A stretch of 64,000 nucleotides of DNA, taken from IMG/VR virus record IMGVR_UViG_3300048694_001042, positions 1-64,000 of that record; one strand, 5' to 3'. Source of the DNA: a virus. The first letter of the stretch is position 1, and every line of letters starts with the position of its first letter. The notes beneath the pieces were generated by a model, which did not search any database, was not told where the DNA came from, and saw only the letters and a list, made by a program, of their open reading frames with translations. Positions 1 to 64,000 of the stretch are shown here, piece by piece. Position numbers and translations under genes: made by a program.

Positions 1-1
1 T

Positions 2-1570
2 GATTTGGTAGGCGACGATCAACTGTTTGACCTTATTGGCGCTGCGGCCGAAGCTGACCCCAACGTAAACATTTGGGACGTACCTGAAGTAGTGGATCGA
101 CTGCAAGAGTTGGGTGTAGAAGTACCTGTAAATCAAGAAGCCGACGAGCAAACTCCGCAAGCAGTGTCCGAAAGTCACATGAGTGAAGTTGATTCAATCA
201 TTCAAGACCTTATTTCCGGCGAAGCTGACGCTTACAACTTGCTGACCAGCCCGACCACTCCCGAAGAACAATATGTGTCCAATATTCTCCGCAAGGAATA
301 CGAAGATGTGTCCATTGATCACGGACTGCATCCGGACGATGACTTTGAAGAAATCATAGATCGCGTGCTTGACCGTTTGGCACAAGACTATGGACACAAT
401 GTAACCGAAGCCGACAGCCCATATTTTGCCGAAACCACAGTGGCCGGTTCAGTTGCTCCTGTGGCACATGAAATGGCAGAAGAAAGTGAAAAGAATCCTT
501 TTACTAATGCGTTAGGTCATGCGTTATGGCGTGACCTAAGCAAAGAAAAGAAAGCAAGCCCTCAACAAGTTCAGCGCAACAAAGAGCGTTGGGCAAAGCG
601 TCAGGCAGAGCGTGAGCAAGGTGTGGCGGAAGAGGCCGAAAATAAAGATATGACCGGCCAAACTTGCGAAAAGTGTAAGCGCGGTAAGTATCAAGAAACC
701 AGCATCCACGATGATATGGATGGTGTATTACATTGTACCAAGTGCGGCACCAAGGTTGATCGTTGGAGAGCATACAAAGAACCGAGCGCCCGCGCCAGAA
801 GTCGTCAAGCAACAAAAGATTTTAATCGTAGTAAAAGTCAAGGTATGGCAGAAGGCTCAACTGATACTGTGTATCCCAACGCCGAAGTAATCAAATCCAA
901 AAACGGCAAGCCAATTGGTGAGATATACAAAGATGAGTATGGTTGGGGCTGCTTCCATTATGGTGCTGACCGTGGATACGACTTGATCGACAGCAGAAAA
1001 GATGCCATTGACGCACTGCGAGACTTGCATCAAGAAGCAGGTCACAAAGGCCCGGACTATACAATTAAAGGTGTGGCGGAAGGCTACGATGACGAAGAAC
1101 ACCCAATCCGCGATGATGGCAACGAAGGTCGTCCGGGCAAACAATACCAGTGCCCGCGTTGTCATTCCACCGACATAAAAACATACAGTGATGGCGAGAA
1201 GGAATGTCACCAGTGCCATAAAACCTGGGATGTTAAAGGTGTGGCGGAAACAACAAGAGGTGGGTTTGGTGGCTCAGCCGGTCAAGCACATCACGAAATT
1301 GAATGGCTCAAGAACAAGATTGAAACACTGAAACCATTGTTGGCCAAGAAACCAAGTATTGCTCGTCAAATAAAAGATTTGGAAAGACAAATCCGTGAGA
1401 GAGAACTGGCTATAGCATATCAGAAGGAAGGCATGGCAGAAGGCGAGCAACAGGCTTTTGTGAATCCGCACCACAATGATCCAATCAACGCCAACAGCGC
1501 CATTACCGGTAGCTACTACGAAGGTGAAGATCCTCTGGTAAGATTAAAATCACTGGCTTTGTCTAAATGA
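2..1570 (+). CDS. 5'-truncated modular protein with repeated G(V/M)AE junctions and two Zn-ribbon modules; probable internal head polyprotein
   Basis: Frame is open to the window start; five G(V/M)AE motifs; CEKC..HCTKC and CPRC..CHQC modules; acidic composition. Confidence 0.6.
   Translation, partial: DLVGDDQLFDLIGAAAEADPNVNIWDVPEVVDRLQELGVEVPVNQEADEQTPQAVSESHMSEVDSIIQDLISGEADAYNLLTSPTTPEEQYVSNILRKEYEDVSIDHGLHPDDDFEEIIDRVLDRLAQDYGHNVTEADSPYFAETTVAGSVAPVAHEMAEESEKNPFTNALGHALWRDLSKEKKASPQQVQRNKERWAKRQAEREQGVAEEAENKDMTGQTCEKCKRGKYQETSIHDDMDGVLHCTKCGTKVDRWRAYKEPSARARSRQATKDFNRSKSQGMAEGSTDTVYPNAEVIKSKNGKPIGEIYKDEYGWGCFHYGADRGYDLIDSRKDAIDALRDLHQEAGHKGPDYTIKGVAEGYDDEEHPIRDDGNEGRPGKQYQCPRCHSTDIKTYSDGEKECHQCHKTWDVKGVAETTRGGFGGSAGQAHHEIEWLKNKIETLKPLLAKKPSIARQIKDLERQIRERELAIAYQKEGMAEGEQQAFVNPHHNDPINANSAITGSYYEGEDPLVRLKSLALSK
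618..1441 (+). repeat. Dispersed in-frame 14-bp repeat AAGGYRTGGCRGAA (5 copies)
   Basis: AAGGTGTGGCGGAA at 618, 1068 and 1236; AAGGTATGGCAGAA at 840; AAGGCATGGCAGAA at 1428. Confidence 0.9.
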
Positions 1571-1610
1571 TATAAATAACATTGACACAGACAGCAAAGG
1601 CGCATATACT
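1571..1610 (+). promoter_or_regulatory. T4-type late promoter plus sigma70 promoter upstream of ssb
   Basis: TATAAATA 1571-1578; TTGACA 1582-1587, 17-nt spacer, TATACT 1605-1610. Confidence 0.7.
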
Positions 1611-1634
1611 AAGTCTTGTGTATGCGCTTTTTTG
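1596..1634 (+). terminator. Intrinsic terminator-like hairpin overlapping the ssb promoter
   Basis: AAAGGCGCATATAC / GTGTATGCGCTTTT stem followed by a T run. Confidence 0.55.
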
Positions 1635-1710
1635 TTCTGTATCACAGGCAACTAAGATCTAATTATTAGATAGGCAACATAACATAGGCAACTTTGAAAG
1701 GAAATATACT

Positions 1711-2715
1711 ATGGCATCATTAGCAGAAATTCGCGCACGTTTACAGGCAGCAGAAAACAAACAAGGTGGGCAATCCACTGGCGGAGACAACTCAATTTAT
1801 CCGCACTGGAATATGGAAGAAGGCCAATCGGCTACACTACGCTTCCTACCCGATGGTAACTCCAAAAACACTTTCTTCTGGATGGAACGAGCAATGATTC
1901 GTTTGCCTTTCGCTGGTATCAAAGGCGAAATGGATTCGAAACAAGTTATGGTTCAAGTACCTTGTGTTGAGATGTGGGGCGAAGCTTGTCCAATCTTGGC
2001 AGAAGTTCGTACTTGGTTCAAGGACAAGAGCCTTGAAGAAATGGGTCGCAAATACTGGAAAAAGCGCAGTTACATTTTCCAAGGCTTTGTGCGTGAAAAC
2101 CCCTTGAGCGAAGACAAGACTCCTGAGAACCCAATTCGCCGATTCATCATCGGTCCTCAGATCTTCACAACCATCAAAGGCGCCTTGATGGACCCCGAGT
2201 TGGAAGAATTGCCAACTGACTACCTGCGTGGCCTGGACTTCCGTATCAGCAAAGGTTCAAAAGGTGGATTTGCTGACTACAACGGCAGCAAGTGGGCACG
2301 TAAAGAAAGCGCTCTCACTGAAGAAGAGCAAGCAGCCATTGAAAAGCATGGCTTGTTTGACTTGAGCACATTCCTGCCCAAGAAGCCCGGCGAAGTTGAG
2401 CTCAAGGTTATCAAAGAGATGTTTGAAGCATCTGTTGATGGTCAGCCATACGACACCGAGCGTTGGGGTCAATACTTCCGTCCTGCTGGTGTTCAAGCAC
2501 CTGGCGGCGCTGCATCCAACAACGACGAGGACACACCTGCTCCTGCAGCCAAGGCAGCACCTGCTCCTGCAGCCAAGCCTGCTGCGGTTGACGAGGATCC
2601 TCCTTTTGACACCGATGACGCTCCAGCAGCCAGCGCACCTGTACAGGCCGCAAAGCCTGCAGGCAATGCCCAAGACATCTTGGCAATGATTCGCGCTCGT
2701 CAAAACAAGCAGTAA
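1711..2715 (+). CDS. ssb: Single-stranded DNA-binding protein, T4 gp32-like
   Basis: LRFLPD, CPIL..VR.WFK, YWKKRSY and ADY..SKW motifs; Ala/Pro/acidic tail; upstream of uvsX. Confidence 0.85.
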   Translation: MASLAEIRARLQAAENKQGGQSTGGDNSIYPHWNMEEGQSATLRFLPDGNSKNTFFWMERAMIRLPFAGIKGEMDSKQVMVQVPCVEMWGEACPILAEVRTWFKDKSLEEMGRKYWKKRSYIFQGFVRENPLSEDKTPENPIRRFIIGPQIFTTIKGALMDPELEELPTDYLRGLDFRISKGSKGGFADYNGSKWARKESALTEEEQAAIEKHGLFDLSTFLPKKPGEVELKVIKEMFEASVDGQPYDTERWGQYFRPAGVQAPGGAASNNDEDTPAPAAKAAPAPAAKPAAVDEDPPFDTDDAPAASAPVQAAKPAGNAQDILAMIRARQNKQ

Positions 2716-2772
2716 TAACTACTGAACACACGCAAGGGGAAACCCTTGCGTTCCATTCTCTATAGGTGATAC

Positions 2773-3834
2773 ATGGCAAAACCATTTGATGTAAGTAAGT
2801 TCCGCAAGGAAATTACAAAAAGTATTGACGGCCTTTCTATTGGCTTCAACGACCCAACTGATTGGGTCTCCACAGGCAACTATGCCTTGAACTATCTCAT
2901 TAGTGGTGACTTCAACCGCGGCATTCCGCTGGGCAAAGTCACTGTGTTTGCAGGTGAATCTGGCGCAGGCAAAAGTTATATCTGCTCTGGTAACATTATC
3001 AAGAACGCACAAGAACAAGGTATCTTTGTTGTGCTGATTGACAGTGAAAATGCTTTGGACGAAGACTGGCTCAAAGCACTTGGTGTTGACACCAACGAAA
3101 ACAAACTTCTCAAATTATCAATGGCCATGATCGATGACGTAGCCAAAACAATCTCTACGTTCATGGCTGATTACAAAGGCTTGCCCGACGGAGAACGGCC
3201 CAAAGTTCTTTTTGTTATCGACTCCCTCGGAATGTTGCTGACCCCTACCGACATCAACCAGTTTGACAGCGGTGACCTGAAAGGTGACCTTGGGCGTAAA
3301 CCTAAAGCTCTTACCGCACTAGTCCGCAACTGTGTTAATATGTTTGGTAGTTATAACGTGGGTTTGGTTTGTACCAACCACACTTATGCCAGCCAAGACA
3401 TGTTTGATCCTGACGATAAGATTAGCGGCGGGCAAGGTTTTATCTACGCAAGCTCAATTGTTGTTGCTATGAAGAAACTCAAACTCAAAGAGGACGAGGA
3501 CGGCAACAAAGTAACTGACGTTATGGGTATTCGTAGTGCTTGCAAGGTTATGAAAACTCGCTATGCCAAACCCTTTGAAGGTGTGCAGGTGAAAATTCCT
3601 TATGAGACAGGTATGAATCCTTACTCAGGTCTTGTGGACTTGGCTGAAAAGAAAGGCTTCCTCAAGAAAGACGGTAACCGGTTGGCTTATACCACATTAG
3701 ACGGTGAGATCATCAAGCATTTCCGCAAAGCTTGGGAATCAAACGAAGGCGGATGCCTTGATGTGGTTATGGCAGAATTCGGAAAACGCAAAGAAGAGGT
3801 AAGTATTGTCGATGACAATCAGGAGGAAGCGTAA
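2773..3834 (+). CDS. uvsX: RecA/UvsX recombinase
   Basis: Walker A GESGAGKS; IDSE, VIDSLG, TNHTY and SGG motifs. Confidence 0.93.
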   Translation: MAKPFDVSKFRKEITKSIDGLSIGFNDPTDWVSTGNYALNYLISGDFNRGIPLGKVTVFAGESGAGKSYICSGNIIKNAQEQGIFVVLIDSENALDEDWLKALGVDTNENKLLKLSMAMIDDVAKTISTFMADYKGLPDGERPKVLFVIDSLGMLLTPTDINQFDSGDLKGDLGRKPKALTALVRNCVNMFGSYNVGLVCTNHTYASQDMFDPDDKISGGQGFIYASSIVVAMKKLKLKEDEDGNKVTDVMGIRSACKVMKTRYAKPFEGVQVKIPYETGMNPYSGLVDLAEKKGFLKKDGNRLAYTTLDGEIIKHFRKAWESNEGGCLDVVMAEFGKRKEEVSIVDDNQEEA

Positions 3835-4098
3835 ATGCATTCAGAAGTAGCAAGCGAAATTTGGAGTGAACTCAAGCGTTATATCAACACAGTAGATCGC
3901 ACTGAAGCCGCAGAAGTCCTTATCTCTACACTAGTTAACTATGACGAGGATGTTGAGGATATCCGGGACGCATTCAAAGGCGATTCGGATGTTAAAAAGG
4001 CCCTTGTGGCCTATCTCGACAACGACCAAGATCATGAGGACGAAGAAGAGGAAGAAGAAGACTACGACGAAGATTACAACGAAGACTGGGAAGATTAA
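3835..4098 (+). CDS. Hypothetical acidic protein
   Basis: ORF coupled between uvsX and uvsY; Asp/Glu-rich tail. Confidence 0.7.
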   Translation: MHSEVASEIWSELKRYINTVDRTEAAEVLISTLVNYDEDVEDIRDAFKGDSDVKKALVAYLDNDQDHEDEEEEEEDYDEDYNEDWED

Positions 4099-4550
4099 TG
4101 TGGTATAGTCGTGTTGTTGCTGATCTTGGAAGCATTCCAGATTTTATAGCACACTACGAACGCGAACTTGTTGATGCCAAAAAAGATTGTAAAATCGGTG
4201 GCATCGTAGAAAAGAATATCACTGCCCTACCAGGTATAACTGAGCACCGTTTTAATCAACTACAAGAGATTGAAGCGGTGCTTAATTATCTCAATATTCA
4301 GCTTCGCAAAATTCGTAGAAAGCATTTCCAAAAGTACTTGGAAGCCTATGCTCGTGCCTTGACCTCACGTGATGCTGAAAAGTACGTGGATGGCGAAGAC
4401 GAAGTGATTGACTTTGAAACCATCATCAACGAAGTTGCATTATTGCGTAACAAGTGGTTGGGTGTAATGAAAGGCCTAGACACCAAGCAGTGGCAAATGG
4501 GTCACGTGGTGCGATTAAGAACTGCAGGCATGGAAGACATTCAGGTGTAA
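4098..4550 (+). CDS. uvsY: Recombination mediator, UvsY-like
   Basis: Helical 150-aa protein; ..YVDGEDEV..KGLDTKQWQ pattern; next to uvsX. Confidence 0.7.
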   Translation: MWYSRVVADLGSIPDFIAHYERELVDAKKDCKIGGIVEKNITALPGITEHRFNQLQEIEAVLNYLNIQLRKIRRKHFQKYLEAYARALTSRDAEKYVDGEDEVIDFETIINEVALLRNKWLGVMKGLDTKQWQMGHVVRLRTAGMEDIQV

Positions 4551-4557
4551 ATACCTG

Positions 4558-5316
4558 ATGAAAATTGTACTTGTTACTGGTGGATTTGATCCGCTGCACT
4601 CCGGTCACCTTGCTTATTTTGAAGCTGCTCGACAGTTGGGTGATCAACTTATTGTTGGTGTAAATTCTGATGAATGGCTTGTTCGTAAAAAGGGCAGGCC
4701 ATTCATGCCTATTACAGAACGAACTAAGCTCATACAATCGTTAAAAGTAGTGGACAATGTGATATTGTTCAATGACAATGATGGGTCTAGCATTGAAGCC
4801 ATTAAAAATGTCAAAATGTTATACCCAGCTGCTGAGATTGTTTTTGCCAATGGCGGAGACCGTACAAAGGAAAACATTCCCGAAATGGTGTTTGACGATG
4901 TGGAGTTTGTGTTTGGTGTAGGTGGCGAAGATAAAAAGAACAGTTCTAGTTGGATCCTCGAAGATTGGAAAAAGCCCAAGACAGACCGTGCCTGGGGCTA
5001 CTATCGGGTGTTGCACGAGGTAGGCACACATGTCAAACTCAAAGAACTCACCGTAAATCCCAAAACATGCTTGAGCATGCAACGCCATGAACGTCGTGCA
5101 GAGTTTTGGTTTGTGGCCGAAGGCGAAGCCACAGTGTACACAGTGGACCCTTACAGCACAGATTATGACCTAATGGCAAGTCCAGCCAGGCATCAGTCTA
5201 CCTGGATACGACTCAACGAATGGCATCAACTGTGCAACGAAACTGATGAACCACTCAAACTGATCGAAATACAGTATGGCGAAGATTGTGTGGAAGAGGA
5301 CATTGAACGAAAATGA
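4558..5316 (+). CDS. Cytidylyltransferase (HIGH family) fused to a mannose-6-phosphate isomerase-type cupin
   Basis: TGGFDPLHSGH, GVNSDEWL.RKKG, NGGDR; C-terminal WGYY..LSMQRH.RRAEFW..EIQYG..EEDIER cupin. Confidence 0.85.
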   Translation: MKIVLVTGGFDPLHSGHLAYFEAARQLGDQLIVGVNSDEWLVRKKGRPFMPITERTKLIQSLKVVDNVILFNDNDGSSIEAIKNVKMLYPAAEIVFANGGDRTKENIPEMVFDDVEFVFGVGGEDKKNSSSWILEDWKKPKTDRAWGYYRVLHEVGTHVKLKELTVNPKTCLSMQRHERRAEFWFVAEGEATVYTVDPYSTDYDLMASPARHQSTWIRLNEWHQLCNETDEPLKLIEIQYGEDCVEEDIERK

Positions 5317-5999
5317 AGCCCATTCCAATTTTTATTGGATATGATCCTCGAGAAGCCATAGCATACCATACATGTGTTAATTCAATTGTACGACATGCAT
5401 CAAAACCAGTGGCCATTGTGCCCTTGGCTTTGAACCTGTTTGAAGACTACACAGAAACGCACACAGACGGATCAAATCAATTTATCTACTCGCGATTCCT
5501 AGTGCCGCACTTGATGGATTACACAGGTCATGCTATTTTTGTTGATGGCGACATGATTGTTCGTAGTGATATTGTTGAATTGTGGAACTTGCAAGATCCT
5601 AACAAGGATGTGCAAGTAGTCAAGCACGACTATAAAACTCGCATGCCCGTGAAATACCTAGGAGCAAAAAATGAAGACTATCCTCGAAAAAATTGGTCTA
5701 GTGTTATTCTGTGGAATTGTTCTAGCTTTTCTAACAGGAAACTTACCCCCGAGTTCGTCCAGCAATCCACCGGCAGTGAGCTCCACCGCTTCACGTGGAT
5801 AAAAGACAATTGCATTGGAGAACTGCCCCGAGAATGGAACTGGTTGCCCGATGAATACGGGCCAAATCCTGACGCCCGGTTACTGCATTACACACTTGGC
5901 GCACCCTGCTTCCATGAGTTTGCTACCACGCCACAGGGAGATGAATGGCACAGAGAACGCATACTCACTGAATACTGTGAACAAAAGGGTATAAATTGA
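5313..5999 (+). CDS. Glycosyltransferase, GT-A fold (GT8-like)
   Basis: IFIGYDPRE, YSRFLVP, DGD, YPRKNWSS and HYTLGAP motifs. Confidence 0.8.
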   Translation: MKPIPIFIGYDPREAIAYHTCVNSIVRHASKPVAIVPLALNLFEDYTETHTDGSNQFIYSRFLVPHLMDYTGHAIFVDGDMIVRSDIVELWNLQDPNKDVQVVKHDYKTRMPVKYLGAKNEDYPRKNWSSVILWNCSSFSNRKLTPEFVQQSTGSELHRFTWIKDNCIGELPREWNWLPDEYGPNPDARLLHYTLGAPCFHEFATTPQGDEWHRERILTEYCEQKGIN

Positions 6000-6733
6000 A
6001 AGCCTTCATTATTCACTTGCCCAACCAAGAGTTTAGTAATGCACATGCCACTACTATGAGGAATGAGTTGCGTGAGTTTGGATTTGATACAGAATTATTT
6101 GAAGGAACTCCGGGCGAACAAGCAGAAATTGAATATCAAGAAACTGAAAGAAAACTCTGGCCTTACAGTATCAAAGGCGTTCAGTTAACACAGCAAGAAG
6201 TTGAACAAAGCATAGGACACTTGTTGCCAGCAGATTATTTTGTAGAACATGATGTAAAAATCGCACGCAAAATAAAGTGGAGCGACGATTGGATTGGGAA
6301 AGTATCTCGACCTGGAGTCAAAGGTTGCTTTGACAGTCATTACAGATTGTGGAGACGCTGCATTGACCTCGACGAACCCATTGCAATATTCGAAGACGAT
6401 GTGAAATTTTTTCGAGGATATAAACCTGTTGACTTTGACGATGTGTTAATTGTCAGCATAGGAAAAATGGCCTGGAAAGAAGAACCATACAAAACATATT
6501 TGGAAACACCTGCATCAACTCCCAGACCCATGGCATGGAGAAATTACAGCATGCCCGGTACTTCGGGCTACATCATAATGCCGCATGCATGTCGTGCATT
6601 GGTCAAGACCTATAGAGATTGGTATTTGCCAGCAGACAATGCTATCAATCGAGCACTAGTAAATATTCAAATACACAATTATCTCATGGGCAGGCACATG
6701 CACGAGAGCGAAGGGAACGTAAGCGCAATATGA
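5996..6733 (+). CDS. Glycosyltransferase family 25-like
   Basis: GCFDSHYRLW, IFEDD, GTSGYII and PAD motifs; TTG start. Confidence 0.75.
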   Translation: MKAFIIHLPNQEFSNAHATTMRNELREFGFDTELFEGTPGEQAEIEYQETERKLWPYSIKGVQLTQQEVEQSIGHLLPADYFVEHDVKIARKIKWSDDWIGKVSRPGVKGCFDSHYRLWRRCIDLDEPIAIFEDDVKFFRGYKPVDFDDVLIVSIGKMAWKEEPYKTYLETPASTPRPMAWRNYSMPGTSGYIIMPHACRALVKTYRDWYLPADNAINRALVNIQIHNYLMGRHMHESEGNVSAI

Positions 6734-7644
6734 AAGTAGGAATTTTTTACAGCTCCATAAGCAATCCTGCAAAGTTTCCAAACAAAACCATGTTGATGGA
6801 TAATTTTGCCACTGGAGTTCGTCAACACAGCGATGAAGTCATTGAATACCGACAACAAGGACCCATACAGCAAGACTTGGATGTGGGTTTTGTTTTGGGC
6901 TACACACTGGAGCAAAATCACAGACGCAAAATCATTGACAGTCTGGTAGCACAAAAAGCCAGACCAGTTTTTGTTGACAGCAATATTTTGCACTATGCTA
7001 GAAAAGAGCATGAATGGCACAGATACAGTTTGGATACTGTGTACCCTGATTCGGGCACTTACTTTTTCTCTGATACAGTTGAACCCAAGTGGGCAACATA
7101 CAGCAAGTGGCATGGTGTTGATGCCAAGCCCTGGAGAAGCACAGGCGATCACATATTGTTATTGTGCCAGCGCCCACATGGTTGGAACATGTTTGGCAAC
7201 AGCCAAGACACTTGGCTAGATGAAACAATTGGTAGATTAAAACGACACACGGCCCGACCACTAAGAGTGCGTATGCATCCCGGAGACGGCACCCGAGAGC
7301 AACAGATTACCAGACTAAAACAGCGTTATGGGTCAAGTGTTGAAATCAGTCATGCCGAAAACATCCGAGAAGACTTGATCGATTGCTGGGCCGCAGTGGG
7401 CTACAATTCCACACCAAATGTGGTTGCTGCCATTGAAGGCATACCTGTGTATGTGCATGACCCTGTGCATAGTTGGGCAGCAGGCACAGCGTTTACCAGC
7501 TTGGATGAGATTGAAAATCCCACCATGCCCGATCGAACCGAGTGGCTTGAACGCATTGCCAACATACACTGGAGCAATCAAGAAGTAGTCGGTGGCAAAC
7601 TATGGGCGGCTATTCGAAACTATATTTTGACTGCTCGTCAATAA
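6730..7644 (+). CDS. Capsule-polysaccharide biosynthesis-like (GT-B type) protein
   Basis: RMHP and NSTPNVVAAIEGIPV motifs; paralog of 8375-9226; ATG at 6730 overlaps the upstream stop. Confidence 0.6.
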   Translation: MKVGIFYSSISNPAKFPNKTMLMDNFATGVRQHSDEVIEYRQQGPIQQDLDVGFVLGYTLEQNHRRKIIDSLVAQKARPVFVDSNILHYARKEHEWHRYSLDTVYPDSGTYFFSDTVEPKWATYSKWHGVDAKPWRSTGDHILLLCQRPHGWNMFGNSQDTWLDETIGRLKRHTARPLRVRMHPGDGTREQQITRLKQRYGSSVEISHAENIREDLIDCWAAVGYNSTPNVVAAIEGIPVYVHDPVHSWAAGTAFTSLDEIENPTMPDRTEWLERIANIHWSNQEVVGGKLWAAIRNYILTARQ

Positions 7645-8344
7645 AACTTGGCAAGTCTTTTCTAGTGCCTTTGGCAGTCCAAATCACACTGTCAGGCTGC
7701 ATGTGCCAGTCAATTAGTGTGCTGGGCAACTGTGCCCATTTGTATTTGGGAACAATATTGGCCAGCACATCTTGATCCAATCCCCACCACAAGTCATCCC
7801 GATCCATGTGCTGTTTTAATACAGTGGCATACTCTCGGAGAAATGGCTTGGCGGCAGCATGCAAATACAGACCGCCTGCTAGAAATCTAGCACGCCGACC
7901 TGTTATGTGATGTATGTAAAAATCATTGGCATCGGGCAACACAGGAATTTCTTTTCGTACAACAGCATCTACGTCAATGGCCAAGGTAGGTTGGTCAAAT
8001 ATCTCTGCCAGTTTTACAAAACGTTGGCAAGCACAGTAGGTACTCATCATGCGCTGTTCTAACTGAGTCTGGCCGCCCTTACGCATGGCTTCGTTGATGC
8101 TGTGCAATTTTGCTGGATCACAATCAGCACGCCGCCATTGGTCGGCAGCAGTGCGAAATTGATCTAGTGTAATATGTTCGCAAGTATACGCAACATTGTG
8201 TTGGTCACACCACTGGAGATCTTGTGGTTCGGGGTTATAAATGTGTGCTTTTATTCCAGCAGAAGAATTAGCCTGTACACTGCGAATCAACGCTTTGCCA
8301 AACTGTTGAAAGTAGTCGGCACTGGCAGCAAAATAAACAATCAT
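7610..8344 (-). CDS. Putative glycosyltransferase/nucleotide-sugar transferase
   Basis: IDVD and WGLDQ motifs, WTAKG; ATG at 8344 lies just after a minus-strand TAAATA. Confidence 0.6.
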   Translation of the reverse strand: MIVYFAASADYFQQFGKALIRSVQANSSAGIKAHIYNPEPQDLQWCDQHNVAYTCEHITLDQFRTAADQWRRADCDPAKLHSINEAMRKGGQTQLEQRMMSTYCACQRFVKLAEIFDQPTLAIDVDAVVRKEIPVLPDANDFYIHHITGRRARFLAGGLYLHAAAKPFLREYATVLKQHMDRDDLWWGLDQDVLANIVPKYKWAQLPSTLIDWHMQPDSVIWTAKGTRKDLPSFIDEQSKYSFE

Positions 8345-8351
8345 GGTGGGA

Positions 8352-8368
8352 TATTTACACATTAAATA
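8352..8368. promoter_or_regulatory. Back-to-back divergent late-type promoters
   Basis: TAAATA on minus (8352-8357) and plus (8363-8368) between starts at 8344 and 8375. Confidence 0.55.
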
Positions 8369-8374
8369 TCATTG

Positions 8375-9226
8375 ATGAAAATTGCTTACTTTCCCGCCGC
8401 TGTTGCTCGTAACGGGCATTCTGTGCTAGACGCTGTGTTAGACAGTGCTCGAATCGGCGGCATGACCTTGTGCGAAAACAGCCTGGACGCTGATGCGGCA
8501 GTGATTTGGTCAGTGCTTTGGAATGGACGCATGGCACCAAATCGAGCGGTATACGAACACTATAGAAAACAAAACAAACCAGTTATTGTGCTGGATGTTG
8601 GCGCATTACGCAGAGAAGTCACATGGAAACTGGCGGTAAACCATATCACTGCACAAGGTTACTACGGTCACCAGATCAATCTAGATGAAGACAGGCCCAA
8701 AAAGCTAGGTATTACCTTGGAAGGTGCCATTGGCACAGACCCTAGCATACTGATTGCTTGCCAACACCGTGCCAGTTTGGCAGTAGAAGGCTTGGAAAGC
8801 CTAGAGAGTTGGGTAGGTCAACAGGTGCAACAAATACGACTTCACTGTGATAGAAAAATCACAGTGAGACCACATCCTCGCAGTGCGTTAGATATATCAA
8901 AATTGCCGTCTGATATTACCATACAATCTCCCAGGCGAGTGCCCGATACATACGATGCGTTTAATCTAGAATTTAGATATCATGCTGTGGTCAACTACAA
9001 TTCTGGACCGGGCATACAAGCAGCCATAGCGGGTGTGCGTCCCGTGGTTGACTCAACCAGCCTAGCATACCCAGTGGCAGTGAGCTATGCTGACATTGAG
9101 CAACCGTATTACACTGACCGACATCAGTGGCTGACAGAAATATGTCACACCGAATACACCTTGGATGAACTGAGAAGGGGCACATGGATTCGAAGAATCG
9201 AACCAGCGTTGACTGTGCCTGCTTGA
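8375..9226 (+). CDS. Capsule-polysaccharide biosynthesis-like (GT-B type) protein
   Basis: RPHPR and NYNSGPGIQAAIAGV motifs; paralog of 6730-7644. Confidence 0.6.
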   Translation: MKIAYFPAAVARNGHSVLDAVLDSARIGGMTLCENSLDADAAVIWSVLWNGRMAPNRAVYEHYRKQNKPVIVLDVGALRREVTWKLAVNHITAQGYYGHQINLDEDRPKKLGITLEGAIGTDPSILIACQHRASLAVEGLESLESWVGQQVQQIRLHCDRKITVRPHPRSALDISKLPSDITIQSPRRVPDTYDAFNLEFRYHAVVNYNSGPGIQAAIAGVRPVVDSTSLAYPVAVSYADIEQPYYTDRHQWLTEICHTEYTLDELRRGTWIRRIEPALTVPA

Positions 9227-9918
9227 TTCACGGATCAGGCTACGACTGGATCTATGTAGATCATTTGTATAACATGTTGAATAGAACCTTGCAGAATCGT
9301 GTGAGGTTACATGTTTATACCGAAGCTGATAGGCCAGTGCCGTCGCACATGATCAAGCATGAATTGAAAGAATGGCCTGGCATATCGGGTCCTCGGCGCA
9401 GCTGGTGGTATAAATTACAGTTGTTTGATAGTGAACATCACTCAGGTGATTTGCTGTATTTTGATTTGGATACAGTGATTGTTCGCGACATAACTTGGAT
9501 CCCCGAACTCACAACAGAAAAACTCTGGACCATTAGAGATTTTAGAAACTTACAAAACCCAAATCACTGGGGAATGAATTCCAGTGTGATGTGGTGGAAC
9601 GTGTCTAAATTCAACTGGGTCTGGGAACAGTTCAAAAACAGCAACATTGCCACGGTCATATCCAAGCATCCGCACGGTGATCAACAGTACATTGGTAATG
9701 CAGTTGGGCACAATGCAATTAGATTTTTGGATGCCAATCGAGTGCAAAGCTGGCGCTGGCAAGCACATGATGGCGGCTTTGATTTTGTAAAGAGACAGGC
9801 AAAAACTCCGGGCACAGGAACATGCATCGACAATGACGTTGCAATATTGGTATTTCATGGTCAACCTAAACCTCACGAATTGCCAAATGATGTTGTAATA
9901 AAACAACACTGGAAATAA
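9184..9918 (+). CDS. Glycosyltransferase, GT-A fold
   Basis: WWYKLQLF, YFDLD, NSSVM, GDQ and FHGQPKPHE motifs. Confidence 0.8.
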   Translation: MDSKNRTSVDCACLIHGSGYDWIYVDHLYNMLNRTLQNRVRLHVYTEADRPVPSHMIKHELKEWPGISGPRRSWWYKLQLFDSEHHSGDLLYFDLDTVIVRDITWIPELTTEKLWTIRDFRNLQNPNHWGMNSSVMWWNVSKFNWVWEQFKNSNIATVISKHPHGDQQYIGNAVGHNAIRFLDANRVQSWRWQAHDGGFDFVKRQAKTPGTGTCIDNDVAILVFHGQPKPHELPNDVVIKQHWK

Positions 9919-9979
9919 GGTTGACCAATAATTCCCATTTTGCTATAATATACACATAAACAGCAAACAGGAGCCACAA

Positions 9980-10201
9980 ATGGAACTCGCAATTGGTACC
10001 AAAATCCGTTACACCAGCGCCGCAGGTGTCCGTGTTGCAACTGTTAGCAACATCAAAGTTGCCCCTACTGCCAAGCCCGGCTTTCTGAACACCTGGTTGA
10101 CCCTGGACATTCCCGTCCAGCGTGGCGTAAAATTTAATACTAAAGTTAATATTCCTGCTGACAACGGTTCTTTGTCTGCATTCCGTGTTGAATTGGCTTG
10201 A
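9980..10201 (+). CDS. Small early hypothetical protein
   Basis: AGGAG RBS; the TGA stop lies inside the next TTGACC box. Confidence 0.75.
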   Translation: MELAIGTKIRYTSAAGVRVATVSNIKVAPTAKPGFLNTWLTLDIPVQRGVKFNTKVNIPADNGSLSAFRVELA

Positions 10202-10256
10202 CCAATAATTCCCAATTTGCTATAATATACACATAAACAGCAAACAGGAGCCCCAA

Positions 10257-10403
10257 ATGCAAGTACGTGAATTGATAGAGTTATTGTCGCAATTTGACCC
10301 TGAATCCCAGGTATTGTCATCGCAAGCCGGTGGAGAATACGAGTCTGACTTGTCCTTACTGGAAGTAGAAGTCTGCGATGGGGTTGTTTGGTTGCGTGAC
10401 TAA
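10257..10403 (+). CDS. Small early hypothetical protein (48 aa, MQVRELIELLSQFDPE...)
   Basis: Read by hand, below the track cutoff; own promoter and AGGAG RBS. Confidence 0.7.
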   Translation: MQVRELIELLSQFDPESQVLSSQAGGEYESDLSLLEVEVCDGVVWLRD

Positions 10404-10466
10404 CGGTTGACCAATAAATCCCAAACTGCTATAATACAATTTTAACGCACAAAACAGGAGCCAACC

Positions 10467-11489
10467 ATGAGTGCAATTCGTGTTGTAAACGGAACATACC
10501 GTAACAAACCCGTCCGTAATCAAGAATTTGTTCTTGTTAACGGTTTCCAGACCGGCGCCAAAGGCAACTATGTTACCGTTAAAAACAACGGTGCCTTTCC
10601 TAACTGCCCCGATACGATTCGTATCAGCGTTGACAACATCGCCGACATCGAGTATACTAACGGTATGACACAAGACAACACCGTACAGTTCGAAAAGCCC
10701 GCAACTCCTGCAGAAACCGACGAGCAAGCCATTGAGCGTATTCGTGAGCGTTTTGACATCCTGCATGAAATGACCAAGGCCAGCGTAACTGGCGACATTC
10801 GTGCTATGATTGTGTCGGGCCCTCCTGGTGTTGGCAAAAGCTTTGGCGTGGAGCAAGAAATTGAAAAAGCTACTATGTTTGACAAGTTGGCTGGCAAGCG
10901 CCTCCGTGCTGAAGTTGTCAAGGGCTCAGCTACCCCAATCGGCTTATATCAAACGCTGTACAAATATAGCGACTCAAATTGTGTCGTGGTATTCGATGAC
11001 TGCGATTCAATTCTGTTGGACGATGTCTCCCTTAACTTACTCAAAGGCGCCCTCGACTCGGGTAAAAAGCGAACCATCAGCTGGTTGTCAGAGTCGTCCG
11101 CCCTGCGCCGTGAAGGCATTCCTGATCGCTTCGAGTTCAAAGGTTCAGTTATCTTCATTACCAACTTGAAGTTTGACAAAATGAAGAGCCAAAAGCTCCG
11201 TGATCACTTGGATGCACTGCAAAGTCGTTGTCACTATCTGGACCTGACGCTTGACACCATGCGTGACAAACTGTTGCGGATCAAGCAGATTGCCAAGGAC
11301 GGCGAGCTGTTCAAGGACTACGAGTTTGAAGAGGCTGTGCAAGATGACATCATTGACTTCATGCACACCAACAAGGATCGCTTGCGTGAAGTGAGCTTGC
11401 GTATGGCTCTGAAGATCGCTGACCTGCGTAAACTGAGTGCGCTGAATTGGAAGCGACTGGCTGAGACCACTTGCATGAAGGCAGCTTAA
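10467..11489 (+). CDS. AAA+/P-loop ATPase
   Basis: Walker A GPPGVGKS, Walker B VVVFDDCD, IFITN sensor, ALQSRC arginine finger. Confidence 0.8.
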   Translation: MSAIRVVNGTYRNKPVRNQEFVLVNGFQTGAKGNYVTVKNNGAFPNCPDTIRISVDNIADIEYTNGMTQDNTVQFEKPATPAETDEQAIERIRERFDILHEMTKASVTGDIRAMIVSGPPGVGKSFGVEQEIEKATMFDKLAGKRLRAEVVKGSATPIGLYQTLYKYSDSNCVVVFDDCDSILLDDVSLNLLKGALDSGKKRTISWLSESSALRREGIPDRFEFKGSVIFITNLKFDKMKSQKLRDHLDALQSRCHYLDLTLDTMRDKLLRIKQIAKDGELFKDYEFEEAVQDDIIDFMHTNKDRLREVSLRMALKIADLRKLSALNWKRLAETTCMKAA

Positions 11490-11490
11490 T

Positions 11491-11733
11491 ATGGACGGAC
11501 GAGTTATGCACCTCAGTAATATGTGGCGCGAACGTCCGGCTGCTTGGCAAAAGTTCTATGAAGGTGAAAAGTTAGCTCGATATCTGAGCAAGATGTATTA
11601 CACCCTGAACGTCAAGGCAGTCAATCGCAAACTTAAAAAATATGATGCTGTTTATGAGTATGATCGATCAGAAGCCCGTGTTATATTTGCCAAGGAAAGT
11701 GGCTACTTTTGGTTCATGCTAAAGTGGAGTTAA
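11491..11733 (+). CDS. Hypothetical protein
   Basis: Co-oriented ORF ending in F.LKWS. Confidence 0.55.
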   Translation: MDGRVMHLSNMWRERPAAWQKFYEGEKLARYLSKMYYTLNVKAVNRKLKKYDAVYEYDRSEARVIFAKESGYFWFMLKWS

Positions 11734-11745
11734 AGAAAGTGATAT

Positions 11746-11976
11746 ATGAGTGATCAAGAGTTTGACGACGAACCAGGCACCTGGAACTTTGTTGCATATA
11801 AAATGGACTACGAAGGCCTTGACTATTGTTTTCGTTGTTATGCAGATTTTGAAGAAATGGAAGATCCAGAGTTTCACCGACTACGCCAAGAATACGTAGC
11901 CGCCGCAGACGCTCTCGAATCATATATCAAAGCAAAGGTAGATCCAAAGTATTTAGAAGCATTAGGTATCGATTAA
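11746..11976 (+). CDS. Hypothetical acidic protein
   Basis: Co-oriented ORF. Confidence 0.6.
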   Translation: MSDQEFDDEPGTWNFVAYKMDYEGLDYCFRCYADFEEMEDPEFHRLRQEYVAAADALESYIKAKVDPKYLEALGID

Positions 11977-12035
11977 CCCCCCCCGCCGTGTGCGTAAGGG
12001 CAATGCCAATAAGTCCCTTTCGATAAGGATACAAA

Positions 12036-12188
12036 ATGATTCTTCTTAATATTCTTATTACTGTTTGGGCTTGGAAGGTAGCCAACGATGCGTTCGAGAT
12101 AGAAAGAAACACAGCCGGTTGGGTGTGTGTTGCAGTAAGTGCAATGAATGGTGCAGTGGTTTTATATCGTTTGACAAGTGGAGTTTGA
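12036..12188 (+). CDS. Small membrane protein (50 aa)
   Basis: Read by hand; AAGGA RBS; two hydrophobic segments; similar to 12303-12455. Confidence 0.55.
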   Translation: MILLNILITVWAWKVANDAFEIERNTAGWVCVAVSAMNGAVVLYRLTSGV

Positions 12189-12189
12189 T

Positions 12190-12300
12190 ATGTACGAAGT
12201 ATGGGATGGTGATTTGTTTTTGTTCGCTGTGGACACTGAGTTCGAAGCCCATGAGGCCATTGAAGAAGGGTTTACAGTAAAAGAAAAGACCATTGTGTAA
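12190..12300 (+). CDS. Small hypothetical protein (36 aa, MYEVWDGDLFLF...)
   Basis: Read by hand; GGAG RBS; packed between neighbours. Confidence 0.5.
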   Translation: MYEVWDGDLFLFAVDTEFEAHEAIEEGFTVKEKTIV

Positions 12301-12302
12301 AA

Positions 12303-12455
12303 ATGGACGTCTGGAGCTGGCTCAATTTATTTTTTGTATTTTTCAGCGCATGGTGTGCTAGGATTTGTTTCGAAAATAACGATCGAGCCGGTGGATGGTT
12401 TAATGTTTTTGCCAGTGCCGCAAATGCGGCGTCGGCCTTGGTAAGTATTTTTTAA
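12303..12455 (+). CDS. Small membrane protein (50 aa)
   Basis: Read by hand; shares W..A...FE......GW..V..SA.N with 12036-12188. Confidence 0.55.
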   Translation: MDVWSWLNLFFVFFSAWCARICFENNDRAGGWFNVFASAANAASALVSIF

Positions 12456-12496
12456 GATTCTCCTAGGCAAATCGGTTGGCTCCGGCCTAGGATTTT

Positions 12497-12529
12497 AACA
12501 GGTGCCCGTAAAACGGCACCTGTTTTTTT
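12497..12529 (+). terminator. Intrinsic terminator
   Basis: AACAGGTGCC / GGCACCTGTT stem followed by a T run. Confidence 0.8.
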
Positions 12530-12556
12530 GACATTTTGTTGTGGTAAGTATATACT
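12528..12556 (+). promoter_or_regulatory. sigma70 promoter of uvsW (leaderless arrangement)
   Basis: TTGACA-17-TATACT with ATG 6 nt downstream. Confidence 0.7.
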
Positions 12557-12562
12557 ACTACA

Positions 12563-14032
12563 ATGAAAACATGCACAATCGTGATCCGCGATGAAGTCAA
12601 CATCAAGCTGGAAGGCTTGGATCTAGACGTAAGAAAAACTCTAACAAACACATTCAAATATGATGTGCCCTATGCGAGGTATCTTCCAGCAGTGAGGTTG
12701 GGACGGTGGGACGGCAAGGTCAGCTACTTTCAAATGGGCGGTAGCACCTACACTAACTTGCTACCAGACATTATTCCCATACTTGAACGCTACAACTATA
12801 ATATAGAACTAGACGACCAACGTGACTATTCTGTCAGCTTTGACTTTGATCGAGTAGAAGAAAATCGCTGGGCATACAAGACCTGGCCCAAAGGCCACCC
12901 TGCGGCAGGTGAGCCTATCATGTTGCGTGACTACCAAGTGGAAGTTATCAATAGGTTTTTAGAAAACCCGCAAAGCATTCAAGAAGTTGCAACAGGTGCA
13001 GGTAAGACAATTACTACAGCAACACTCAGTGCCGCAGTTGAGCCGTACGGTCGGTCAATTGTTATTGTGCCCAACAAGAGCCTGGTAACACAAACAGAAA
13101 AAGACTATGTTAACTTGGGCCTGGACGTTGGCGTTTATTTTGGTGACCGCAAAGAGCACGGACACCAGCATACTATCTGCACATGGCAGAGCCTCAACGT
13201 ATTGCTAAAAAACACAAAATCTGGCACTGCTGACATTACCATTGCGGACTTCATTGAGGATGTTGTATGCGTGATGGTCGACGAAGTACACATGGCCAAA
13301 GCAGATGCGTTAAAAACATTACTCACAGGAGTGATGAGCCGTATACCAATACGTTGGGGGCTGACAGGAACTATTCCCAAAGAGAAGTTCGAAAGCCAAA
13401 GCCTGCTGGTCAGCTTGGGTCCTGTAATAGGCAAACTTACAGCCAACGAACTGCAACAACAGGGTGTGTTGGCACAATGTCACGTTAACATTGTGCAACT
13501 GCAAGATCACGTGGAGTATCCAGACTACCAAAAAGAACTAAAATACTTGCTGGAAGAGTCTGGCAGGCTCGATGCTATGTCAGCCTTGATTCAACAGGTA
13601 AACGAAACAGGCAATACCTTGGTGTTGGTAGATCGAACCGAGTGCGGCCGCCAGTTGGTCGAGCGCCTGGGCGAACGTGCAGTATTTGTATCAGGTGCAA
13701 CTAAATCCAAAGATAGGCAGGAAGAATATGATCAAGTGGCTGAAGCAACGGACAAAATTATTGTGGCCACTTACGGTGTGGCTGCGGTTGGAATTAATAT
13801 TCCTAGAATCTTTAACTTGGTGCTTATTGAGCCTGGTAAGAGCTTTGTCCGTGTTATCCAATCAATTGGTCGTGGCATCCGCAAAGCTGAAGACAAGGAT
13901 CATGTTCAGATCTGGGACGTTACGAGTACGTGCAAGTTTGCGAAGCGGCACTTGACCAAACGCAAAGCTTACTATCGAGAAGCCAATTATCCATTTACCC
14001 AAGAAAAACTTGAGTGGATGAAAGTCAAATAA
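12563..14032 (+). CDS. uvsW: SF2 DNA helicase, UvsW-like
   Basis: LRDYQ, ATGAGKT, DEVH, GLTGT and QSIGRGIR motifs. Confidence 0.9.
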   Translation: MKTCTIVIRDEVNIKLEGLDLDVRKTLTNTFKYDVPYARYLPAVRLGRWDGKVSYFQMGGSTYTNLLPDIIPILERYNYNIELDDQRDYSVSFDFDRVEENRWAYKTWPKGHPAAGEPIMLRDYQVEVINRFLENPQSIQEVATGAGKTITTATLSAAVEPYGRSIVIVPNKSLVTQTEKDYVNLGLDVGVYFGDRKEHGHQHTICTWQSLNVLLKNTKSGTADITIADFIEDVVCVMVDEVHMAKADALKTLLTGVMSRIPIRWGLTGTIPKEKFESQSLLVSLGPVIGKLTANELQQQGVLAQCHVNIVQLQDHVEYPDYQKELKYLLEESGRLDAMSALIQQVNETGNTLVLVDRTECGRQLVERLGERAVFVSGATKSKDRQEEYDQVAEATDKIIVATYGVAAVGINIPRIFNLVLIEPGKSFVRVIQSIGRGIRKAEDKDHVQIWDVTSTCKFAKRHLTKRKAYYREANYPFTQEKLEWMKVK

Positions 14033-14068
14033 GTTGACTTTTCAGTCAACTTCCTATAACATACAACT

Positions 14069-14569
14069 ATGCGAATTTTAACTCTCGACAACGCTCATTA
14101 CGACCTTGACCACTTGCCAGATGAAATAGATGACATGAGGTTTGCCATACTGGACAACTCCAACCCTGTTGAACCCGACTATCATTTTATTCCACTGATA
14201 TTTTTGGAAAGTTTCAATGCTCCTGCACTGGTGTTGCGTATAGGAACACAAACCATACGCATGCCCATGGACTGGCAAGTGCTAATTGGAGAGCCCGATG
14301 TGGGCGATCTCGAAGTGCTGCCACTGACATCAATCAATGATCGTGGATTCAAAGTGTTTCAGTTTAACCCATTGACCAGTTTCCGTCCCAGCTTTTTGGA
14401 CATTGAAATCCTAGATGTGTATCATGAAGTTTCGTGGTATGCACCCAAACTCAAGAATGGACAAATGCTTGCAGTTCCTATTACTGAAGGTGATGATCCG
14501 GACTGTGTGTACTTTGTCAAGGACATCAGCCGCAACTGCGAAATCGTCAACTACAACCTTGCTTGGTAA
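14069..14569 (+). CDS. Hypothetical phage protein
   Basis: Clean ORF after TTGACT-17-TAACAT. Confidence 0.7.
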   Translation: MRILTLDNAHYDLDHLPDEIDDMRFAILDNSNPVEPDYHFIPLIFLESFNAPALVLRIGTQTIRMPMDWQVLIGEPDVGDLEVLPLTSINDRGFKVFQFNPLTSFRPSFLDIEILDVYHEVSWYAPKLKNGQMLAVPITEGDDPDCVYFVKDISRNCEIVNYNLAW

Positions 14570-14570
14570 T

Positions 14571-14720
14571 ATGGCACAGTATACAGAACCCGAAGTTTTT
14601 GAAATTATCAATAGATTGGCAAGAATCTATTTAGAAAGTTATCCTAGTGATCGGGAAGGCCTTGAACGCTTTTTGCGTTGGGCATATTTACAGTACGGAT
14701 ATACCTATGGGAACCCTTAA
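14571..14720 (+). CDS. Small hypothetical protein
   Basis: ATG 1 nt after the upstream stop. Confidence 0.5.
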   Translation: MAQYTEPEVFEIINRLARIYLESYPSDREGLERFLRWAYLQYGYTYGNP

Positions 14721-14949
14721 CCCTGGCACTACTTACATTTATGAAAGTGTAGCCGGAACAATATTTGCTCGTGAGTTTGGTAAAACAGAACGAAAGGTAG
14801 TGGGGTATACAACGGATGTTAGTTCTGAATTTGCCATGTACAAGAGTGAAATAAACCAAGTGTTGAAGATGTGCGAGTCGGATCTGGTCATGCGAGAGTT
14901 GCTGGATCAACTGTTTGTAATGTATAATCTAAAGAAAACACATGAGTGA
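14707..14949 (+). CDS. Hypothetical protein
   Basis: Overlapping co-oriented ORF (MGTLNPGTTYIYE...). Confidence 0.55.
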   Translation: MGTLNPGTTYIYESVAGTIFAREFGKTERKVVGYTTDVSSEFAMYKSEINQVLKMCESDLVMRELLDQLFVMYNLKKTHE

Positions 14950-15382
14950 CAAACTAAACATTGCCAACGAGATGAGAATGTTTGATCGCAAGGTCAGAAC
15001 ATTCTACGAAGAACTCACAGACGAAGAACGTAAAAAGTTCTCCACGTACTTGATGATACGTTGGGGTTCGGCTGTGGAAGGCAGCAGAGACTTACAAGAG
15101 TTTTATCTTATTTCCACTAACGAACGACTCAACAAGCATTTCTTTGCCATGAGTCGACATCCTAAATTACAGTGGCTCATGGCCACCAGCGTGAGTCCAG
15201 ACATGGGTACACCCAGACACAATTGGATATCGCCAAAGAAAAAAGAAAAAACATCAGCAATTAGAAAACAGTTGGTGGAAATATATCCGCATCTCAAGGA
15301 TGACGAAATAGATTTACTGGCTTCGATCACAGACAAAAAAGAACTAGACAACTACTTGAAAGCACATGGAGACCGTGACTAA
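14942..15382 (+). CDS. Putative clamp-loader small subunit (T4 gp62-like)
   Basis: Size, FS.YL..RW.S and NE..N..F...HP.LQW pattern, replication context. Confidence 0.45.
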   Translation: MSDKLNIANEMRMFDRKVRTFYEELTDEERKKFSTYLMIRWGSAVEGSRDLQEFYLISTNERLNKHFFAMSRHPKLQWLMATSVSPDMGTPRHNWISPKKKEKTSAIRKQLVEIYPHLKDDEIDLLASITDKKELDNYLKAHGDRD

Positions 15383-16052
15383 ATTCAAATGTCAATATTG
15401 CCACAAAGAGTTTGTGCGTGAAAGCACTCTGGCTGTGCATGTGTGCGAACAAAAAAAGCGCAGACAAGACAAGAGCGAGCGCGGCGTAGAACTTGGATTC
15501 CAAGGTTATGTGAGATTTTACGAAATGTCACAAGGTTCAGCCAAGTTCAAAACCTATGACGATTTTTGTGAAAGTCCTTACTATAGAGCATTTGTCAAAT
15601 GGGGTCGTTACTGTGTTAGCACTCGGGTGATAAATCCCAAACAGTTTTTAGAATGGCTGCTCAAGCACAATAAAAAGTTGGACAATTGGTCCAGTGACAT
15701 TTTGTACACAGAATATCTCACATGGTATCTCACAGTGGAAAACGTTGCTGACGCACTGGCACGAGCAGTGGAGTATGGCATGGATTGGGCAGAAAAGAAT
15801 CAAGCCCGTGACTGTGATTGTTTGCGATATGGATCTACTCATGCCCTGTGCTATGCTATCACAGCAGGGCGCATAAGTCCCTGGGTGATTTACAACTGCG
15901 AGTCGGGGCAGGGATTTTTGCAAAACATCAGTTCTGAACAATTGGCAATGATTTGGCCATATATCAATTCTGATGTGTGGCAAAAAAGGTTTGCAGACTA
16001 CTCAGCAGATCAAGAGTATGCCAAGGAAATTTTAGCAAAGGCAGGATGGTAA
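15366..16052 (+). CDS. Hypothetical protein with N-terminal C2H-C zinc finger
   Basis: CQYCHKEF..ESTLAVHVC. Confidence 0.65.
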   Translation: METVTKFKCQYCHKEFVRESTLAVHVCEQKKRRQDKSERGVELGFQGYVRFYEMSQGSAKFKTYDDFCESPYYRAFVKWGRYCVSTRVINPKQFLEWLLKHNKKLDNWSSDILYTEYLTWYLTVENVADALARAVEYGMDWAEKNQARDCDCLRYGSTHALCYAITAGRISPWVIYNCESGQGFLQNISSEQLAMIWPYINSDVWQKRFADYSADQEYAKEILAKAGW

Positions 16053-16053
16053 T

Positions 16054-16422
16054 ATGATCAAAAGTATAAATGGTGGCAGCGGCATTCAAATCACCAATGG
16101 CAGTCTGTCGTGGCCCAGTTTCTATAACAGTGCCAGTTCAAGTGGCAATACTCTAATAGGGCAAGTTCGCTATAATGGTTCAAGTCAGAACTTGGAAGTG
16201 TACGATGGCAACAATTGGTTGATGATATCAGGTTCTTACCCTATGATAGAATTGTCAGGCGAAGTCCAATCCATATTGGCCTGGGCCAGAATAAAAATGG
16301 CAGAAGAAGAACGAATCAAACAGCTGGCAGCCAAACATCCCGCAGTGGCTGACGCATTGAACGCTGTGGCCCGAGCCGAAGAACAAGTTCGAATTGCAGC
16401 AGCATTGGTAGACACAGCATGA
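16054..16422 (+). CDS. Hypothetical protein
   Basis: Coupled ORF; GQVRYN...LEVYDGNNW motif. Confidence 0.6.
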   Translation: MIKSINGGSGIQITNGSLSWPSFYNSASSSGNTLIGQVRYNGSSQNLEVYDGNNWLMISGSYPMIELSGEVQSILAWARIKMAEEERIKQLAAKHPAVADALNAVARAEEQVRIAAALVDTA

Positions 16423-16997
16423 GCGCAGACATCGACATTGACATGCCCAACAGGGACGCATTGCTGAAACTGATCCAGCATGTGCCTGCACGGCTTGAAG
16501 TTAATGGTCAAGTGCGTAAACATAACTCGGGTATCTACGTTACAGAAATTCCTAGGGACATTCCCAACGGTTGTGCAGCTATTGATTACGAAGCAGCCGA
16601 ACAGCGCGGCTATTTCAAAATAGACTTGCTAAACATGAGTGTTTACAATCTGATCAAAAGTCCTGAACACTACCAACAGATGCTGGCAATTGAACCGCCA
16701 TGGAGTCGACTGTGGACAGACCCAGCTTGGGCAAGCCAATTGGTACATGTAGGAAACTATACAGATTTGTTAAAACAAATGCAGCCAGATTCAATACCCA
16801 GAATGGCTGCTTTTATATCAATTATTCGTCCGGGCAAAGCACATTTGCAACGCAGGCCTTGGACGGAAGTATTTGCAAGTGTGTGGGATGGTGATGACAG
16901 TCGGGGATTTGTGTTCAAGAAGTCACATGCGCTAAGTTACAGCATGTTGGTCAAATTGCACATGAACTTGCTCAATCAAGTCGACGCACAAGCGTGA
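16419..16997 (+). CDS. dnaE: Minimal DNA polymerase III alpha (C-family) catalytic-core-like protein
   Basis: DIDID, RKHNSG, GYFKIDLL, IIRPG and FKKSHA.SY motifs in DnaE order. Confidence 0.75.
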   Translation: MSADIDIDMPNRDALLKLIQHVPARLEVNGQVRKHNSGIYVTEIPRDIPNGCAAIDYEAAEQRGYFKIDLLNMSVYNLIKSPEHYQQMLAIEPPWSRLWTDPAWASQLVHVGNYTDLLKQMQPDSIPRMAAFISIIRPGKAHLQRRPWTEVFASVWDGDDSRGFVFKKSHALSYSMLVKLHMNLLNQVDAQA

Positions 16998-17349
16998 TTG
17001 ACTTTCGTTTTGATTTTTTTCTGCTGATATCCAGCAAGCTGCACACCGGACCGTGTAGTATTTCCAAATCTTTGTTTGAAAAGGTTCTCAATGTGGGTTT
17101 GAATTGATCCCACTCCCCGCGAAGAAATATGTTTATGGGAATAGAATGATTGCTTTCCCACCACCAGGTGTTGGCCAGTTCTAAAAATGCCAGTTTTTCC
17201 TGCTGTGATTGCACAGCACCAAAGTCGTAGATTGTGGTAATAGCATCATCCCTGTTTTGGATAACGCCCACGTACTCTTCGTTGGCGTAGATGCACAGCG
17301 TTATAAACGGATACTTTGCTGCTAGTTTTTGAAAGATATCATTGCCCAT
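16972..17349 (-). CDS. Hypothetical phage protein
   Basis: Clean minus-strand ORF, WWWESN..IPINIFL, basic tail. Confidence 0.7.
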   Translation of the reverse strand: MGNDIFQKLAAKYPFITLCIYANEEYVGVIQNRDDAITTIYDFGAVQSQQEKLAFLELANTWWWESNHSIPINIFLRGEWDQFKPTLRTFSNKDLEILHGPVCSLLDISRKKSKRKSITLVRRLD

Positions 17350-17370
17350 AAATAATTGTTCGAGGATCCT

Positions 17371-18444
17371 ATGTATTCAACAACCATTTACTTATACCAG
17401 CAGACAACCAAAGTTTTGTTAGTTGACACCGATGGCGGATCCTTCACTTATAGGTATGACCCCGTGTACGCAAAACCTCTTACTGTAAACAAAGGCGTTG
17501 ACAACGTGCTCTTGTTTGAGTTTATCAATCAAGAAGAAAAACCTGTCAACATCACAGGCTCAACATTTGTGTTCCGCTTGTTAAACCAAACTGGTGATCA
17601 AGTGCTGATCGAAAAACCCATGACCACACTCAGCGCACCTTTGGGTCGTGTCAAAGTGGTGCTGGATACCATGGACACAATTGATATTGTTGCTCAACCC
17701 GGTAGCTACAGTATACAACGAGCCCAGGGAGACTATGTGCAAGCTGTGTTTGTGGATGCACAAGCTGGTGCCCGAGCAGATTGTAACATTGTGGATTCAG
17801 TGCTACCGCAGTTTATTCCCAGCCGAGCATTGACCATTCCAGATATCTACGGCAAAGCTCAACAGTTGACCCCCGGACCTACCAACTGGCCAGACTGGGC
17901 CTTGTACCCACCGCCTGTGAACACCACCCAACTCACTGAATTTTACTCAAGTGAAATTCCTACCAGTGAACAAAATCTAACCACTGTCAGTGCAGACTTT
18001 GATACATTTACTGGAACAATCAAATTCCAAGCTGCTGACACCTATCAGTCCGTTTGGTATGATGTCACAGAATGCTGGGAATTCTTTGCCGAAACCAGCA
18101 CTAGATATTTCAACATTGTGGGCTTTTATCCCTTGATCCGCATGGCTATCAACAACAGTGTGGGATTTGGTGCAACTGCTACTCCTGTGGTAGAAGAGGG
18201 TGTGGTTGTGGCAATCAACGTGAACAATTCTGGACAAGGATACGTGGCCACTCCCAAAGTACAAATTCTTGGTGATGGTGCAGGAGCCACTGCTCGAGTT
18301 GTTTCTGTGGGAGAAGATGGACAAATTGGTCCAATTGAAGTGACCAATGGCGGTGCTGGATATGTTCCTTTGCAGTACCAAGGTACACAAGCAGCCACGG
18401 TGTTGATTACCAATGGCTACATTTCAAACATCAAATATCGTTGA
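17371..18444 (+). CDS. Probable virion structural (baseplate/tail-associated) protein
   Basis: GAGGA RBS and upstream TAAATA; beta-rich; NSGQGY and NGGAGY repeats. Confidence 0.55.
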   Translation: MYSTTIYLYQQTTKVLLVDTDGGSFTYRYDPVYAKPLTVNKGVDNVLLFEFINQEEKPVNITGSTFVFRLLNQTGDQVLIEKPMTTLSAPLGRVKVVLDTMDTIDIVAQPGSYSIQRAQGDYVQAVFVDAQAGARADCNIVDSVLPQFIPSRALTIPDIYGKAQQLTPGPTNWPDWALYPPPVNTTQLTEFYSSEIPTSEQNLTTVSADFDTFTGTIKFQAADTYQSVWYDVTECWEFFAETSTRYFNIVGFYPLIRMAINNSVGFGATATPVVEEGVVVAINVNNSGQGYVATPKVQILGDGAGATARVVSVGEDGQIGPIEVTNGGAGYVPLQYQGTQAATVLITNGYISNIKYR

Positions 18445-18476
18445 TCTAGTGTTACAAATCTGTTATACTGTAACAG

Positions 18477-19442
18477 ATGTTTGATATTTTCAGTTATTTG
18501 CCAGCGAAAAGAAAGCAAACGCCTTCGGGTTGGGTAAGCTTCAATGCAGTTTGTTGCAGTGACAAGCGACAACGTGCTGGACTGAAAACCACAGAACAAG
18601 GTTGGAGTTATCACTGCTTCAACTGCTCGTACACAGCCAGTTTTATTCTGGGTCGCAATCTAAGTTTCAAAGCTCGCAAATTGTTAGGGATGTTAAATGT
18701 TCCCGAAATGGAAATTGAACATTTGAATTTAGAAAGCATGCGTCACAGGTCCATGGAAGGGCTAGTAGCAGATCGTCAGCGCACACTCAATGCACTAGCA
18801 GACATTAAATTTGAAGAACGAGACTTGCCACCCTATGCAGAACTGCTGACAGAGGAAGGCAGTTATAGAGATTACGTGCGTAGCAGACGAGTGCCCGAAG
18901 ACTATCCTGTGATGATTCAAACACAAAACGACGGAGTACACTGGACCAGACCACACGTGGTAATTCCGTTTACACATGACAACACTGTGGTTGGTTGGAC
19001 ATGTAGATTTTTAGATACCAAAACTCCCAAGTACATTTCAGACAGCCAGCCCAACTATGTGTTTGGAACTGATTTACAAAAGGAATCTTGGACGCATGTG
19101 CTGGTCATGGAAGGCATCTTTGATGCACTCAGCATTGGCGGTGTGGCAACCATGCACAATACCATCAGTGATGGACAAGCAAGACTCATACGCAGCCTGG
19201 GCAAAGACATAACTGTAGTACCAGATCAAGACACCGCAGGCCTGGCACTGATTGACCGTGCAGTGGAATTGAACTGGGCAGTAAGCATACCCAACTGGCC
19301 ATCTCACATCAAAGATGTAAACGATGCAGTAATAGAATTTGGCAAGTTGGCAACTATGCTAACTATATTCGAAGCCAGAGAAACGTCGAAGATTAAAATA
19401 GAATTAAGGAAGAAGAAACTTGCTCAAAGATTACAACGCTGA
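18477..19442 (+). CDS. DNA primase (Toprim, gp61-like)
   Basis: Zn-binding CC..YHCFNC; PKY, EGIFDA, PDQD and KDVNDA motifs; upstream of helicase. Confidence 0.85.
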   Translation: MFDIFSYLPAKRKQTPSGWVSFNAVCCSDKRQRAGLKTTEQGWSYHCFNCSYTASFILGRNLSFKARKLLGMLNVPEMEIEHLNLESMRHRSMEGLVADRQRTLNALADIKFEERDLPPYAELLTEEGSYRDYVRSRRVPEDYPVMIQTQNDGVHWTRPHVVIPFTHDNTVVGWTCRFLDTKTPKYISDSQPNYVFGTDLQKESWTHVLVMEGIFDALSIGGVATMHNTISDGQARLIRSLGKDITVVPDQDTAGLALIDRAVELNWAVSIPNWPSHIKDVNDAVIEFGKLATMLTIFEARETSKIKIELRKKKLAQRLQR

Positions 19443-20859
19443 TATCCAAAAACTATTTTTGGAAATGATGTTAGAAGACGCAAGCAGTTATGTGCGTATT
19501 CAAAACATCTACAACCCCCAGAACTTTGACAAGAGTCTGCGACCTGCGGCTGAGTTTATACAAGAACACAGCGACAAGTTCAAGACCATGCCCGACCGCA
19601 CTCAAATTTCTGCAGCCACGGGTGTTAAGCTAGCACCAGTACCCGACTTGAACGAAGGTCACTTTGACTGGTTCATGACAGAGTTTGAAGCATTTACTCG
19701 ACGCCAAGAACTTGAACGTGCCATTCTCAAAGCCGCAGACTTGCTGGAAAAGGGCGAGTTTGAACCAGTCGAAAAGCTGATCAAAGATGCAGTACAAATC
19801 AGTCTGACCAAAGACATGGGCACAGATTATTTTGCTGATCCTGCGGCTCGTATCAACAAGTACTTCAATTCTGGCGGACAAGTGAGCACAGGCTGGCCGC
19901 AACTGGACAAACTGTTGTATGGCGGATTCAGTCGCGGCGAATTGAACATTTTTGCAGGTGGCTCGGGATCTGGAAAAAGCTTGGTCATGATGAACATTGC
20001 ACTCAACTGGTTGCAACAAGGACTCAGTGGTGTGTATATCACACTAGAACTTTCAGAAGAACTTACAAGCTTGCGTACAGATGCCATGCTGACCAATATG
20101 TCAACCAAAGACATTCGCAAGGACATTGATACCACAGAACTCAAAGTCAAACTGGTTGCCAAAAAGTCCGGGCAATACAGAGTCAAAGCACTGCCGGCAC
20201 AAAGCAATATCAACGACATCAGAGCCTATCTCAAAGAAGTACAAATTCAAACAGGTATTCGAGTGGATTTTATGATGGTTGACTACTTGGACTTGCTGAT
20301 GCCGGTCAGCGCCAAAGTCAGTCCCAACGACTTGTTTGTCAAAGACAAGTATGTTTCAGAAGAATTGCGTAACTTGGCCAAAGAGTTAGGCATCTTAATG
20401 GTAACTGCATCGCAGTTAAACCGTTCAGCAGTTGAAGAAATTGAATTTGATCACTCACATATTTCGGGTGGTATCTCAAAGATCAACACAGCAGACAACG
20501 TATTTGGTATTTTTACCAGCAGGGCCATGAAAGAGCGCGGCAAGTACCAAATTCAATGTATGAAAAGTCGTAGTTCAACTGGCGTGGGACAAAAAATTGA
20601 CTTGGAATACAACATTGAAACCATGCGTATTACAGACGAAGGCGGGGACGAAGGAACCGGCTATAACAAGCCGCAAAGCTCGCTAATGGACTCAATCAAA
20701 GCTCGTAGCCAAGTGAAATCCGCAGAAGAAACTTCAGAAGCTCCGCAGAAATGGGAACGTGCCACAGGCGTTCCAGCTTGGGAACAAGCTCCTAAAATTG
20801 AAGCAGATGTGCAAAGTACCAAGTTAAAACAGCTTTTGGGTAAAATAAAATCAAACTGA
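19420..20859 (+). CDS. Replicative helicase (DnaB/gp41-like)
   Basis: GGSGSGKS, TLELSE, VDYLDL, TASQLNR and MKSRSS motifs. Confidence 0.9.
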   Translation: MLKDYNADIQKLFLEMMLEDASSYVRIQNIYNPQNFDKSLRPAAEFIQEHSDKFKTMPDRTQISAATGVKLAPVPDLNEGHFDWFMTEFEAFTRRQELERAILKAADLLEKGEFEPVEKLIKDAVQISLTKDMGTDYFADPAARINKYFNSGGQVSTGWPQLDKLLYGGFSRGELNIFAGGSGSGKSLVMMNIALNWLQQGLSGVYITLELSEELTSLRTDAMLTNMSTKDIRKDIDTTELKVKLVAKKSGQYRVKALPAQSNINDIRAYLKEVQIQTGIRVDFMMVDYLDLLMPVSAKVSPNDLFVKDKYVSEELRNLAKELGILMVTASQLNRSAVEEIEFDHSHISGGISKINTADNVFGIFTSRAMKERGKYQIQCMKSRSSTGVGQKIDLEYNIETMRITDEGGDEGTGYNKPQSSLMDSIKARSQVKSAEETSEAPQKWERATGVPAWEQAPKIEADVQSTKLKQLLGKIKSN

Positions 20860-20891
20860 TTCTGAATAAATAATTCAAAGGTCCTTGGACG

Positions 20892-21140
20892 ATGCAAAAA
20901 AAGACTCGAAGTATTTTAGAAGAATTGGACTCCATGTATGTGGAGCGAGATCGCCGTCTAATAATTGAAAACAGAGCTGCCAGTGTTATTGCCAGTGCTG
21001 TGAGATTATTGGAGCAGATTGATGCTGAGTTCCCACCAGACCAGGCAGAGAATCTCACACGCAAATTGCTCAATGCCATTCGCACTAGAGATTCAGGAAA
21101 ATTCGCCAGATCTGTAAGGAGAACAAATGCAGATCTATGA
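20892..21140 (+). CDS. Hypothetical late protein
   Basis: Follows TAAATA near 20867. Confidence 0.65.
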   Translation: MQKKTRSILEELDSMYVERDRRLIIENRAASVIASAVRLLEQIDAEFPPDQAENLTRKLLNAIRTRDSGKFARSVRRTNADL

Positions 21141-22158
21141 AATCTTCCAAGCTAATGAAAACGTACTCAAAGGCGTTGCTAACAGTGTAAAAAGCGCAGT
21201 AAGTCGCACACCTGCTATTGCTGGCGCTGTGAACAGCGTAAAAAGTGTAGCAAGCCGTGCCCCTGCCATTGCTGGTGCAGTTGCTAGCGATATTGGCAGC
21301 AGAATACTAAGCCGCGCAGGCTTGCCCGGAGACGTTGGACTAGGTTCAAAAAATGCATTTGGTGACAAAGAAGCCCAAGCTGCTCGCACCGCTGAACCCA
21401 TAATCAAAGCACAAGCAGACAACTTATTCAAACAGTGGGCTGCAAACAAAGATCGATCCAATCCTGCTGCTCTACAACAATCACTGATCAGTGTGGTGCA
21501 AAATACACTGTTGCAAAGAAAACTAGGCCGTGATTATACCAACTTAGATAACTGGGTTGCACAAGACCCCCAAACCCAACAACGTGCTGCCGGACTGGTT
21601 AAAAATATCACCTCAGGTATTGATACTATTTTGAAATCCGACCCGCAAGATACTGCCCAAGCTTGGGAAAATCTTGTGCGAGCAACTTCCCAGGCCATGT
21701 CACTAATGACATTCCATCCTAAGAATTACAACTATTCAGGTCAGGCCGCTGCACAAATGCCAGTGGTTACTACCACAGCACAAGGATACAAGATTGGCAA
21801 CACTGCATTGAACTCAGCCAATCCTGCTCAGCAAACAATGATACAGTTAATCAAGAGTCAAGTTGCCCCAAATGGTGCATTACCTAGAATCACAGTGACC
21901 CCACAAGGTTATATGTTAGGCTCGTTACCTTTGACACCTACCGATGCTACACACAAAAAATTAATTGACATTATCACCGGTGGCAAACCCAAAACAACAA
22001 AAGCCAAAACAAAAAAAGCTAAACCACAGCCTACAGCAAAACCAATTGCAGGTACAGAGATCAAAGGAGCCAAAGCTGGTGCACCGACTTCGGCAGAAGT
22101 TGCCAATCTTGAAAAACGTATACAACAGGCTCAGGCTGCCCAAGGACAAACAGCATGA
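21127..22158 (+). CDS. Hypothetical probable internal head protein
   Basis: N-terminal MQIYEI; 17-aa duplication NSVKS..SR.PAIAGAV; Ala/Gln/Lys rich. Confidence 0.55.
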   Translation: MQIYEIFQANENVLKGVANSVKSAVSRTPAIAGAVNSVKSVASRAPAIAGAVASDIGSRILSRAGLPGDVGLGSKNAFGDKEAQAARTAEPIIKAQADNLFKQWAANKDRSNPAALQQSLISVVQNTLLQRKLGRDYTNLDNWVAQDPQTQQRAAGLVKNITSGIDTILKSDPQDTAQAWENLVRATSQAMSLMTFHPKNYNYSGQAAAQMPVVTTTAQGYKIGNTALNSANPAQQTMIQLIKSQVAPNGALPRITVTPQGYMLGSLPLTPTDATHKKLIDIITGGKPKTTKAKTKKAKPQPTAKPIAGTEIKGAKAGAPTSAEVANLEKRIQQAQAAQGQTA

Positions 22159-24050
22159 AATTACTAGAAGGTGGAAACGTATTCAAAGACGCTGACGGAC
22201 AGCCGTTGACCGGCCGTGTGAATCAAAGTGACATCCCTGCCACTGTGCAATGGATTGAGCAATTGACTGGCATTGAATTTCCACGTGATCGTTGGCTAGG
22301 CAGCACAGGCAAGAACCCTACTTCGGGAGACCTAGATCTTGCTGTGGATGCCAACGAAGTCAACAAAGACCAACTGTTTGCCAAGCTGAGTGCATGGGCA
22401 GCAAGTCACAAACTCAACCCCAAGGAATGGATCAAAAAGGGCGGCGAAGTGCATTTGCGTACACCTATTGCCGGCCGTCCAGAATTGGGTTATGTGCAAA
22501 CTGATTTTATGTTTTTTCCTAACTTAGATTGGGGACAGTTTTATTACAGCCAAGGCCCGGACTCTGCTTACAAAGGTATGAACCGCGCTGTGCTCATGAG
22601 CAGCATAGCCAAACAACAGGGACTCAAAGTTGGCAGCAACGGTGTGTTCAGCAGAGCTACTAACGAACTGGTAAGTCAAGATCCCGATCAACTGGCTGAC
22701 TGGATACTGGGCAAAGGTCGCACTCGCAAAGATCTTGCCACTGTGGAAAGCATTTATGCTGCACTAGCTCGTGATCCTGATCGCGATGTCAAGCTGGCAG
22801 ATTTTCGTGAGTATTTGGCTCGCGAAGGCCTGCAAGAACCTACTGCTGTGAACGAAAACACTGAAGTAAACTTCTTGGCCAAACTGCGTGACCGCATTGT
22901 CAATCAAGGCATGCAACCCTTGATCGAAACTGAAACTGCCAACCCTTATAGCATATACGAAGCAGAAGAAACCAACGTTGGTGGCCGAGCCAAGGGCATT
23001 GAGCACTTGGAAGACCTGGTGTTCCGCAAAGGCCGACGTGGTGCCCAAGAAGCCTTGGCCATTGTGCAAGCTGCCAGCGAACAACCGGCCAGCACCACTG
23101 TAAAGTGGGACGGCAAGCCTGCTGTGGTATTTGGACGCAAGCCTGCCACAGGCGAGTTTGTGCTCACAGACGGTTCAGGATTTGAAGCTCGGGGCTATGA
23201 TGGACTTGCTACCAGCCCCAAAATGATGGCACAAATTCAAAACACACGCTCCGGAGAACGGTCGGGCATTATCAAGCTGTATGCTGACTTGTGGCCTATA
23301 CTGGAAGCTGCCACACCCACAAACTTCCGTGGTTATGTCAAGGGTGATTTGTTGTACATGGAAACACCTCCACTGGAAGCCGGCAACTATGTGTTCAAAC
23401 CCAACACAGTGGAATATCGTATTCCAGCCAAATCAAGCCTGGGACAGCGTATTGGTAATTCTACCATTGGTATTGCCATGCATTCCATGTATGCTGACCA
23501 AGGCGAAGCTAGACAGCCGCTCAGCAGAGTAAAATTCAACGAAGTACCTGGTCTGTTGTTGATCGAGCCCATTGCTGGCAAAGAAATGATGCCAGAGTCT
23601 AACTTGGTCAAACAAGTCAAAGCATTGATTCGCAGCAAAGGCGCTGCAATTGACACACTGTTTAATCCTGCAGAATTACGAGCACAGCAAATCACAGACT
23701 TGGCCAAGCTGTGTGTGGATTACATCAACTATAGAATCCGCACAGGTAATTTTGATAACTTGTTGGCAGGGTTTGGAGATTGGTTAAAAACCAAAGTCAC
23801 TCCTAAAAAGTTTGGTAACATCATTGAGTACTTGCAAAGTCCACGTAGCAACACTGAAGCATTGGCTGCTGCATTTACTATTTTTATACTGTTGCACGAC
23901 TTAAAGCTAGACATACTGCGACAGCTGGATCTACGCGATCCTGGGCATGAAGGTTGGGTTATGGCCACACCCGCAGGCTATGCTAAGGCGGTCAATCGCT
24001 TTGATTTCACTGCCAGAAACCGCGCCCAAAATAACCCTCAACAGGCGTAA
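22155..24050 (+). CDS. Fusion of a Pol-beta-type nucleotidyltransferase and an ATP-dependent ligase-like domain
   Basis: GSTGK..TSGDLD and QTDFM; C-terminal VKWDG, KGD, HEGWV and KAVNR. Confidence 0.65.
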   Translation: MKLLEGGNVFKDADGQPLTGRVNQSDIPATVQWIEQLTGIEFPRDRWLGSTGKNPTSGDLDLAVDANEVNKDQLFAKLSAWAASHKLNPKEWIKKGGEVHLRTPIAGRPELGYVQTDFMFFPNLDWGQFYYSQGPDSAYKGMNRAVLMSSIAKQQGLKVGSNGVFSRATNELVSQDPDQLADWILGKGRTRKDLATVESIYAALARDPDRDVKLADFREYLAREGLQEPTAVNENTEVNFLAKLRDRIVNQGMQPLIETETANPYSIYEAEETNVGGRAKGIEHLEDLVFRKGRRGAQEALAIVQAASEQPASTTVKWDGKPAVVFGRKPATGEFVLTDGSGFEARGYDGLATSPKMMAQIQNTRSGERSGIIKLYADLWPILEAATPTNFRGYVKGDLLYMETPPLEAGNYVFKPNTVEYRIPAKSSLGQRIGNSTIGIAMHSMYADQGEARQPLSRVKFNEVPGLLLIEPIAGKEMMPESNLVKQVKALIRSKGAAIDTLFNPAELRAQQITDLAKLCVDYINYRIRTGNFDNLLAGFGDWLKTKVTPKKFGNIIEYLQSPRSNTEALAAAFTIFILLHDLKLDILRQLDLRDPGHEGWVMATPAGYAKAVNRFDFTARNRAQNNPQQA

Positions 24051-24113
24051 TTTTTGCCAGTTTCATAAATAAGTGTAGGGTCAAAGACCCAATTAACTTA
24101 AAAGGAAATTATC

Positions 24114-24518
24114 ATGGCTTATTATACCCCAGTAAATGGTGATGCACAACCAGTATTTGCAATCGACGTTCAAAACGGTCCTGTTGCTGCTTCTGCTTCT
24201 ACCGCTGCTACACCAGTTAACCTAGCTGGTCCTAAGTTGGACTTCTTCCGCGTTGTTGCTAACACCACAGTGGTTAGCCAGCAAGGCGTGCAAGAATACG
24301 TTGCTAACGTTATTCAAGCTATCCAACAAACCGCTACAGTCGCTATGTACCAAGTTGACGGCACAGTGTTGAGCTTCGGTGTTTACCCAACCGGCGCTTT
24401 TGCTAACGCTTCAACCAACACATCAGCTGCCAGCTTCTTGGCTGCCGCCAACATTACCTACACAGGTTATCAGTTGGATAGCGCCACAAGCATTGGTTTC
24501 AAACTAGCTGCTTCCTAA
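24114..24518 (+). CDS. Probably abundant structural protein
   Basis: TAAATA promoter, AAGGA RBS, biased codon usage, own terminator. Confidence 0.6.
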   Translation: MAYYTPVNGDAQPVFAIDVQNGPVAASASTAATPVNLAGPKLDFFRVVANTTVVSQQGVQEYVANVIQAIQQTATVAMYQVDGTVLSFGVYPTGAFANASTNTSAASFLAAANITYTGYQLDSATSIGFKLAAS

Positions 24519-24539
24519 TTCAAACCTAGGTCAAGCATC

Positions 24540-24570
24540 AACCCCGGACATAAAAACTCCGGGGTTTTTC
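24540..24570 (+). terminator. Intrinsic terminator
   Basis: AACCCCGGA / TCCGGGGTT stem plus T run. Confidence 0.8.
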
Positions 24571-24592
24571 TTTGGCCTTAAATACCCGCACG

Positions 24593-25009
24593 ATGAAAAT
24601 ACTATGCAAAACCCTGTTTGATTGCACACGCACTGGTGTAACCGGGCATTTTCGCCCAGCACAGGTGCCTTTTGTTGACCAAGCGGAACAAACAATCAAC
24701 AACCAGGAAGATTGGAATCGTGCAAGAAATCAACAGCGCAATTGGGAAACAATCATGCAAATTGCCAGTCTCCGAGCACAGATTATGTCTACTAGCAAAA
24801 CACGCAAGGTTGATGACACCTGGGAATTTTCATTCGAAGTAGAAACAGTGGGTGTTTACAGCAGCAACGGGGACCCAGAAGACCTTGACGGGCTGCTGGC
24901 CGAATGCGAGGGCATACCCATGGTCGTTGGACTAAATGAAACTGTGAGTGAATCCACGCTGATCCCCGGAAAGAACATTTGGTTCGATGCCATAAATATT
25001 GAACCATGA
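24593..25009 (+). CDS. Hypothetical late protein
   Basis: TAAATA 24579-24584 then ATG; RNQQRNWET motif. Confidence 0.6.
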   Translation: MKILCKTLFDCTRTGVTGHFRPAQVPFVDQAEQTINNQEDWNRARNQQRNWETIMQIASLRAQIMSTSKTRKVDDTWEFSFEVETVGVYSSNGDPEDLDGLLAECEGIPMVVGLNETVSESTLIPGKNIWFDAINIEP

Positions 25010-25269
25010 GCGACACCACAGAAATCGAAAAAAAGAGTCTAGAAGCACACGTTGAACTGTGTGCCGAAAGATACAAACTTCTTGAAACCAAACTAGGAAC
25101 AGTTGAGCAAGGAGTTAGGCACGCTAATTCGTTAATTGAAGATTTAGCAGAAACTGTGAGCAAATCCAGTGAAAAAAGCAATGATAGATTGATCGCCTGG
25201 GGCGTGGGAATCATTGTCACATTGTCTGGCGCTTGCGGTTGGTTATTGACCAATTATCTCAATAAATGA
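25006..25269 (+). CDS. Small coiled-coil protein with C-terminal TM helix
   Basis: LEAHVELCAERY coiled coil and hydrophobic tail. Confidence 0.65.
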   Translation: MSDTTEIEKKSLEAHVELCAERYKLLETKLGTVEQGVRHANSLIEDLAETVSKSSEKSNDRLIAWGVGIIVTLSGACGWLLTNYLNK

Positions 25270-25742
25270 TCAAAGAACAAAAACTAGAACAGTGGGCCGA
25301 GCGCGAACTCATTCGTCATATTCACACTATGATTATTGACGACAACGACGGTGGTTATGTAGTTTTTGGAAAATACCATCTCACACCCGAAACCCATGGA
25401 TTTGCTGTAAAAACTTGGGATCGACACATACACTGTTTTGGCAGCAAACGATCTGCAATCAGTTGGTGTGTGGCCGACAGATCCAACAACATCAATCTAG
25501 CCAATCAAATTTTAGTACTAGACCGCAAACAACAAATGCTGTCTGCAGACATACACTGTCGTCGAGGCCAGGCCAATCGCGGACGTACAGAAGATTTTTA
25601 CGAAATAGTAAATACCAAAGTGCAGCCCAAAATTGAGCAGCATCTTTCGGTGACTGCTGAATTAGAGAAATGTATAAATTCGGCTAAATATATTCAAATT
25701 AGAGGATTCAATAATGAAATTGCAAGAACTAGCGGCCAATAA
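25266..25742 (+). CDS. Hypothetical protein
   Basis: Coupled ORF. Confidence 0.6.
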   Translation: MIKEQKLEQWAERELIRHIHTMIIDDNDGGYVVFGKYHLTPETHGFAVKTWDRHIHCFGSKRSAISWCVADRSNNINLANQILVLDRKQQMLSADIHCRRGQANRGRTEDFYEIVNTKVQPKIEQHLSVTAELEKCINSAKYIQIRGFNNEIARTSGQ

Positions 25743-26685
25743 GCCAAGCAAGCAAATAGCCCAAGTATTCGAAAGTTACTTTGGGTCAAACCTGCACTTT
25801 GACCAGTTAAACGCTGGACAAACAAAAACACTGTTGGGTCGCGTACAAAAAATTCTAGGTGAAACCAGACGCACACCTGGCTTTTATCAAAGTCAAAACA
25901 ATCCCACATATCTCAAGCTAGTTATGTTGGAACAGGCACTGACCAGCCGCCTGCGCGAAGCTGGAGTTCCTCCTATCCCTGGTACCACTCCTGCTGCCGC
26001 ACCTGGCACCACTGGCACAACCACAGCTACACAGACTCCACAGGATGCTGCCAAGCAAGCTGCCGCCACAGTGGCTGCTACCAAGGATCCTGCACTACGT
26101 GCTGCATTACAGAAAGCTGCCAAAGGCCAAAGCTTGAATCCTCAAGAACAAAAAATGGTAGCTGGCGCTGCACTAATGAAACAAGAAAGCCGTTTGCGTA
26201 ATGCTTATCGCATGCTCAAAGAATCTGAAGTGCAACAAGCCCAAGTGGTGTTGGCCGCTCAAGACATGGTAGACAAAATGCAAGGCATGTTGGAAGACGT
26301 AAGCGAATTGCAATTCAAAGAATTGCCAGCTCTAGTTGACTCAATCAAGAACCAAGTGGGTATTGATCAAGCTCAACAGTTCAATACTGATGTGTCGGCT
26401 GCACTAACTGGCTTGATGCAGAATCTACAAGCTACCAAGCAACAGCTTGACTCTGCACTGGGTGTGGTAACTGGTCAAGCTCCTGCTGTTCCTGGCGTAC
26501 CCGGTGCAGGCGACCTTGGCGCCGAACTAGGTGCTGACTTGGGTGCTGCTGCAGGCGGCGCTCCTGGCGCCGAAGCAGGTGCCGAACTAGGTGCTGACTT
26601 AGACAATGACCTGGCTGCTGCCGCTGCTGCCGGCAACGAAGCTGAACCAGCACCTGCTGCTAGCTTAGGCCGCGCACGTAGATAA
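25714..26685 (+). CDS. Probable prohead core/scaffold-type protein
   Basis: MKLQEL start; LRE, LKE motifs; Ala/Pro linkers; ends LGRARR. Confidence 0.5.
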   Translation: MKLQELAANKPSKQIAQVFESYFGSNLHFDQLNAGQTKTLLGRVQKILGETRRTPGFYQSQNNPTYLKLVMLEQALTSRLREAGVPPIPGTTPAAAPGTTGTTTATQTPQDAAKQAAATVAATKDPALRAALQKAAKGQSLNPQEQKMVAGAALMKQESRLRNAYRMLKESEVQQAQVVLAAQDMVDKMQGMLEDVSELQFKELPALVDSIKNQVGIDQAQQFNTDVSAALTGLMQNLQATKQQLDSALGVVTGQAPAVPGVPGAGDLGAELGADLGAAAGGAPGAEAGAELGADLDNDLAAAAAAGNEAEPAPAASLGRARR

Positions 26686-27035
26686 TGAGAATCAACGAAG
26701 TTGCTGCTGACCAACCTGGAGCAGACCCAAATCAATTAGTGGGTCTGGTCCAATTTCTCAGTGGCCGCGCAACAGACACTGATGCTCAAAAACAAATTAG
26801 CCAAGATGCATTTATTAAATTGGCACAAAGCTTGGGTGTCAATATCACACATCAAAACCTCGGCGACATAATTAGCCAACCTCCATTAAATGGCGTGCTA
26901 GAACCCTTGGATCCAAATTCCAATATGATCTCATTCAAAGGCGCCGACATAGGCCCTGCCAAAATGAGTGTGCCACAAGCTCAACAAGTTGTCAACAAAA
27001 TGGCCAAAAGCGCAATGAAACGCGGTTTGAAGTAA
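26685..27035 (+). CDS. Hypothetical probable head-associated protein
   Basis: MRINEV start; coupled to upstream gene. Confidence 0.55.
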   Translation: MRINEVAADQPGADPNQLVGLVQFLSGRATDTDAQKQISQDAFIKLAQSLGVNITHQNLGDIISQPPLNGVLEPLDPNSNMISFKGADIGPAKMSVPQAQQVVNKMAKSAMKRGLK

Positions 27036-27090
27036 ACGTTTTGTTGACAACAGGCGTTGTATTAGTATACAATGCTACAAGGAGATTCCA

Positions 27091-27390
27091 ATGAAAAAAG
27101 CTCTTGCAATTTTAATGCTGATTGCCGGCACGTCGGCTTTGGCACACGGTCCGGTTTATCGTCCACATCCTCATTACAGCCATGGCTATGGCTGGGTAGT
27201 TCCGACAATCATTGGCGGCGTGGTGGGTTATGAAATTGCTCGACAGCAACAACCTGTGGTGGTACAACAGCAACCAGTGATTGTTCAGAATCCCCCGATA
27301 GTGTATCAGCCACAGTCAAATTGTGGACCTTGGATTGAAACACTAAACTCAGACGGAACTATCACTCGCTCACGAACTTGTATGCAATGA
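27091..27390 (+). CDS. Exported small protein
   Basis: Signal peptide MKKALAILMLIAGTSALA; TTGACA promoter; AGGAG RBS. Confidence 0.7.
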   Translation: MKKALAILMLIAGTSALAHGPVYRPHPHYSHGYGWVVPTIIGGVVGYEIARQQQPVVVQQQPVIVQNPPIVYQPQSNCGPWIETLNSDGTITRSRTCMQ

Positions 27391-27448
27391 AATACTGGAA
27401 AATACAGCTACACTATCATCCTGGGCTAGACATCGATTATAATATAGC

Positions 27449-28036
27449 ATGAAAATAAATCAAGCAACTGCGGCCGAATTGGCCAACTACTCACAGCATC
27501 TAAAATCGCTGCCGCCACATGACAAATACACACGTTTTGGTTTCTCTGTCAGCAACGAAACCATTGATCAGTTGATATTGAATGTGCTGTATCATCCCGA
27601 AGATCATTACATATTTGTAGCACAATACAATGACACTGTTGTGGGTTTTGGGCACCTGGCACGGGAAGGCGCAGACTGGGAATTGGCTGTCAGCGTCAAC
27701 GAAGATTTGCAAGGCCAAGGCATCGGCAACGCACTAATGAGTCACATGATCGGCTGGAGTAAAACACACGGTATTCATTCTGTGTTCATGCACTGCATCA
27801 GCGAAAATCAAAAAATACAGCACCTTGCTCGCAAGCATGGCTTGCGAACTGTAGAACGCTCGGGACCGGAAATAACTGCAAAAGTTGAATTGCCGGATCC
27901 AACAATGATAGATTATGTTAAAACTTATTTGGAAGAACAACAAAATCTAATCAAACAAATTACCGATTTACAAAAAAAGCTATTGGCTACATTTTCGCCT
28001 GTGGCTGTATTCAACCCACAAGACAAAGTAGAATAA
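27449..28036 (+). CDS. GNAT acetyltransferase
   Basis: ELAVSV..DLQGQGIG motif A; N..IQHLARKHG. Confidence 0.85.
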   Translation: MKINQATAAELANYSQHLKSLPPHDKYTRFGFSVSNETIDQLILNVLYHPEDHYIFVAQYNDTVVGFGHLAREGADWELAVSVNEDLQGQGIGNALMSHMIGWSKTHGIHSVFMHCISENQKIQHLARKHGLRTVERSGPEITAKVELPDPTMIDYVKTYLEEQQNLIKQITDLQKKLLATFSPVAVFNPQDKVE

Positions 28037-28037
28037 A

Positions 28038-28547
28038 TTGAAAGAAAAATTCAAACACGCATACATGGACACAGCACGTAGATTTGCTGAACTCAGTCCA
28101 GCAATTAGACGCAAGGTAGGAGCCATTGTTGTAAAAGACGATAGAATTATTTCAATCGGTTACAACGGCATGCCTGTGGGCTGGGACAATGAGTGTGAAT
28201 ATAAAGAATATCTAAATGCTGCTAAGGCAGGGTTCATGAACGACGCAGAAATCCAAGATAAATTTCCCTTTGAAGAATACGTAGAGGAATATCAAGCCAT
28301 GCGTAGATACCGTCTAGTGACCAAAGACGAAGTACTCCACGCAGAGTCCAATGCAGTTTCAAAGTTGGCAAAAAGCAACGAGTCGGGGTTGGGTGCAGAT
28401 TTGTTTGTGACCACAGCACCTTGCATTCATTGTGCCAAACTCATACACCAGACTGGTATTCGCCGAGTGTGGTACAGCGACAATTACAGAGATTCGGCAG
28501 GCATTGATTTCTTGGTCAAGTCCGGCGTAACTGTAGAAAAAATTTAA
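28038..28547 (+). CDS. dCMP deaminase
   Basis: KVGA, GYNG, HAESNA and PCIHC motifs. Confidence 0.9.
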   Translation: MKEKFKHAYMDTARRFAELSPAIRRKVGAIVVKDDRIISIGYNGMPVGWDNECEYKEYLNAAKAGFMNDAEIQDKFPFEEYVEEYQAMRRYRLVTKDEVLHAESNAVSKLAKSNESGLGADLFVTTAPCIHCAKLIHQTGIRRVWYSDNYRDSAGIDFLVKSGVTVEKI

Positions 28548-29263
28548 TGTATAATCCAAAATTCAATTACCAACCTGTGCCCAGAGTAACCATCGAGGGC
28601 AAACGTTTTTACGCCACTCCTGATGGAAACAAATTACCTAGTGTAACCACAATTCTAGACAAAACCAAAAGTGAAGAAAGCAAAGCAGCACTGAACCAAT
28701 GGCGAGCAAGAGTAGGCACCGAGCGAGCACAGCAAATTACCACAGAAGCAGCCAATCGAGGCACAAGGATGCACACGTACTTGGAAAAGTACATCAAAGA
28801 AGGCGCCATCCCTCCACGTGGAAGCAATCCTTTCTCATGGCCCAGTCATATTATGGCTGAAGAAGTTGTTAAAAAAGGCTTGGTCAATGTAAGCGAGTTT
28901 TGGGGTATTGAAGTCCCACTGTATTTCCCCCGAGTATATGCAGGTACTACAGACGGTGCGGGCATACACTTGAACGAAGAATCCATTTTAGATTACAAGC
29001 AAACAAATAAGCCTAAAAAGCGTGAGTGGATTGAAGATTACTTCATGCAACTTGCTGCCTATGCAGAAGCACACAATGAATTGCATGGCACACGAATCAA
29101 AAAAGGCGTAGTTTTGATGTGCGTCAAGCCCGATTTAGACGCCAATCACAATATCATTGGTCAGCCGCAATACCAGGAATTTGTGCTAGAAGGCACAGAA
29201 TTTGAGAAGTATCGCGGACTGTGGTGGAAAAAGGTTGAACAGTATTATCTGCTAAATATGTGA
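28547..29263 (+). CDS. PD-(D/E)xK exonuclease
   Basis: PSVTTIL, RGT.MH, E..L, AGTTD, DYK and QLAAY motifs. Confidence 0.85.
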   Translation: MYNPKFNYQPVPRVTIEGKRFYATPDGNKLPSVTTILDKTKSEESKAALNQWRARVGTERAQQITTEAANRGTRMHTYLEKYIKEGAIPPRGSNPFSWPSHIMAEEVVKKGLVNVSEFWGIEVPLYFPRVYAGTTDGAGIHLNEESILDYKQTNKPKKREWIEDYFMQLAAYAEAHNELHGTRIKKGVVLMCVKPDLDANHNIIGQPQYQEFVLEGTEFEKYRGLWWKKVEQYYLLNM

Positions 29264-29281
29264 TACCTCGAGGATATCACA

Positions 29282-31177
29282 GTGGCAATTTTACAAATTT
29301 CAAGAATAACCAATCGCAAAGGATTAGCCGAAGACCTCCCACAACCATTGGCTGGTGCAGAGCTGGGTTGGGCAACGGACAGTCGTAGATTATTCATTGG
29401 CAACGGAACTGTTGCCGAAGGCGCCCCTGTAGTGGGCAACACAGAAATTCTTACTGAATTTTCTGATTTGCTTTCCTTTGCTAACCAATACACTTACAAC
29501 GGTGTCAGCGCCACTGGATACACAGTACAAACAGGTCCTACTGTAGCTACCCCGGTTTCGCAAAGCATACAAGATAGATTAGATAGCATCGTAATCGCTA
29601 CAGATTTTGGAATCGTTGGCGATGGTGTTACTGATTGTACCGCAGCGATCAACCGTGCAATGTACCAATTGTATTGTGTCAATAATAATCCAGCAATTCG
29701 ACGGGGATTGTTTTTTCCAGCCGGTGCATACCTCATTACAGGAACCTTGTACATTCCTACCTATGCCACACTGATCGGCGAAGGAAATGAAGGCACAACT
29801 ATTTCATTAGTTACACAGACTTGGTTAGGAACAGTTGCCTGGCAGGCTGATACTATTGTGGTTCGCGAAGGCGTTTACTATCTTTCTTCGCAAGCTGTGC
29901 CCCCAAATACCAGTATTGGTGATACAACCTATTGGACTGAAGTACCAGCACCTGAACAGGTTTGGCAAACAGTAGACAGTCAATTCAATACAGGTACCAG
30001 CATTGGCCTAGGATCAGCAGTTGCTCCAACTGGTATCACTATTACAGGAATACAATTTACCACAGACAATCCTGGAATGCAAGGTGCATTGTTGGAAGAT
30101 GCAAGTCATGTGGTATTAGACAGTGTAAGCATTTTAGGACCTCTCACTGAGCAAAATATCACTGACATTGTTATAGACAGTATTGTAGTTGCAGCGGACA
30201 TCAATGCCGGCTACGAATACACAATTGTCACACTAGGCGACACAGATTTTACAGAGATTGGTGCTTCACAAAACGTAATAGGTACAAGATTCACAGCCAC
30301 AGGACCTGGAACAGGAACAGGTACTGCTGAAATCATGTATCCAACCACCACAGCTATTGCCTGGGCCAGTACGCCTGCATTGGTTTGCAGCAATGTAAAC
30401 ATCACAAATTGCAAGTTCGGTGGTTTCTGGACCGGAACAAAAACAGATCAGCAAATCAAAGGCATAGTGATCGGCCAATCAAAATTTGACACACTGTATC
30501 AAGGCATATATCTTGGCGGAGATGCACCAACTGATGGTGGCGCCAGCGGTGTGCGTATGGTTCAAAATACATTTGACAACATTTATTTGCAAGGCATCTC
30601 ACTTGAAAATGTTGAAATGAACGTGTCAGCATACAACACATTTTATGATGTAGGCAACGAATTCAACGGCGTTGATTATCCACAAAGTTCAATCATTGAC
30701 TTTGATGCTGACAACAACGTCAGCATTGGAGACATGTTCCAAAGAACTGCTGATGTTGCAGAAACTTCTGGATTGGCTAGAATCAATCTGCATCGCCGTG
30801 CGAACATTGCCATGGACGGCGCTTATGCTCTGGATCTAGGAACATATCACCGCCAGTCTGGACTTGAAGCAACTCTAGCAGATGGATCCGACGCTGCGGC
30901 ATTGTTTACAGTTGATTCCGCTGTCACTCGAGCATTTGCTGTTGACTATACCATCGTCCGAGACACTGCTGTGGAAACAGGAAAATACACAGTGGTAGCA
31001 GGCACCGACGGAGAGGGCACTGGACTAAACTCAACATACACTGCCCAACTTCAGAACAGTGTCACAAATGTATTCTTTTCTGTTTCTGAATCCGGTGGTG
31101 TGGTATCTCTGCTATATACAGTTGTTCCCAGCGGAACAGACGCCTTACTTTCATACTCTGTAACAAAACTAGCTTGA
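29282..31177 (+). CDS. Tail fibre/spike-like structural protein with pectate-lyase-like beta-helix
   Basis: N-terminal LAGAELGWATD.RRLFIGNG; DFG.VGDGVTD.TAAINRA; FFPAG.Y. Confidence 0.7.
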   Translation: MAILQISRITNRKGLAEDLPQPLAGAELGWATDSRRLFIGNGTVAEGAPVVGNTEILTEFSDLLSFANQYTYNGVSATGYTVQTGPTVATPVSQSIQDRLDSIVIATDFGIVGDGVTDCTAAINRAMYQLYCVNNNPAIRRGLFFPAGAYLITGTLYIPTYATLIGEGNEGTTISLVTQTWLGTVAWQADTIVVREGVYYLSSQAVPPNTSIGDTTYWTEVPAPEQVWQTVDSQFNTGTSIGLGSAVAPTGITITGIQFTTDNPGMQGALLEDASHVVLDSVSILGPLTEQNITDIVIDSIVVAADINAGYEYTIVTLGDTDFTEIGASQNVIGTRFTATGPGTGTGTAEIMYPTTTAIAWASTPALVCSNVNITNCKFGGFWTGTKTDQQIKGIVIGQSKFDTLYQGIYLGGDAPTDGGASGVRMVQNTFDNIYLQGISLENVEMNVSAYNTFYDVGNEFNGVDYPQSSIIDFDADNNVSIGDMFQRTADVAETSGLARINLHRRANIAMDGAYALDLGTYHRQSGLEATLADGSDAAALFTVDSAVTRAFAVDYTIVRDTAVETGKYTVVAGTDGEGTGLNSTYTAQLQNSVTNVFFSVSESGGVVSLLYTVVPSGTDALLSYSVTKLA

Positions 31178-31183
31178 CATTCG

Positions 31184-31609
31184 ATGTGGCATCGACAATT
31201 TTCTGATCGACTGAGTTCGTGGACCGAACTCAGAACAACTTGCGCTCAATTGCCTGTGGATCAAGCACTGGCAAATATCAATCGATGGTGGTTTGACGCC
31301 CCGTGGATTCCTTATCATTTGCACTGGGATGATCAGTTAACTTGGCCCGATCCATGGCAATTGCTAGACGATAATTTATTCTGTCCGCTTGCACGAGGAC
31401 TGGGAATCCTGTATACTATAGCTATACTTGATCGCAGTGACATGCAAAATGCTGTTTTAATCGAGGTTGGAAGTGACAATTTAGTCCAGATTGCTGGGGG
31501 GAAATATATATTGAATTGGGACCCAGATGACATCGTAAATATCAACCTAGACCGATTAAAAATTCGTCACAGCGTCAGTCAAGAGCAAATAAAAAAACAA
31601 ATTAAGTAG
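31184..31609 (+). CDS. Hypothetical phage protein
   Basis: Clean ORF; WPDPWQLL motif. Confidence 0.65.
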   Translation: MWHRQFSDRLSSWTELRTTCAQLPVDQALANINRWWFDAPWIPYHLHWDDQLTWPDPWQLLDDNLFCPLARGLGILYTIAILDRSDMQNAVLIEVGSDNLVQIAGGKYILNWDPDDIVNINLDRLKIRHSVSQEQIKKQIK

Positions 31610-31614
31610 GTAAA

Positions 31615-33936
31615 ATGAAAAATATAACAGTTGTTAAGCGCAGCGGTAGCCGCGAGCCGTTGGCATTGGAAAAATGGCAAGCTCAAATTGCCAAAATATG
31701 TTCGGGTATAGCAGATGTTAGCCAGAGCATGATAGAGATCAGAACACAGTTACATTTTTATGATGGTATAACAACACAAGAAATTGATGGTATTACATTA
31801 CGTGCTATTGTGGATTTGATTGATATTGAATCCAACCCTGATGTTGGACACACCAACTATCAGTACGTGGCAGGAAAACAGCGACTGAGCATGTTGCGTA
31901 AAGATGTATACGGAACATATGATCCTCCACACTTGTTGGATATTGTCAAGCGAAATGTTGCAGTAGGTTTGTACACTCCTGAATTGCTGGAATGGTACTC
32001 AGAAGATGATTGGAATCGAATGAATGAAATCATTGATCATTCAAAAGATGAGCAGTACAGTTATGCCGCAGTGGAGCAGATGATCGAAAAATATTTGGTC
32101 AGAAATAGAGCAACGAAAGAAATTTATGAAACACCTCAAGTTAGATACATGGTTGCTGCTGCGACTGTATTCCACAAAGAAGAGCCTAACTCAGCTCGTT
32201 TACGCTATATCAAAGAATATTATGGCGCGGCTTCGGACGGCCTTTTCACACTGGCTACTCCAGTCCTCGCTGGTCTTGGTACTCCTACTAAGCAGTTTAG
32301 CAGTTGCGTTCTTATCAGGTCAGACGACGATCTGGACTCAATCTTTGCCTCTGGCGAGATGATGGCCAAGTATGCCAGCAAGCGAGCTGGCATTGGCTTG
32401 GAAATTGGACGCTTGCGTCCGCTAGGATCGCCCATACGTGGTGGAGAGATCATGCACACCGGCATGATTCCTTTCTTGAAAAAATGGTTCGGTGATTTAC
32501 GTTCATGTTCACAAGGTGGTATCCGTAATGCAAGTGCGACTGTGTTTTATCCCATCTGGCATCATCAGTTCGATGATCTCATTGTGCTCAAGAACAACCA
32601 AGGTACCGAGGAGACACGGGTACGGCATATGGACTATGGGGTGGTACTGTCGGCTTTCTTTTGGCGTCGATTCAAGAACAAAGAAAATATCACTTTCTTT
32701 GATCCCAACGAGGTGCCGGATCTATACGAGGCATTTTATCGGAACACTAAGTTATTTGAAGATCTATATGTCAAATATGAAGCTAGATCTGACCTCCGGA
32801 AAAAGACTATGTCTGCTGAAGAAGTCTTTGCCTCAGGCATACTTAAGGAACGAACAGACACTGGTCGCATTTATCTAGTGTTCATTGACAATGTGATGAA
32901 TCAAGGTCCATTTGACCCTGAGTATCACACCATTTACCAGAGTAACCTTTGCTGTGAAATTCTCCTCCCTACAAAGCCGTTTAAGCGTCTGGATGACGCT
33001 GATGGGCGCATCGCGCTCTGTACGCTTGGAAGTATTAACTGGGGCGCCTTCCGGAATCCTGAAGACATGCGCCGTGCTTGCAGAATTCTGCAGAGATCCT
33101 TGTGTAATATCCTTGACTACCAAGACTTCCTTTCTATCCAAAGTCAACTATCGAACGATGAGATTCAGCCGCTGGGTATCGGTATTACTAACCTTGCTTA
33201 CTGGCATGCCAAACGGGGTTTCCAATATGGCGACCGGGATGCTTTGGCCGAGGTTAAATCGTGGATGGAGCACCAGGCTTTCTACCTTACCGAAGCAACA
33301 GTTGAACTTGCGAAAGAGCGTGGCCGCTGCAAAGATTCGGACCGCACCTGGTACGGTAAGGGTGTGTTTCCTTGGGAGCGACGAGCCGCCGGGGTCAACG
33401 AACTCACGGACTTTTCACCTGAGTTAAACTGGGAAGGCTTGCGCGGACTGATGCGAGCATGGGGTGTGCGTAATGCCACACTGATGGCCATTGCTCCTGT
33501 AGAGTCAAGCAGTGTTGTGATCAACTCAACCAACGGCATTGAAATGCCCATGAGCTTGATCACTGTAAAAGAAAGCAAAGCTGGTTCACTCACACAAGTG
33601 GTTCCAGAATATCAAAAGCTGAAGAACCGTTATCAACTGATGTGGGCACAAAAAGATTGCGACGGTTATTTGAAGACAGCGGCTGTATTGGCAGCGTATG
33701 TTGACCAATCAATCAGCACAAACACCTTCTACAATCCGGCCCACTTTCCCGACCGCAAGGTTCCCACAACATTGATTGCTCGAAACTTAATGCTGGCTCA
33801 TCACTGGGGATTGAAAACATTCTACTACAGTTTGATCAACAAGCAAGGTAGCAAACAAAAAGACGAAGATGTAGTTGCACCGTTAGAAGTGATTGACTAC
33901 GACATGGAAGAAGATTGTGAATCTTGTAAGCTATGA
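31615..33936 (+). CDS. nrdA: Ribonucleotide reductase class Ia alpha subunit
   Basis: ATP cone VVKRSG; SSCVL; SNLCCEI; C-terminal YY and CESC. Confidence 0.95.
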   Translation: MKNITVVKRSGSREPLALEKWQAQIAKICSGIADVSQSMIEIRTQLHFYDGITTQEIDGITLRAIVDLIDIESNPDVGHTNYQYVAGKQRLSMLRKDVYGTYDPPHLLDIVKRNVAVGLYTPELLEWYSEDDWNRMNEIIDHSKDEQYSYAAVEQMIEKYLVRNRATKEIYETPQVRYMVAAATVFHKEEPNSARLRYIKEYYGAASDGLFTLATPVLAGLGTPTKQFSSCVLIRSDDDLDSIFASGEMMAKYASKRAGIGLEIGRLRPLGSPIRGGEIMHTGMIPFLKKWFGDLRSCSQGGIRNASATVFYPIWHHQFDDLIVLKNNQGTEETRVRHMDYGVVLSAFFWRRFKNKENITFFDPNEVPDLYEAFYRNTKLFEDLYVKYEARSDLRKKTMSAEEVFASGILKERTDTGRIYLVFIDNVMNQGPFDPEYHTIYQSNLCCEILLPTKPFKRLDDADGRIALCTLGSINWGAFRNPEDMRRACRILQRSLCNILDYQDFLSIQSQLSNDEIQPLGIGITNLAYWHAKRGFQYGDRDALAEVKSWMEHQAFYLTEATVELAKERGRCKDSDRTWYGKGVFPWERRAAGVNELTDFSPELNWEGLRGLMRAWGVRNATLMAIAPVESSSVVINSTNGIEMPMSLITVKESKAGSLTQVVPEYQKLKNRYQLMWAQKDCDGYLKTAAVLAAYVDQSISTNTFYNPAHFPDRKVPTTLIARNLMLAHHWGLKTFYYSLINKQGSKQKDEDVVAPLEVIDYDMEEDCESCKL

Positions 33937-34109
33937 TAGCTAACGCACAAGATCTGCCAGAAAAGAAAGCCAGCGTAGAGGTATCGGGCATCAAAGTTGT
34001 TGTTGACAAAAACGATAACTGGGAAACTGTAGGAATGATACTCGTACTTGTATTAGGAGTATACGCAGGAATCAAAGTTATAAACAAAATTTTTAAGGAA
34101 ACTAAATGA
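33933..34109 (+). CDS. Small membrane protein (58 aa)
   Basis: Read by hand; ATGA overlaps at both ends; one TM helix. Confidence 0.55.
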
Positions 34110-35314
34110 AAAAGCGTAATTACACACAGGAACAAGTTCGTAAGTTACAAGGTAGCGTACAAATTGAACACACACTGGCCAAACGTGGAGCATACAAACT
34201 TCGCGAGCTATTGGCCAATGAACCATACATCAACACCTTGGGTGCATACAATGGTCAAATGGCAGTACAACATGCCAAAGCTGGACTCAAAGCAATTTAC
34301 TTGAGCGGTTGGCAAGTGGCAGGTGCAAACAATACCTCAAACCAAACCTATCCCGACCAGTCATTGTATCCAGTTGACTCAGTACCTCGTGTGGTCAAAG
34401 GTATTAACAATGCTTTCCGTCGTGCTGATCAAATTGAAACACTGGAAGGCAATGTCACAACAGATTACTTCCTGCCTATTGTTGCAGATGCCGAAGCAGG
34501 CTTTGGTGGTGCGCTAAACGCTTACGAACTGATGGCAGCAATGATCGAAGCTGGCGCTGCTGGTGTACACTTTGAAGATCAATTGGCGTCGGAAAAGAAA
34601 TGCGGCCACTTGGGCGGCAAAGTTCTTGTACCCACAAGTCAAATGATTCGCACACTGAATGCCGCACGACTGGCCGCGGACGTTGCAGGAGTTGACACAG
34701 TTATCATGGCCCGAACCGATGCAGAAAGTGCAACACTGATTACCAGCGACCACGACCCACTAGACAAGGATTTTATTATCAATGAGCGCACTGAAGAAGG
34801 CTTTTATAAATTTAAGAATGGTATTGATGCTTGTATTAGCAGAGGTCTTGCTTATGCCCCTTACGCTGATCTCCTTTGGTTTGAAACTTCGACTCCTGAT
34901 ATTGCACAAGCTAAGAAGTTTGCTGATGCCATCCACGCTGAGTTTCCTGACCAAATGCTTGCTTACAATTGCAGTCCTAGTTTTAATTGGCGTAAGTTTT
35001 TGAGCGAAGACGAGTGCGAAACGTTCCAGCGTGAACTAGGCGAACTGGGCTACAAGTTCCAGTTCATTACACTTGCCGGCTTCCACTCAGTTAACCTTGC
35101 TACCTTTGAATTGGCCGAAGCGTACCGTCAACGTGGTATGGCTGGCTATTCAGAAATGCAACAACGTGAGTTTGCCGCTCAAGAGCGTGGATTTACCACT
35201 GTCAAGCATCAACGTGAAGTTGGCGTTGGTTACTTTGATGCTATCAGCGAAGCAGTGGGTGCCACAAGCACTGTGGCCAACCGAACAAGTACAGAATCGG
35301 ATCAGTTTCATTGA
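34106..35314 (+). CDS. aceA: Isocitrate lyase
   Basis: [39 protein letters not shown] and KHQREVG. Confidence 0.96.
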
Positions 35315-35508
35315 ACTCACTGGAACGTATCTGGGCCAGAGCAACTGGGCATTTGATGGGCGAGACCGATGAGGATCGCCCTGATGTGCCTATACTCACG
35401 CTGAAAGAAGCTCGAATAGCATTGTTTTTCAAAACGTTTTGGGTTATAATACATGTGATAACTTGCTGTTTTATTATTGCCGGCGTTATTAGACATTGGA
35501 ACAATTGA
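35311..35508 (+). CDS. Small membrane protein
   Basis: RIWARA.G..G motif and C-terminal TM helix. Confidence 0.6.
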
Positions 35509-35690
35509 TATGATACATATTAGACGCGAAGGCGGGCTCCTTCACAATGGTTTTAATTTTTATTCGTTAACAGACAAAAACAGTTTTGGATTTTTGTTTA
35601 GGTATGGTCCTTACATGCCACAGACGAATTTGGGTTCTAAAGTTTACTGTTTTAGATACAGCAAACAAACAAAAAAATGGATAATCGGAC

Positions 35691-36791
35691 ATGTCGCAAG
35701 CTCAATATAACTTAAAAACAAAAACAGATTACTTGCAACGCAAGATGTTTCTGGACCCAGCCGGTCCGGTCACTATTCAACGCTTTGAAGAAGTCAAGTA
35801 CAACAAGATTGTGAAGTTTGAACAAGAAGCACGTGGTTTCTTTTGGGTACCAGAAGAAATCTCATTGACCAAAGATGCTCAGGATTTCAAAGACGCCAGC
35901 GAAACTGTGAAACATATTTTCACTAGTAACTTGTTGCGCCAAACAGCATTGGACAGTTTGCAAGGTCGTGGACCCAGTCAAATTTTTACACCTGTGGTGA
36001 GCTTGCCTGAACTGGAAGCCTTGGTCTACAACTGGACCTTTTTTGAAACAAACATCCACAGTCGTAGTTATTCGCACATCATTCGCAACATCTACAACGT
36101 GCCCAAGGATGTGTTTAATACCATTCACGACACTGAAGAAATTGTGAACATGGCTTCAAGTGTGGGCCGGTATTATGATCACTTGCACATGGTCAACTGT
36201 GAAAAAGAACTAGAAGTTCCTGTTAAAGAACAACCACATGTCAAAGCCATTTGGCTGGCACTGAATGCCAGTTATGCACTGGAAGCGTTCCGCTTCATGG
36301 TTAGCTTTGCCACAAGCCTGGCCATGGTCGAAAACAAGATCTTCATTGGCAACGGCAACATCATCAGTTTGATTCTGCAAGATGAAATCCTGCACAAAGA
36401 ATGGACTGCTTGGATTATCAACCAAGTGGTCAAAGAAGATCCACGTTTTGCCGCTGCCAAGGCAGAATGCGAAGCAGAAGTCTATGCCATGTACATGGAC
36501 GTTATTAGAGAAGAAAAAGCATGGGCAGATTACCTGTTCAAGTTCGGTCCTGTTATTGGATTGAATGCCGCTATCCTGCGAGACTTTGTGGACTATACTG
36601 CGGCCGCTGCGCTCAAGGAAATTGGTATCAAGTATCAAAGCCCTGCACCCAAGAGCACGCCCATTCCTTGGTTCAACAAACATGTGGATACACACAAGAA
36701 ACAAACAGCACTGCAAGAAAATGAAAGCACCAACTATGTGATTGGTGTTCTTGACGGCAAAGTGGATTACGATTCATTACCAGATTTATAA
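35691..36791 (+). CDS. nrdB: Ribonucleotide reductase class Ia beta subunit
   Basis: FW.PEE, LDS, E..HSRSY, LE..RF and DE.LH ligands with radical Tyr. Confidence 0.95.
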   Translation: MSQAQYNLKTKTDYLQRKMFLDPAGPVTIQRFEEVKYNKIVKFEQEARGFFWVPEEISLTKDAQDFKDASETVKHIFTSNLLRQTALDSLQGRGPSQIFTPVVSLPELEALVYNWTFFETNIHSRSYSHIIRNIYNVPKDVFNTIHDTEEIVNMASSVGRYYDHLHMVNCEKELEVPVKEQPHVKAIWLALNASYALEAFRFMVSFATSLAMVENKIFIGNGNIISLILQDEILHKEWTAWIINQVVKEDPRFAAAKAECEAEVYAMYMDVIREEKAWADYLFKFGPVIGLNAAILRDFVDYTAAAALKEIGIKYQSPAPKSTPIPWFNKHVDTHKKQTALQENESTNYVIGVLDGKVDYDSLPDL

Positions 36792-36801
36792 GGAGAATAA
36801 A

Positions 36802-37035
36802 ATGAAAGCAACAGTATGGAGTAAAAATGGATGCGGATTTTGCTCACAGGCAAAAGCACTGCTGGAAAGCAAGGGCATCGAATACGAAGAGCGAAATATT
36901 ACCAACAGCAACTGGACCCGAGATGATTTGCTAACTGCGGTACCCACTGCCAAAACTCTGCCACAGATTTTTCTTGGCGAAGAATACATCGGTGGTTACA
37001 CTGAATTGAGAAAAAAATTAACAGAAAGTGCATGA
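36802..37035 (+). CDS. Glutaredoxin
   Basis: CGFC, TLPQIF and IGGY; AGGAG RBS before ATG 36802. Confidence 0.9.
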   Translation: MKATVWSKNGCGFCSQAKALLESKGIEYEERNITNSNWTRDDLLTAVPTAKTLPQIFLGEEYIGGYTELRKKLTESA

Positions 37036-37337
37036 TGACATTAGAAGTAGGAAAAGTATATACATTTAAGATGAACTCTGGCGAGGAAATGATTGCCAAG
37101 TATCACAGCGAGGTAGTAGGAAACTATATTGCAGTCACTGATCCAGTGAGCGTGGCGCCTGGGCCAAAAGGCATGGGCCTGGTACCCAGCTTGTTTACTG
37201 GAAACCCCGATCAAAGTGTCACTATAAATACTAACTGTATTGCTATGTATGTGGAAACTGACGATGCTGTCAGGGGCAAATATACAGAAGCAACCACTGG
37301 TATTCAAGTGCCAGACAAAAAAATTATAATGGGATAA
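37032..37337 (+). CDS. Hypothetical Sm-like-fold phage protein
   Basis: K..SGEE.IA start and Y.EATTGI end. Confidence 0.55.
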   Translation: MMTLEVGKVYTFKMNSGEEMIAKYHSEVVGNYIAVTDPVSVAPGPKGMGLVPSLFTGNPDQSVTINTNCIAMYVETDDAVRGKYTEATTGIQVPDKKIIMG

Positions 37338-37338
37338 C

Positions 37339-37623
37339 ATGCCACCAGTGCAACGACAAGGCGATCCAAACACAGCAGGGGGAACAAACACCAGTGGTGT
37401 GAGTTCGGTGCGAGTGAACGGAAAGCCTATTGTTGTTGATGGCACAGTGGTCAGTAGCCATGCACCCTGGGGAAGACCTCATCCGCCGCATGAAGCTGCT
37501 ACCACAACAGGCGGCGTGGGCTCTGTGCGTGCAGGCAATATTCCGGTCAATGTTGATGGCAATGCTGACACATGTGGTCACACTAGAACCGCAGGTTCGG
37601 GCGATGTAAGGGCAGGCGGATAA
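37339..37623 (+). CDS. PAAR-like spike tip protein (gp5.4-like)
   Basis: R.GD, V.VNGKP, His cluster, CGH...GS.DV; TATAAATA upstream at 37223. Confidence 0.85.
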   Translation: MPPVQRQGDPNTAGGTNTSGVSSVRVNGKPIVVDGTVVSSHAPWGRPHPPHEAATTTGGVGSVRAGNIPVNVDGNADTCGHTRTAGSGDVRAGG

Positions 37624-39590
37624 TGGGTTTGCTTACTCCACTGCAACTTACTGCGGCTTCGGCATTATTGGATAATTCTGGCATTGCGTTAAATTCAGAA
37701 TGGCAAGATCAATTGCAGGCTTATCAATCTACAGAGTTGATTGCCAACTGGCAAAACGCTGTGAATTATTATAATTCTCGCAGTTGGAAAACCGACAACA
37801 CTCTGGCTTTGTTATTGAGAATGGGCGCTTCAATTTTCCCGGCGCTGGGCAATAGCATTCCAACTGGTGCACCAACACCACGACCCATTGAAGGTCCAGT
37901 AACAACAGGATTTGTGGGCCTGATTGAAAATACTGGAAATTTATACCTAGGAGACGGTAACGTAGGTAAATTTGCTCTTTCCTTCATGGCAGCACAAGGG
38001 TATATCAGTTCAACCAATGTGTTTATCAACAGCGCAGTAAATGCACAGACCTATCTAGGTCCAACATTTACCAACATGAGCAATCTAACAACCAACAATA
38101 TCAGTGCATTGAATTCAAATCTAACTGGGTTTGGGGTGGACCTTGGCAATCAAGGCCAGCTTACTGACATGCAAAACCTCAACAACTATGGCACACCTGC
38201 AGCACTGTTGAAACAAATTTCCAAAGTAGCTGGCTTACAAGGCGGCACATTGAAAATAATTGAAGTTGCGTTAATAGCTGTTGGACTAACCAAGGCCAAC
38301 ATACTAACATTGATCTCAGGGTCTAGAGACGCCAATCCCACACAGTTTGATCAATACCAACGATTGGCTTATACTGGCATGACCAATGTTGTTGGTGCTG
38401 ACCTCCAGCAAGTGTTGAGTATTTTAGATGTTACAACTCCCAACATCGCAACACTAGCAGACTTATTGGATCAGAAAAAAATATTTCCTAACAGTTGGTC
38501 TACACTTACAACTCCCACTGTTAACGGACCCGTGCCGGTTTATCAAGACAACGGCAGTACTAATTTTGCACTGGCCACAGAAGTAGCTGCATATTTGCCT
38601 ACAGCCAGTGGTTGCGAAGAGCTTGGAAAAATAATTCCTCCCGGACAAGCTGTGGCAAATAAATCTGTCCAAGTCGGACTGCAACAAATCACTGGTATTG
38701 CGTCAACTACCTTGCCCAAGCTTGCACAAACAGTTTTGGGACAATGCAAAAACGTATGGTCAGTTAATAAAATTTATCTAGCCGATAGCTGTGTGGCCAA
38801 TGGCCAACCCATACCCACTTATTATCGAGCACAGCAAGATGTTCCTGCTGGCATTGATATCAACAACACTGATTATTGGTTGCCCACATCGTTGGGTGGC
38901 ATCAGTACCATGGCAGGATTACCAGACATTCAAGCACAAACTACAGCGTTGCCTGCTGAAGTTGTTGCATACTATGATACTCTTGCTACAGGTACTGGAC
39001 CCAACGGAACATTGACCACATGCGATTTATTTGGCACTGCTGCTGGCAGCGGATACATTGAAAAATTAGCTACAGTTACAGGAATAATCAATTCTTTGAA
39101 TTCAATAGGTGAACTAAACACATTGAAAAATGTTTACATTAACATGTTGTCAGCAACCAACGATTCTCAAATGTTAAGCTACATCAGTGCTGCCAATACT
39201 AACATTCTTTCTATTAGTACAAATTATCCAGAAGCTGCCGGAATAGCAAATACTGCATGGATGTGGATGGCTACAAAACTTGCTACAGAAAAAAACAATC
39301 AAACCAAAGCTGGCATTGACTACGATAATTTGCCAGACAACAATCAAACCAGTGTTTATGGATTTGTGCAAAATCTACCGCAGTACGGACTTCAAGTTGA
39401 TGCTTGCGGTGCAGGTGATTTCCTGGATCAGGTCGCTGACCTTTCTGTAATCGGTGGGCAAGCGATTGTTGGAACCATGCGCGAAGCCAGAAACAATCAA
39501 CGCCTTGGCGCCGCACAATTGGCGCAAAATACCACACCTTCCACAGGTTTTGCAGTAACGCCTGCGCCTGCAGTTGTTCCTGTAAACTAA
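37623..39590 (+). CDS. Probable baseplate/tail structural protein
   Basis: Coupled to PAAR gene; Asn/Thr/Gly-rich 655 aa. Confidence 0.55.
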   Translation: MGLLTPLQLTAASALLDNSGIALNSEWQDQLQAYQSTELIANWQNAVNYYNSRSWKTDNTLALLLRMGASIFPALGNSIPTGAPTPRPIEGPVTTGFVGLIENTGNLYLGDGNVGKFALSFMAAQGYISSTNVFINSAVNAQTYLGPTFTNMSNLTTNNISALNSNLTGFGVDLGNQGQLTDMQNLNNYGTPAALLKQISKVAGLQGGTLKIIEVALIAVGLTKANILTLISGSRDANPTQFDQYQRLAYTGMTNVVGADLQQVLSILDVTTPNIATLADLLDQKKIFPNSWSTLTTPTVNGPVPVYQDNGSTNFALATEVAAYLPTASGCEELGKIIPPGQAVANKSVQVGLQQITGIASTTLPKLAQTVLGQCKNVWSVNKIYLADSCVANGQPIPTYYRAQQDVPAGIDINNTDYWLPTSLGGISTMAGLPDIQAQTTALPAEVVAYYDTLATGTGPNGTLTTCDLFGTAAGSGYIEKLATVTGIINSLNSIGELNTLKNVYINMLSATNDSQMLSYISAANTNILSISTNYPEAAGIANTAWMWMATKLATEKNNQTKAGIDYDNLPDNNQTSVYGFVQNLPQYGLQVDACGAGDFLDQVADLSVIGGQAIVGTMREARNNQRLGAAQLAQNTTPSTGFAVTPAPAVVPVN

Positions 39591-39631
39591 AGTATACATT
39601 TTTAGGTTAGTACACACTTACCCGAAAACAG

Positions 39632-39818
39632 TTGACCAAAAATAGCTATTTTGCTATAATAACAACATGAACAACAAAACACCAGTCGAAACGCCCGAAG
39701 ACGAGTACACCACAGGCATGGACATTGCTGACAGTGTCGGGCTCATTGCTTTGTGCGTGTTGATTGTGCTGGCACTGTCAATCTAACGGTTGACCAATAT
39801 TTCCCATTTTGCTATAAT
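39632..39818 (+). promoter_or_regulatory. Two further copies of the TTGACC-17-TATAAT early promoter repeat
   Basis: 39632-39660 and 39790-39818. Confidence 0.85.
39667..39786 (+). CDS. Small leaderless membrane-anchored protein (39 aa)
   Basis: Read by hand; ATG 6 nt after TATAAT; stop abuts the next promoter. Confidence 0.55.
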   Translation: MNNKTPVETPEDEYTTGMDIADSVGLIALCVLIVLALSI

Positions 39819-39850
39819 TGAAACATAGCGTAACAAAACAGGAGTTTGAG

Positions 39851-40123
39851 ATGAATATCAAAGACGTCAATTCTGCGATTATTTCTGGCATTTACACCAA
39901 CGACGATCTCAACAGCATTGCTGAAGCACTAAAATATGCTCGCGCTCAACTTGGAAAATTAAACCGTCGTGGCATGTTGCCCGGCGACACTGTGCGGTTT
40001 ACCAGCAACCGCAACGGTATCACCTACACTGGTACAGTGACCAAAGTCAAAATTAAAAACGTTCTTGTTCGCACCAACGCTGGCATGTTCAACGTTCCTG
40101 CTAACATGTTGGAGGCAGTTTGA
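39851..40123 (+). CDS. Hypothetical early protein (SH3/KOW-like C-terminus)
   Basis: AGGAG RBS; PGDTV.F...YTGTVTKV. Confidence 0.7.
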   Translation: MNIKDVNSAIISGIYTNDDLNSIAEALKYARAQLGKLNRRGMLPGDTVRFTSNRNGITYTGTVTKVKIKNVLVRTNAGMFNVPANMLEAV

Positions 40124-40238
40124 TGTTTTGGGTGATTGATAAAAAAGGCGCCAAGTTTGTGTTCAAACGCATCGACGATCTGTTTGACTTCATTGCAGTT
40201 TGCGGTGCAAACAACATTGTTGAAGGGTGGGCAGGGAT

Positions 40239-40397
40239 ATGAACTTCCGGCAGTGGTGCCGCGAAAAGTGGTTTGAGCACAAAGACGAACTAGAAGCGTA
40301 CGGCCAGAAATTGCCATATACTTCGCAAGAATACTTTGCCCGATACAAATTCTGGCTCAAGCGCGAATATCGTCATCAACACAATGCAAATCGATAA
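40239..40397 (+). CDS. Small hypothetical protein (MNFRQWCREKWFEHKDE...)
   Basis: Read by hand; coupled to a preceding 39-aa ORF at 40123-40242. Confidence 0.5.
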   Translation: MNFRQWCREKWFEHKDELEAYGQKLPYTSQEYFARYKFWLKREYRHQHNANR

Positions 40398-40413
40398 AAG
40401 GTGGTATGTAACT

Positions 40414-40854
40414 ATGGGACTGGATCAATACGCATACGTGGCCGCAAAGGCCGGGCAACGAGAAGAATTTTACGAAACGTCAGAGTACAACGAAGAAACC
40501 AAGGAGTGGGTTAGCAAAACTGCCAAGCCCCGTGAAATTGCCTACTGGCGCAAGCATCCTAACCTGCAGGGATGGATGGAACGGTTGTGGGAACACAAAC
40601 TGGCCGCCCAAGGCCAAATTCCCGAAGCAGGACAATTTGGTAGCACATTCAATGGAGTTGAGCTAGAGCTTACATGGGAAGACCTTGACGCCTTGGAACG
40701 GGCTGTGACACACAACCAACTGCCCGAGACCACAGGTTTCTTCTTTGGCAATCCTTCTGATGAGCATTATCGCGAACAGGATCTTGCGTTTATCCGCGAG
40801 GCCCGAGCAGAGTTGTTCTTGGGACTCAAAGTATTTTACAATTCCAGTTGGTAA
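40414..40854 (+). CDS. Hypothetical phage protein
   Basis: MGLDQY, YWRKHP.LQGWM, GFFFG and Y.SSW motifs. Confidence 0.75.
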   Translation: MGLDQYAYVAAKAGQREEFYETSEYNEETKEWVSKTAKPREIAYWRKHPNLQGWMERLWEHKLAAQGQIPEAGQFGSTFNGVELELTWEDLDALERAVTHNQLPETTGFFFGNPSDEHYREQDLAFIREARAELFLGLKVFYNSSW

Positions 40855-41044
40855 TGCTCAAGCAAGACATCCTCGACTCAAAAGGCAACGTGTACGCCAC
40901 AGTTAAGTTTGATGGCACCATGTTGTCATTCTGCAACTTACAGCCATACAATCTGACCTTTGTCATGGATGCCCGAGTGGTCGAGCAACTGCTACCAATT
41001 TTACAAAGCATCAAGTTAATTCAGTGGACCGGAGCCGTAAATAA

Positions 41045-42421
41045 ATGATAGATTACACAGAAGATAGGTTTATTGGAACTATGGCATCAGGTTGGATCCG
41101 CGACTTGGAAAGTTCTGACAGTCGTTTGCATAAAGAGGCAGTGATTGAAAAAGCTCTCATGGCTGCAAAGCTAGGATCAGCAGAAGCGCAGGCGTTCTTG
41201 TTCAACTGTTACCAAGCCTACAATCCGTACTATACATTCCATGTCAAACAAGTACCAGAAGTTAGCGACCACCGAGACCGTCCCAATGCATGGCCTAAGT
41301 TTTGGGCACTGCTAGAAGCACTTCGTACTCGTTCAACTACAGGTAACTCAGCTCGTGAAGCCATTGTGGAATGTGCTGAACTGTTCGATGATGCTGAGTG
41401 GAATACAGTTTGTCGGCGTGTTATTATCAAGGACCTGCGTTGCGGCATCTCAGAAAAGACCTTAAACAAAATTCTTAAAAACACCGATTGGGAGATTCCG
41501 GTATTCAGTTGCCAGCTGGCACAAGATTCAACTGATCAACCCCGGAAGCTCACAGGCTTCAAACGCCTTGAGCCCAAGCTGGATGGGGTGCGTGTGTTAG
41601 CTGTGGTGCAAGGCATGAACGTGAGCTTGTTCAGCCGCAATGGCAAAGAGTTTGCCAACTTCCCCCAGATTGCCAAGGATATTAACATCTACCGCAGAGC
41701 ATTCCAAAACAATCTTGGCTCAGGTGGTCGTTTTGTGCTGGACGGCGAAGTAACTGGCGAGAGTTTCCAAAAGCTCATGAAGCAAGCACATCGAAAAAGT
41801 GATGCCCAAACCGATGGTATGGTGTACAACATCTTTGACGTTGTTCCTTTGGACGACTTCCAGCGCGGTTATTGGAACGCTCAACAATACAAGCGTTTTG
41901 AAATTCTAGATCGCGCCCGCGGCGCACTAGAAGATGCCACAGGCGGTCACAGCCTGAGAGTTGTAAGCGGACTGGAAGTAGATCTAGGCACAGCTGAGGG
42001 CCACGATATTATGAATCGCTATGCCCAAGATTGTGTGGCAGAAGGCTACGAAGGCATCATGATCAAAAGCATGGATGCTCCGTATGTGTGCAAACGAGCA
42101 GACTACTGGATGAAATGGAAGCCTACTATTTCAGTAGATTTGACCATTGTGGGTTTTGAAGAAGGTACCGGTCGTAACGAAAACCGACTTGGTGCTATAA
42201 TTTGTGAAGGAGTTGACAATGATCGTAACATACGAGTTAATGTTGGTAGCGGTTTTAGTGATAGCGATCGTGATGAGTATTGGTCCGGAAGGGATAGCCT
42301 GCTTGGGCACTTGGTTGAAGTCCAAGCTGACGCAGTTACGCAAAACCAAGACGGATCATACAGTTTGAGGTTCCCCCGATTCCTACGTTTCCGTGATTTT
42401 GAAGCAGGCGAAAAGTTGTGA
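41045..42421 (+). CDS. ATP-dependent DNA ligase
   Basis: EPKLDGVR, LDGE, EGIMIK, KWKP, VGSGF and SLRFPRF. Confidence 0.93.
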   Translation: MIDYTEDRFIGTMASGWIRDLESSDSRLHKEAVIEKALMAAKLGSAEAQAFLFNCYQAYNPYYTFHVKQVPEVSDHRDRPNAWPKFWALLEALRTRSTTGNSAREAIVECAELFDDAEWNTVCRRVIIKDLRCGISEKTLNKILKNTDWEIPVFSCQLAQDSTDQPRKLTGFKRLEPKLDGVRVLAVVQGMNVSLFSRNGKEFANFPQIAKDINIYRRAFQNNLGSGGRFVLDGEVTGESFQKLMKQAHRKSDAQTDGMVYNIFDVVPLDDFQRGYWNAQQYKRFEILDRARGALEDATGGHSLRVVSGLEVDLGTAEGHDIMNRYAQDCVAEGYEGIMIKSMDAPYVCKRADYWMKWKPTISVDLTIVGFEEGTGRNENRLGAIICEGVDNDRNIRVNVGSGFSDSDRDEYWSGRDSLLGHLVEVQADAVTQNQDGSYSLRFPRFLRFRDFEAGEKL

Positions 42422-42645
42422 GACGCTGGGACGAGGATTCAGATCTGTGGCTGTTTACCATGTCAGAGTTTCAACAGCTTCCTGATGGTATTGTGCTAGA
42501 AAGCATCGATGGCAAAAAAGCAGTAAAAGGTCTGGATCGCATCGGCCACGATCAACGTGCTAGGTATATTGCTTGGGGAATACGAGATCCTTTCAATCAT
42601 GAACTAGGGCCATTGTTTACAAAGTTTGTGTTAGAAACAAAATGA
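42418..42645 (+). CDS. Hypothetical protein
   Basis: Coupled ORF. Confidence 0.55.
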   Translation: MRRWDEDSDLWLFTMSEFQQLPDGIVLESIDGKKAVKGLDRIGHDQRARYIAWGIRDPFNHELGPLFTKFVLETK

Positions 42646-43106
42646 AGAAAGTCTACTATGAAAAGATCGGGCGCAAATATGTGCCTGTTAGCGAGTACGA
42701 TGGCGATTATCATCTGAGTTTTCCTAAAGGTAATCACCTTGTTATGTGTTATCCTGGTGGCTCCTCACGTAGGTTCAACGTCGAACCTGCCCTGGCTCCA
42801 ATGATTGCTGCCGGCCGCTTTGCTGAAGACAAAATGTGTGAAGCTGTTTATGAGGCAGCTTCCATGCATCGCCAAGAGCACCAAGGCACAGAGCTAACCC
42901 CCGAGCAACTTTGCGCCTGGCGCAATTTTGAAAAAGTCATGGGCGAGCGTGGCAAGTATGTGCAATTCAAAAGCACACACGACATTGTAGGAGCTGGACT
43001 TCGGGTGTTGGAAAAAGAAGCCGCTGAACTCATGACACACCCAGCAGTTCGTGACGCCTACGAACAGTTCCAAGCAGTTTGCAAATTGGTTAAACAAACC
43101 AGTTGA
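42642..43106 (+). CDS. Hypothetical protein
   Basis: Coupled ORF. Confidence 0.65.
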   Translation: MKKVYYEKIGRKYVPVSEYDGDYHLSFPKGNHLVMCYPGGSSRRFNVEPALAPMIAAGRFAEDKMCEAVYEAASMHRQEHQGTELTPEQLCAWRNFEKVMGERGKYVQFKSTHDIVGAGLRVLEKEAAELMTHPAVRDAYEQFQAVCKLVKQTS

Positions 43107-43130
43107 CATCTACGCAATCTGTTGTATAAT
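43103..43130 (+). promoter_or_regulatory. Consensus sigma70 promoter
   Basis: TTGACA-16-TATAAT. Confidence 0.75.
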
Positions 43131-43134
43131 CGCT

Positions 43135-43292
43135 AGGCATGGTCCAGGAGGTTGTGCTGCTCAATGGAGAAAGCGGAAACGATTGGTAACCTAGGTCCGC
43201 TAGAACCCGTGGCAAGTGAGCGTAAGTCACAGAGGTGAGACACTGTCTTGGAGAAATCCAAAACCCAGGCTGGTACCCTGGGGAGTATGCCT
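43135..43292 (+). ncRNA. Candidate structured RNA of unknown family (~160 nt)
   Basis: Terminal pairing AGGCAT/ATGCCT and CCAGG/CCTGG; internal hairpins with GNRA loops; starts at the predicted TSS; no convincing ORF. Confidence 0.6.
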
Positions 43293-43322
43293 TAAAGAAC
43301 TAAACAGTGAAAGGAATGAAAC

Positions 43323-43631
43323 ATGTCTGTTGAAATTGCGGTTTCTGCGTTGAGTATGCCGCAGTCCCTCGACTCTCTTAAATTGGAAACGCCCTTGACC
43401 ATGCACCGTGTTGTTTTCGAAATCTCGTCAGTTGAAACATGGTACAAGATAATGGCCGAAGCAAGAGTGCAATTCGGCAAGAACTGGCGTGCTCAACCCA
43501 GAGTCAAGCGCAGACTCACCAGCTGGAGGAACACCACTCTAAAGGTTTGGTTTGAAGTGCCAGACTCGACTTTTGCAACCTGGTGTGCAGTTAAATTGGG
43601 TGTTCAAGCTGTGGGAGTAGTCAATAAATAA
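43323..43631 (+). CDS. Hypothetical protein
   Basis: AAGGA RBS; clean ORF. Confidence 0.6.
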   Translation: MSVEIAVSALSMPQSLDSLKLETPLTMHRVVFEISSVETWYKIMAEARVQFGKNWRAQPRVKRRLTSWRNTTLKVWFEVPDSTFATWCAVKLGVQAVGVVNK

Positions 43632-43635
43632 ATCT

Positions 43636-45072
43636 ATGTTTCTCTCATGGTTAATGATGGGCGTGGCACTGAGTCTCAGTGTTATCGCCGCTTTTTATAG
43701 TATAGCAGGTTTGGCTGCTATTTTTGCCGCGGCGGTGGTTCCTATTGTGGTAATGGGAACAATATTAGAAGTCGCCAAGCTCACTGTCACAGTTTGGTTA
43801 CACGAGTACTGGCCACGGTGCCGATTCCTTATGAAGGCATACCTGGTACCTGCGGTGGCATTGCTTGCTTTTATTACCAGTATGGGTATATTTGGATTTC
43901 TAAGCAAAGCACACAGTGACCAGGGCATGGTGTCAGGTGACGTGCAAGCCAAGATTGCCATTTACGATGAAAAAATTCAAACCGAACGGGAGAACATTGA
44001 TGCAAATCGCAAGGCGCTTAAACAACTTGATGAGGCAGTGGACCAAGTTATGGCACGCTCAACAGATGAAAAAGGGGCCGATAAGGCCGTGGCAATACGG
44101 CGAGCCCAGCAAAAAGATCGCGCTCGTTTACTTGAAGAAATTAGCAAGAGCCAATTGCGGATTACCGCACTCAACGAAGAACGAGCTCCAATTGCGGCGG
44201 AAGTACGAAAAGTGGAGGCCGAAGTGGGCCCTATCAAGTATATCGCCGCCTTGGTGTATGGGGATAACACCGATGCAAACATTTTAGAACGGGCAGTGCG
44301 TTGGGTCATAATTATTCTAGTAATTGTATTTGACCCATTGGCAATTATGATGCTGTTGGCTGCAACCGAAAGCTTCAAGTGGGAGAAAGAGCCGCCTGTG
44401 GCAGAAACTGTAGTTGATGATGACAAGATTCGAGAAACTGCCAAAGAGCAAGAGCCCGAAATACCAGCGGAGCCTGTGCCCGAAGTTGAAAAGTCTTGGC
44501 AAGAAAAGTATCCATATCTCACTAAACCTTTTGTGCATTTCAGTAATACCAAACCGGTAGTCTATTCGGGCAATCCTGCAGAGTTTCAACAACCTTGGCC
44601 GGAAGAGAAAAAACAAGAGTTGGTCAAGGTAATGAAGGATATTTTCCCGTCGGACGATTGGTTAGACGGCGAAGAGCATGGTTCAGATGAAGAAAAGCAA
44701 GCCATAAGAGAATGGAAAGCGGCTAATCCTGAACTCACAGTAAAAGCACAGCGAGAACTGCTGGCACGTGGTGAAATTACCGAACTACCTTGGGCAAGAA
44801 AACCCAATTCAACTTTTGGATTTGTGTTTCCTTGGAGCCCAGAAAAAGGCGACACATTTATCAAAACAGATGTGGTGCCCAATGCAATGTACAAGTTTAA
44901 CGGAACTCAATGGATGGCCGTTGACAAATCTGTGTTAGACAGTTATACTCATGATACTGCATACATTGATTATCTTATCTCCAAAATATCATCAGGTGAA
45001 TATGATCCTGAGCTATTGTCTGAAGACTTGCGTGATCAAGTAGCTGAACGTATCAAACAAACTGACGCATGA
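43636..45072 (+). CDS. Membrane protein with long coiled coil
   Basis: Three N-terminal TM helices, GIFGFLSKAH, EVGPIKYIA, VFDPLA. Confidence 0.75.
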   Translation: MFLSWLMMGVALSLSVIAAFYSIAGLAAIFAAAVVPIVVMGTILEVAKLTVTVWLHEYWPRCRFLMKAYLVPAVALLAFITSMGIFGFLSKAHSDQGMVSGDVQAKIAIYDEKIQTERENIDANRKALKQLDEAVDQVMARSTDEKGADKAVAIRRAQQKDRARLLEEISKSQLRITALNEERAPIAAEVRKVEAEVGPIKYIAALVYGDNTDANILERAVRWVIIILVIVFDPLAIMMLLAATESFKWEKEPPVAETVVDDDKIRETAKEQEPEIPAEPVPEVEKSWQEKYPYLTKPFVHFSNTKPVVYSGNPAEFQQPWPEEKKQELVKVMKDIFPSDDWLDGEEHGSDEEKQAIREWKAANPELTVKAQRELLARGEITELPWARKPNSTFGFVFPWSPEKGDTFIKTDVVPNAMYKFNGTQWMAVDKSVLDSYTHDTAYIDYLISKISSGEYDPELLSEDLRDQVAERIKQTDA

Positions 45073-46304
45073 AAACAACTGAAAATTTAGATAACTGTAG
45101 TTTTTGTGGAAAACACAAAGATCAAGTAGTTAAGCTCATTGTGGGCGCCGAAGTTGCAATTTGCAACGAGTGTGTGGACTTGTGCCAGACTTTGCTAGAA
45201 GATGCACCTGTTGCCAAAGCTGACAAAACGCCCGGTGCGCTTGATCCTAGAGAAATCAAACGTCACCTTGACGAGTATGTGATTGGGCAAGACCAAGCAA
45301 AAATTGTTCTCAGTGTAGCAGTTACCAACCACTACAAACGAATCAACAACAAAGAAAAACAAACCGAAGTCGAAAAAGCCAACATCCTCATGCTTGGTCC
45401 CACAGGATCAGGAAAAACACTGCTGGCCAGAAGCGTGGCCAGATATTTGGATGTGCCGTTTGTTATTGCAGACGCCACCAGTTTGACTGAAGCAGGATAT
45501 GTGGGTGATGATGTTGAGAGTTTGATCAGTCGGCTGTACGCAGCTTCTGGATTCGACGTTGAAAAAACACAGCGTGGTATTGTGTTTGTGGACGAAATTG
45601 ACAAAATCAGCAGAAAAAGCGAAAGCACAAGTATTACCCGAGACGTGTCGGGCGAAGGCGTGCAACAGGCCCTGCTCAAGTTGGTTGAAGGCACCAAGTG
45701 CAGAATTCAACCAACTGGTGGTCGTAAACATCCAGGCGGGGACATGATCGAAATAGATACCACTGACATTCTGTTCATAGCAGGTGGTGCTTTTGTGGGC
45801 CTGGATAACATTGTTAAAAACCGTATCAAAGGCACCAGCATTGGATTCCAAGCTGAAGTCAACCAAGATACTCCTGGCAAATTAGACATGGTCACGCCCG
45901 ACGATTTGGTACGCTTTGGGTTGATTCCTGAGTTTGTGGGCAGATTCCCCAGTTGGGTAGCATTGCAAGAGTTAACGTTGGAAGATCTCATTTCCATTCT
46001 AACTGAAGTTAAAAACTGCTATGTTGATCAGTATCAATGGTTATTTGACCAAGATCAAGTTGCACTGACATTCGAAACTGACGCACTCAAACGCATAGCT
46101 GAAAATACCATCAAAAACAAAACTGGCGCCCGTGGGCTGCACAGTGAACTGGAGCGTGTGTTATTGCCGCACATGTTTAACTTGCCACGCTATCGAGACA
46201 GCGAAATCAACAGCCTTACAATCACTCAAGACCTGGTAAATAATCCTGTAGAACTAAAGGGATTACATGAACAAGTTGCGAGGAAGGTCAGTACTGGTCA
46301 CTGA
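45069..46304 (+). CDS. clpX: ClpX ATPase
   Basis: CSFCGK Zn finger, [30 protein letters not shown] loop, GARGL. Confidence 0.95.
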
Positions 46305-46491
46305 CGACAACATAGAAAAAGCTCTGCGTAAGTTCAAAAAGAAAATCCAAAACTCGGACATTCTTAACGAGCTACGCAAAAGAGAGCATTACGTTAAACC
46401 TACCACCAAGCGCAAACTCAAACGTAGCGCGGCTAAAAATCGCTGGCGTAAAAAGCTGGACGATCAAGCATTGCCCAAGAAGCTATACTAA
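46267..46491 (+). CDS. rpsU: Ribosomal protein bS21
   Basis: IEKALRKFKKK...ELRKREHYVKPT.KRK. Confidence 0.9.
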   Translation: MNKLRGRSVLVTDDNIEKALRKFKKKIQNSDILNELRKREHYVKPTTKRKLKRSAAKNRWRKKLDDQALPKKLY

Positions 46492-46730
46492 TGTACGTGG
46501 AGTTCAAGCTACCCGAATCTATTGCTGGTGCGTCATTATTGTTGCTTCGTCGTAGCATACTTGATTGGTCCGAAAAATACCAAATTCCTTACACTGAAAA
46601 AACCATAAAATACACTTACCGCGTGTGTTTTGATAAAGACGAGTCTTATAGTTTTTTTGCAATGACCTATCCACAGACCCGGCACTTTCTCCAATATCGC
46701 ATTGTGTCTGACCTAAATAATAAAATATAA
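46491..46730 (+). CDS. Hypothetical protein
   Basis: Coupled ORF. Confidence 0.55.
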   Translation: MYVEFKLPESIAGASLLLLRRSILDWSEKYQIPYTEKTIKYTYRVCFDKDESYSFFAMTYPQTRHFLQYRIVSDLNNKI

Positions 46731-46757
46731 TTTGATTTCGTGTATAATAAATAACAA

Positions 46758-46812
46758 TGTAGCGCCGATGGTCGGGCTACAAAATTAATCTTGCTTTTCG
46801 AAGGAGAACACA
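46758..46812 (+). promoter_or_regulatory. ROSE-like RNA thermometer leader of dnaK
   Basis: Hairpin TGTAGC-G-CCGA-TGG-TCGG-GCTACA, then CTTGCTT-TTCG-AAGGAG pairing with the SD. Confidence 0.7.
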
Positions 46813-48699
46813 ATGAGCAAAGTAATCGGTATCGATCTGGGTACCACAAATTCATGCGTAGCCGTGGTTGAAAACGGCAATTCCCGAGTAATTGAAAACA
46901 GCGAAGGTGCTAGAACAACTCCTAGTGTTGTTGCTTACACCAGCGACGATGTGCTGGTCGGTGCAAGCGCCAAGCGTCAAGCAATTACCAATCCCAAAAA
47001 CACCATTTACGCAGCCAAGCGATTGATCGGACGCAAGTTCCGCGAAGATGCAGTGCAGAAGGACATCAACTTGATGCCGTATAGCATTGTGGAAAATGAC
47101 AATGGTGATGCTTGGGTTCAAGCTGGCGATCGCCGACTGGCACCTCCACAAATCTCTGCAGAAGTTCTGCGTAAAATGAAAAAGACAGCAGAAGACTATC
47201 TTGGCACAGAAGTCACACAAGCTGTTATCACTGTCCCTGCTTACTTCAACGACAGCCAACGTCAAGCTACCAAAGATGCTGGACGTATCGCTGGACTAGA
47301 AGTATTGCGTATTATCAACGAGCCAACTGCGGCTGCACTAGCATACGGCGTTGACAAAGCCGATAAAAAGGATCGCAAGATTGCTGTGTACGACTTGGGC
47401 GGCGGCACGTTTGACGTAAGCATCATTGAAATCGCCAACATTGACAATGAAAAGCAAATCGAAGTATTGAGCACCAACGGAGACACCTTCCTGGGCGGTG
47501 AAGACTTTGACCAGCGCATCATGGACTTCTTGGTCGACGAATTCAAGCGGGATACTGCTGTGGACTTGACCCGAGACGTACTGGCCTTGCAACGCTTGAA
47601 AGAAGCTGCTGAAAAAGCCAAGATTGAACTGTCAAGCAGCACTGCTACAGACGTCAACTTGCCTTATGTCACTGCTGATGCTAGTGGTCCCAAGCACATG
47701 AACATCAAGCTCACTCGTGCCAAACTAGAGAGTTTGGTGGACGAGTTGATCCAACGCAGTATTGAACCTTGCCGCATTGCAATGAAAGATGCCGGTGTCA
47801 CTGCTGATGAAATTGATGAAGTTATTCTTGTTGGTGGCCAAACTCGCATGCCCCGAGTACAAGAAGCTGTGGAAAAACTGTTTGGCAAAGCACCGCGCCG
47901 GGATGTTAACCCTGACGAAGCAGTGGCTGCAGGCGCTGCTATTCAAGGAAGTGTGTTGGCCGGTGACCGCAAAGACGTGTTGCTGTTGGATGTTACACCG
48001 TTGAGCTTGGGCATTGAAACCATGGGTGGTGTGTTTACTAAAATCATCCAAAAGAACACAACCATTCCTACCAAGGGCACACAAACATTCAGTACTGCTG
48101 AAGACAATCAGCCTGCTGTGACCATCAAGGTTGGACAAGGTGAGCGTGAGCTGTTCAAGTACAACAAAGAACTTGGTTTGTTTAATCTAGACGGTATTGC
48201 TCCTGCACCACGTGGCATGCCGCAAATTGAAGTTACCTTTGACATTGACGCCAATGGCATTATGCATATTTCGGCCAAAGACAAAGGCACCGGCAAAGAA
48301 AACAAAATCACTATCAAGAGTGACTCAGGCTTGAAAGAGGATGAAATTCAACGCATGGTTCGTGAAGCTGAAGACAATGCCGAAGCTGACAAGAAACAAG
48401 TTGAATTGATTCAAGCTCGCAACACCGCAGAAGGTACGTTGCATGGGTTCCGCAAGGACTTTGATGCCTACAAGGATCAGGTCACAGAAGAAGAACGCAA
48501 CCGAGCTGAACAAGCACTTCAAGATCTTGACACTGCTATTGGCGGTGATGACGTTGAGGAAATCAACGCAAAAACAACAGAATTGTACCAAGCTATCGGT
48601 CCTATCACCGGTAAAAAGTACGAAGCCGAGCAAAAGGCCAAAGCGGAATCCGAGAAAAAGGATGATGATGTGGTCGATGCCGAAGTCAAGGCTGCTTGA
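46813..48699 (+). CDS. dnaK: Hsp70 chaperone DnaK
   Basis: [34 protein letters not shown] and NPDEAVA. Confidence 0.97.
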
Positions 48700-48714
48700 T
48701 TTCGATAAGTAAAA

Positions 48715-48776
48715 ATACAGGTGCCGATGGTCGGGCCCGTATAACAAAGTCAACTTGCTTTATAAGGAGAAATGAC
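48715..48776 (+). promoter_or_regulatory. ROSE-like RNA thermometer leader of hsp20
   Basis: Same GCCGATGGTCGGG hairpin core; CTTGCTT-TAT-AAGGAG. Confidence 0.7.
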
Positions 48777-49220
48777 ATGACTAAGACTTTAACACTACGC
48801 ACATTCGATATCCCACAAATGCACAAGTTTGGGATTGGATTCGACAACATGTTTGATGAACTCATGCGTGTTACATCACAACAACAAACCAATTATCCTC
48901 CACACAATGTGATCAAAACAGGTGAAAACACCTTGATCATTGAAGTGGCTGTGGCTGGCTTTGCCGAAGGCGAAATTGACATTCAGGTGGAGAAAAACTT
49001 GTTGACAATTCGTGGCGAGCAGGCACGTGAAACAGATGCCAGTTGGGAATTTTTGCATCGCGGAATTTCCAGCCGTGATTTTAGCCAAGCTTTTACTTTG
49101 GCCGATCACGTGGAAGTAAAAAGCGCCAGCATTACCAACGGCATTTTGAGTGTGTTTTTGGAACGCAAGATTCCAGAAGAAGCCAAGCCAAAGAGTATTG
49201 CTATTACCTACAATAAGTAA
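48777..49220 (+). CDS. ibpA: Small heat shock protein (IbpA/Hsp20)
   Basis: IGFD, NYPPHN, AVAGF, LHRGIS.R.F and NGIL motifs; ATG 48777 after AAGGAG. Confidence 0.9.
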   Translation: MTKTLTLRTFDIPQMHKFGIGFDNMFDELMRVTSQQQTNYPPHNVIKTGENTLIIEVAVAGFAEGEIDIQVEKNLLTIRGEQARETDASWEFLHRGISSRDFSQAFTLADHVEVKSASITNGILSVFLERKIPEEAKPKSIAITYNK

Positions 49221-49275
49221 TATAATGTAAATACAGCAGTGGGAATGGTCCCACTGCTACAACAAGGATAATAAA

Positions 49276-49590
49276 ATGGCACAGTCAGATACACGTACCA
49301 AAATCAAGCCTAACGAAGCTGTCAAAGAGCCACCGATGTTCAAGGTAGTTTATATCAATGACAATCAGACCAGCATGGAATTTGTGATTTCCAGCTTGGT
49401 TGATTATTTTGATTACCGCATTGAAACTGCTGAACAAATCACCATTGACATTCACGAAACCGGCTCTGCTGTGGTAGCTGTGTTGCCTTATGAAATTGCC
49501 GAGCAAAAAGGCATCGAAGTTACTCTCAATGCACGAGCACAAAGCTATCCGCTACAAATCAAACTTGAACCCGATGGCGTGGGTCAATAA
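49276..49590 (+). CDS. clpS: ClpS N-degron adaptor
   Basis: PPMFKVVYINDNQTSMEFV, IH.TG.AVV and YEIAEQK. Confidence 0.9.
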   Translation: MAQSDTRTKIKPNEAVKEPPMFKVVYINDNQTSMEFVISSLVDYFDYRIETAEQITIDIHETGSAVVAVLPYEIAEQKGIEVTLNARAQSYPLQIKLEPDGVGQ

Positions 49591-50378
49591 TCAATTGTAA
49601 TGCGCTTGGGGTGATACACCCAAGTTGACCACGGCGAACCACTGCGACCACGACAGTTATTCACATAACGAATATTGTCGTGCGTCTGGTCTACGCTGCC
49701 ATGGTAGTGACCAAAGCACCAGGTGTGTATTTTCTTTTCAGAATCTGCTGCCAATACATGTTGCATATAACGATTGCCCATGGTATTGAATTTCAACGAT
49801 CCCACTAGATTGACGTCGTGGTTGATCAGCACAGGGTTGGGCACAGTGTGAGTGGCAACCACAATCTTTTTAACGTCAATATGTGTTTGCAAGCGTTTGA
49901 TTGAACCGATCATGTAGCTGGCATCGTTTGTACTCATCTTACGTATGTTTTCTATTTCGTTTAGGCCATAGAATTCTTTTTCTGCGTACCATTGGGCAGA
50001 TTGATCGGGGTCTGTAACACCATCAAAGTCAAACCCCCACCAGCCGTTGGTTCCAATAATGGCCACACCGTCTACCACTACCACATTGTCTTGTAGATAA
50101 ACAACATTGTGTACCGCAGTAACACGATCCACCAAGTCACGATAGCTGTGTCCTAGATCTTGCATGTGGTTGGAGTGTTCGTCGTTGCCGTCGATATAAA
50201 ACACAGCTTGATAGCATTTGCCCAAGTGTGTGAGTGCTTCGATCAGCCGGTCTCGGTCCTTGGCAACGTCTCCTACTACCAAACAGTGGGCGCTGGTGCT
50301 GCGGTCAGTCCAGTCAAACGTTTCTTGCCAAGTATCTATGTGTAAATCAGAAATTAAATCAAAAGTAAATTGCATCAT
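49584..50378 (-). CDS. Calcineurin-like metallophosphoesterase
   Basis: SDLH, GD, GNDEH, THTVP and FGHYH. Confidence 0.85.
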   Translation of the reverse strand: MMQFTFDLISDLHIDTWQETFDWTDRSTSAHCLVVGDVAKDRDRLIEALTHLGKCYQAVFYIDGNDEHSNHMQDLGHSYRDLVDRVTAVHNVVYLQDNVVVVDGVAIIGTNGWWGFDFDGVTDPDQSAQWYAEKEFYGLNEIENIRKMSTNDASYMIGSIKRLQTHIDVKKIVVATHTVPNPVLINHDVNLVGSLKFNTMGNRYMQHVLAADSEKKIHTWCFGHYHGSVDQTHDNIRYVNNCRGRSGSPWSTWVYHPKRITIDY

Positions 50379-50401
50379 ACATATTTAGAAGGATTTTTAT
50401 C

Positions 50402-50767
50402 ATGCATATAATTTTTGGCGATGCCATAAAACACATACCCAATAGTTATACAGTATTGGAGTTAGATACCATACGTATAGAACCTGACAACCAAGAATTC
50501 AAGACCTACTGTGTGATTGAAAAAATTCCTTTGGCTGAGTTTCCTGTTGCAGAAATAAATCAAAAAGTTCATGCAGATTTGATACAACACTACAAGCAGC
50601 AGGACTGGCAATTTTGCGAAGATGCAATCTCTGTACTGTACGGAAAATGGGACGGAGAAATAGATAGTTTTTATGACGACTTGAGCCGACGAATCAACGA
50701 GTATAAAAACGTCAAGTTAGAACCCAGCTGGGATGGCACACTGGTGCGTTCTATAAATACTCAATGA
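50402..50767 (+). CDS. Hypothetical protein resembling the C-terminal tail of class III nucleotide cyclases
   Basis: ELD.I, Y.QQDW, FY....RI, P.WDG pattern. Confidence 0.5.
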   Translation: MHIIFGDAIKHIPNSYTVLELDTIRIEPDNQEFKTYCVIEKIPLAEFPVAEINQKVHADLIQHYKQQDWQFCEDAISVLYGKWDGEIDSFYDDLSRRINEYKNVKLEPSWDGTLVRSINTQ

Positions 50768-51474
50768 CAGAATTAATTGCAACCCTAGTAATGACGCACA
50801 TTACCATTGCTTGTGTTACCTTGTATTTGCATCGTAGCCAAGCTCATCGCAGCGTGACCTTTCACCCAGCGATAGCACATTTCATGCGTTTTTGGTTGTG
50901 GCTCACAACAGGCATGGTTACCAAACAGTGGGTGGCCATACATCGCAAACACCATAGATACAGTGATCGATCAGGCGACCCGCACAGTCCATTGGTGTAT
51001 GGTATCCGCAGAGTTTTCTTTCAAGGAGCAGGTTTATATCATGAAGCAAGCAAAGATCGTGTTATGGTTGACGCATACGGTGCTGGTACTCCTGCTGATT
51101 GGATGGAGCGCAACGTATACAGTGCTCACTCCAGACTTGGCATTGGCCTTCTCTTTTTGTTCAACGTTGCCGTTTTCGGTTGGGTCGGCGCCTTAATATG
51201 GTTGGTACAAATGGCGTGGATTCCGTTTTGGGCAGCGGGAGTGATTAACGGCCTAGCACATTGGTGGGGATATAGAAATGGTGAAACTAGAGACAACAGT
51301 AGAAATATTAGTCCCATTGGTATTATCATCGGTGGTGAATGCTTACATAATAATCACCATCTTGACCCTGCTAGTGCCAAACTGAGCCGACGTTGGTTTG
51401 AGTTTGATATTGGTTGGATGTATATTGTTATTTTGCGTTCAGCGGGGTTGGCAAAGGTTACCCAGGCAAAGTAA
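50764..51474 (+). CDS. Membrane fatty-acid (delta-9-type) desaturase
   Basis: His boxes HRSQAH, HRKHH and HNNHH; DPHSP; FDIGW. Confidence 0.9.
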   Translation: MTELIATLVMTHITIACVTLYLHRSQAHRSVTFHPAIAHFMRFWLWLTTGMVTKQWVAIHRKHHRYSDRSGDPHSPLVYGIRRVFFQGAGLYHEASKDRVMVDAYGAGTPADWMERNVYSAHSRLGIGLLFLFNVAVFGWVGALIWLVQMAWIPFWAAGVINGLAHWWGYRNGETRDNSRNISPIGIIIGGECLHNNHHLDPASAKLSRRWFEFDIGWMYIVILRSAGLAKVTQAK

Positions 51475-51654
51475 CTTGAACTGTTCCATTTGATCCTGCG
51501 CTTCTACCACAGCACCCATCCAGAACCATTGATCCAGCATGGATTCCACAAACAGGTCCATGTACCAGTTAAACAATGGGCTGTTGAGCCAGGGCTCTGA
51601 TTGTTGGACCAGCAGGCGGTTCCACGCCTGCCCTAGTTGATAAAACTCATACAT
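51439..51654 (-). CDS. Small hypothetical protein
   Basis: Minus-strand ORF coupled to a 28-aa ORF (51654-51740) that follows a minus-strand TATAAATA (51746-51753). Confidence 0.45.
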   Translation of the reverse strand: MYEFYQLGQAWNRLLVQQSEPWLNSPLFNWYMDLFVESMLDQWFWMGAVVEAQDQMEQFKLLCLGNLCQPR

Positions 51655-51823
51655 CAGCTTGATTTAGTAGGGGTAATAGGTGCGGGCTTGTTGCCATTGA
51701 ATGGCGGGTTTTTGGGTGGATTATGTTTGAACCAACTCATGCTGGTATTTATATGTGACGTTGTGATTTTTTCAGGCCAGTGTAAAATAGCGATAAATTA
51801 TTCTATTACATTAAGGAACATTC

Positions 51824-53065
51824 ATGAAAAAAATCGGGTTTATTGGGATTGGCAAGCTAGGCTTAGACTGTGCTGAAGTAATGGCTGAAAAGCATGAAGT
51901 TCGCGGATATGACATCTATCCACGAACCAGTGATTCAGTAAAAGTCTGTGACATCAGCGAGCTGGTCAATGAAAGCGAGTGGATTTTTATCGCAGTCCCA
52001 ACACCACATGCCGAAGGCTATGATGGAAGTGTGCCAAGCTCGCACATGGAACCACGTGACTTCGGACACGACGCTGTGATTGACGCAATCAAGAACGTAA
52101 ACAAGTATGCTACATCTCCTAAAAAGGTTGTGCTGATTTCTACAGTGCTACCGGGCACAACACGCAAGCACTTTTATCCTTTGCTGGACAAGCAACATCA
52201 GTTCTTGTACAATCCCTACTTGATTGCCATGGGATCAGTAAAATGGGACATGGCCAATCCTGAAATGGTCATGATTGGTACAGAAGATGGCAACCCCAAT
52301 GCTCTGGCCGGTGAGTTGATTGATTTGTACAAAACCATGATGCAAAACAATCCACGCTATGAAATTGGTACCTGGGACGAGTGCGAAGCAATCAAGATTT
52401 TCTACAATACCTTTATTTCAGCCAAGGTTGGTCTGGTCAACATGATTCAAGACTTTGCCATGCGTATTGGACACATCAACGTTGACGTTGTGACCAATGC
52501 TCTAGCTCGAAGCACCATGCGTATCATGGGACCCAAGTACATGACCGCAGGCATGGGCGATGCAGGCGCTTGCCACCCACGTGACAACATTGCTCTGCGT
52601 TGGTTGGCCAAAGAGTACAATTTGGGCTATGACTTGTTTGACACAGTGATGCATGCCAGAGAAATCCAAGCCAAAAACTTGGCCATGTTCTTGGTGGACT
52701 TGAGTGTGATGAACGACAACTTGCCCATTGCCATTCACGGCAAAGCATACAAGCCCGACGTTCCCTACTGCATTGGTAGCTACAGCACCTTGGTTGGACA
52801 CTATGTTGAACAAGAAGGTAAATCGGTTGTGTACGTCGATCCCTTGGCCGATGATCCAACCAACGTGGTTGAAAAGGTTGGTGGACCTGCAATCTTTTTA
52901 TGGGCACATGATCGCAAGATCACTTACGAATACACTGGTGACCAACCCGAAACTCAACCTTATTGTGAAATCCTCCCAGGATCCATTATTGTTGACCCTT
53001 GGCGCAAGCTGAAATCGGGCAACGGCATTGAAGTTATTCATTACGGTAACACCCGTCAACAATAA
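51824..53065 (+). CDS. ugd: UDP-glucose/GDP-mannose dehydrogenase family
   Basis: GIGKLG, IAVPTP, STVLPGT, E.IK..YN and GAC.PRD. Confidence 0.85.
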   Translation: MKKIGFIGIGKLGLDCAEVMAEKHEVRGYDIYPRTSDSVKVCDISELVNESEWIFIAVPTPHAEGYDGSVPSSHMEPRDFGHDAVIDAIKNVNKYATSPKKVVLISTVLPGTTRKHFYPLLDKQHQFLYNPYLIAMGSVKWDMANPEMVMIGTEDGNPNALAGELIDLYKTMMQNNPRYEIGTWDECEAIKIFYNTFISAKVGLVNMIQDFAMRIGHINVDVVTNALARSTMRIMGPKYMTAGMGDAGACHPRDNIALRWLAKEYNLGYDLFDTVMHAREIQAKNLAMFLVDLSVMNDNLPIAIHGKAYKPDVPYCIGSYSTLVGHYVEQEGKSVVYVDPLADDPTNVVEKVGGPAIFLWAHDRKITYEYTGDQPETQPYCEILPGSIIVDPWRKLKSGNGIEVIHYGNTRQQ

Positions 53066-53101
53066 CTTGACAAATAAACCCAATACGTGTATAATTACAC
53101 T

Positions 53102-54121
53102 ATGACTACACGTATTGGCTTTTGCTGCAAATGGCTCGATGACCCTGCTGAAACTGCAGGCCGTAAACCCACGTCTGAGAGCCGTGACCTAAATGGACGT
53201 TCCACTACCATGCGTTGGCTCCGTGAACATGCGGACGAAGCCGAACAACGCCAGTGGGACATTATGAACCACAATGCCCGTGCGGCTCTGCTTATGGTAG
53301 AACGTGTGGGCACACTGCCTCCTGAACGCAGAATGGTGCGTCTGGGTAGCGAAATGCTACAAGGCTACACAGAACCTTCATGGATAGATTGGTGGCAACG
53401 ACGTGAAATACAAGATCACTGTGAACGAATCTTTGCGCCGGTTGGAGACGCTGCTCGGCGTCTTGGTGTACGGCTATCCTTCCATCCAGGGCAATTTTGT
53501 GTACTGGCAAGCGAGTCGGATGAAATCGTGGAGAGATCCATACTCGAGTTTGAGTATCATACAGACATGGCGCGGTGGATGGGATTTGGCCATGACTTTC
53601 ATGATTCGGGATTCAAGATCAACGTACACTTATCGGGCAAAGGCGGTCCTGCTAAGTTTTTGCAGACGCTGAAACGTCTGTCACCTGAGGCTAGAAACCT
53701 TATCACTATCGAAAACGACGAGATGTCAAATGGGCTTGATACTACTTTACTTGTGGCTGAGCATTGTGCTCTTGTGCTGGATATTCATCACCACTGGGTC
53801 AAAACAGGCGAATATATCGACCCCGCGGACGCTCGTGTTCAGCGGGTTCGTGAGTCTTGGCGTGGTGAGCGTCCTGTACTCCATTTTTCTACTAGCCGCG
53901 AAGATATTTTGGTTGACCATGATCCAAACGTTCGACCAGACCTTGCTGCTCTTATTGCTGGAGGTCATAAAAAACAGCAACTCCGGGCACACAGTGACTT
54001 CTATTGGAACCATGCTGTGAACGACTGGGCCTTGAGCTTTGCTGATCGCTTTGACATACAATGCGAGGCCAAGGGCAAGAACCTAGCAAGTGAACAGATC
54101 TATGAACGACTTATTGGTTAA
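53102..54121 (+). CDS. uvsE: UV damage endonuclease UvsE/UVDE
   Basis: RIGFCC, RLSFHPGQF, IENDE, LDIHHH, AHSD and EAK.K; ATG 6 nt after TTGACA-17-TATAAT. Confidence 0.9.
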   Translation: MTTRIGFCCKWLDDPAETAGRKPTSESRDLNGRSTTMRWLREHADEAEQRQWDIMNHNARAALLMVERVGTLPPERRMVRLGSEMLQGYTEPSWIDWWQRREIQDHCERIFAPVGDAARRLGVRLSFHPGQFCVLASESDEIVERSILEFEYHTDMARWMGFGHDFHDSGFKINVHLSGKGGPAKFLQTLKRLSPEARNLITIENDEMSNGLDTTLLVAEHCALVLDIHHHWVKTGEYIDPADARVQRVRESWRGERPVLHFSTSREDILVDHDPNVRPDLAALIAGGHKKQQLRAHSDFYWNHAVNDWALSFADRFDIQCEAKGKNLASEQIYERLIG

Positions 54122-54389
54122 TACCTTTAGTTGGATACGAGATGATTTCCGGTCTTATCCTACTAGGTTTGTTGTTGAGTTGCTTGCTTGGGCTATTAGC
54201 ATTGGGTGCAGTATTACTATGGCTCTTACTGTCCCCAACCCACCCTTACTCACCTTATATCCTATTTGGATCTCTGGTTGCGCCATGTATGCTTGGGCTG
54301 CTTATACTAGGAAATCATTTGGCATGCTGGTTAACTACCTGCTTCTTGTGACCATTGATTCAGTTGGCCTATTTAGGATGCTTATGTAA
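54102..54389 (+). CDS. Small multi-pass membrane protein
   Basis: Three hydrophobic segments. Confidence 0.65.
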   Translation: MNDLLVNTFSWIRDDFRSYPTRFVVELLAWAISIGCSITMALTVPNPPLLTLYPIWISGCAMYAWAAYTRKSFGMLVNYLLLVTIDSVGLFRMLM

Positions 54390-54461
54390 GCAGATATTTC
54401 TTTCGTTTAGTTACCATAAGTAATAGGTACTCAAGTACGCTATACTCTAAGGTGAACAATA

Positions 54462-55913
54462 ATGATAAGAACTATCACTGCGGGGTTACTTGCCGTTTCA
54501 ATGGCCGGAGCCGTTTCCGCACAAACTCTAATTAATCAAAGCTCTATATCCAGTGGATATGGATCTGCTAGCTTAATAGATACCAACAGTACTTCTAACT
54601 CAGTTAGTACTGTTAATACCACAAATACCAGCACAGCTACGACTAACAGCACCGCTACCAGTACTGTTACGTCCACCAACGTAAACACCAACAACAACGT
54701 AAACAGTGGTGCTGTGACTTATACCAACAACAACGTAAACAGTGGGTCGGTAACCTATACCAACAACAACGTTGCGTCGGGGGAAGTAACATACAACAAC
54801 GTAAACAGTGGCACAGTGAATTACAACAACACAAATACCAGCACTGCCACAAATACTAACAACAACACAAATACCAGCACAAGCACCAATACAAACACAA
54901 ACAACAACACAAATACCAACACCAGTACCAGCACTGCTACAAACACCAACAATAACACAAATACCAGTACCAGTACCAATACAAACACAAACAACAACAC
55001 AAATACCAACACAAATACCAGCACATCAACCAACACCAACAACAACACAAATACCAACACTAGTACCAATACAAACACCAATACAAACATAAACACCAAT
55101 AACGGTACTATGAATTACAACAACACCAACACAAGCACAGCCACTAACACAAACAACAACACCAGTACCAGTACTGCAACTAACACAAACAACAACACCA
55201 GTACTAGCACCAACACAAACACCAATAACAATACCAACACATCAACTAGTACCAACACAAACACCAATAACAATACAAGTACCAGTAACAACGTGAACAC
55301 TAACACAAATACCAGTACTGCTACAAATACTAATACCAACAACAATACCAATACCAGTACAAGTAACAATGTGAATACAAACACCAATACGTCGACTAGC
55401 ACCAGTACAAGTAGTAACAACAACGTCAACCAAAACGTACAAACTGGAGACATGACCAATCGTAATATTAACGATACTACAATTACACAAAAGATTATTC
55501 AGCCTCCACCAACTGCTATTGCTCCAATGATGATGAGCGGCGGCAACCAAGACCTGTGTACAACTGGCACATCCAGTGCTGTACAAACACAAATCTTTGG
55601 TGTGTCAACAGGCGGTACAGTACGTGACTTGAATTGTGAACGTTTGAAGTTGAGCAAGACATTGTTTGATATGGGTATGAAAGTTGCTGCCGTTGCTACA
55701 ATGTGCCAAGACAAGCGTGTTTGGGATGCTATGATGGCTGCAGGAACACCTTGCCCATACGAAGGCAAGATTGGTGAACAGGCCAAGGCTGCATGGGAAG
55801 CAAACCCAACCAAGGTACCACCTGAACCAGAAAAGGAAGTGAAAGATGACACTTATCAGAAAGTTGGCTTTGGTGCTCTTATTGGCATCTTGGTTAACAA
55901 GTGGTTCAACTAA
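54462..55913 (+). CDS. Exported protein with a long Asn/Thr/Ser repeat tract, a Cys-containing C-terminal domain and a terminal hydrophobic helix
   Basis: Signal peptide; NTNTSTST repeats; four Cys in the C-terminal domain. Confidence 0.8.
   Translation: MIRTITAGLLAVSMAGAVSAQTLINQSSISSGYGSASLIDTNSTSNSVSTVNTTNTSTATTNSTATSTVTSTNVNTNNNVNSGAVTYTNNNVNSGSVTYTNNNVASGEVTYNNVNSGTVNYNNTNTSTATNTNNNTNTSTSTNTNTNNNTNTNTSTSTATNTNNNTNTSTSTNTNTNNNTNTNTNTSTSTNTNNNTNTNTSTNTNTNTNINTNNGTMNYNNTNTSTATNTNNNTSTSTATNTNNNTSTSTNTNTNNNTNTSTSTNTNTNNNTSTSNNVNTNTNTSTATNTNTNNNTNTSTSNNVNTNTNTSTSTSTSSNNNVNQNVQTGDMTNRNINDTTITQKIIQPPPTAIAPMMMSGGNQDLCTTGTSSAVQTQIFGVSTGGTVRDLNCERLKLSKTLFDMGMKVAAVATMCQDKRVWDAMMAAGTPCPYEGKIGEQAKAAWEANPTKVPPEPEKEVKDDTYQKVGFGALIGILVNKWFN
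54685..55430 (+). repeat. Coding low-complexity repeat (NNNVNSGxVTYT units then NTNTSTxT units)
   Basis: AAC/ACC/AAT/AGT-rich degenerate tandem array. Confidence 0.9.
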
Positions 55914-57834
55914 CAGCCAAGAACTAGTACCTGGTCAAGTTTATAACACACAAAACTTGACCAATAACTCTACTTCTGCCAGTTCTACTACTGGAACTTG
56001 GCAGAACGTTGGTTTGTGGAATCAGGGATTGCCATGCTGGGCACCAGGCGGGCCCACCTATTGCGGACCAAAACCTTATTTCAATAACGGTAGTGTGAAC
56101 TTTTCCTATGGCACCACTGACTTGAATCAAGTAGTGAACATTGCTGCGGCATTGCCTACCAGCAGCACTGGATTGAGAGTTAATGGTTTCAATTTTGGAT
56201 TCACTGCTAAAAACGGCAATGGCTGGGACGATGGTCGCCAAGACTATCTTGCAGCCTATGTTAAATTCCGTGACACTAGTGGGGCTGTGGTTGCCAATTA
56301 CGACTACTCCGGCAGTACCAATCGCCAATACAACTGGACCACATTTAATTTTAGTGAGACATTTACTACACCTTATGCTGCCAAAGATTTGAGCACAGCG
56401 CAATACGGGTTTGTTGGAAGAGACAACAACTTCTGGGCCGGACCATACGGACCTGAAATCCAAGGAATAAATTTCAGTTTGAAATATTCAGTAGACCCTT
56501 GTGTGAAAGATCCGCTGTCAAGCCCAACCTGTTCAGGCTTCTTGGACGCATTGAGTAAAACAACTGGTGCAACCTCCACTTCGGCAACAACTACCACAGC
56601 TTCGCCTGCCACAGTGGCAGCAACTACAACAACTGAAACACCAGTTACAACAACTACCACAACAGTATCTGGACCACCACCTTCTGCGGTTTCTGCTGAT
56701 TTGTTGTCTAAGATTGTGGAAAGCAATCGAACTGCTAATGCAGCCTCTGCGGCCAGCATTACAGCCGCCACAAATCTAAATGACAAATCTTCTGTGGCAG
56801 CATTTGCGCTGTCAGTGATTGCAAAAAATGCAGCCAATGACCGAGCAATACAAGAAAAAGCAGTAGGAGATGCAATAGCTTCTGCCAATGCGGCTGCAAC
56901 AGCAGCAGTTGAGCAGGCACAAGCAATTGCATTGACTCAAAGTCTAGCCAGTGCAAACACTGCCAATAGACTTGCTGGAGCTGCGGTTGCAAGCAGTGGT
57001 CCAGCGCCTGGCGTTAATACTGCTGCATCAGTTCCAGCAGCTGGAGTCAATAATGCGGTGACAGGTCCAGCACCTGGTGCTACTATTGCAAATAATGCCA
57101 CTGTGGTGACCAATAACACAGGTGCAATACAAACTGGCAACAACAATAATATCACAGCACAGAACAGTTTACCATTGCTAGCCCCAGCACCTGCACCGGT
57201 TGTGGAAAACACTGCACCAACGCAATCAACTGCGCCAGTAGTTCAAACAGCAGTGGTGCAAAATAACAATGTTTCCTTGCCAAGTACTACGCCAGTTGTA
57301 GCCAGTTTTGAGCTGTTACCGCCATCGATCTCAACTGCAACACAACCTGTGACATCAAACCCTGCACAAGGATTAAACGTAGCAATAACATCTACACCAT
57401 TTACGCCTGCACCAGTTTTTGTTTCACCGGCGCCAGTTTTTGTTTCACCAGCGCCAGTAATTGAATTGCCAAAATTCAAAGAAGTCGAAAGCAGTCGTAA
57501 CATAGACATGAGCTCACCCACTGACTTTGTTGCTGGATATGTAAACACCAAACACAACCTAAATGACATGCAAGCCACAACAAACGCACCAGCAGTGAAC
57601 AGCAAAGCACAAGACAATGATGCTGCCGGTGGCGTTACTATTGCAGCCATTGCAAAAATGCCACCAGGATACGATCTATATACGTCACTGTCAATTAGAG
57701 ATGCAAACTTCTACAAGCCAGAAGAGTTGTATCGTGGACAAAAGACTGTGGACAATGTTAGATTACTAAGAGGTTTGACTGGAGCTAGTGATAGAGTCCA
57801 TCAAGAAATGGTTGATAGCCAATATAACAAATAA
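55846..57834 (+). CDS. Exported protein with beta-rich N-terminal domain and Ala/Thr/Pro-rich stalk
   Basis: Signal-like N-terminus; DPC..DPLSSP.C.G motif; low-complexity middle. Confidence 0.7.
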   Translation: MTLIRKLALVLLLASWLTSGSTNSQELVPGQVYNTQNLTNNSTSASSTTGTWQNVGLWNQGLPCWAPGGPTYCGPKPYFNNGSVNFSYGTTDLNQVVNIAAALPTSSTGLRVNGFNFGFTAKNGNGWDDGRQDYLAAYVKFRDTSGAVVANYDYSGSTNRQYNWTTFNFSETFTTPYAAKDLSTAQYGFVGRDNNFWAGPYGPEIQGINFSLKYSVDPCVKDPLSSPTCSGFLDALSKTTGATSTSATTTTASPATVAATTTTETPVTTTTTTVSGPPPSAVSADLLSKIVESNRTANAASAASITAATNLNDKSSVAAFALSVIAKNAANDRAIQEKAVGDAIASANAAATAAVEQAQAIALTQSLASANTANRLAGAAVASSGPAPGVNTAASVPAAGVNNAVTGPAPGATIANNATVVTNNTGAIQTGNNNNITAQNSLPLLAPAPAPVVENTAPTQSTAPVVQTAVVQNNNVSLPSTTPVVASFELLPPSISTATQPVTSNPAQGLNVAITSTPFTPAPVFVSPAPVFVSPAPVIELPKFKEVESSRNIDMSSPTDFVAGYVNTKHNLNDMQATTNAPAVNSKAQDNDAAGGVTIAAIAKMPPGYDLYTSLSIRDANFYKPEELYRGQKTVDNVRLLRGLTGASDRVHQEMVDSQYNK

Positions 57835-57849
57835 TAAAAGGAGCCAGAA

Positions 57850-58437
57850 ATGGGAGAGGAAATCAAAGACTTAAACAAGGAAGTCGACAAATTAGAAGAA
57901 GCAGCCAAAAAGTACGCTAGCAAGGACACAGTGATCAGCATTGGTGGGTATGAATTCACGCCGGCCAAGCTCATGGTAGCATTTACGTTAGCCAGTTCAC
58001 TGCTAGGCGGTTTGTATGGTGCGTTTGAAGTGTACAAAGACTACATAGGCATGAAGAAAAAGATTGCTGAATACACAGCACCAGACCTGTCAGGATTTGA
58101 CAAACGTCTGGCCGTGATTGAAGAAAACAGTCAAAAAGCGTCGGACTACACTCGTGATATCAAAACTGATTTGAAGAGTGACATTCGCCGCAATGAGTCA
58201 GTCACAGAACAAGTGGAACGCAGTGTCAAACAAGCACAGCGCGAAACTGAACAAGAGATGCGTCAAGCACGCAAAGATGTGCGTGAAGACCTGGACAAGG
58301 CACGCAATGAAGTCAATGCTATCCGCAAGGAAATGGCAGAAGCACGTAGAGAAATTTCACGTGAAGTTGAGCAACTCAAACGTGAAGTAGATGGCAAGAT
58401 TCAAAAGGCCATCGACAATCCCTTGGCTAACAAATAA
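57850..58437 (+). CDS. Single-pass membrane coiled-coil protein
   Basis: TM helix, long heptad region, ends AIDNPLA. Confidence 0.75.
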   Translation: MGEEIKDLNKEVDKLEEAAKKYASKDTVISIGGYEFTPAKLMVAFTLASSLLGGLYGAFEVYKDYIGMKKKIAEYTAPDLSGFDKRLAVIEENSQKASDYTRDIKTDLKSDIRRNESVTEQVERSVKQAQRETEQEMRQARKDVREDLDKARNEVNAIRKEMAEARREISREVEQLKREVDGKIQKAIDNPLANK

Positions 58438-58595
58438 TGTATACCACTTACTTCTTAATAGGGTTTGTTACATCGTTTGGATGGTGGTCAGCAGGCAAAG
58501 TACAAAAGTCAGTTGACAACACTGTTGTTGAAATAAGGGTTGAAACCAAGACAGTTGCACCTGCCAAACCAACGACCGATGCAAAGTAAAATGCC

Positions 58596-59147
58596 ATGGT
58601 CGATCCTATTTCCATTGGCGCAGCGTATCTAGTTGCCAAAACAGCAGTAGGTGGAATCAAGGAAGCTATTAGGCTTGGAAAAGACGCTGGTGAAATAGCC
58701 GGCGAAATTTCCAAGTTTTTTCATTCTGCAGTCACAGTAGAAAAGGCTGCTAAAAAAATTGACGCTGACCGCGTGGTCAAGATGAAGCAGGATGTCAAGA
58801 AAGGCGACCTCAAAGGCTATTACGAACTCACAGCCGAAGCTATGGACATTGCCATCAAGGCCGAAGAAGTCAAACGATTTGAAGAAGAAATCAAAGATAC
58901 GCTAATATGGTCCGGACGTGGACACATTTACTATACCATGGTAAGTGAACGCAATAGAATGGAAGCTGAACAGGCCCGAGCCATTGCTCTTGAAGAACTA
59001 GAGCAAGCTAGAATAGAACAAGAAAAGCAACATCAAAAAGAAATGACACGAGACTTGATGTGGTGCGCGGCTGCTATAACACTAACCGGCTTGTTTCTCT
59101 GGTGGGTGGTTGATTTTATGATAACCAAAAAAATGGGAGTTGTTTGA
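58596..59147 (+). CDS. Hypothetical coiled-coil protein with C-terminal TM helix
   Basis: MVDPISIG start; hydrophobic tail. Confidence 0.7.
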   Translation: MVDPISIGAAYLVAKTAVGGIKEAIRLGKDAGEIAGEISKFFHSAVTVEKAAKKIDADRVVKMKQDVKKGDLKGYYELTAEAMDIAIKAEEVKRFEEEIKDTLIWSGRGHIYYTMVSERNRMEAEQARAIALEELEQARIEQEKQHQKEMTRDLMWCAAAITLTGLFLWWVVDFMITKKMGVV

Positions 59148-59165
59148 CAACCCCCATTGCGTAGA

Positions 59166-59513
59166 TTACTCTTTGGCTTTTTTAGCACGAGGCTTAGCCG
59201 GAGCTTTCATAGCTGCTGGCTTTTTTGCGGCTGCTTTTTTAGCTGCTGGCTTTTTAGCAGGTGTTTTTGTTTCTGTCTTGGCTTCTACTACCGGAGCAGG
59301 ATTGGCAGGATGCTTGTTCCACTCTTCTGCAGTCAAACTGTGTAGTCCCACACAATAACCAGACGGGCTACGACCGCAGCCGCACTTGGTTGGTTCTACC
59401 TTTGTGGTAGGTGCTTCGGCAGCAGGTGTTTCTACTTTGTAAGGCGCAACAGAGTCATTCTGGGCCGGGTGACCTTTTCGGTTTAATATAAAATCAAATA
59501 ATGTTTTGAACAT
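59166..59513 (-). CDS. Protein with CDGSH-like Cys3His motif and histone-H1-like PAKK tail
   Basis: CGCGRSPSGYCVGLH; KKPAAKK repeats; GAGGAG RBS and TAAATA upstream on minus. Confidence 0.65.
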   Translation of the reverse strand: MFKTLFDFILNRKGHPAQNDSVAPYKVETPAAEAPTTKVEPTKCGCGRSPSGYCVGLHSLTAEEWNKHPANPAPVVEAKTETKTPAKKPAAKKAAAKKPAAMKAPAKPRAKKAKE

Positions 59514-59564
59514 TTGGTTCTCCTCGGGGGTATTTATTAGTGACCATTCACTACAAAAAACTTA

Positions 59565-59655
59565 TTGCACTGCACAAAAAAATCATATATAATAGTACAT
59601 AGGACGCTGAATAGGTCGGGTCCTATAGTAGACTTGCTTACTTAAGGAGAAAATT
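59565..59655 (+). promoter_or_regulatory. sigma70 promoter overlapped by a PhaR-type box, followed by a ROSE-like leader
   Basis: TTGCAC-17-TATAAT; TGCACTGCACAA 59566-59577; ATAGGAC/GTCCTAT hairpin; CTTGCTT-ACTT-AAGGAG. Confidence 0.6.
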
Positions 59656-59937
59656 ATGTTTACACTAGACGCAACCATCGACGCCGTACAAAACGGTAAA
59701 AAACAATTCGTTAACACTTTCGTTCCAAACGAAAGCGTAAAAGAAACACTGAATAATTTCATTGACGCCCAAGCCGAATACACCAAGGCTGCGGTCAAAG
59801 TCGGACAAGACACAGCTACCAAGTTGGCTAGCGAAATGACCAAGGCCATTGGCGAAGCTGCCAAGTTTGACTACACCAAGTTTGGCGAAGGCGTAATGAA
59901 GGCCTATGACAACTTGGCCAAAGCCACTAAAAAGTAA
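59656..59937 (+). CDS. Phasin-like (PHA granule-associated) small helical protein
   Basis: 93-aa amphipathic Ala/Lys-rich protein (IDAVQNGKKQFVNTFV..FIDAQAEYTK); PhaR-type box upstream. Confidence 0.55.
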   Translation: MFTLDATIDAVQNGKKQFVNTFVPNESVKETLNNFIDAQAEYTKAAVKVGQDTATKLASEMTKAIGEAAKFDYTKFGEGVMKAYDNLAKATKK

Positions 59938-59957
59938 TACCTAAGTATTATCCGTAC

Positions 59958-59984
59958 AAGCCCCTGTTTTAGGGGCTTTTTTTT
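59958..59984 (+). terminator. Intrinsic terminator
   Basis: AAGCCCCT / AGGGGCTT stem plus T run. Confidence 0.85.
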
Positions 59985-59986
59985 GG

Positions 59987-60249
59987 TTGACCAGTAATTC
60001 CCGTTTTGTTATAATTTGAACATGGAAACACTAGCAAAACAAATTTTTCAAGAGAATCCCATCATTGCATCCGAGAGCATGTTGCTGAGTCTGGGGTTTG
60101 AACGTATGCGAAAAGAACAAGGATCCAAGGCTGCTCGTTATTACTTTTGGTATGACGAGGACTTCCCTGCAGACTATGTCAGTGAGTACTTTTGGCTGCA
60201 ACGTCAGGTTCGAATCGGGGTTGACCAATAATTCCCATTTTGCTATAAT
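59987..60249 (+). promoter_or_regulatory. Two further copies of the TTGACC-17-TATAAT promoter repeat
   Basis: 59987-60015 and 60221-60249; the latter is identical to 9921-9949. Confidence 0.85.
60022..60231 (+). CDS. Small leaderless early protein
   Basis: ATG 6 nt after TATAAT; stop lies inside the next promoter repeat. Confidence 0.6.
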   Translation: METLAKQIFQENPIIASESMLLSLGFERMRKEQGSKAARYYFWYDEDFPADYVSEYFWLQRQVRIGVDQ

Positions 60250-60258
60250 TACACTACT

Positions 60259-60417
60259 ATGAAGCCCATACAGTTTACACTGCCGCCTGTTAAGGAACGT
60301 CGACACCGTGCTCTATTCGATCGCGACTTGCCGTTCCGCGGACGTGTGGAAAAAAGCAAAACTGAGTATCAACGCAAACCCAAACATCGAGGCCGAGATG
60401 ATAACCTTCACTCCTGA
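60259..60417 (+). CDS. ArfA-like alternative ribosome-rescue factor (52 aa)
   Basis: Read by hand: ALFDRDLPFRGRVEKSKTEYQRKPKH resembles the ArfA core. Confidence 0.55.
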   Translation: MKPIQFTLPPVKERRHRALFDRDLPFRGRVEKSKTEYQRKPKHRGRDDNLHS

Positions 60418-60616
60418 ACAAGAACAGTTCATGCAACTAACCCAAACTCGTTCGTACTATCAAGGTATGCGCGAAGGTGTTGAGTTATATGCACACTGGC
60501 GGGACGGTGTACAGTATGTGGGTACCACTGGCCGCACTCTCAAGCAAGCTCTTGCTGATATCAACAGTGAAGAAGCACAGAGCATGGCTCGTTGCGATCG
60601 ATTGAAGGTGATATGA
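60398..60616 (+). CDS. Hypothetical protein
   Basis: YAHWRDGVQYVGTTG motif; ATG 60398. Confidence 0.6.
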   Translation: MITFTPEQEQFMQLTQTRSYYQGMREGVELYAHWRDGVQYVGTTGRTLKQALADINSEEAQSMARCDRLKVI

Positions 60617-60939
60617 GCAACTCTAAACGCAGAAGCCACTCTAAGCGCAAAACCACGCGAGTACGAGTTGCCCAGGCTGAGTCCGTCGATTGGTGGACCG
60701 AGCCCAACATTGAATTCAAAAAGCACGAGCTCATTCCACGGACCAAAGATGTTTTTGGTGAGCCCGGAATCCAAGCAGGCCGTCGTTGGTTCTACAAAAC
60801 CAATCGTGAATATTTCTACAATCGAACGCCAACACTCAACGGTGGCTGGGTGAGCGTTTCCAGAACGCGAATGTTTCTTGACTTCTATTTCAAACGTCCA
60901 GAGGATGCCACATGGTTTCAACTAAAGTGTATGGGCTGA
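60613..60939 (+). CDS. Hypothetical protein
   Basis: Coupled ORF ending YFKRPEDATWFQLK. Confidence 0.55.
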   Translation: MSNSKRRSHSKRKTTRVRVAQAESVDWWTEPNIEFKKHELIPRTKDVFGEPGIQAGRRWFYKTNREYFYNRTPTLNGGWVSVSRTRMFLDFYFKRPEDATWFQLKCMG

Positions 60940-61391
60940 TTGCAGCCTTGGTGTTGACCACAGCTGGTTGCACTACCAATCGTGCTCCGCCTGTTGATGT
61001 GAGACTCGTCCCTAATGATTGTGTTAACCGCCAACTGATAATAAACTATCTCAGTGAGCAAGCCGCACTGCCCCGCGGAACCCTTGAAAGCCAACAAGAC
61101 TATGAACGTACTCGCGCAGAAATTCGTCAACGTATTTGGACCATGCGTTATTATTGCCAGCCTGTGTAGTGGTTGTGCAACAGGAACACCCAGCCGCGTG
61201 GCCATTGATCCCTATGACTTGAATTACTTTCAACCTGATTGCAGTCAAAAGGCACAGCAAATTGCATTTTTACAAAGTCTCCGCCGCAGTCCTGAAGATC
61301 GAGCATTCACGCTCAGTGGCTGGTTTGGTGTGGACGATCAAGTAAACTGGACCATTAACTCTCACATACTGTATCTCAAACAATACTGCTA

Positions 61392-61952
61392 ATGAAAAAA
61401 TTATTGTTATTGATTGCCTTGCCTGCTGTGGTTTCAGCGCAACAATGCGTGTTGCAAGACCGTACAGTGACTCGAGGTACTGTAGTCATCCAAGAGCGCA
61501 GTGAAATGCGAGCCGAAGTGGTACCAGCGTTTAACGGTGGCCGCAAGTGTATGGCCAGCTTTCGAGTACGAATTGGTGGCGAATGGCACAGCGCATTTGG
61601 TGAATACGAATGGCCTGGCGACCGACCCAGAGAAGAAGCCTGTGCTGTGGCTGTGAAACGTGCTGAAGATTCTGTGCGCGAGCGTGTGAGCCGGACTCAA
61701 GTTGTGACAGAAAAGACGTTGATTTGTTCAGACAATCCGGACCACCAAACCTTGCGGTCCATGAATCCTGGAACTATTGGCAAACTCAGCCAGTTCCGAC
61801 CCCATCCTGATTTACCTCGTGAGTTTTGGCATAACGGTGCCCCATGCAGGTTCTTTTTGGATAGCACCTATACCGGATCCGATGTAAGGACTTGGCAAGG
61901 TGTGATTTGTAAGCTACAAGACTCAAATTGGGTAGTGGTTGACAAATTTTAA
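61392..61952 (+). CDS. Exported Cys-containing protein
   Basis: Signal peptide MKKLLLLIALPAVVSA. Confidence 0.7.
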   Translation: MKKLLLLIALPAVVSAQQCVLQDRTVTRGTVVIQERSEMRAEVVPAFNGGRKCMASFRVRIGGEWHSAFGEYEWPGDRPREEACAVAVKRAEDSVRERVSRTQVVTEKTLICSDNPDHQTLRSMNPGTIGKLSQFRPHPDLPREFWHNGAPCRFFLDSTYTGSDVRTWQGVICKLQDSNWVVVDKF

Positions 61953-61999
61953 TTTTGGTGCTATACTACATTATCCTCAACTAACCTGAAAGGTTTGAA

Positions 62000-62824
62000 A
62001 TGAAAGTTTATCGTTTGTTACTTGTTGCAGTCACTGCCAATTTGGTTGCCTGCGCCAGCGCCCAAAAAGCTGAAACTGTGGTTGCTCCGCAACCGGTTGC
62101 ATCGGCACCGGCACCGGCACCGGCGGCGGCTGCTCCTGCTCCGCATCCTTATGCATTGCCCCCACAGGCCATGCGTACTGTGACCCCTGCTCCGGCGTGG
62201 TTCATTCAACTGCCTGAGAGTACTGCCGAAATGGTGTTTGCCGCGGCAACTGCTACCAGCGTAGACGAGCAAATGGCTTACAGCAAGGCTCGCATGTTTG
62301 CAGAACAAAAGCTGGTTGAACAAACTCGATCAGTGATTCGCACTCAGACCAAGAGCTACCGCAACGACACAGGTGCCGCCATGGTAGAGAGTTTTGAAAC
62401 TGTGGTTCGCAAAAACGCCAATGGTGAGCTGATTGGTGCCCAGCGTGTGGACAGCCAAGTCACGTTTGACGGACGTCAGTACAAGGTCTACGTGTTGTTG
62501 CGTTTGCCACTAGGCGATGCTAACGTACTGGCCAAAGAACGCGAATCTGCAAAACTGCGTCGAGAAGCTGAACTACGAAGTGGCCGTGCCCAGCAAGATC
62601 TTGACCGAGCAGTGGATGCTGAAAAGCAAGAGCAAGAAAAAGCTGACCAAAATCTACGCAAAGAAGTTGGTCCTCGAGCCGAAAGTGCCGTGCCCACTGT
62701 GTCTGTGCCAGTTTCGCAAGGTGAGCTCAAGCTTTTGGATGTAGAAAACGCTGAATACAAAGCTCGTCGGGCAGAAGCACTGGAAAAGCCCGGGGCAGTG
62801 ATAGGACAAACTACCCTACGATAA
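62000..62824 (+). CDS. Lipoprotein (LPP20-like)
   Basis: Lipobox LVAC; P.WF motif; TTGACA-17-TATACT promoter at 61939-61967. Confidence 0.65.
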   Translation: MKVYRLLLVAVTANLVACASAQKAETVVAPQPVASAPAPAPAAAAPAPHPYALPPQAMRTVTPAPAWFIQLPESTAEMVFAAATATSVDEQMAYSKARMFAEQKLVEQTRSVIRTQTKSYRNDTGAAMVESFETVVRKNANGELIGAQRVDSQVTFDGRQYKVYVLLRLPLGDANVLAKERESAKLRREAELRSGRAQQDLDRAVDAEKQEQEKADQNLRKEVGPRAESAVPTVSVPVSQGELKLLDVENAEYKARRAEALEKPGAVIGQTTLR

Positions 62825-62830
62825 ACGGCT

Positions 62831-62867
62831 TATAAATAAAAGCGGCTCCCGGGCCGCTTTTATTTTT
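62831..62867 (+). terminator. Terminator-like hairpin overlapping a TATAAATA late promoter
   Basis: AAATAAAAGCGGC / GCCGCTTTTATTT; TATAAATA 62831-62838. Confidence 0.6.
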
Positions 62868-62875
62868 GGCAAATC

Positions 62876-63448
62876 ATGGCAAACGACATCGACACATCAG
62901 ATAAATCCCCAGGACAACTGCTACAAGAAAACGGAATGTATGTTTTCATGGGCGAAGTTGACCATGACAATATCAAGCCGATCATAGAGTGGATCTTGCA
63001 CGAAAACTACGTGGTCAAGAAAAAGAAAAAAGAACTGCTGTTGATGATTTGCAGTGATGGTGGCAGTGTGGAAAGTGCGTTTGCTCTAATCGACGTGATG
63101 CGTAGCAGTAACATACATATCAAAACAGTGGGACTGGGGCAGATAGCAAGTGCAGGACTTCTGATATTCTTAGCAGGGTCTCCGGGACGCAGAGTGCTCA
63201 CTCCCAACACATCAATATTGAGCCATCAGTTCAGTTGGGGCTCAGATGGCAAGGCACATGAACTGTTTGCCACAATCAAAGAGTTTGAGCTTACTCACAA
63301 ACGCATGGTCCAACACTATCGAGACACCACAGGCTTGGATGACGAGGAAATTAAAAAGACCTTGCTTCCCCCGCATGATGTGTGGCTCACAGCAGAAGAA
63401 GCGTTGGAATACAATATCTGCGACGCAATTTCAGAAATTCAACGCTGA
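62876..63448 (+). CDS. clpP: ClpP protease
   Basis: ICSDGGSV, GQIASAG (Ser), SHQ (His), HDVWLTAEEALEY (Asp). Confidence 0.88.
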   Translation: MANDIDTSDKSPGQLLQENGMYVFMGEVDHDNIKPIIEWILHENYVVKKKKKELLLMICSDGGSVESAFALIDVMRSSNIHIKTVGLGQIASAGLLIFLAGSPGRRVLTPNTSILSHQFSWGSDGKAHELFATIKEFELTHKRMVQHYRDTTGLDDEEIKKTLLPPHDVWLTAEEALEYNICDAISEIQR

Positions 63449-64000
63449 CGACGTTCTCTACCCAGTGTACCAGCATCGGTTTTAGGGCCGGCTGCGGAAC
63501 GTGCAGTTTTTACTCCTGGACCTGTGAGTCTAGTAGGCTCTTCAGGTGCAACGCCGCCAGCACTGGCTTTTAAGTTTGGTCGGCGATCCATGGCTCGTTC
63601 CAGTGACTGTGCGCTGACAGGATCGTCCCACTTGGCTCTGCGATACTCAGTCAGTTTTTCCAGCAACGGTTCTTTTTCAATATAGTTACGAACATACAAA
63701 CCACTGGGGCGATTTTCAATCTTCATTCTGACTGTGAGCAATTTGTTTTTGGGATTGCCACGCTCGTGAATCACAACTTCGGGCCAAGTTTTGCTGTCAT
63801 TGTAGGTAGCACCCAAATCAACTGTTTGAAGTTTTCTCACCAGGTTGTTGAATCTCAAGACCTTGAACCCACCTTTGTCAAAGTCCACTAGTTCGACCTT
63901 GGGGTCTCCCAGTGTAGCAAAGTGTGTGATTCCTCTAGCAATGCTGTCAATCATGCCAGCTTCTTCTTTGGCGCTGGCATTTTTTAATTCTGTATCAATT
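63439..64000 (-). CDS. 5'-truncated hypothetical protein ending LGRERRQR
   Basis: Frame stays open to the window end. Confidence 0.6.
   Translation of the reverse strand, partial: IDTELKNASAKEEAGMIDSIARGITHFATLGDPKVELVDFDKGGFKVLRFNNLVRKLQTVDLGATYNDSKTWPEVVIHERGNPKNKLLTVRMKIENRPSGLYVRNYIEKEPLLEKLTEYRRAKWDDPVSAQSLERAMDRRPNLKASAGGVAPEEPTRLTGPGVKTARSAAGPKTDAGTLGRERRQR

Follow-up and report, generated by a model that had tools for sequence, protein, structure and literature searches.

Why should one short sequence stand at each boundary between protein modules that show no similarity to one another, and what keeps it constant? The question is raised by the beginning of the window, the 64,000-nucleotide stretch of viral DNA analyzed here, which belongs to an 88,493-bp contig estimated at 25% of a genome. 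The source is an uncultured giant T4-related freshwater (lake) phage. The preliminary description of this locus had proposed a dual role, in which the repeated junction would be a DNA crossover site for in-frame exchange of cassettes and also a protease site that releases each cassette inside the capsid. We regard it as fairly probable that both apply, namely that five unrelated mini-protein cassettes, each bounded by the same coding junction, would form an array in a virion protein, in which the junction DNA is the swap point and the junction peptide is cut by the head protease.

The host gene and its cassette array

The gene lies on the plus strand at positions 2–1570, an open frame of 522 codons plus stop with its 5' end beyond the contig start. 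Judged by homology, it is the 3' part of a gene for a virion structural protein of about 570 residues, a homologue of PA5oct gp278. Its orthologue P0002 on the sister contig L198 is full length (745 aa), another orthologue (P0007) matches phrog_13484, 'virion structural protein' (E 1.7e-8), and PA5oct PQE65_gp278 is matched over residues 84–316 (tblastn 7e-12), by a part of the protein body encoded upstream of the window. PQE65_gp278 is annotated ESI-MS/MS, and the gene order up to UvsX is shared with the window's phage, where the UvsX and UvsY genes adjoin the host gene. Positions 2–465 (plus strand) encode a conserved region equivalent to residues 365–529 of the ~570-aa orthologues P0004–P0016, with the motif TTVAGSVAPV; the middle domain of this region (query residues ~54–133) is the sole part matched in many other contigs and recurs as a cassette elsewhere (module family 11). 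The conserved C-terminal tail with the stop codon, at 1445–1570 on the same strand (...GEDPLVRLKSLALSK), corresponds to the last 30–46 residues of insert-free orthologues. Between body and tail lies the cassette array, at a site that is empty in orthologues; those without the insert read QGELEE at the position of the first junction. A terminator-like hairpin with a T run follows 3' of the gene at 1596–1641 (plus strand; 1 found versus 0.1 expected).

Five 14-bp junctions and a degenerate copy near 470 had been reported previously, and all of them were found again, at 618, 840, 1068, 1236 and 1428, with the degenerate J0 at 466–482. The 14-mer AAGGTGTGGCGGAA has exact copies at 618, 1068 and 1236 and a copy with 2 mismatches at 840; allowing up to 2 mismatches there are 4 matches against a shuffle mean of 0.55, and 4 were reached in 0 of 100 shuffles. 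A second subtype is formed by AAGGTATGGCAGAAGGC (840) and AAGGCATGGCAGAAGGC (1428). The five junctions are all on the plus strand and in the single frame of the host ORF: J1 (AAGGTGTGGCGGAAGAG, 618–634) encodes QGVAEE, J2 (AAGGTATGGCAGAAGGC, 840–856) QGMAEG, J3 (AAGGTGTGGCGGAAGGC, 1068–1084) KGVAEG, J4 (an exact copy of the 14-mer, 1236–1249) KGVAE followed by T, and J5 (AAGGCATGGCAGAAGGC, 1428–1444) EGMAEG. J0 (ACATGAAATGGCAGAAG, H-E-M-A-E, same strand) forms the left edge of the insert, and the peptide HEMAEE is encoded at 466–483. The consensus of 17–18 nt is (C/A/G)AA GGT GTG GCG GAA GG(C), or (Q/K/E)-G-V/M-A-E-G. Among the open frames of at least 60 aa on the contig, the motif was found only in this ORF, except for two loose look-alikes in different codons, RKGLAEDL at 29315 and PIGVAEPL at 10942 on the minus strand. 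In predicted structure models the junctions fall in low-confidence linkers, and disordered linkers are predicted there.

The junction spacings of 74, 76, 56 and 64 codons were as first described, and no significant similarity between modules was detected within the array (best pair E 0.1). The module types held up as well. The array, all on the plus strand, begins with M0 (483–617), a basic helical module with 11 K+R and 8 D+E. It is followed by M1 (635–839), a zinc-ribbon module of the CxxC...CxxC type (CEKC...CTKC) with a weak Zn_Ribbon_TF match below the Pfam cut-off, and M2 (857–1067), a mini-domain of four strands and a helix. M3 (1085–1235) is a second zinc-ribbon module (CPRC...CHQC) of module family 9, which has 4 copies and 3 kinds of neighbour per side. 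M4 (1250–1427) is a predicted helical, coiled-coil-like module of family 8 (4 copies), and its single-sequence model consists of two long helices (pLDDT 85–96). The most widespread cassette is M2, covered in 99 of 120 homologues among the matches listed; its 91 copies in our census have neighbours of 31 kinds on the left and of 41 on the right. Its AF2 model has a core pLDDT of 83–95 with ends below 50, no PDB match at E 1e-3 or better was obtained with Foldseek, and the Atlas returned unnamed clusters only, at 0.85 or below. A fold like that of 6d7k_H (VIA-align, best Z 5.1, rmsd 4.5, 62 aligned) was rejected as within the range of chance arrangements, and Pfam offered no more than a weak DUF2188 hint below the cut-off. 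Over all polyproteins, 477 internal modules with a median of 76 aa were assigned to 250 families.

Junction DNA as an exchange point

Alignment of orthologues revealed gain, loss and replacement of modules with breakpoints inside the junction, as the preliminary description had anticipated. The host gene of L198 is 93% identical in nucleotides to that of the window and lacks window positions 857–1444 (M2–M4, 196 codons). The break lies inside the 17-mer, since L198 4998–5014 aligns both to 840–856 and to 1428–1444; J2 is thus the left and J5 the right breakpoint of the indel, homology restarts at 1428, and the one junction of L198 has the sequence of J5. In L198, M0 is exchanged for a 296-nt segment that codes for two other modules and has J0 and J1 as its limits. 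The host gene of a further contig, L199, is only 70.7% identical in nucleotides, yet its M1 is 95.1% identical. In addition, the first 71 nt of M3 stand there directly behind the host body at 95.8% identity, and the order of modules differs. Homology to the host body stops at 482, in J0, for both L198 and L199, and the right end of the L199 exchange with its truncated M3 is not at a junction.

The same picture is obtained on a larger scale. Matches of at least 88% identity and at least 150 nt between 118 polyprotein ORFs have 360 internal ends, of which 230 are no more than 9 nt from the centre of a junction; for random positions the figure is 10 of 360. The 360 ends are not independent events, as both ordered pairs and related sequences are counted. 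The junction is found in at least 120 IMG/VR stretches and also in independent freshwater runs. Where metagenome contigs overlie the window, 14 of the 24 loose ends, among those listed, are at the edges of J1 (610–632, four runs) or J3 (1067/1068/1085, four runs). A contig joint from 632 to 887 with 32 other letters between was set aside, its shorter side being 21 letters long and possibly from another gene. A tblastn search with the ORF returned no cultured junction carrier; the sole match, Variovorax phage V45v66, is a zinc-ribbon similarity that lacks the junction.

The codons of the junction are fixed far beyond codon usage: GGT is used in 84/88, GTG in 76/82, GCG in 78/88 and GAA in 78/88 cases, versus backgrounds of 37–41%, 20–25%, 6–10% and 79–83%, respectively. 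GCG had been called a minority Ala codon by eye, and in the contig's long open frames it accounts for 8.3% of 1,444 Ala codons, so that three of the five junctions here use a minority codon. The motif is retained even in a genome of 36.6% GC, in which GCG accounts for 7.3% of Ala and GTG for 8.3% of Val codons. Of 280 exact 14-mers in 2.25 Mb, 276 lay inside an open frame of at least 100 codons and were read there as GVAE. Internal synonymous sites of the M2 copies are fairly conserved too, which leaves the junctions between unrelated modules as the basis of the argument for fixation at the DNA level. We conclude with high confidence that the junction DNA is a homology patch for in-frame gain, loss, replacement and reordering of cassettes, and the silent positions of the junction would be fixed because its DNA is the exchange patch. 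Exchange probably proceeds by general homologous recombination, with UvsX/UvsY encoded next door and no dedicated integrase involved.

The junction peptide as a candidate head-protease site

Is the encoded peptide also under selection? Single-mismatch variants of the junction are synonymous/non-synonymous in proportions of 6/15 at G, 20/11 at V (8 Met, 1 Leu), 11/13 at A and 23/3 at E, which gives a codon-level order of constraint of E >> V, then A, then G. When M2 boundaries were located via an internal anchor, 176/178 had Glu at P1 and 174/178 had V/M/L/I at P3, and all five junctions of the window read V/M-A-E, with Glu at P1 and a hydrophobic P3. In T4, processing is described as dependent on residues 8 and 10 of the capsid-targeting sequence (CTS), and Asp at 10 as a block (PMC9026906).

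Evidence for the protease comes from relatives. The relative G007, with gp32 82% and UvsX 91% identical in amino acids, encodes Portal_T4, Peptidase_S77 (5.6e-24) and Gp23, and another relative, G001, encodes Peptidase_S77 (8.8e-28). Seven ORFs of G007 begin with MRAxEF(I/V/L/M)xE, one of them with MRAQEFIAE, similar to MKTYQEFIAE at the N-terminus of T4 IPII and IPIII; the gp21 of G007 starts with MKTLRE. T4-like targeting leaders are found on other junction-bearing proteins of the group. A common plan is followed by 44 of 252 proteins: a leader MKTLREMMDLIE..Q-GVAE, 1–4 cargo modules, and a GVAE-EQxEExTPxAxAKIxxLxRK tail. These proteins are 69–232 aa long, with a constant leader of 16–20 aa, a constant tail of 20 aa, and variable cargo.

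On the window's own contig, a fragment of ~25% of the genome, no protease or major capsid gene and no MRAxEF-type leader was found. PF03420 had no match there, and a PF07068 head gene was rejected, the match being a 43-position N-terminal fragment in a small ORF at 75.5 kb; in a fragment these absences carry no weight for the phage as a whole. Gp23 was not found in five other fragment records or in G008 (rated 99% complete) and G009, the latter two results possibly reflecting the sensitivity limit of a first look. The host protein has no CTS-like leader, the full-length P0002 beginning with MGTKGTISQDL.... Likely capsid maturation sites in relatives are LAE, LSE and LKE, not GVAE, so that P2 and P4 of the junction are left unexplained by the protease. 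Some junction carriers start with enzymes (cytidylyltransferase-like, HD) that are not obvious capsid cargo. A complex prediction for the gp21 of G007 with M2 and both junctions scored 0.00, gave no answer, and is neutral on binding. Taken as a whole, the residue pattern and the gene content of relatives make the junction peptide a likely candidate for a gp21-type prohead protease site.

The dual role proposed earlier stands in its crossover half, on the orthologue breakpoints in the junction, the pile-up in 118 genes and the fixed codons. Its protease half is supported indirectly, by the gp21-like residue pattern, the Peptidase_S77 and leaders of relatives, and the mini-proteins built as leader, junction, cargo, junction and tail. 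A gp21-type protease would cut the junction behind its Glu, P3 being hydrophobic. This would happen after assembly of the protein into the prohead: each cassette would become a separate small internal protein, the targeting pieces (leader and tail) would be clipped off, and the freed proteins would accompany the DNA into the host, as T4 internal proteins do. Quite possibly, and we advance this tentatively, three constant coding elements make up an in-frame capsid-delivery cassette system: a CTS-like leader, a junction of 18 nt with a double role as protease and recombination site, and a C-terminal tail. Any of hundreds of mini-modules could then be inserted into a virion protein or a leader/tail mini-gene, travel in the capsid, and be released by cleavage and injected. 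As a side observation and a hint only, scaffold proteins end in ..KRLAGL and many polyprotein tails contain ..LKKLAG.GP..; the window's own tail, RLKSLALSK, is outside this scaffold-like C-terminal pattern.

If the head protease does cut the junction, phages would have a new way to build and diversify their set of injected proteins. Modules would be strung together in one gene and exchanged among phages through the same codons at which cleavage would later occur; a single short sequence would be selected simultaneously as peptide and as DNA, and the result would be a combinatorial, horizontally shared arsenal. Leader, junction and tail would then also be a sequence tag for injected proteins of uncultured giant phages, and the arrangement would point to a natural scheme by which T4-type capsids could be loaded with several cargos. 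The pool of at least 250 module families, nearly all of unassigned function, is a source of candidate anti-defence proteins.

Alternative readings and known systems

The main question then is whether the peptide is cut at all. All DNA-level evidence is fitted equally well by a junction that acts solely in recombination and as a flexible linker and is never cleaved, in a protein that functions in the virion like beads on a string, and the prediction of junctions as disordered linkers agrees with this. Such a linker, however, does not account for the near-invariance of Glu (176/178) and the hydrophobic P3 beside a freely varying Gly, or for the presence of the same motif in proteins of leader, cargo and tail; we consider it unlikely. 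Cleavage in the cytoplasm by a different protease, of host or phage, as a way of expressing several proteins from one chain with no link to the capsid, is improbable. The residue pattern equals gp21 specificity, relatives have Peptidase_S77 and CTS-like leaders, and the family of the host protein is annotated as virion-detected, although carriers that are enzymes with no obvious head role and the lack of a targeting leader on the window's protein would suit it.

The fixed nucleotides could also serve RNA or translation, as internal GTG/ATG starts behind a Shine-Dalgarno-like AAGG or as ribosome pause sites at domain borders; the Val and Met codons are also start codons, and AAGGTG resembles a ribosome-binding site. 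Yet the non-start codons GTA/GTT are among the commonest variants of GTG (20/113), AAGG is only 1 nt ahead of the codon, and stand-alone forms start at their own leader rather than at the junction, by which internal starts were ruled out. The flanks of the junction differ, which excludes a conserved RNA structure, and a role of this kind is very improbable. A chance repeat or an assembly artefact, for which the shortness of the repeat might speak, is practically negligible in view of the shuffles, the at least 120 IMG/VR stretches and the independent freshwater runs.

With the junction taken as exchange patch and probable cut site, how does the array compare with known systems? The literature searched, outside subscription papers and supplementary files, yielded no published description of a junction-cassette system. 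In T4, IPI, IPII, IPIII and Alt carry a capsid-targeting sequence, lose this leader to the prohead protease gp21, and deliver injected cargo; Alt is described as shedding a C-terminal propeptide as well (PMC9026906). The relatives resemble this: variable cargo follows a short constant leader with hydrophobic-x-Glu at its end, and a Peptidase_S77 gene accompanies such leaders. As far as the cited account goes, T4 differs in having one gene and one site per cargo, whereas here several cargos are fused in frame and an identical, DNA-fixed site is the exchange point; also, the carrier in the window is a large virion protein that has no N-terminal leader. Many head or inner-body proteins of phiKZ, 201phi2-1 and SPN3US are cut after Glu, at numerous sites, by gp21-related proteases (PMC9026906). 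These are giant phages with short Glu-ending cleavage motifs, as proposed here from sequence; the propeptides described there are cut from individual proteins, and the account, as far as it goes, does not describe cassette arrays with an identical recombination-site junction.

Polyvalent proteins, known from phages and conjugative elements, combine many disparate domains in one polypeptide, with predicted DNA co-delivery and proposed processing by zincin-like peptidases (Iyer et al. 2017; PMC5512222). They share the multi-module architecture, and the relatives carry CTP_transf_like, HD_4 and GP88. The peptidases of polyvalent proteins are internal and, as far as that account goes, no uniform junction or DNA conservation is described, whereas the modules here are mostly tiny and of unassigned function.

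Integrons depend on an IntI recombinase and on structured attC sites, and each of their cassettes is a complete gene. What the array here shares with them is a variable, ordered series of exchangeable units with a recurring site at the boundaries. However, the junction is a 17-nt non-palindromic direct repeat in coding sequence, it has no attC-like structure, and the units are in-frame protein modules. The tyrosine recombinase family PF00589 had 0 matches in the window's contig (a fragment) and in G007 and G001 (rated complete), while 14 of 14 control genomes were matched. The earlier comparison with integrons thus survives as an analogy only and fails for the recombinase, searched for in the contig and these two large relatives, and for attC structure.

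Parallels for exchange itself are found in T-even phages. Their tail-fibre adhesins gp37/gp38 recombine between conserved motifs (PMC3157838). In both cases conserved coding motifs within a gene act as crossover points. The gp37/gp38 motifs reportedly swap variable segments of one fold with one function, receptor binding, whereas here each exchanged unit is a self-contained mini-domain unrelated to the others, and the motif resembles a protease site as well. The IP loci of T-even phages are plastic, with more than 30 IP variants, and are subject to PeSL-mediated modular shuffling at short conserved sequences (PMC2839356). A large exchangeable pool of cargo and recombination at short conserved sequences are common to both systems. 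PeSL shuffling, as described there, moves whole genes at an intergenic promoter and stem-loop, whereas the exchanged units here lie inside one ORF, with breakpoints in the coding junction, and a 17–18-nt coding repeat moves protein modules in frame. At the DNA level alone, the locus already illustrates cleanly how a short repeat within coding sequence directs the shuffling of domains in frame.

The junction array and its carrier gene

The array lies in an open frame at 2–1570 on the plus strand (522 codons), which is cut off at its 5′ end by the contig start and followed by a terminator-like hairpin at 1596–1631. The window takes up the initial 64 kb of a linear 88,493-bp IMG/VR record (GC 45%, rated about 25% complete), with no overlap between its two ends. 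Downstream genes encode a single-strand DNA-binding protein of the gp32 type (phrog_1192, 2.7e-69), a recombinase resembling RecA/UvsX, a mediator resembling UvsY and a cytidylyltransferase-like product, with helicases and ribonucleotide reductase farther on. The interval that separates the hairpin from the beginning of the gp32-like gene holds, at 1640–1693, (A/C)AGGCAAC(T) in three spaced copies (with perfect copies of ATAGGCAAC at 1670 and 1684); these are candidate regulatory sites, and the region is 88.7% conserved in the related contig L200.

The junction 14-mer matches exactly at 618, 1068 and 1236 and with two mismatches at 840, and none of 100 shuffles reached four matches. A second subtype, AAGG(T/C)ATGGCAGAAGGC, occurs at 840 and 1428, and HEMAEE is found at 466–483. 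Every copy is in frame with the peptide (Q/K/E)-G-(V/M)-A-E, and the modules between junctions (74, 76, 56 and 64 codons) have no mutual similarity (best pair E 0.1). The five-junction array of unrelated modules reported in the preliminary description is thus borne out, as is its impression by eye that GCG is a minority Ala codon (8.3% of Ala codons on the contig). A count over the whole contig, of the kind it had proposed for the 14-mer, located the peptide motif outside this frame in only two places, both with other codons.

Homologues of the carrier (P0004–P0016, about 570 aa) match only query residues 1–160 and 480/493–522 and are therefore without the insert; their empty site has the sequence ...TTVAGGVAPVQGELEE|AQWGQ..., and the tail ...DPLARLKTLALSK comes after it. 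In the window, the five modules accordingly separate the carrier body from a C-terminal tail that is conserved. Matches to the body are phrog_13484 'virion structural protein' (1.7e-8) and PQE65_gp278 of phage PA5oct, whose annotation is virion structural protein and carries an ESI-MS/MS note; the PA5oct gene order is the same as here (carrier, 328-aa protein, UvsX farther on). The middle domain of the carrier (query residues about 54–133) occurs alone in many other contigs and also as a junction-bounded module elsewhere (family 11). No N-terminal leader was found on the carrier protein. Just ahead of the tail junction, at 437–466, is a TTVAG(S/G)(V/M/I)AP(V/M) motif shared by P0001, P0002 and P0004–P0016; P0057, a junction-bearing polyprotein of the relative G001, has a related form at its N-terminus (residues 10–20) and P0079 has one near its C-terminus, and the motif type was seen in 17 of 120 proteins overall.

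Module exchange and codon fixation at the junction

The related contig L198 (JACCDW010287134.1) is 93–95% identical to window 1–482, 620–856 and 1428–3407. Its one junction (4998–5014) aligns both to the copy at 840 and to that at 1428, so that the window is longer by 588 bases, exactly the last three modules (M2–M4), and the first module (M0, 137 nt) is exchanged for 296 nt encoding two others. In L199, identity is only 70.7% for the carrier, yet 95.1% for the second module (M1) and 95.8% for the beginning of the fourth (M3), and the order of these two is M3′–M1; L200 has an empty site. In a comparison of 118 non-redundant polyprotein ORFs, high-identity matches had 360 internal ends, of which 230 fall at most 9 nt and 276 at most 15 nt from a junction centre, against 10 and 23 for random positions, an approximately twenty-fold contrast, the match ends not being independent events. 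Of 24 listed loose contig ends, from four independent freshwater runs, 14 fall at the edges of the junctions at 618 or 1068. A census of 203 non-redundant ORFs/proteins gave 477 modules bounded on both sides (median length 76 aa) in 250 families, 177 of them singletons; M2, over-represented because it served as bait, is flanked by 31 kinds of neighbour on the left and 41 on the right.

Codon choice was tallied over 88 junctions, from 22 M2-bearing loci and the contig itself, with the same ORFs as background. GGT encodes Gly in 84/88 (background 37–41%), GTG Val in 76/82 (20–25%), GCG Ala in 78/88 (6–10%) and GAA Glu in 78/88 (79–83%), and the preceding codon has A as its third base in 84/84. 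An intra-module GVAE (VHGVAECW) uses GTA GCC, unlike the junctions, and the junction letters are unchanged in 6/6 copies in a 352-kb relative with 36.6% GC, where GCG and GTG make up 7.3% and 8.3% of their codon families. The 14-mer occurs without mismatch 280 times in 2.25 Mb of DNA, much of it collected by a pattern scan at DNA level that ignored frame, and 276 of these copies encode GVAE in frame within an open frame of at least 100 codons. Silent sites inside M2 copies are themselves fairly conserved, so the argument for fixation rests on junctions beside unrelated modules and on the codon-usage comparison. Both predictions of the preliminary description, that module gain, loss or reordering breaks at the 14-mer and that its synonymous codons are fixed, are strongly supported by these data, and from the alignments and codon counts a role of the junction as DNA can very probably be regarded as established. 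No tyrosine recombinase was found in the contig, G007 or the complete G001, which makes general homologous recombination the likely agent of exchange.

The junction as a candidate protease site

In 113 variants that differ from the 14-mer by one mismatch, the counts of synonymous and non-synonymous changes were 6 and 15 for Gly, 20 and 11 for Val (8 Met, 1 Leu, 2 Ala), 11 and 13 for Ala, and 23 and 3 for Glu. Where M2 boundaries were located by an internal anchor, independently of the motif, Glu was present in 176/178, V/M/L/I at P3 in 174/178, Ala in 160/178 and Gly in 165/178. This order of constraint is that reported for T4 gp21, P1 Glu and then hydrophobic P3; the T4 capsid-targeting sequence relies on residues 8 and 10 for processing, which Asp at position 10 blocks, and giant-phage proteases likewise cut after Glu with few further determinants (PMC9026906). 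Ahead of the mature domain, capsid N-termini of relatives have L-x-E sites (LLAE|S, HLAE|N, LLSE|S, YLKE|N), which give no account of Ala at P2 or Gly at P4. An AF2 model of M2, computed from an alignment of 24 (mean pLDDT 76), gives 83–95 for the core and less than 50 for both junction ends, and in a weak single-sequence model of residues 137–522 all five junctions are in segments below 50. Some junction carriers start with enzymes.

A profile built on M2 and its flanks also found mini-genes. The plan leader–cargo–tail was seen in 44 proteins of 69–232 aa among the 252 collected, five more having the leader without the tail and none the reverse. The leader, MKTLREMMDL(I/V)E.AQ. or M.NKSIRDYINLIE.., has GVAE at its end, the cargo comprises one to four unrelated modules, each with a terminal GVAE, and the tail, EQ(V/L)EE(S/T).P.A.AKI..L.RK, is at the extreme end of the protein. 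Recovery of leader and tail is by design, because the profile contained both; the informative part is the unrelated cargo between them, and one such cargo (ELTTYLVSVMD...) is the module in M0's place in L198. A constant leader of 16–20 residues and a 20-residue tail with the same motif around variable cargo is hard to explain unless both are removed. We lean, with modest confidence, towards the junction being a head-protease site. Processing of T4 internal proteins is a precedent for this half of the model, and recombination at conserved coding motifs for the DNA half; the literature searched yielded no description of a single in-frame junction that combines both roles and comes with a leader and a tail that stay constant and a large pool of shared modules.

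Head genes and candidate targeting leaders in related phages

No head genes were found on the window's contig, rated about 25% complete. The relative G007 (300 kb, 45.1% GC; gp32 82% and UvsX 91% identical to the window's proteins) has Portal_T4 (1.5e-103), Peptidase_S77 (5.6e-24), a scaffold protein and Gp23, and G001 likewise; the G007 protease starts MKTLRE. G008 (342,865 bp, rated 99% complete; gp32 89%, UvsX 86%, UvsY 91%) gave no Gp23-family match, unlike its close relatives; either a match was overlooked in the initial search or the head module is missing from the record.

Seven G007 ORFs and about 7 of 10 pattern matches in G001 start MRAxEF(I/V/L/M)xE, MRAQEFIAE among them, close to the T4 capsid-targeting sequence (MKTYQEFIAE in IPII and IPIII, MKTFKEF in IPI). 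These genes lie at 102,342–102,740 and 194,866–199,858 in G001, where four directly follow three junction-bearing genes, and at 78,323–78,688, 165,249, 213,925 and 235,814–237,504 in G007. Their starts make the products candidates for proteins that these giant phages carry internally or inject.

In four genomes (G007, 35,247–36,377; L024; L260; L261) the scaffold protein ends in ..(I/L/F)KRLAGL, and many polyprotein tails contain ..LKKLAG(A/L)GP(L/M)KTVYDP..., for example G007 212,591–213,928; a search of 204,502 aa of G007 with a relaxed pattern gave only 3 matches, and the motif may be a shared prohead-binding element. Beyond the window, at 74,028–77,156 of its contig, is a tandem array (L001) of at least nine small ORFs (64–115 aa), all ending ...(F/W)(A/F)L(R/K)W(S/L/A); the first segment of L001 ORF 1459–1806 resembles a major capsid protein N-terminus (PF07068 positions 2–44, E 6.3e-10). 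The last 300 bases of the contig (about 88,190–88,493), also beyond the window, form a long stretch of low complexity in which codons for Pro, Ala and Gly abound and which reaches the contig end. A 662-aa ORF at window 55,843–57,834 has a start resembling a signal peptide (MTLIRKLALVLLLASWL) that is conserved in G001 (269,234) and G007 (242,619), which points to an exported or membrane protein conserved among these phages.
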